Shown here: positions 1-21,703 of the stretch, one piece after another
Position numbering within the stretch: position 1 is the stretch's first letter
How the letters are laid out: each line of letters opens with the position of its first letter
Source of the DNA: Neocallimastix sp. 'constans'
Lineage: Eukaryota
NCBI GenBank assembly: GCA_050613775.1
Contig: JBODTK010000105.1
Location: 558,001 to 579,703, forward strand
DNA: 21,703 nucleotides
Direction of reading: 5' to 3'
Translations under genes and position numbers: made by a program
Notes under the pieces: generated by a model
What the model was told of the DNA's origin: nothing
Seen by the model: only the letters and a program-made list of their open reading frames with translations
Database searches by the model: none

Positions 1-10
1 ATTATTATTA

Positions 11-58
<48 letters not shown>

Positions 59-96
59 GATTTATATTGTTATTATTATTATTATTATGATTTCTA

Positions 97-131
<35 letters not shown>
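1..131. repeat. (ATT)n microsatellite, interrupted
   Basis: Directly visible ATT trinucleotide run with a few substitutions. Confidence 0.95.
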
Positions 132-132
<1 letters not shown>

Positions 133-1893
133 GTAGCACATAAAAATCCCGCATATCAATATGAATATCATGAAATAAAAATAACAAAAATAAGCATAAA
201 ACTTAAATAATAATAATAATAATATATATTTAATAGCAATGATAAAATTTCTTATAAAAAAAATACTATTATATAAAATTCTGGTTTGTCTCCTTTTGTA
301 GGGAGAAACTATTTTAAAGAGTATTCTTATTGATATTTATTAAATATTTAAAATTTTTTAGAGTAAAATAGTATAAAAAATAATTATCTTTTATTATAAT
401 ATTAAAGAATAAATTCACAAAAATTATAAACAATAAATTTTTGTTTTATATATTAATAATTAATAATTCTTTAACATAAATTTATTAAATCACGTTACTT
501 TTATAACATTTTTCATTTTATCATTTCATTATTAATTATTGAAATTTATTCATAATTAAAATTTTTATTTAAATTTTTATTTATATTTTTATTATGAAAA
601 GATTTAATTTATTACTTTTTTTTTAATATTTTAAATTGTTTTATTAAAAAAAAAATTAAAAGTTATTTAAATGTGTAATTATATTTCAACTTTCTTTTGG
701 TATATATTATATTTAATGAAATATATATATATATATATATATTTAGTTTAGAATTTTTAAAGAGATATTAATTTTTATATTTTACTATTATTCTATATTA
801 TAATTTTTTTATAGTTCTTTATAAAAATGGCTAAGTATTAATTAATACATCATATTAAATTTATATCCACAATTTGAAAACTATATTTATTATGATAACC
901 ACCATCATTCCTATTGTTATGAAAGTACATCAAAAGAATGTGAAATTTTAAATCAATTAAATAAAAATTGAACTAAGAAAAAAAATAAAATAAAAAGATA
1001 TTTATTATTAATTTAAATAATCTATATATATTATTATTGATTAAAAAAACAATTATGTATTATTTTTTATATATTTTTTTAATTTAATTATTTTAAACTC
1101 TATTCTAATATTAACAAATAATTAATATGATTTAAATTTATGGATATCTTTTAATTATTATTATTATTATTATTATTACACTAAAAATATTATTATTATT
1201 ATTATTATAATAATATTATTATACTTATTATTATTACACTTGTTAAATATTATTATAACTATTATTATTATTATTATTATTATTATCATTTATTATTATT
1301 ATTATAAGGATTAAGATAAAATTTTAAAAAGTTAATTATTTTTAATACATACAAATTTAGTAAAAATTCTAAAAATAAAAAAATTAATTTATTATCTAAA
1401 AGAGATTAAATATATATAGAAAAAAGAGAACTATAGATTCAACTTTTAATAAAATATATGTATAAACATAATTAAATATATATAAAAATAATTAAAAAAA
1501 ATGAAAAAGTAATAAGGAAGGGGTGAAGTAATACTAAAATACTTCTAATTTCTATAACTATTATAATAAAATAATATAGTTATATCTATTATAAATAATT
1601 GTTCAATTTAATAATTTATTATTCTTTTTTATACATCTACAGAGTTAATTTTAATTTTATGATTTTAACTTTCTTTTATATAATTATAATTTAAATCATA
1701 ATATCTGATATAAATATATTTCTATATATTTATATATTTATTAATCATGTATTAATTATAAATATAAATATCATTTGAATATTTTGTTTGATATAAAAAA
1801 TCAATAAACAAATAAATAAATAAAAACAAAAATAAAAAAAAAAACATAAATAAAAAAAGGGGAAAATATTTATATATAAATGTGTATACAAGA

Positions 1894-4532
1894 ATGCGAT
1901 TATTCACAACAATAGTAACTATTGAAAAACTCGGTGAAATAATTTCAAATGGTAATGTTAAAAAATTACGATTTTTATTGGAATATGCAAACAAACATAA
2001 TATTTCACTGGATTTAAATAAAAAAATTAGAAATGAAAGTTATCCTCTTTTTTTAGCAGTAGATAGTGATAATGTTGAAATAGTACAACTGTTATTTCGA
2101 TATGCAGATGATCAAAATATAATATTGAATGTGAATGAAAAAGACAATAAAGGTTATTATCCACTTTATTGGGCAATATGTAAAAATAACATTGATATAG
2201 TTCAACTTCTAATTGAATATGGAGATAATCATAATATTATTTTAACGGTAAATGATAAAGATTATGAAGATGGATGGTATCCACTCTATTTAGCAGCAGA
2301 TAATAACAATGTTATAATATTTAAATTATTGATAGAGTATGCTAATAAGTACAACATTATACTTGAACTAAATGAAAAAAATAAAGATGGATGGTATCCT
2401 CTTATATGGGCAACGCATTATAATAATAATATTGAAATGGTAAAATTATTGAAAGAATACGCAGATAGACATAACATAAAATTAAAATGGGATTGGCAAA
2501 TCAAAAATAATGAAATTATTAAAATATTAGAAAATAATACAGTGGTAATTTTTATTTTATTACACATATTAAATGGAAAAAAAAAAAAAGTATATATAAA
2601 TAAATTAACATGTTATTCTTATTTTATTGTATTATAACTATATATATTTAAAATTATTATCATTTTTTTTTTTGTTTGAAAATAAAATGTAATATATATA
2701 TATTTTCTGATAAAAGGAAAAAAATGGGCAAAAAATACCAAATAAGGAAGAAGAAGAAATGGGTAAATAATATACATAGAACTTTCAAAAGAAAATAATT
2801 AAAAAATAATGATAATTAATAAATTTTCATTTAGAAAATTATATAAAATTTTTATTATTAATATATATATATATTATATATATACAATATGAAATTAAAA
2901 TTAAAAATATAATGTATAAATGTACATATATATATATTATTTAAAATATTTTTTATTAGCTAAAATAATAGAATATATTGAAAATGATGATTTTAATAAT
3001 TTAAATTCATTAATAGAAAATAAGGAGAAACAACAATTATTATTGGAATTAAATAGAAAAAATAAAGATGGAAAATATCCATTCTACTCTGCTATACATA
3101 AAAATAATGAAAAGATTGTTAAATTATTGATTGATTATGCCGATAGAAACAATATTTCATTTGAAATTAACGAAAAAGATAAAAAAGGTACATATCCATT
3201 GATGTCAGCAGCATTCTGTAATAATATTGAAATTATGGGATTAATAAAAGATTATTCTGATCGACATAATATTATCTTAGAATTAAATGAAAAATATAAA
3301 AATGGAGAATATCCTCTTTTGTATGCTGTTGCTAATAATAATAGTCAAATGGTAGATATGATTATGGAGTACGCAGATAAGCATGGTATTTCGTTGGAAT
3401 TAAATGAGAAGACAAAGAATGGATTATATCCATTTTTATTAGCAACAATTAATGAGAATGATAAGATTATTAGTTCGTTAATAGAACATGCCAATAAACA
3501 TCAAATAATTCTGAAAGTGAATGAACGTGATGTTGACTGCGGAATATTTCCATTGCTAGAAGCTGTATCCAAAAATAATATTAAAATTGTTCAGTTATTA
3601 ATAGACTATACCAATAAACAAAATATTGCTTTAGATTTAAATGCAAAAAATAATGAAAATCGATATCCACTTTATTACGCTGTCTCTAATAACAATGTGG
3701 AGATAACAAAATTATTAATGGAATTCGCAGATCAGCATAACATTGTTATAGAATTTAATGAAAAAATTAAAGATGGAAGATTTCCATTTTATATAGCGGT
3801 CTATAAAAACTTTATTGAAATAGTGAAGCTCTTAATAGAATATGCTAATAAGCACGGAATTGATTTGGAAATAAACAAGAAATATGATGATATGTATCCA
3901 TTTGATTTTGTTGTTATAAATAATAATCTTGAGATAGCTAAATTAATAGTGAACTATGCAAATGAACATAATATTAAAGTAGAATGGGATATCGATATTA
4001 CTAATCCTGAGTTTAATAAATTACTGAATTGTACTTCAGAAAATGAAGAAAAGGTAATTAAATAAATAAAAATTTTATTAACTTTATCTTTAAAAAAAAT
4101 GGATAATATCTATATAAACAAATAAAATATTATAGTAAAAGAAATAAAATAATTTAAATTAAAATATTAAGTAAAAAGTAAAATAATTTTTACACTTTAA
4201 TAAAGTAATGATAGTAATATTAATAATAAAAATAGTAATAATAAGTAATAATAATATTAATTTTATATTAAATTATTAATAAAATTTATATTTATAACAA
4301 ATATATAAATGCTTTTTTATATTTTTATTAATTTTTTTTTTAAAAAAAAATAATTAAGAATTTAAATGAAGAAGATAAAGAAAATAATGCACTACCAAAT
4401 AATGCTGATGAATCTACAAAAGAAAAATTAATTAATAATTCTTCTGAGCAAGAATCAATGCATTCATCAACAAAGCATCATGTTTTACAATCATCTAATA
4501 ATTCAGAAATTTCAACTTCATTTCGTCCATAA
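1894..4532 (+). CDS. Ankyrin-repeat protein, spliced: join(1894..2544,2717..2762,2960..4053,4359..4532), 654 aa
   Basis: ORFs 1882-2637 and 2920-4065 encode repeats of the form G.YPL..A...NN.EIVKLLIEYA..HNI.L..NEK. Three GT-AG introns have compatible phases: GTAATT 2545/AAAG 2716 (phase 0), GTAAAT 2763/TTAG 2959 (phase 1, G+CT gives Ala), GTAATT 4054/TAAG 4358 (phase 0). The last exon is open to TAA at 4530-4532. The start ATG at 1894 is the least certain part. Confidence 0.85.
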
Positions 4533-5150
4533 AAAAATATTTATTTATATATTTTTATTAATGATTTTAAACATAATATATTTATAGATTGATATATATA
4601 TATATTTTTCTTCTTAATCTATTTAAATATTCAAATATATATAATTAGAAGTAATTTATTAATAGTTGTAGTACTATAGTCTCAAAGTATAAAAATTATA
4701 GATAATACAAATATATATAAAATTATATACCTTTTTCTTAATATTTTTCCTCTTTTTTTTTTAAAAAAAATTTTTTATATTGATTATTAGATTTAAATTT
4801 CACACATAAATAAAATAAAGACATTTAATTAAATATGATTAAATATGATATTAATTTATAAATAAAAAAAAAATAAATGAAATATCTTTTATATGAATAA
4901 ATAATTTTTTAATTTTTTTTTTTAAATTTTTTATTTTTTTATATTTATATATATATATATATTATTTTATTTTTTATAACATCATAAAATTACTATTCAG
5001 ACAATTCTGAAATTGAGTAAGATTTAATATTAAAATAAAAGAATGAAACAAATTAATAAATTTTATAATTTACTATCTTTAATATCTAATTTCAAAAAAG
5101 CATATAAATTTATGTAAAATATATTAAATTGAAATAAAAATATTAAATTA

Positions 5151-5191
<41 letters not shown>

Positions 5192-5229
5192 AAATAATAA
5201 ACAAAATTTTTACTTTTAATTTATTTATC

Positions 5230-6290
5230 ATCAAAGTGTTTTTAAGAAATTATCAATATAAGATAATTTAATTGTATCATCATTATTGGAATTTCTGAGT
5301 CCTTCATTGTTATTTTTAACAAATTTTTCATTAAAAATTAGAATTTTGATATTTAAATATATTATTTTCTATATTTATTTTATTTTGAAAATATATTTTT
5401 AATTATTATTATTATTAATTGGAAATTTTATATGTTCTTTGTAATTTTTATGTTCTCTCTCAAAAAGAAATTGAAAAAGAATAAAAAAAATATTTTAATT
5501 TAAATATTGGGTGTATTTTTATTGAAATGTGCATCAATTACTAACTGCGACAATTGATTTGGAATGGCTATATCATCTTTATTGGGTTCTTTATATTTAC
5601 TTTTATATGTATGATTGGGATTATTAATCATTATAGTAGTTGCACAGACGTTATCAATAGCACCCAACTATCTTAGCATTATTTATATCTAACTTTAAAC
5701 CTTTATATACATGAGATCTAAATTTTAGTGAAACTTCAGATAGTTCTTCAAATGTGATATTACATTTGGTAGTATTTAAATCTTTAACTACATCATATGA
5801 TATATGGTATGCTATCATTTGAATTTTTTATTGTACTTATGGAATCTTGGTTCCTGGAGGCTTATTTACTTTTTACTTTTTTATTTACGAATTTGGTTAT
5901 AGGTTTGGTTAAAGTAATATTATTTTCTTCATGATCAGGAATCTTCACATTCTTATTGTCAATATTCACAATTTCAATAGACGTTTCAAAAGTACTGGCT
6001 CTTTCTATATCTTGAATTGCTTTTTCCTTAGCTTTTTTCATAACCAATTAAGAGTTGAGCCATTATCAAGAGATCAAGGGATATATTTTATATGTCACCT
6101 GTTTAGAAATTGAATTTGTTTCCAGTTCTTCTTCATTTTGAAAAGCAGGTGAAGCAATAGGTGAATGATAATTTTTAAGGCTATTATGAATACTCTTTTC
6201 TTTGTTAGTCTCGTGATCTTTACTAACATTGGTGCTTTTTTTAATGAAAGTAGTAAACAGTAATTTTCATTTAGAAGCAATTCATTATCC
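5230..6290 (-). pseudogene. Decayed Ty3/gypsy gag-protease region
   Basis: Manual minus-strand translation gives SYDVVKDLNTTKCNITFEELSEVSLKFRSHVYKGLKL (about 5800-5690), resembling the pre-protease motif of fungal gypsy polyproteins. After a frameshift it reads KDDIAI...LVIDAHFN, a decayed protease active-site region. Many stops and frameshifts; boundaries approximate. Confidence 0.6.
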
Positions 6291-6291
6291 T

Positions 6292-6775
6292 TGATACGGA
6301 CTGGGGTTGAAACACTAAGATATTCAAATCAAAAAAATAATTATTAACACACAAAGATGAAAATAAATTCGGAAACAAAAAAATTAATTTTTAAATATTC
6401 TTTATTTAAATTTAAAACTAAAATTATTTGTTCCAAGTATTAAAAAGAAAGAAATTTATTCTTCTTTTTATACTTTTATTTAATACATTTTATTTATCTT
6501 TATTATATTTTTTATATAAAAAAAAACTATTCTAACTATTTTATTTTTAACTTTTTACTATTATTTTATATTATTTTTAATATTTTTATATTGCTAAAAA
6601 AAAAACATTTATTAAACTAAACTAATAAAATTAAATTTTGAGGTTGTATCACGAAGGGCGTTCCCTGTGGTAGTTTCTTCTTGATATTGTCTTCATAGAT
6701 AGAATTATACAGAATTGATGTTATCTGTATTTTAGATCATTTTTGTTATTGAAGAATTTCTGTATTTTAGTTATA
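6292..6775 (-). mobile_element. Partial LTR of family A (3' half)
   Basis: Starts TGATACGGACTGGGGTTGAAACACTAAG, aligning with 8822 onward and with the reverse complement of the end of 19354-21410. Similarity stops near 6775. No PBS and no clear TSD. Confidence 0.85.
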
Positions 6776-7063
6776 TCATTTCATAGAATTTTTATTATTA
6801 TCATTATTTTCTTTCATTAAATTTTTATTCTTTTCTTTATCACTATTTACATTATTTTCAATAATTTCATCATTATTATATATATATATATATTTTTTTT
6901 TATTTATTTATTTGTTATCGGTTATTATTAAAAGATTCACAATTACAATTACAATTATTATTATGTTTATATAATTACAACTTAAAAAAAACAAATAAAC
7001 TTAATTAAAAACAAGGTAAATTAACAAACCTAATACAACTTGAAAAACCACTATCTATTACAA

Positions 7064-7357
7064 TCTGCCAACCTCGCAGAGGGACCTTAGTATTTCGGTA
7101 TACTAAGTGAATTTGCCTGAGTCAAGTGGAGGAGTACTCAAACCGTGTTGAACGTATAATGAGTGATCTATAGGGTAATTTCTGCTTCCCAACAGTATTT
7201 ACCTCTATATCTAATCGGGGTTCGATTAGTTAGTAATCGGCCCCTCTCCAAACACTCGATTAAACCACTCGCAATTATAGAATTATCTATAACTGCTTAG
7301 TACGCAGTACTCTCAGTTTAAAGTTTTATTTGGAGCACGCGAAGACCAAATAAAACT
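7064..7357. other. GC-enriched multi-hairpin non-coding segment
   Basis: Six stems: 7064-7068/7076-7080, 7086-7093/7100-7107, 7169-7178/7199-7209, 7211-7217/7223-7229, 7271-7281/7286-7296, 7322-7333/7346-7357. Confidence 0.55.
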
Positions 7358-7377
7358 GATGTTAATTTTTATAACAC

Positions 7378-7408
<31 letters not shown>

Positions 7409-7552
7409 CACTAAAAACCAATGACAATAAAAAAATAAATTATGATGATGATGATAAAAGTGTGAAAATATATATTTTTTTTTTAAATTTAATTAATTTT
7501 AATGTAATTTAATTTAAATCTATTTAGTTTAATTTATAAAAATTTTTTTAAT

Positions 7553-7713
7553 GGTTCCAGTAGTTCTAGTAGTTCCAGTAGTTCCCATAACTTCCAAAAG
7601 TTCCAGTAGCTTCCAAGGTTCCTTCTTCTTCTTTTTCTTCTTTTTCTTCTTCTTTTTCTTCTTTTTCTTCTTCTTCTTCTTCTTCTTCTTCTTCTTCTTC
7701 TTCTTTTTCTTCT
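7553..7713. repeat. Degenerate 9-bp repeats (GTTCCAGTA) followed by a (CTT)n tract
   Basis: Directly visible; lies immediately downstream (minus strand) of the PBS at 7714-7731. Confidence 0.9.
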
Positions 7714-7731
7714 TCCCCGATATCTCCACCA
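7714..7731 (-). promoter_or_regulatory. Primer-binding site complementary to a tRNA-Ala 3' end (TGGTGGAGATATCGGGGA)
   Basis: Begins TGG, 4 nt after the LTR end at 7736. Its complement ...AUCUCCACCA fits the Ala acceptor stem (U70 of the G3:U70 pair). Confidence 0.8.
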
Positions 7732-7735
7732 ATTT

Positions 7736-8364
7736 TGGTAGACTAATTAAATCAAGCAGAGGGGGATGGGAGTTACCCTGCTTTGATTTAATAAATTTAA
7801 TAAAAAAAATTTTTTTTAATAAAATTATTTATTATTTATTAATAATTAATATTTTTCTTGAAGTTACATATTTATATTTTAAAAATTTCTTGTGATATTA
7901 ATATTTTTTTTATAAATTTAACTATAATTAATTGTTTATAATTTAAATAATTTTATAGAATTATTGAATTAATTTTATATCAATAATTCATTTTTGTTTT
8001 AATTTTTATAAATATAATAATATAATATTTAAATATAATTTAATTAGAAATAATTATAAAATAAATATATAGAAAATAGTTTTTACTATTTTCTTTGATA
8101 TTTTTAAGTTAGTTTAAATTAATTTATATCAAAATAAATTAATTTTTATAATTAGGTTTAGGTTATCAAGAATATAGGAAAGTACAATTTAATAAATAAT
8201 TATTAATAATATTTTATACAAAATAAAGGTTATTAATTCATTCTTTACCAAATTTAAACTTGTAATTAGGTTTAGGTTATCAAGAATATAGGAAAGTACA
8301 ATTTAGTAAAGAATTATTAATAATATTTTATACAAAATAAAGGTTATTTATTCATTCTTTACCA
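7736..8364 (-). mobile_element. 5' LTR of family F (629 bp)
   Basis: TGGTA...TACCA termini, followed on the minus strand by the Ala PBS. Hairpin 7748-7790 near its 3' end. Internal duplication 8149-8250/8263-8364. Confidence 0.75.
8149..8364. repeat. Tandem duplication of about 102 bp, period 114
   Basis: TAATTAGGTTTAGGTTATCAAG...CATTCTTTACCA occurs at 8149-8250 and 8263-8364 with a few substitutions. Confidence 0.95.
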
Positions 8365-8368
8365 CATT

Positions 8369-8817
8369 TGGTATGTGTTATTGTACCTGGAGCTTTTTTT
8401 TTGACACTACTCTAGTTAAGATAAATTATTCTAAATTGAATAAACACAAAAATTAATAACTTTTATTTATTTATTATTAAAATATTTTTTTTATTATTTT
8501 TTTTTATTAATATTTTTTTTTATTATATTATTTTATTACAAATTATTTTAGTTATTACATTTTATTATCATCTAGCTAACTATATATTTTTATTTCTTAT
8601 TATCTACACTACATTTTTTTATCTTTTTCCTCTCCTATTCTTTTCTTTCTAATCTCTCTCCCCCTTTTATAATTATTTTCTTATTTATATCTTTTTTATA
8701 TTTTTTTTCTCATTTAAGATTATAGTTGTTTATTTCTTAAAATTTTAAATATTTAATCTTTGAACTTTATTCTTGAATTTATTGTTTATTTCATAGTTAT
8801 TAGGGTGTCCCGTACCA
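8369..8817 (-). mobile_element. Solo LTR of family G (449 bp) with CATT TSD
   Basis: Termini TGGTATG/CGTACCA. CATT on both sides (8365-8368, 8818-8821). Minus orientation is inferred from TATAAAAGGGG at 8671-8661. Confidence 0.75.
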
Positions 8818-8821
8818 CATT

Positions 8822-9814
8822 TGATACTGGCTGGGGTTGAAACACTAAGATATTCAAAACAAAAAAAATAGATATTACACAAAAATGAATTTGGAAACAA
8901 AAACAATTAATTTTTAAAATATTCTTTATTTAAAATTAAAATTAAAATTAAAATTATTTGTTCCCCGGTATTAAAAAGAAAGAAATTTATTCTTCTTTTT
9001 ATACTTTTATTTTAATACATTTTATTTATCATTAATTTATTCTTTATAAAAAAAAAACTATTATAACTATTTTATTTTAATTTTTAACTATTATTTTAAA
9101 TTGTTTTTTTTTTTTGAAAAAAATAACATTTATTAAATAAAAATTAATTTAGAGATTGTATCACGAAGGGCGGTAGCTTCTTCTTGATATTGTTTTCAGA
9201 GAGAGAATTATACAGAATTGATATTTTCTGTATTTTAGATCATTTTTATTATTGAAATTCTTCTGTATTTTAGTTCATTTTTATTTTAATAAAGATTTAA
9301 TTTATTTTTGATTTTTGTTTTATTTTTAGTTTATTTTAAAGGTTTAGAAAATATTATACTGAAACTTATAATTCTGTATTATATATCAAATATTTATTGA
9401 ATTAGGTTTTTATTATACTTAATATAAAAATAAGAATTAGTAATGATTTAAATTATATATAATTTTTAATAAGAGTATTTAGTAATAATTTTTGTTATAT
9501 TTAATATTAATAAAAGAAATTAGTAAGAATATTTAATAATAATTTTTATTATATTTGATATTAATAAAAAATATTTAATAATAATATTTATTAAATTTAA
9601 TATTAATAAAAGAAATTTATAATAATATTTAATAATAATTTTTATTATATTTGATATTAATAAAAGAAATTAGTAAGAATATTTAATAATAAATATTTAT
9701 TATATTTAATATTAATAAAAGAAATTTATAAGAATATTTAATAATAATTTTTATTAAATTATTATTAAGAGTATTTAATAGGAAATACAAGGTATTTAGT
9801 GACACCCCGTATCA
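8822..9814 (-). mobile_element. Solo LTR of family A (993 bp)
   Basis: Termini TGATAC/GTATCA. Colinear in reverse complement with 19354-21410 except for a shorter repeat array. Flanks CATT and TATT (3/4 match). Confidence 0.9.
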
Positions 9815-9818
9815 TATT

Positions 9819-10725
9819 TGTTGAGGTTCGGGACAGATTAATAATAAATATAGAAGTAAACACTAAAATAAAAAAAAAATTAAAAATTAAAATATATCTT
9901 TTTAAAATATTTTATTTATTTATTTAATAAAAATTATTCAATTAAAACTAAAGATAATATAATTTTTTTTGAATAAGATTATATCTTTTAATATTATTTA
10001 TTTAAAATACAATTTTTTCATCTATTTATATTTTTTTTTATCGTTAGAAATGGTCAAGCCATTTCTTTAGAATATTTTAGAGTTATATGTTTGAATTGTA
10101 TTTAAATTATAAATTCATAATCTATTCTATTATAATAAATAATTATTATATATAATTCTAAACTATTTATTATTAATTGTAGTGATAATATATTTTAAAA
10201 ATAATTTTATTACTTTTACAGAACTATTAGTAATAGAGTATTATTTAATTTCATACTATTTTTAAATAAAAGTATTTTAGATTATTATCTATTATTAATA
10301 TTATTATAAATAGGGTGTATTTTGGAAGGAAGTATTACTAATTTTAATGACAAGGATCATGGATTTAAATAAAATATTTTTAAATCATTATTAATTATAT
10401 TAATTTTATTAATAATAAATAATCTGTATTAGTAATATTTGTAAAATAAAATTTTCTTTAATAATAAAATATTAATAGAATAAATCATATTAATAAAACT
10501 AGATATTGATAATAATATTGATATTAATAATATAGTATTATTTTTAATAATAAAGTATTGATATCGATAAAGAATTTATATTAATAATAATAAATTTAAT
10601 ATTAGTAATAATTTGGCAGAACATAAGAAAGTTCTCCAAGTAAGGAAATAAATAATTAAATTTTAGTGGTTAAGTTATTTTTATGAAAAATAATAAAATT
10701 AAATTTATTTGTTCATTCCTTAACA
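9819..10725 (-). mobile_element. 3' LTR of gypsy element B (907 bp)
   Basis: Minus-strand termini TGTTAAGG...CCTCAACA (7/8 inverted match). Immediately preceded by a PPT-like tract and the end of pol. Confidence 0.8.
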
Positions 10726-10740
10726 AGATGCCCTCGCTAA
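10726..10740 (-). promoter_or_regulatory. PPT-like plus-strand priming site of element B (TTAGCGAGGGCATCT)
   Basis: Lies between the pol stop (10749-10751) and the LTR. Same ...ATCT|TG junction as the PPT at 18676-18690. Confidence 0.65.
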
Positions 10741-10748
10741 GACTCAAG

Positions 10749-13612
10749 CTATACAGAAGCTGAGTTAAACTTGATTATGTTCTTCAAGTGAACATTGCGG
10801 TTCATTTATATACCCGACTTAGGATCGGCCAATGTTGCTGTGTTGAATTGTTTCTTAATTACTTGGAGTGGTCCAACAAAATATGGTTCTAACTTGGTTC
10901 GAGTAAAATTCCTTACTAAGACTAAATCACCAGGTTTTATTTTTTTGGCCTGATTCATACTATTCTTTTGTTCTCTACGAGTAGCCCAGTATTTATTTGC
11001 ATTTTTGATAATGGCCGCAGCTTCCATAGTCCATAAGTAGTGATTGACAAATTTTTCCAATAGGATTTCATCCGAAGATTTGTTTACACTTTTAGTTGGT
11101 CTAGCAGATATTTCAAAGGGTTGTTGGTCTTCTCGTCCATAAACAAGTTCAAAGCTAGAGTGATTAGTAACCGAATTTTTGGTTGTACGAAGAGCCCATA
11201 AAGCGGATGGTAAGACTTCGTCCCATTCTTTTTGTTTATTTTCTAAAAGTCTAAGTAGTTTTCCAATTTCTATATTTCGGTTTTCTGTAAGACCGTTCGT
11301 TTCTGGATGATAAGTGGTACTGTAAAAGAAAACACAAAAATAGATTACAATAACAAAATACAATAAATTTTATTTTATTAAAAAATTTTTTATTAAAATA
11401 TATTTTATTAATATTTAATAGTTATTTGTTAAAAATAACAATTACATCGAGAAAAAATGTGAAAAGTATCTTCTATTTATACTTTTCCTAAATACATTGA
11501 TAATACATTATTTTATTTAAATTACATATATTTTAATATAAAACTATCCTAATGAATTTTATTAAATAATAAATTTATAAACTATAACTAAATTTAGAAA
11601 AATATAATTATTAATTAAACTAAATACTAAATAATTAAAATTAAGTACATTTATTATCTATTTATTATTTTAATATTATAAGTAAAGTCTTTATTTATTT
11701 TCGATTTAAAAACAATGTTAAAGGAGTCATGATTAAATTTTGAAACTTAATTTTCACAAAATAAATTATTAATTTATTTTGTTTTAAACTTTAATTAATT
11801 CATTTAAATTATTTTACAACAATAATTTTCTCAGAATTAAAATTTATAAAAATTATTACATTAAAAATTTATCTTGTGGCTTAAAGAATATAATTCAAAA
11901 ATTTAGTTCATATGATTTATTTACTTTGTTTATTATTTTATAAATCAAAGAATAATTTACATTTTTGAATTACACAAGAAAAATTTTTAATTTAAAATGT
12001 GATTGGGATAATCACATCTTTACAGGTACTGAACCTCACATACACATCATAAAGATCTAGGAACATTTTTGTCATATCCGAATTGAATTGAACACCATTA
12101 TCAGTTGTAATTATTTGAGGCACACCATGAGGAGAGATTATATTAATTAAAAATCTTATTACCTCTTTTGAAGTTACATTTTCAGTTGGCTCGGCCTCTA
12201 CCCATTTAGTATAATAGTCCACGATTACCAAAATATATTTATTATTGTTTGATGTTTTCTCTAGAGGTCCAATTATATCTAAACCTAAATGTGTGAAAGG
12301 TCCTTCAACTTCTGTAGGAATATCTTCTGTTGGTTCTGGGTATGCTTTGGGTCTATTTAATTGACATTGTTCGCATTTTGAAATAATTCTTTTAATATCG
12401 TTTACCATGTTGTTCCAATAGTAACTTTTTCGTAATCGTTGGTAAGTTTTATTATATCCTTCATGTCCTATGCCATGAGCTTCAAGAATAAGTTTGACCT
12501 TTTTATTAGTATTAGTGATTAATTTCCTATAAGTATTTCCATCTACAAAGTATTCAATTCCATCAATTGTTGTAAATTTTTCTTCCATAAATTCTTTTAC
12601 AACTATAGATAATAAAGATTCATCAACTTTTGAAGAGAGTTTTGTTGCCAATATTTTTTTATCATTTATACTTTTCATTCGAGAAAGAACATCAGCTACA
12701 ACATTCTTTTTGCCAGGTTCATATCGAATTTCTACACCTAAAAGATTTATAGCTAAACACCATCTGGTTTGTCGAGCACTTGTTGGTTCTTTCTTGTTGA
12801 ATAATCCTACTAAGGGTTTATGGTCAGTATAGATTATTGTTTTAATGGGATTTCCCATAATATAAGGTCTAAATTTTGTTAAACAATAAAATAGAGCAGT
12901 TCCTTCTAGATCTGTAATTCCGTAATTTCTTTCATGTTTAGTTAATGTTCTACTTTTATAGTGTACAGGATGCTCTTTTTTGTTTCATCATCTTTTTGTA
13001 ATAGGACACCACCAATGCCATCATACGATGCATCTGTTCGAATAATAATTCTTTCTCGAAACATGGAAATTTTAAAATTGGTGCATTCATTAATTTTTCT
13101 TTAAGTATATTAAAGCTATCATTTTGCTCTTTATTCCATTGGAATTCAACATATTTTCTTAACAATTTGCAGAGAGGAGCAGTGATTCGAGCAAATTTAT
13201 CGATGAAATATCGATAATAACCTATCGCCCCTAGGAAAGACCGTAATTCATGGAAGTTTGAAGGAGGTTTCCAATTTTTAATTGATTCAATCTTGCTATC
13301 AAGAGGGCTCAGACCTTTTGCAGATACTTTGTGACCGAGGACTTCAACTTCTGTTTGCATAAACGAACATTTTTCAATATTGATCTTAAGTTTGTGTTCT
13401 TTGAAAACAGCGAGTACTTTAGCAATATGTTCGAGGTCTTCTTCTAAAGATTTTGAGTATATAAGGATATCGTCAATGAAGTTGAAAACGAAATCACCAA
13501 TGAAAAGGAAGAGAATTTTGTTCATCTCACGTTGAAAAGTTGCTGGAGCGTTAGTAAGTCCGAAAGGCATGACTTTGAATTGATAATTTCCGAATTTTGT
13601 GGTAAAACTGGT
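10749..13612 (-). pseudogene. pol: Ty3/gypsy pol (RT - RNase H - integrase), disrupted and 5'-truncated
   Basis: RT motifs MPFGLTNAPATFQ and FIDD; RNase H TDAS/DLEG/YTDHKPL; integrase HHCC (H-GIGH...CEQC), DDE (LDIIGP, TTDNG, LTEN) and a GPY/F-like tail. The RT-RH-IN order is gypsy. Lesions: frameshift near 13047, solo LTR 11321-12024, premature TAA at 10806-10808; native stop at 10749-10751. Confidence 0.95.
11321..12024. mobile_element. Solo LTR (704 bp) inserted in the integrase, 5-bp TSD GGTAC
   Basis: TGTAAA...TTTACA termini; GGTAC at 11316-11320 and 12025-12029. Removing it restores VRFSTTYHPETNG. Confidence 0.92.
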
Positions 13613-13917
13613 AAAACTTCAGAATCAAGGAATAATTTTAAGTCTGAATACCATTTGTGAAAGTTTTCATTTGAAATTCTAAAGTTTTGAATGTGAAATT
13701 TATTAATTGTGTTGGTTTGAATATTTGGAGGTTCTACTTCGACAAGAGTATCGTTCATTGTTGTACTAAATGTATTTGTAGTCTTTGTTGTCTTTGGAGG
13801 TTCTACTTCGACAAGAGTATCGTTCATTGTTGTACTAAATGTATTTGTAGTTTTTGTTGTCTTTGAAGAAATTTTTGAAGAAATCCCCGTAGCTGTTGAA
13901 TTATCTGATTTAGTCAT
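13613..13917 (-). pseudogene. gag: Probable Ty1/copia gag N-terminus, truncated
   Basis: ATG at 13917, about 120 nt after an LTR. ENFHKWYSDLKLFL resembles the copia gag N(Y/F)xxW motif. It is fused to gypsy RT near 13610. Confidence 0.55.
13724..13865. repeat. 69-bp in-frame tandem duplication (KTTKTTNTFSTTMNDTLVEVEPP x2)
   Basis: Copies start at 13724 and 13793 and differ by one substitution. Confidence 0.95.
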
Positions 13918-14036
13918 TTTAATGTGACTGCCAATATTTCTTTATTTTAATATTTAATGAATGTTTAATATTTAATATATTGGATTTTGATATCAACAAT
14001 TGTTAATGAATTATTGAGTCATTGAGATTCTTAATC

Positions 14037-14088
14037 TGTTAAATATAACACTTAAATTCAGAAATGATATTTATATTTTATTATGTGT

Positions 14089-14131
<43 letters not shown>

Positions 14132-14327
14132 TTGCTTTTACATTTAGAAAGACCTTATTCATTTATGAATATGTTATTACATGTTATTTATATTTATATT
14201 CTAGTCTAGCATTATTGGTAACATTTAACGTTACATTGCATTATATTATCGAATAAAAAAATATTTTACACTTAATAATGTAGAATAATGTACAATGTAA
14301 TTAAACACATAACTGTGATATTTAACA
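14037..14327 (-). mobile_element. Short LTR (291 bp), probable 5' LTR of the copia-like element
   Basis: Perfect 10-bp terminal inverted repeat TGTTAAATAT/ATATTTAACA; sits upstream of the gag-like ORF. Followed on the minus strand by GATTAAGAATCT, which only loosely resembles the copia GGTTATG-type PBS. Confidence 0.6.
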
Positions 14328-14499
14328 ATAATAATTTTATAGAATAAATTATTTTTACTATTAATCTATTCTAATATTTCTAAACTATTCTAAATTATAG
14401 CAATAATCTATAATTTTATTAAGCTATTTTATTTTATTATTTATTTAATTATAATGTAAAATAATTAATACTTATCTTTATTAATTTTTATTAAATAAT

Positions 14500-15126
14500 T
14501 GTAACGGAGGTGCTTCTATTGTAAAGGCGGGATGAGATATAGAAACACAGAAAGGAGAAAACTCAATAGGTTTACACTATCTGTATAAATAATTCGTTTT
14601 ATTAGAAATATTTTTTATTAATTATAAAATTTAAAATAATTATTAATATTAATCAACAAGGTAATATTTCGAATTACTTATACGTTAATTATTATTAATA
14701 AAAGCACGAAGAAAAATATTTTCATTCGTGAAGTTCGCACTATTTATACTTTTAACGGAAAAACAGTTTTAACATGTAAAAATAATTTTAAAGAAATATT
14801 TAGAAATATGTTTGTAATAATTAATAATGTAAAGTTTCTAGAATATAGATTTTAATTGATGAAAATGAATCTTATCAAAAAAGAATAAAATAATTTATAT
14901 AATAAGAATTTCTAAATTCATTTCGGTTGAATTACGAACCGAAAGAATCTTTAACTTTCTATAATTTTATACAGAAAGAATATTCAAGAAGATATTATTA
15001 ATAATTAATAAAATAATTAATAAAATAATTATTTATGCAAAATGGGTTGAGGTGTGAGTCGAACCCATGAAGTATTGGTCATGGTCGATGTAACTAACCA
15101 TTGAACCAAAGTTCTAATTTTACTAA
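14500..15126. mobile_element. LTR-like segment interrupted by the right-hand insertion stack
   Basis: Abrupt compositional shift at TGTAACGG (14500); hairpins at about 14705-14730 and 14921-14944. No partner end was found in the window. Confidence 0.35.
15043..15115 (-). promoter_or_regulatory. Degenerate tRNA-like type-2 Pol III promoter (A box + B box)
   Basis: A-box-like TGGTTCAATGG (15108-15098) and B box GGTTCGACTC (15065-15056). T8-to-G53 spacing is 44 nt versus about 45 in tRNAs. Acceptor, D and anticodon stems do not pair. Confidence 0.65.
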
Positions 15127-15130
15127 CTGA

Positions 15131-15784
15131 TGATACGATACCACTATAAAAATAAGATTTAGGTAAGAAATTTAGGTTAGAAATATTGTATAAATATTAT
15201 TGGTTATAATAATTAAAATAATTTATATATAGTTAATTCAAATAATTATTTTTAAAAGCATGGTTAATTCTTTTGTCATAATTAAAAATAGATAAATTAT
15301 ATTATTAATGATTCTATTATTATGATAATAAATTAATTCATCATTATTATTAATAAGTTTTATTTTATATTTTAAATATTATTTTGAGAATTATATAGTT
15401 TTAGGAATTATATTATAAATATTGATAATTATATTTTATTCAGGAAATATATTTTAAATATTAATAGTTAAATATATTTAATAATGAAATTGTATTTTTA
15501 AATAAAGTTATTAGGAAATTAATAGTTAAAGAGATATGTTTAATAAAAATATAATATTAATTAATTATTTTAACAATTATATAAAATTAAGAGAATGTAA
15601 TAATAAATTATTATGTATGTAAAAATAAAATTATAAAAATAAATAAAGAACAAAATATTATTATAAAACATTATTATTATAAATTATTTTCTTATATTTA
15701 TTAGAATATATTATTGTGTCATAATTCCCTAGAGAAACGACCAAATAAATAAATAACTAGATATGGAATATTTTAAATGTTCTG
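15131..15784 (+). repeat. 5' LTR of E (lacks the terminal TATCA)
   Basis: Matches 18691-19344 at offset 3560. Confidence 0.95.
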
Positions 15785-16396
15785 ATGCATGTCCAGTAAA
15801 AATAATAGAAAATAATAGAAAAATTATTTAGAAAAATTATTAATATAAATATTTATTAAAAATTAATTTTATATAATGAATCTTAAAATATATTATTAAT
15901 ATATTATTAAAGATAATTTATTATTATTAATTATTAAAATATTAAATTAAATAATAATATTAAAAATATTAAAAGAATTGTTGATAATATAGTAAAATTA
16001 GTTATATTAATTATAACGGAGATTGAATGTTTAATTAAATTGATGTTAATATTAAAATAATTTTTAAATAATGTTAAACAATATGAATTAATAGTTATAA
16101 GTAAAAAGTTATGAATATTTATATTTATTAATTAATTTTAGTGTTTCGATAAATAAAATTTATAAAATTAGTAAAAAATATAATTATGAAAATAATTTAT
16201 AAATAAATATTTTCTTTTTTTTTAAGGAATAATAATAAAACATGTATTTTTTTTATGATAAAATATAATAAATAAAATAATAAAAGATAAATAACTAAAA
16301 AGTAAATATAATTATTGTAATATAATATTCTTGGAGTAATTCCCTTTTGCACAAACGCCCAACTAACATATACGGTATTTAATAAAATATCGTATC
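15783..16396 (+). mobile_element. Extra diverged LTR-like unit (E') between the 5' LTR and the PBS
   Basis: Starts TGATGC, ends CGTATC just before TAAAA and the PBS. Shares the subterminal motif TAATTCCCT...AAACG.CCAA.TAA with LTR E (16337 vs 15722). Confidence 0.55.
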
Positions 16397-16401
16397 TAAA
16401 A

Positions 16402-16419
16402 TGGTGGAGAATCCGGGCG
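16402..16419 (+). promoter_or_regulatory. tRNA-Ala primer-binding site (TGGTGGAGAATCCGGGCG)
   Basis: Complement ...GAUUCUCCACCA fits an Ala acceptor stem; identical 18-mer at 21419. Confidence 0.88.
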
Positions 16420-16460
16420 TTTCTCTAGCATGATAATATGAAAATAATAAAAATTTGAAA

Positions 16461-16463
<3 letters not shown>

Positions 16464-16525
<62 letters not shown>
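16464..16525. repeat. (AAT)n microsatellite in the leader of E
   Basis: Directly visible. Confidence 0.95.
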
Positions 16526-16526
<1 letters not shown>

Positions 16527-16724
16527 AAAAAAAAAATATCGTGTAATAAAATAATAGTTTATTTTAACACGTAAAGATAATATTAATAGTTTTTAATGAC
16601 ACGTAATAAAGTAATAGTTTAAAATAGTAAATAATAAAATAATAGTTATTTAAAATGTTATAATATATATTATTTAAAATAACGCGTAATAGAAATAAAT
16701 ATAAACAAAAAAAAAGAAAAAAAT

Positions 16725-16769
<45 letters not shown>

Positions 16770-16775
16770 ACCAAA

Positions 16776-18431
16776 ATGAATGTTCAAGGCTTAATAAAAG
16801 AACTACCATTATTAGTCAATTATGGAAGGGATATTGATGGATGGATTAAGGACTTTGAGGAAGTTATGGAATTATGGGAGATTTACACATTGAGGCAACA
16901 ATACTTTTGGATAATTAAATGTGTAAATCAAGACATAAGTATAGAAATTAAAATATTAAAAGAAAAGTATAAAAGAAATGAATATCCAACATTAAAAGAA
17001 ATACAATATGCCATTGAAAAATATTTAAATATTACTCAAAGTGAAAAATGCTGGACTTTAAAGACCATAAAAGTTCCAAATGATACAAAAATTTCAATTT
17101 TTAATGTAACTTATAGAAGACTATTAAAGAATTTGGAGTGCGACTTTAGAAAATTAGTGACAATTGAAGATTATTTAAATTCAATAAAAGTTAGACGTTT
17201 CCCATATCAACAAGTAATTATAAAAGGATGCAAAACTATAGAAGATGCTATGAAAACTGCTTCTCTCGCTGAAAGAATAGAAAATGAATTAATAGAATCT
17301 AATAAGGAAGAAAGAGAATACTTTAATAACCATAAAATAACTTATAATAAGAGAAACAATAGGACTGACCCTTATAACACATCTTTTAGAGAATATGGAT
17401 TAATAAATGAAAATATTAATAAAAATTTTAGGAAATTTAATTTTAATTATTACAATAATTATAATAATAAATTAAAAACTAATAATTATTATAATAAAAT
17501 AAATAATTTTACGCCTAGACAAAACAAAATGAATTATTATAAAAGAAATTATAATATTGAACAAAATAAAAATTTTAATAATTTTGATTCGGGTTATACT
17601 AATGTTAAATGTGGCAATTCAAATTTTAATTGTAAAGAAAATTATTTAAAATCTATGAATAATTCTAATTGTAATTCTTGCATGAATGTTAATTCAATAA
17701 ATAATTATTATATTAATAAAGAAAATTTGAATTCATATTATTATTATGGTAATATTAATAGTTCTTCAAAAGGTATTTATAAAGAAATAATAAATAGTAA
17801 TTATGATCATAATATTAATAGTAAAGATACTTGCACTATTGAAGAAAATTATAATTTAAATTCCGTGGATGAAAATGTTAATGTTAAGGGCGAATCAGGA
17901 AATAAACACGTAAATAATGATAATGATAGAATTCAAACTAAAATCACAACTTATAATGATAATATGGATAAACAAATTATTGAAGAAAATATAGAAGGTA
18001 ATATGGTAATTAATAAATTGAGTGATACTATTCTCGAAGGTAACGTATATAATCCATCACATAAACTAATTCCAGTAGAAAAGAAAAACGAAAACATATT
18101 ATTATGTAAAGAGGAAAGTAAATTATTAGAAAGTAAACCTATTGATAAATTGAAAATAAATAAAATTAAGATGGAAGGAAATAATTTAAATATTTATAAT
18201 GAAATGATAAATAAAATTAAAATAAATTCTGATAATAAAATAATAATAAAAAAAATACCTACTGTAGAAAATTCCAACCAAAATAATGGTAATAGCAAAA
18301 ATAATTCAAAAAGAAAATTTAAAATTAAATTTAATTATAAAAATACAATTATTAAAAAGTATAATAATAATAGGAAAGATACAAAGTGTATTATCAGGAA
18401 TTACAAATATAAAAGAAAAAGAAAAACATAG
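16776..18431 (+). CDS. gag: Gag-like protein (551 aa) with a long Asn/Lys-rich tail
   Basis: Intact ORF between PBS and PPT. The N-terminal ~170 aa has a capsid-like pattern (DIDGWIKDFEEVMELWEI; ISIFNVTYRRLL); the remainder is low complexity. The call rests on position and motif resemblance. Confidence 0.75.
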   Translation: MNVQGLIKELPLLVNYGRDIDGWIKDFEEVMELWEIYTLRQQYFWIIKCVNQDISIEIKILKEKYKRNEYPTLKEIQYAIEKYLNITQSEKCWTLKTIKVPNDTKISIFNVTYRRLLKNLECDFRKLVTIEDYLNSIKVRRFPYQQVIIKGCKTIEDAMKTASLAERIENELIESNKEEREYFNNHKITYNKRNNRTDPYNTSFREYGLINENINKNFRKFNFNYYNNYNNKLKTNNYYNKINNFTPRQNKMNYYKRNYNIEQNKNFNNFDSGYTNVKCGNSNFNCKENYLKSMNNSNCNSCMNVNSINNYYINKENLNSYYYYGNINSSSKGIYKEIINSNYDHNINSKDTCTIEENYNLNSVDENVNVKGESGNKHVNNDNDRIQTKITTYNDNMDKQIIEENIEGNMVINKLSDTILEGNVYNPSHKLIPVEKKNENILLCKEESKLLESKPIDKLKINKIKMEGNNLNIYNEMINKIKINSDNKIIIKKIPTVENSNQNNGNSKNNSKRKFKIKFNYKNTIIKKYNNNRKDTKCIIRNYKYKRKRKT

Positions 18432-18675
18432 TTTGAATATAATTCAATTAAATTTTCAAAATTCAAAATTCAAAAATTCAAAATTTAAATTATTAAATTT
18501 CAAATTTCAAATTTCAAATTTCAAATTTCTATAAAAAAAAAAAAAAAAAATTTATACATAATATTTTTATGTTTTTACTTTTTTAACAAAATATATATAA
18601 AAATTTAATTATTAAATAATTAAAAAAAAAAATTTTTTTTTTTTTCGCCTGACTTCAAGGGACGAAGTCTTATTT

Positions 18676-18690
18676 AAAGTGGGGGAATCT
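18676..18690 (+). promoter_or_regulatory. Polypurine tract (AAAGTGGGGGAATCT)
   Basis: Abuts the 3' LTR start; preceded by a GACTTC/GAAGTC stem typical in position of gypsy 3' ends. Confidence 0.85.
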
Positions 18691-19349
18691 TGATACGATA
18701 CCACTATAAAAATAAGATTTAGGTAAGAAATTTAGGTTAGAAATATTGTATAAATATTATTGGTTATAATAATTAAAATAATTTATATATAGTTAATTCA
18801 AATAATTATTTTTAAAAGCATGGTTAATTCTTTTGTCATAATTAAAAATAGATAAATTATATTATTAATGATTCTATTATTATGATAATAAATTAATTCA
18901 TCATTATTATTAATAAGTTTTATTTTATATTTTAAATATTATTTTGAGAATTATATAGTTTTAGGAATTATATTATAAATATTGATAATTATATTTTATT
19001 CAGGAAATATATTTTAAATATTAATAGTTAAATATATTTAATAATGAAATTGTATTTTTAAATAAAGTTATTAGGAAATTAATAGTTAAAGAGATATGTT
19101 TAATAAAAATATAATATTAATTAATTATTTTAACAATTATATAAAATTAAGAGAATGTAATAATAAATTATTATGTATGTAAAAATAAAATTATAAAAAT
19201 AAATAAAGAACAAAATATTATTATAAAACATTATTATTATAAATTATTTTCTTATATTTATTAGAATATATTATTGTGTCATAATTCCCTAGAGAAACGA
19301 CCAAATAAATAAATAACTAGATATGGAATATTTTAAATGTTCTGTATCA
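18691..19349 (+). repeat. 3' LTR of E (659 bp)
   Basis: TGATAC...GTATCA; follows the PPT and is followed by the TSD. Confidence 0.95.
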
Positions 19350-19353
19350 CTGA

Positions 19354-21410
19354 TGATACGGGGTGTCACTAAATACCTTGTATTTCCTATTAAATACTCT
19401 TAATAATAATAAAATAAAATTATTATTAAATATTCTTATTAAAATCTTTTATTAATATCAAATATAATAAAAATTATTATTAAATATTCTTATAAATTTC
19501 TTTTATTAATATTAAATATAATAAAAATTATTATTAAATATTCTTATAAATTTCTTTTATTAATATTAAATATAATAAAAATTATTAAATATTCTAATAA
19601 AAATCTTTTATTAATATCAAATATAATAAAAATTATTATTAAATATTCTTATTAAAATCTTTTATAATAAAAATTATTATTAAATATTCTTATATAATTC
19701 TTTTATTAATATTAAATATAATAAAAATTATTATTAAATATTCTTATTAAAATCTTTTATAATAAAAATTATTATTAAATATTCTTATAAAATTCTTTTA
19801 TTAATATTAAATATAATAAAAATTATTATTAAATATTCTTATTAAAATCTTTTATTAATATCAAATATAATAAAAATTATTAAATATTCTAATAAAAATC
19901 TTTTATTAATATTAAATATAATAAAAATTATTATTAAATATTCTTATTAAAATCTTTTATAATAAAAATTATTATTAAATATTCTTATAAAATTCTTTTA
20001 TTAATATTAAATATAATAAAAATTATTATTAAATATTCTTATTAAAATCTTTTATTAATATCAAATATAATAAAAATTATTAAATATTCTAATAAAAATC
20101 TATTATTAATATTAAATATAATAAAAATTATTATTAAATATTCTTATTAAAATCTTTTATAATAAAAATTATTATTAAATATTCTTATAAAATTCTTTTA
20201 TTAATATTAAATATAATAAAAATTATTATTAAATATTCTTATTAAAATCTTTTATTAATATCAAATATAATAAAAATTATTAAATATTCTAATAAAAATC
20301 TTTTATTAATATTAAATATAATAAAAATTATTATTAAATATTCTTATTAAAATCTTTTATAATAAAAATTATTATTAAATATTCTTATAAAATTCTTTTA
20401 TTAATATCAAATCTAATAAAAATTATTATTAAATATTCTTATTAAAATCTTTTATTAATATCAAATATGATAAAAATTATTATTAAATATTCTTATAAAT
20501 TTCTTTTATTAATATCAAATATAATAAAAATTATTATTAAATATTCTTATTAAAATCTTTTATAATAAAAATTATTATTAAATATTCTTATAAAATTCTT
20601 TTATTAATATTAAATATAATAAAAATTATTATTAAATATTCTTATTAAAATCTTTTATTAATATCAAATCTAATAAAAATAATTATTAAATATTTTATTA
20701 ATATTAAATATAATAAAAATTATTACTAAATATTCTTATTAAAAATTATATAATATTTAAATCATTACTAATTCTTATTTTTATATTAAGAATAATAAAA
20801 ACCTATTTCAATAAATATTTGATGTAAAATACAGAATTATAAGTTTCTGTATAATATTTTCTAAAACCTTTGAAATAAACTAAAAATAAAACAAAATTAA
20901 AAATAAATTAAATCTTTATTAAAATAAAAATGAACTAAAATACAGAAGAATTCCAATAATAAAAATGATCTAAAATACAGAAAATATCAATTCTGTATAA
21001 TTTTCTCTCTGAATAACAATATCATGAAGAAGCTACCGCCTGGAATGCCCTTCGTGATACAAGCTCCAAATTAATTTTTTTATATTTTTATTTAATAAAT
21101 GTTATTTTTTTTTTTTTAAAAAATAATTTAAAATAATAGTTAAAAATTAAAATAAAATAGTTATAATAGTTTTTTTTTTTATAAAGAATATATTAATAAT
21201 AAATAAAATGTATTAAAATAAAAGTATAAAAAGAAGAATAAATTTCTTTCTTTTTAATACTTGGAACAAATAATTTTAATTTTAAATTTAAATAAAGAAT
21301 ATTTTAAAATTTAATTTTTTTTCTTGTTTCCAAATTTATTTTTATAGTTATGTGTTAATATTTATTTTTTTGTTTTGAATATCTTAGTGTTTCAACCCCA
21401 GCCCGTATCA
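19354..21410 (+). mobile_element. 5' LTR of a family-A element (2057 bp); the element continues past the window end
   Basis: Perfect 9-bp inverted termini TGATACGGG/CCCGTATCA; homologous to 8822-9814; PBS follows after 8 nt. Confidence 0.92.
19405..20750. repeat. AT-rich minisatellite (about 54-bp unit with shorter variants) with a 200-bp higher-order repeat
   Basis: Unit ~TAAAAATTATTATTAAATATTCTTATWAAWTCTTTTATTAATATYAAATATAA. The same blocks recur at 19741, 19941, 20141 and 20341. Confidence 0.93.
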
Positions 21411-21418
21411 TAAAAATT

Positions 21419-21436
21419 TGGTGGAGAATCCGGGCG
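21419..21436 (+). promoter_or_regulatory. tRNA-Ala primer-binding site
   Basis: TGGTGGAGAATCCGGGCG, identical to 16402-16419. Confidence 0.9.
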
Positions 21437-21703
21437 CCTGAAACACATTATAAGATGAAAAGATGAAAGGAAACATTAGAATAAATATTAAACATATAAT
21501 TTTTTTTATTTAAACTTATTATTTTGTTATAGGGAATATAAAATTTATAAAACTTAAACTTTTTTTTTTGGAAAAATTATTTAATTTATTTTACTTAGTT
21601 ACACAAATTTTATACAAAAAAAAAAAAATTTTTTTTTGTGAAACTTAATTCGTAAATTTTATTTGTTATAATAAAACATTTATTTTTACTTATAATAATA
21701 ATA

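Follow-up and report, generated by a model that had tools for sequence, protein, structure and literature searches.

Four LTR families stacked on 4-nt spacers in Neocallimastix: probable serial insertion at a Pol III start site

Pol III-targeted integration of the Ty3 type is characterised by a dependence on TFIIIB/TFIIIC and on intact A and B boxes. Ty3 itself inserts within 1–4 nt of Pol III starts, where it is positioned by TFIIIB (PMC5911963). It leaves 5-bp duplications, occurs in both orientations and binds Brf1 via a vestigial chromodomain located after the CTD (PMC8632968). The DGLT-A elements of dictyostelids are without a chromodomain and comprise several sister families, found 10–19 and 13–33 nt upstream of tRNA genes (PMC5006619); their RNase H binds Tfc4 in two-hybrid and pull-down experiments, and a tether through this contact was proposed (PMC6101501). 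Tj1 of Schizosaccharomyces japonicus has a fixed orientation and lies 10–11 nt upstream in the insertions listed (PMC4600332), and in Yarrowia several tDNA-associated families without chromodomain (Tyl3/Tyl6, LTRyl7–9) are located at 15–17 nt (PMC5014426). Transcription by Pol III begins at a ttCAan motif some 13 nt upstream of the mature tRNA (PMC6673722). Most LTR tandems, including those of plants, share one LTR by recombination (PMC5932611, PMC11899658), and double-insertion tandems in Drosophila keep the target between the elements (PMC5932611). PMC10886601, PMC9674265 and PMC7175516 gave nothing further on the question. Position-specific insertion, Pol III start targeting (Ty3, Tj1, DGLT-A) and a duplication kept between tandem elements are already known.

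Here we analyse a stretch of 21,703 nt from Neocallimastix sp. 'constans' (contig JBODTK010000105.1, positions 558,001 to 579,703), referred to as the window, with a G+C content of about 18%. Four LTRs follow each other in it at 4-nt spacing, and we consider it probable that they were stacked by successive insertion at a Pol III (tRNA-type) start site whose gene has since been lost or displaced. The stack is most likely an unusually deep, multi-family case of Pol III start-site targeting in a lineage for which no description was found. The distinctive features are the four families, the 4-bp duplications and an integrase without Ty3's tethering chromodomain. Our search, covering mainly open-access main texts, revealed no literature on targeting or stacking in Neocallimastigomycota or on base-exact stacks of four families.

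Geometry of the four-LTR stack

The stack consists of LTR F (7736–8364), the spacer CATT (8365–8368), LTR G (8369–8817), a second CATT (8818–8821), LTR A (8822–9814), the spacer TATT (9815–9818) and LTR B (9819–10725), the spacers being read on the plus strand. The coordinates, TG..CA termini and spacers listed in the original prediction were all found to be exact on re-reading. In the inverted ends the first 5, 5, 6 and 4 bases of F, G, A and B, respectively, are complementary. The CATT between F and G is presumably a target-site duplication, and TATT differs from it by one mismatch. The chance of a second spacer equal to the first and a third within one mismatch is 0.002–0.003 for any 4-mer and 0.0005 for CATT, a calculation that leaves out of account the constant length of exactly 4 nt in each gap.

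Assignment of the LTRs to four different families was confirmed. Masked blastn between the families gave zero matches, pointing to AT-rich background likeness only, and five of the six pairwise scores lay inside the range of 20 shuffles. The remaining pair, A and B, was slightly above it with a score of 130 versus a shuffle maximum of 104; A reached 1432 against its own sister copy. The model of tandems sharing one LTR was discarded, being inapplicable to unrelated LTRs separated by spacers.

The minus orientation proposed for all four LTRs holds for F, A and B and is an assumption for G. F is oriented by its primer-binding site, which runs from 7731 downward, B by a polypurine-like tract and the integrase end, and A by its membership in the same family as a plus-strand copy at 19354 that precedes a primer site. 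Read on the minus strand, the order is integrase end, purine tract, B, 4 nt, A, 4 nt, G, 4 nt, F, a 4-nt gap and the primer-binding site. The four are not equivalent solo LTRs: its termini and the downstream primer-binding site mark F as a 5' LTR, B closes a broken Ty3/gypsy element as its 3' LTR, and G and A remain as the only solo copies. The 5' LTR of B and the far end of the F element are absent from the window, so that the outermost duplications are not visible, and the window contains no second remnant of a B, F or G LTR.

A scan of the window for two termini separated by 0–10 nt gave five matches at a distance of 4, four of which are junctions of called LTR ends (three in the stack, one at 19345). 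The other distances yielded 0–4 matches each, none of them between two called LTR ends. Matching of the flanking duplications amounts to 4/4 bases for G (CATT on both sides), 3/4 for A (CATT and TATT) and 4/4 for a further element, C, for which a rival reading exists (see below). The prediction that one 4-bp target was struck repeatedly in the same orientation fits all tests, with the third spacer one base off, and we regard serial insertion at one 4-bp target as very probable. An internal control is provided by insert E (11321–12024, no strand assigned), a solo-LTR-like sequence of 704 bp with the ends TGTAAA..TTTACA in the integrase of B. It is an ordinary nested insertion of another family at an arbitrary coding position and carries a 5-bp duplication, GGTAC, which shows that the 4-bp families behave differently.

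It is very improbable that F, G, A and B represent a composite repeat, a co-integrated cDNA concatemer or an assembly artefact. Such an origin is favoured by the F/G junction, which is spanned by none of the contig pieces listed (32 of 6547) in a comparison limited to 7705–8450. However, one fixed composite repeat can be ruled out, since A occurs in two other contexts in the window and F-type 5' ends have three other neighbours in public runs, and the called termini are real. Joined ends of a cDNA concatemer should keep primer-side and tract-side bases (CT on the tract side in B and C), which the spacers do not contain. A misjoin would not be expected to produce matching spacers between intact termini on three occasions.

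Element B and the LTR families

On the minus strand LTR B is preceded by a polypurine-tract-like stretch (10726–10738) resembling the one that precedes C's 3' LTR, and by a broken pol (10749–13618) with the order RT, RNase H, integrase that characterises Ty3/gypsy elements. Between the end of the integrase and the LTR lie 23 nt. Judging from its position, the segment at 13621–13917 (minus strand) is likely where B's gag begins, a deletion having fused it to mid-RT; a Pfam gag match was not obtained for it, and the primer site and 5' LTR of B are missing. The best solved match of the B-type integrase is that of Ty3 (7q5b, E 2.3e-42). The alignment of a full-ended relative with Ty3 Gag-Pol reaches residue 1439 of 1547, and this relative stops about 10 residues later; it therefore lacks the vestigial chromodomain. 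A chromodomain was likewise absent from B's own pol and from all four of its relatives that were scanned. Judged by sequence, the integrase of B is of the non-chromodomain kind and not that of a chromovirus, a result that applies to B and its relatives, as the integrases of F, G and A lie outside the window. Among named relatives, those closest to the pol protein bear the source label Orpsp1, which we take to be a JGI code denoting an anaerobic gut fungus, the likely kind of host. Viral contigs contained neither relatives of the pol nor A termini, and three distant loci in prokaryote genomes (33–36% identity) were left unused.

The primer-binding site of F (7714–7731, minus strand) is complementary to a tRNA 3' end and starts with TGG 4 nt past the terminal CA of the LTR; from the position of G3.U70 we assume an alanine-type tRNA. 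The gap between LTR and primer site amounts to 4 nt in F (7732–7735, minus strand) and C (16398–16401) and to 8 nt in A (21411–21418). The primer sites of F on the one hand and of C and A on the other presumably correspond to two different alanine-type sequences. These gaps are longer than the 2 nt of DGLT-A and Tyl3 (PMC5006619, PMC5014426). Primer sites after F, C and A as well as purine tracts before B and C are found as hallmarks of Ty3/gypsy elements, and G, with neither a primer site nor a purine tract in the window, presumably belongs to the same class. The left flank of F, ATTT, is not a target duplication; it is the normal gap between LTR and primer site.

The length of this gap is the basis of another explanation, in which the junctions arose from recombination or template switching at the joint of LTR and primer site and the spacers are primer-site gaps. 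It draws on the 4 nt before the TGG of the primer site in F and C, on the TGGT that also begins LTRs F and G, on a G-like end in the public run X2 showing 4 nt followed by TGG, and on the AA with which all three spacers begin on the element strand, like the primer-site gaps. Against this, B is a 3' LTR and hence followed by target DNA, A's own primer gap in the window is 8 nt long, the gaps read AAAT and AAAA where the spacers read AATG, AATG and AATA, and a second stack carries CTGA. We consider an origin of this kind quite improbable.

F is a high-depth repeat in all four public runs compared. Its 5' end is doubled internally over 114 nt (8146–8250 versus 8260–8364, 96% identical). A fifth, truncated F insertion was considered as the cause of the doubling; a local duplication is simpler, and joints in runs X1 and X13 skip 115–118 nt. 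Close to the 3' end of F a strong hairpin is located at 7746–7800 (z −4.5, 0/200 shuffles as stable), a region in which contigs of X2 and X4 skip 94 nt.

Two further copies of LTR A are present in the window. One is a 5' LTR on the plus strand (19354–21410) with a primer site at 21419, which is 96.5% identical to the stacked A over 543 aligned bases of the 3' part. In this copy a 41/54-nt AT-rich repeat has grown to about 1.3 kb (19400–20700), giving an LTR of 2057 nt versus 993 nt in the stack. The other (6292–6772, minus strand) is 5'-truncated, belongs to no stack and could represent an off-target insertion. It borders likely retroelement coding remnants: the minus strand of 5500–6280 contains short open frames like those of decayed retroelement coding DNA, for which zero matches to pol relatives or the ORF of C were obtained.

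Element C, the second stack and free 5' ends

Element C (15131–19349, plus strand) comprises a 5' LTR (15131–16397), a primer site at 16402 and a 3' LTR (18691–19349). The latter is shortened by about 610 nt. C is young, as its LTRs are identical over the 653 bases they share. It encodes a single ORF (16734–18431) of 551 residues, without pol and without a Pfam match, and is likely non-autonomous. The 5' LTR terminates in CT instead of CA.

C is flanked by CTGA at 15127–15130, its left duplication, and again at 19350–19353, where the four bases form the spacer to the second A copy. The resulting order, CTGA, C, CTGA and an A LTR, constitutes a second 4-nt stack within the window and supports the further prediction that base-precise targeting is common to several families. 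The second stack can also be explained by nesting, i.e. an insertion into the 3' LTR of C, and an internal CTGA of C's LTR (15782–15785) lies exactly at the break of the 3' LTR. Each of the two readings, serial stacking and nesting, needs one coincidence.

The 5' end of C is located 15 nt upstream of a degenerate tRNA-like head (15045–15115, minus strand) and faces away from it. The A box of the head lies at 15108 and the B box at 15064, 44 nt apart. Within the window, two pairs of A and B boxes show tRNA spacing versus 0.017 per shuffle (300 shuffles), the A-box pattern having been widened after the head had been seen and the other pair lying inside integrase coding DNA. A-box-like matches number 11 in 43,406 strand positions. 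As a tRNA, the head was recognised by neither ARAGORN nor Rfam and showed no cloverleaf on folding; Rfam gave zero matches both in the window and in 14980–15140, and low-threshold ARAGORN output was noise. Since A and B boxes are found at tRNA spacing, yet the tRNA tests failed, the head is likely a tRNA-derived pseudogene or a SINE head. We predict that the second stack likely had this head as its Pol III target. The window contains it once, beyond the LTRs, as opposed to TRIMp3 and Helenus, which have a tRNA-like sequence inside both LTRs (PMC10886601). A (TAAA)n run at 14085–14130, about 1 kb downstream of the head on the same strand, could be a SINE-like tail.

Additional 5' ends were found in contigs of four public runs, which were compared with 7705–8450 at 85% likeness. 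Loose ends are listed for 24 of 481 cases, and three of these 24 begin at the F-type 5' terminus (inner copy, 8250). In two contigs of run X2 the F-type end is followed by 18 nt and the A-box-like TGGTTCAGTG, with the first tRNA-like base 11 nt from the LTR; this sequence seems similar to the beginning of glycine tRNA genes in eukaryotes. One contig of X2 continues from the F-type end with CAAA and TGGTA, so that at this other locus 4 nt separate it from an LTR-like end. One contig of run X13 carries a polypurine tract at the F-type end, as expected before a 3' LTR, which confirms the terminus. These loose ends comprise 9–30 letters in one or two contigs of a faecal metagenome and may belong to a related fungus. 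The public sequence matches came from three coded organisms and from metagenomes of faecal origin. Compared with the majority letters of run X1, possibly the source of the window itself, F differs at only four listed places. Neither the coverage in X13, present on F and lacking in the bins of G, nor the far higher summed depth of X1 on F than on G was used as evidence. A metagenome scan for the 5' terminus of A gave three matches, all of them by chance in GC-rich, prokaryote-like DNA.

Both readable free 5' ends are thus located at heads bearing an A box (C at 15 nt, the F-type end in X2 at 11 nt); none is visible at the main stack. These distances fall within the published ranges for DGLT-A, Tj1 and the Yarrowia elements.

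Probable serial insertion at Pol III start sites

The insertions into the stack were probably guided to an RNA polymerase III start site. Each integration would copy four target bases, one copy staying beside the gene, and the earlier element would be pushed away while the site remains available and in register. With a Pol III promoter inside the gene and a duplication that restores the start bases, the same bases can be used again, and such a reusable start site results in equal gaps, equal spacers and an absence of nesting, as seen. The four elements would face the same way with the predicted 5' LTR toward the gene, and G and A would have collapsed to solo LTRs by recombination of their own LTRs, keeping both spacers. 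Among four independent targets, three (CATT, CAAA and TCAG) have CA within the first three bases toward the gene, which is a weak signal in AT-rich DNA and resembles the ttCAan start motif (PMC6673722).

The predicted order of insertion is F, then G, A and B, which would make F the oldest and B the youngest. The state of the elements does not support this order: B is the most decayed, with a deletion and a nested insert, and F shows only the four listed differences from the X1 majority. The target gene would be placed beyond the lost 5' LTR of B, and a tRNA-like gene was found at neither end of the stack. Both observations would also suit serial insertion with a different target, namely the end of an LTR already in place or a short sequence together with an LTR end. 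Each new element would then have been added to the 3' end of the preceding LTR, with B first and F last. In favour of this are the target gene not visible at the stack, the decay of B compared to F as the LTR closest to its family majority, and the double insertion at one site described for strongly site-preferring elements (PMC5932611). However, both readable free 5' ends adjoin A-box heads, and the targets CATT, CTGA and CAAA differ, showing the absence of a fixed recognition word. We regard LTR-end targeting as unlikely. Counterpoints to the preferred reading, insertion at a Pol III start, are the mismatch in the third spacer, the head at 15115 failing the tRNA tests, the unstacked truncated A, and the example of Ty3, which leaves 5-bp duplications and requires a chromodomain missing from B.

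Similar to Ty3 and sigma of Saccharomyces cerevisiae are the order RT, RNase H, integrase, the integrase match and the geometry of insertion. Several features differ from Ty3: the duplication comprises 4 bp (G, A, C) instead of 5 bp, a single orientation is seen in all cases and points away from the gene in both readable ones, the integrase of B ends before the vestigial chromodomain, the primer is presumably of the alanine type, and several families are found at one base. The tether cannot be that of Ty3, due to the missing chromodomain in B. Targeting without this domain is possible, as exemplified by DGLT-A, which shares with the present elements the lack of a chromodomain (B in our case), the presence of several families and, at the two readable ends, a similar distance to tRNA-like heads. 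Unlike them, DGLT-A inserts in either orientation and has a single ORF (PMC5006619), and the base-exact multi-family stacks found here are not mentioned for DGLT-A in the accessible parts of PMC5006619 and PMC6101501. Candidate tethers are an SH3-like end of the integrase binding TBP or an RNase H–TFIIIC contact as proposed for DGLT-A. Pol III start targeting would be common to our elements, Tj1 and those of Yarrowia, and the fixed orientation is shared with Tj1. As in the Drosophila double insertion, the target is retained between elements, with the difference that the Drosophila and plant tandems in the accessible texts are of the same family (PMC5932611, PMC11899658).

In the wider reading, for which we see about even chances, anaerobic gut fungi harbour a whole chromodomain-less Ty3/gypsy clade that follows one base-exact, single-orientation, 4-bp Pol III start rule, degenerate tRNA-derived heads included, by means of a non-Ty3 tether, and the stacks are ordered tapes of family succession. 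In such a multi-family clade the frequency with which Pol III targeting evolves, and the contacts involved, would become testable. The stacks would date the families relative to one another with no need for a molecular clock, and a base-exact safe-harbour integrase would be of use where fungi are difficult to engineer.

The remainder of the window holds two single-copy stretches of higher G+C content, at 7040–7350 and 14500–14580, neither with an ORF or an Rfam match of its own; Rfam on 6980–7420 returned only two matches, both by chance. The stretch at 14500–14580 starts LTR-like with TGTAACGG, a matching end being absent. At 1816–4065 an ankyrin-repeat gene with a periodicity of 117 nt is located.

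Follow-up and report, generated by a model that had tools for sequence, protein, structure and literature searches.

How do two LTR retrotransposons come to be stacked in tandem at a single 4-bp site, beside the internal promoter boxes of RNA polymerase III (Pol III)? The question was raised by the initial annotation of the window, the 21,703-nt stretch of Neocallimastix sp. 'constans' DNA analysed here, in which at least six LTR families are nested. Inspection of the sequence showed the order CTGA, E, CTGA, A on the plus strand, with the following features:

15127..15130, plus strand, promoter-proximal copy of the CTGA target site duplication, 11 nt from the +1 position of the Pol III module
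15131..16397, plus strand, 5' LTR of E, long class of 1267 nt, TGATACGAT...ATCGTATC, with a 10-nt inverted end and the primer-binding site next to it
16402..16419, plus strand, primer-binding site of E, TGGTGGAGAATCCGGGCG, common to A
16776..18431, plus strand, Gag-only ORF of E, 551 aa from the first ATG, with a Ty3/gypsy-type capsid
18676..18690, plus strand, polypurine tract of E
18691..19349, plus strand, 3' LTR of E, short class of 659 nt (608 nt shorter), its first 654 nt equal to the 5' LTR and followed by TATCA
19350..19353, plus strand, second copy of CTGA, common to E and A
19354..21410, plus strand, 5' LTR of A, 2057 nt, with an internal 41/54-nt tandem expansion
21419..21436, plus strand, primer-binding site of A, identical to that of E

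These coordinates agree with the initial annotation in that E is flanked by CTGA and A follows directly on the second copy. Both elements begin with TGATACG (at 15131 and 19354) and have the same orientation (+), and their shared primer-binding site is presumably tRNA-Ala-like. A extends past the end of the window, and its second LTR lies outside it. CTGA accounts for 0.12% of the 4-mers in the window. In the loose ends of contigs from public sequencing runs, empty copies of the interrupted sequence (LTR H, below) have a single CTGA, and the repeat is thus a true 4-bp target duplication.

Judged by its sequence, E is a non-autonomous, Gag-only element of the Ty3/gypsy type of Neocallimastix. 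Its LTRs have TG...CA ends, with the end of the 5' LTR one base off CA, and are accompanied by a primer-binding site, a polypurine tract and the 4-bp duplication. The ORF has neither a zinc knuckle nor pol (no PR-RT-RH-IN). Its product is 98-99% identical to Neocallimastix proteins in a cluster of 36 members; no Pfam match was obtained for E Gag itself, its homologues have Ty3_capsid, zf-CCHC and aspartic protease domains, and the best PDB match of the family profile was Ty3 Gag (E value of 1.5e-8). The two LTRs had been described as identical, which holds over 654 nt only, the full lengths being 1267 and 659 nt. An assembly error in the short LTR was rejected, as the same joint (15783 to 16392) recurs in runs X4 (depth of 384) and X7 (depth of 530). 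Dating E as the youngest element by its LTRs was also discarded, given the two length classes and the position of the second LTR of A beyond the window.

A weak search for a long Gag-Pol fusion of E gave 0 of 486 candidates, and the E-Gag profile produced nothing below an E value of 0.05 against 83 Pol proteins of the type of element B, another family of the window, so that no link was found between B pol and E Gag. Scans of sequence collections for the flanks of further copies gave none: the merged E/A LTR-start pattern was absent from viral contigs, and protein scans of viral contigs yielded 0 loci. A single metagenome match to the merged pattern was set aside as chance, being bacterial DNA without a tRNA. 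Among the genome contigs, three short ones carried distant pol pieces (30-46%), with a tRNA in 0 of 3.

The sequence that E and A interrupt was identified as an LTR, H, which contains the Pol III module:

14500..15130, plus strand, LTR H, interrupted 13 nt short of its 3' end, starting TGTAACGG and about 644 nt long when empty
15039..15115, minus strand, degenerate tRNA-like Pol III module carried antisense within H, with +1 at 15115 by tRNA numbering
15108-15098, minus strand, A box of the module, TGGTTCAATGG
15065-15055, minus strand, B box of the module, GGTTCGACTCA, 44 nt apart from the A box
15045-15043, minus strand, CCA-like end of the module
15042-15039, minus strand, T4 run, the terminator of the module

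The opposite-strand A/B module was thus located where it had been proposed, with its +1 at 15115 and E at 15131. The geometry of a stack beginning "16 nt upstream" holds as well, the exact count being 15 nt between +1 and the start of E. The description as a tRNA-like promoter is right for the boxes, both of which are at consensus; the module is not a tRNA gene, and its place within LTR H had been missed. The window contains two A/B modules, the one in H having both boxes at consensus and the other, looser one lying within the integrase ORF of B (11097/11147); any A/B module occurred in 9 of 300 block shuffles of the window.

A host tRNA gene was ruled out, the module lacking a cloverleaf with paired acceptor stem and 7-nt anticodon loop (bases 1 to 7 are not complementary to the 3' acceptor strand) and receiving no tRNA call by ARAGORN (0 calls) or Rfam (no tRNA match at an E value of 5 or below, and one chance snoRNA match with an E value of 2.2). 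Folding of the module did not give a cloverleaf (z of -1.8 to -2.2). The head of a free SINE with its body at 14500-15042 was likewise rejected, as both ends are of the LTR type, with a PBS-like sequence behind the end. In other H copies the majority base at 15087 is A, restoring one anticodon-stem pair. The acceptor and anticodon stems have decayed and both boxes remain at consensus; by analogy with Helenus, this is the pattern of a kept promoter and counts in favour of the targeting proposed below. The module pattern was found in 0 viral contigs and 0 genome contigs of the collections searched.

The A/B-box module belongs to high-copy LTR H and not to the host. Public runs X1, X2, X4, X7 and X24 were compared (5 of 24 listed), X1 and X2 being one sample that may be related to the source of the window. 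Contig depth was high across 14517-15119 in three of three DNA runs, and the family numbers about 150 copies. The end of empty copies reads CTGA-AGATTTCGTTACA (loose ends X7 15123, X1 15121 and X1 15134, the last with 8 contigs), placing the E/A insertion point 13 nt inside the 3' end of H. Among the 24 of 59 loose ends listed, no further E 5' flank and no clear second insertion at the H site were seen. The copy in the window has no polypurine tract on its left and is a solo or 5' LTR. The sense strand of H was deduced from one contig with a PBS-like sequence after the H end (X2 15141), and relative to this sense the module faces backwards with the T4 run directly behind it; 13 runs of four or more T occur on the module strand. 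H cannot copy itself from the module promoter, because the module faces backwards and the T4 run would stop transcription after about 75 nt. E and A were inserted successively at a single 4-bp site that lies 15 nt before this module.

We consider it probable that E/A-type families home in on Pol III start sites, H spreading extra landing sites for them; steering of the E/A integrase to such start sites is likely. TFIIIC would bind both internal boxes of the module and load TFIIIB over the 3' end of H, and an integrase that an autonomous partner provides in trans would cut at the predicted start site (about -13). The landing site would survive insertion because the A/B boxes are internal; each insertion would leave the module working, and the next element would land at the same distance and push the earlier one outward. 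Repeat landing at a fixed distance would thus yield stacks with one shared 4-mer, and H would in effect distribute roughly 150 additional landing sites.

Several observations support this reading. The 15-nt spacing equals the optimum of about 15 bp for Ty3 and DGLT-A, and an insertion placed at random in H would fall within the corresponding 6-nt window in about 1 of 100 cases. Occupation of one base by different families requires targeting, and the Ty3/gypsy type of E Gag is in keeping with it. Each of the two stacks of the window has its own 4-mer (CTGA versus CATT), which argues against a fixed target sequence, as had been pointed out in favour of a position-specific choice. On the promoter strand the duplication is TCAG, and in empty copies a T stands before it; the TTCAG so formed resembles the yeast ttCAan start motif. 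The evidence for targeting is one site, and a single founder event is not decisive, because 0.05 to 0.3 such placements would be expected by chance in an illustrative calculation that took 10,000 LTR ends together with assumed figures for the genome and the targets.

The first stack of the window served as a comparison:

7714..10725, minus strand, first stack, comprising B, A, G and F
7736-8364, minus strand, 5' LTR of F, with its primer-binding site at 7714-7731
8369-8817, minus strand, solo LTR of G, separated from F by CATT
8822-9814, minus strand, solo LTR of A, separated from G by CATT
9819-10725, minus strand, 3' LTR of B, separated from A by TATT
10806..13618, minus strand, B pol remnants (RT, RNase H and integrase), broken into several frames

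No A/B module was found on the 5' side of this stack (CATT, CATT, TATT) or at the matching place, and the 5' end of B is lost. The first stack fits targeting only if B is the newest member and the lost 5' end removed the promoter. Of the fixed distance from Pol III promoters originally proposed for these families, the 15 nt at the second stack stands; the first stack has no module, and the promoter at the second is carried by H. Relatives of B have the pol order PR-RT-RH-IN, and B-family integrases, the only family at hand, end right after an SH3-type domain without the C-terminal chromodomain-like part that positions Ty3, a point against targeting should E and A be moved by such an integrase.

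A further point against targeting is that each stack is found at the 3' end of an LTR foreign to it, 13 nt inside H in one case and 4 nt beyond the 3' LTR end of B in the other. This fits as well with a preference of the families for the 3' (U5) ends of LTRs of other elements, or for places beside elements like themselves, set by sequence or by an LTR-end-bound protein, with the module as a bystander. The first 11 nt of E do resemble the last 13 nt of H, and copies landing beside an existing LTR end would give shared 4-mers just as well. The offsets differ, however, in being inside and beyond the end, and the ends of H and B are unlike in sequence. TATT beside B is best read as a changed CATT duplication, making B a member of the stack, and the LTR start of B resembles that of F. 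Aiming at U5 ends would moreover leave the exact Ty3-like 15-nt spacing to chance, and we regard it as unlikely, if a serious competitor.

It is more doubtful still that the founder fell into H at random and that a second copy followed because such elements generally tend to reuse a target and build tandems there, with no Pol III steering. The nested, repeat-rich window, the many LTR ends genome-wide, each of them a chance, and the choice of this site after the fact all speak for such an accident; the position within H remains a matter of about 1 in 100, and reuse of the same base by different families in two stacks would still need a targeting device. It is very improbable that the module is defunct, having arisen when an over-long primer-binding site was copied from a primer tRNA into the U5 of H, and binds no Pol III factor while local DNA shape sets the site. 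In favour of this, the module is antisense to H and begins with TGG after an A-run, as do the primer-binding sites of E, A and F; the A-run is directly preceded by an LTR-end-like ATTTCGT in two contigs of X7 (loose end 15039); and, weakly, no RNA reads covered 15053-15186 in one raw RNA run (86 reads, 95% of which continue unlike the window, and uninformative on a 75-nt RNA). Against it, the stems have decayed across some 150 family copies and the two boxes have stayed at consensus, and an origin as a primer copy, which may be true, is compatible with promoter function.

Returning to Pol III targeting, we tentatively suggest a possible wider scenario. H may have acquired a reversed tRNA copy within its U5, probably through over-copying of a primer, and kept only the Pol III boxes; its copies would then be mobile landing pads for a Pol III-aiming gypsy clade without the Ty3 aiming module. 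One transposon would set where others insert, drawing insertions away from host tRNA genes as a decoy and seeding multi-family stacks. If targeting is true, Pol III start-site targeting by LTR elements would extend to anaerobic gut fungi, far from the yeasts and amoebae for which it is known. It would probably have arisen independently once more, here with a 4-bp duplication and possibly lacking the Ty3 aiming domain. A target travelling in another retrotransposon would explain how multi-family stacks are seeded in a large repeat-rich genome. Gut fungi are a group with few genetic tools, and a precise, site-reusing integrase would be of practical interest for them.

Among known systems, Ty3 of Saccharomyces cerevisiae and DGLT-A of Dictyostelium discoideum insert with an optimum at about 15 bp, and 18 of 20 DGLT-A copies lie 13 to 18 bp upstream of tRNA genes (PMC6101501). 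E/A, at 15 nt, falls within the Ty3-like range of 12 to 20 bp at one of the two stacks. The ttCAan start motif lies under Ty3 duplications in yeast, but these are 5 bp long and that of the E/A stack is 4 bp. Unlike Ty3, whose integrase has the chromodomain-like C-terminal part beyond the point where B-family integrases stop, E is Gag-only, its target is borne by another LTR element, and different families share one base; a non-tRNA precedent exists in the tRNA relic ZOD1, where Ty3 is also found. In PMC6101501, DGLT-A targeting is proposed to work through RNase H and the N-terminal part of integrase binding the TFIIIC subunit Tfc4, and on that proposal no C-terminal module would be needed. DGLT-A has a single gag-pol ORF and inserts in either orientation, whereas the stack elements here face one way and E has no pol. 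In fungi, gypsy elements inserted shortly upstream of Pol III genes include Tj1 of Schizosaccharomyces japonicus, Tca8/beta of Candida albicans and Ylt1, Tyl3 and Tyl6 of Yarrowia, all from Ascomycota and all with host genes as targets; Tj1 self-primes, and E and A have tRNA-type primer-binding sites.

H itself is like Helenus/TRIMp3, in which a tRNA-derived sequence inside the LTR has kept its A/B boxes and lost the tRNA structure (Kojima 2024, PMC10886601). The accessible text of that paper describes hundreds of copies, solo LTRs and miniature non-coding elements of 311-1263 bp with LTRs of at most 323 bp, fungal Helenus from rusts and agarics only, and a promoter proposed to transcribe the element; it does not mention Helenus as a landing site for other elements. 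The H LTR of about 644 nt, one of which was seen, is twice the longest Helenus LTR, and its module is antisense (on the evidence of one contig) with a T4 stop. The non-LTR element TRE5-A of Dictyostelium forms tandems at reused tRNA genes and also occurs at bare A/B-box loci, but by a LINE-type mechanism and about 47 bp upstream, unlike the LTR elements E and A. Set against these systems, the proposed mechanism is known, the host lineage would be new, and the target is unusual in being mobile.

In the second stack of the window, the LTR elements E and A stand in front of a tRNA-like A/B-box module. As the initial annotation had described, CTGA flanks E, and A follows directly behind the second CTGA.

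Features of the second stack
15127-15130 and 19350-19353: the two copies of CTGA (direct reading of the sequence)
15131: start of E
19354: start of A
16402: primer-binding site (PBS) of E
21419: PBS of A
15115, minus strand: +1 of the module (tRNA numbering from the A and B boxes)
15108-15098, minus strand: A box
15065-15055, minus strand: B box
15042, minus strand: T4 run behind the module

The gap between the module +1 and E is 15 nt. The PBSs behind A and E are identical, indicating that the 5' LTR of both elements lies toward the module and that both read away from it. The window contained two A/B modules, this one and a looser one within the integrase ORF of element B; in block shuffles used as a control, any module occurred in 9 of 300. 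The module was missed as a tRNA gene by both ARAGORN and Rfam, its bases 1-7 (AGAACTT) are unpaired with the 3' strand and its anticodon loop is one base short, which together rule out a tRNA gene. Of the Pol III promoter proposed near E, the boxes and the +1 at 15115 stood, but the promoter is not a tRNA gene and lies inside a further LTR, H.

Contigs of public runs were compared with window positions 14450-16450; a second, narrower comparison covered 24 of 59 loose-end rows. Contig depth was high from ~14500 across the module in all three DNA runs, reaching ~3970 (X4) and 7170 (X7) for module contigs, whereas long single-place contigs had depths of 25 and 38-53, respectively. The resulting ratio of ~135-190 is a rough guide, as depth does not equal copy number. 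In empty copies of H, CTGA is followed by AGATTTCGTTACA, after which the contigs diverge (X7 row 15123; X1 rows 15121 and 15134, the latter with 8 contigs at an agreement of 0.68; row 15141). Since CTGA is single in this empty site, its duplication at E is proven. H starts at 14500 with TGTAACGG, which together with the AGATTTCGTTACA end gives an LTR of ~644 nt with inverted ends. The insertion point of E and A is 13 nt inside H, and the module +1 is 28 nt from the H end. The promoter module therefore belongs to another, abundant LTR element and not to a host tRNA gene.

In a single X2 contig (row 15141), the H end was followed by TGG and 17 nt that can be read as complementary to a tRNA 3' end including the T-loop. 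This PBS-like sequence implies that the sense of H is the plus strand, which puts the module in antisense orientation within the 3' (U5) part of H. At position 15087, almost every other copy carries A, and this restores one stem pair. The module strand of H carries 13 runs of at least four T and a Pol III transcript is predicted to end after ~75 nt, such that the module would be unable to drive the copying of H itself. One divergent contig (X4 row 15122) ended differently and continued with TGGTAAC, which could be a PBS or an F/G-like LTR start.

The LTRs of E, initially annotated as identical, agree over 654 nt only. The 5' LTR is 1267 nt, running to ~16397 with a 10-nt inverted end and the PBS behind it, and the 3' LTR is 659 nt. 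The short-LTR joint (15783 to 16392) was found in X4 and X7 at depths of 384 and 530, ~10-15 times that of a long single-place contig. The short form is therefore a real class with its own multicopy joint, and E is a hybrid of long-LTR and short-LTR copies, which may have arisen by two-template strand transfer or by recombination of two E copies stacked at the CTGA site. The target site duplication of E is intact despite its long-class 5' LTR (15131-16397) and short-class 3' LTR (18691-19349). In a further LTR variant, 15783 is joined back to 15139, placing the first part of the LTR in tandem; the two joints mark 15783 as a rearrangement hot spot. The E ORF shares 98-99% identity with Neocallimastix lanati hypothetical proteins and falls in a cluster of 36 members, among them ~470-aa proteins from N. 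californiae and N. sp. 'constans', indicating that the host is a Neocallimastix and that E is a multicopy family. It encodes Gag alone, so pol is required in trans; homologues have Ty3_capsid, zinc knuckle and protease domains, and the top PDB match of the family profile was Ty3 Gag (E value of 1.5e-8).

We consider it reasonably probable that E and A were placed by positional targeting of Pol III start sites. Two families reuse the same base at a spacing of 15 nt, the duplicated bases overlie TTCAG on the promoter strand, and the 4-mers differ between the stacks, as initially noted (CTGA versus CATT, which reads AATG on the minus strand). Under such targeting, Pol III factors would bind at the H module, a helper integrase would act for E, and new insertions would push older copies outward. 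Both stacks lie at an LTR 3' end (2/2), as would be the case if LTR 3' ends were themselves the target; this, the strongest rival, seems unlikely. The chance of the position within H is ~1 in 100, and 0.05-0.3 such cases per 10,000 LTR ends would be expected genome-wide under an assumed genome size and target number, so a single founder event is only suggestive. The 24 of 59 loose-end rows covered gave neither another flank of E nor a clear case of a second element inserted at the H site. The initial observation is partly confirmed and its interpretation partly supported.

The first stack reads, on the minus strand:

10725-9819, B 3' LTR; AATA; A solo LTR; AATG; G solo LTR; AATG; F 5' LTR

The F LTR has a PBS related to the others, and no A/B module was found at the 5' side of the stack. 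The LTR start of B resembles that of F and the 4-mer beside B is one base off the shared one, suggesting that B probably belongs to the stack and has lost its 5' end, and any promoter with it. The first stack is consequently neutral on the targeting model. In intact relatives of B pol (82% identity), the domains run PR-RT-RH-IN and the top PDB match is Ty3. B-type integrases stop ~5 residues past the SH3-type domain, whereas that of Ty3 extends ~100 residues beyond it. The E Gag profile matched none of 83 B-type proteins, giving no link of B to E as helper. Two long AT-rich interruptions, either inserts or gaps, split B pol (10806-13941), one within the integrase (11370-11990) and one cutting RT at ~13618, and a 69-nt tandem duplication lies at 13724-13868. 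Many intact Pol ORFs of the B family, lacking a C-terminal chromodomain, occur in metagenomes. Three short contigs filed within prokaryotic MAGs (L002, L003 and L004) carry gypsy pol pieces with 30-46% identity to a B relative and are probably eukaryotic contamination.

The window (G+C, 17.7%) is occupied by the LTR-element nest from ~6290 onward, with an ankyrin-repeat-like gene at the left. There, two ORFs (1816-4065) with 117-120-nt repeats, labelled ankyrin-like from their pattern, are probably exons of a single host gene. A GC-richer region whose minus strand looks like broken coding sequence (5500-6250) lies left of the first stack. A third A-like LTR (6292-6772, minus strand), a truncated 3' portion, is not followed by a PBS, and the 4-mer beside it is a different one. 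Element F (7060-8364) has a 629-nt 5' LTR starting with a 114-nt tandem duplication, and a PBS related to those of E and A. Its short interior is non-coding and includes a (TTC)n run as well as a GC-richer block (7060-7360); no 3' LTR was seen in the window. The A-family LTRs at 19354-21410 (2057 nt) and 8822-9814 (993 nt) differ twofold in length because a 41/54-nt AT-rich tandem unit has expanded, and are 85-86% identical elsewhere.

On the sense strand of H, the module begins with TGG behind an A-run, a feature shared with the PBSs of elements E, A and F, and two X7 contigs (row 15039) have ATTTCGT, close to the current end of H, directly ahead of the A-run. This suggests derivation from an old LTR end and a primer tRNA: speculatively, the whole tRNA may have been copied in reverse after the old end, with a new end added behind. 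A SINE insertion, which has been proposed for Helenus (PMC10886601), is the alternative. No match for an antisense or captured tRNA inside an LTR was found in the literature searched, most subscription journals lying outside it.

For gut fungi, no report of Pol III targeting or tRNA-bearing LTRs was found in a search without most subscription journals or Repbase. In yeasts and Dictyostelium, it is established that gypsy elements target Pol III sites, and LTRs bearing tRNA sequence are described as Helenus (PMC10886601). The E/A stack is probably a new instance of the known targeting mechanism, with the twist that the Pol III module is carried by another abundant LTR element, H.
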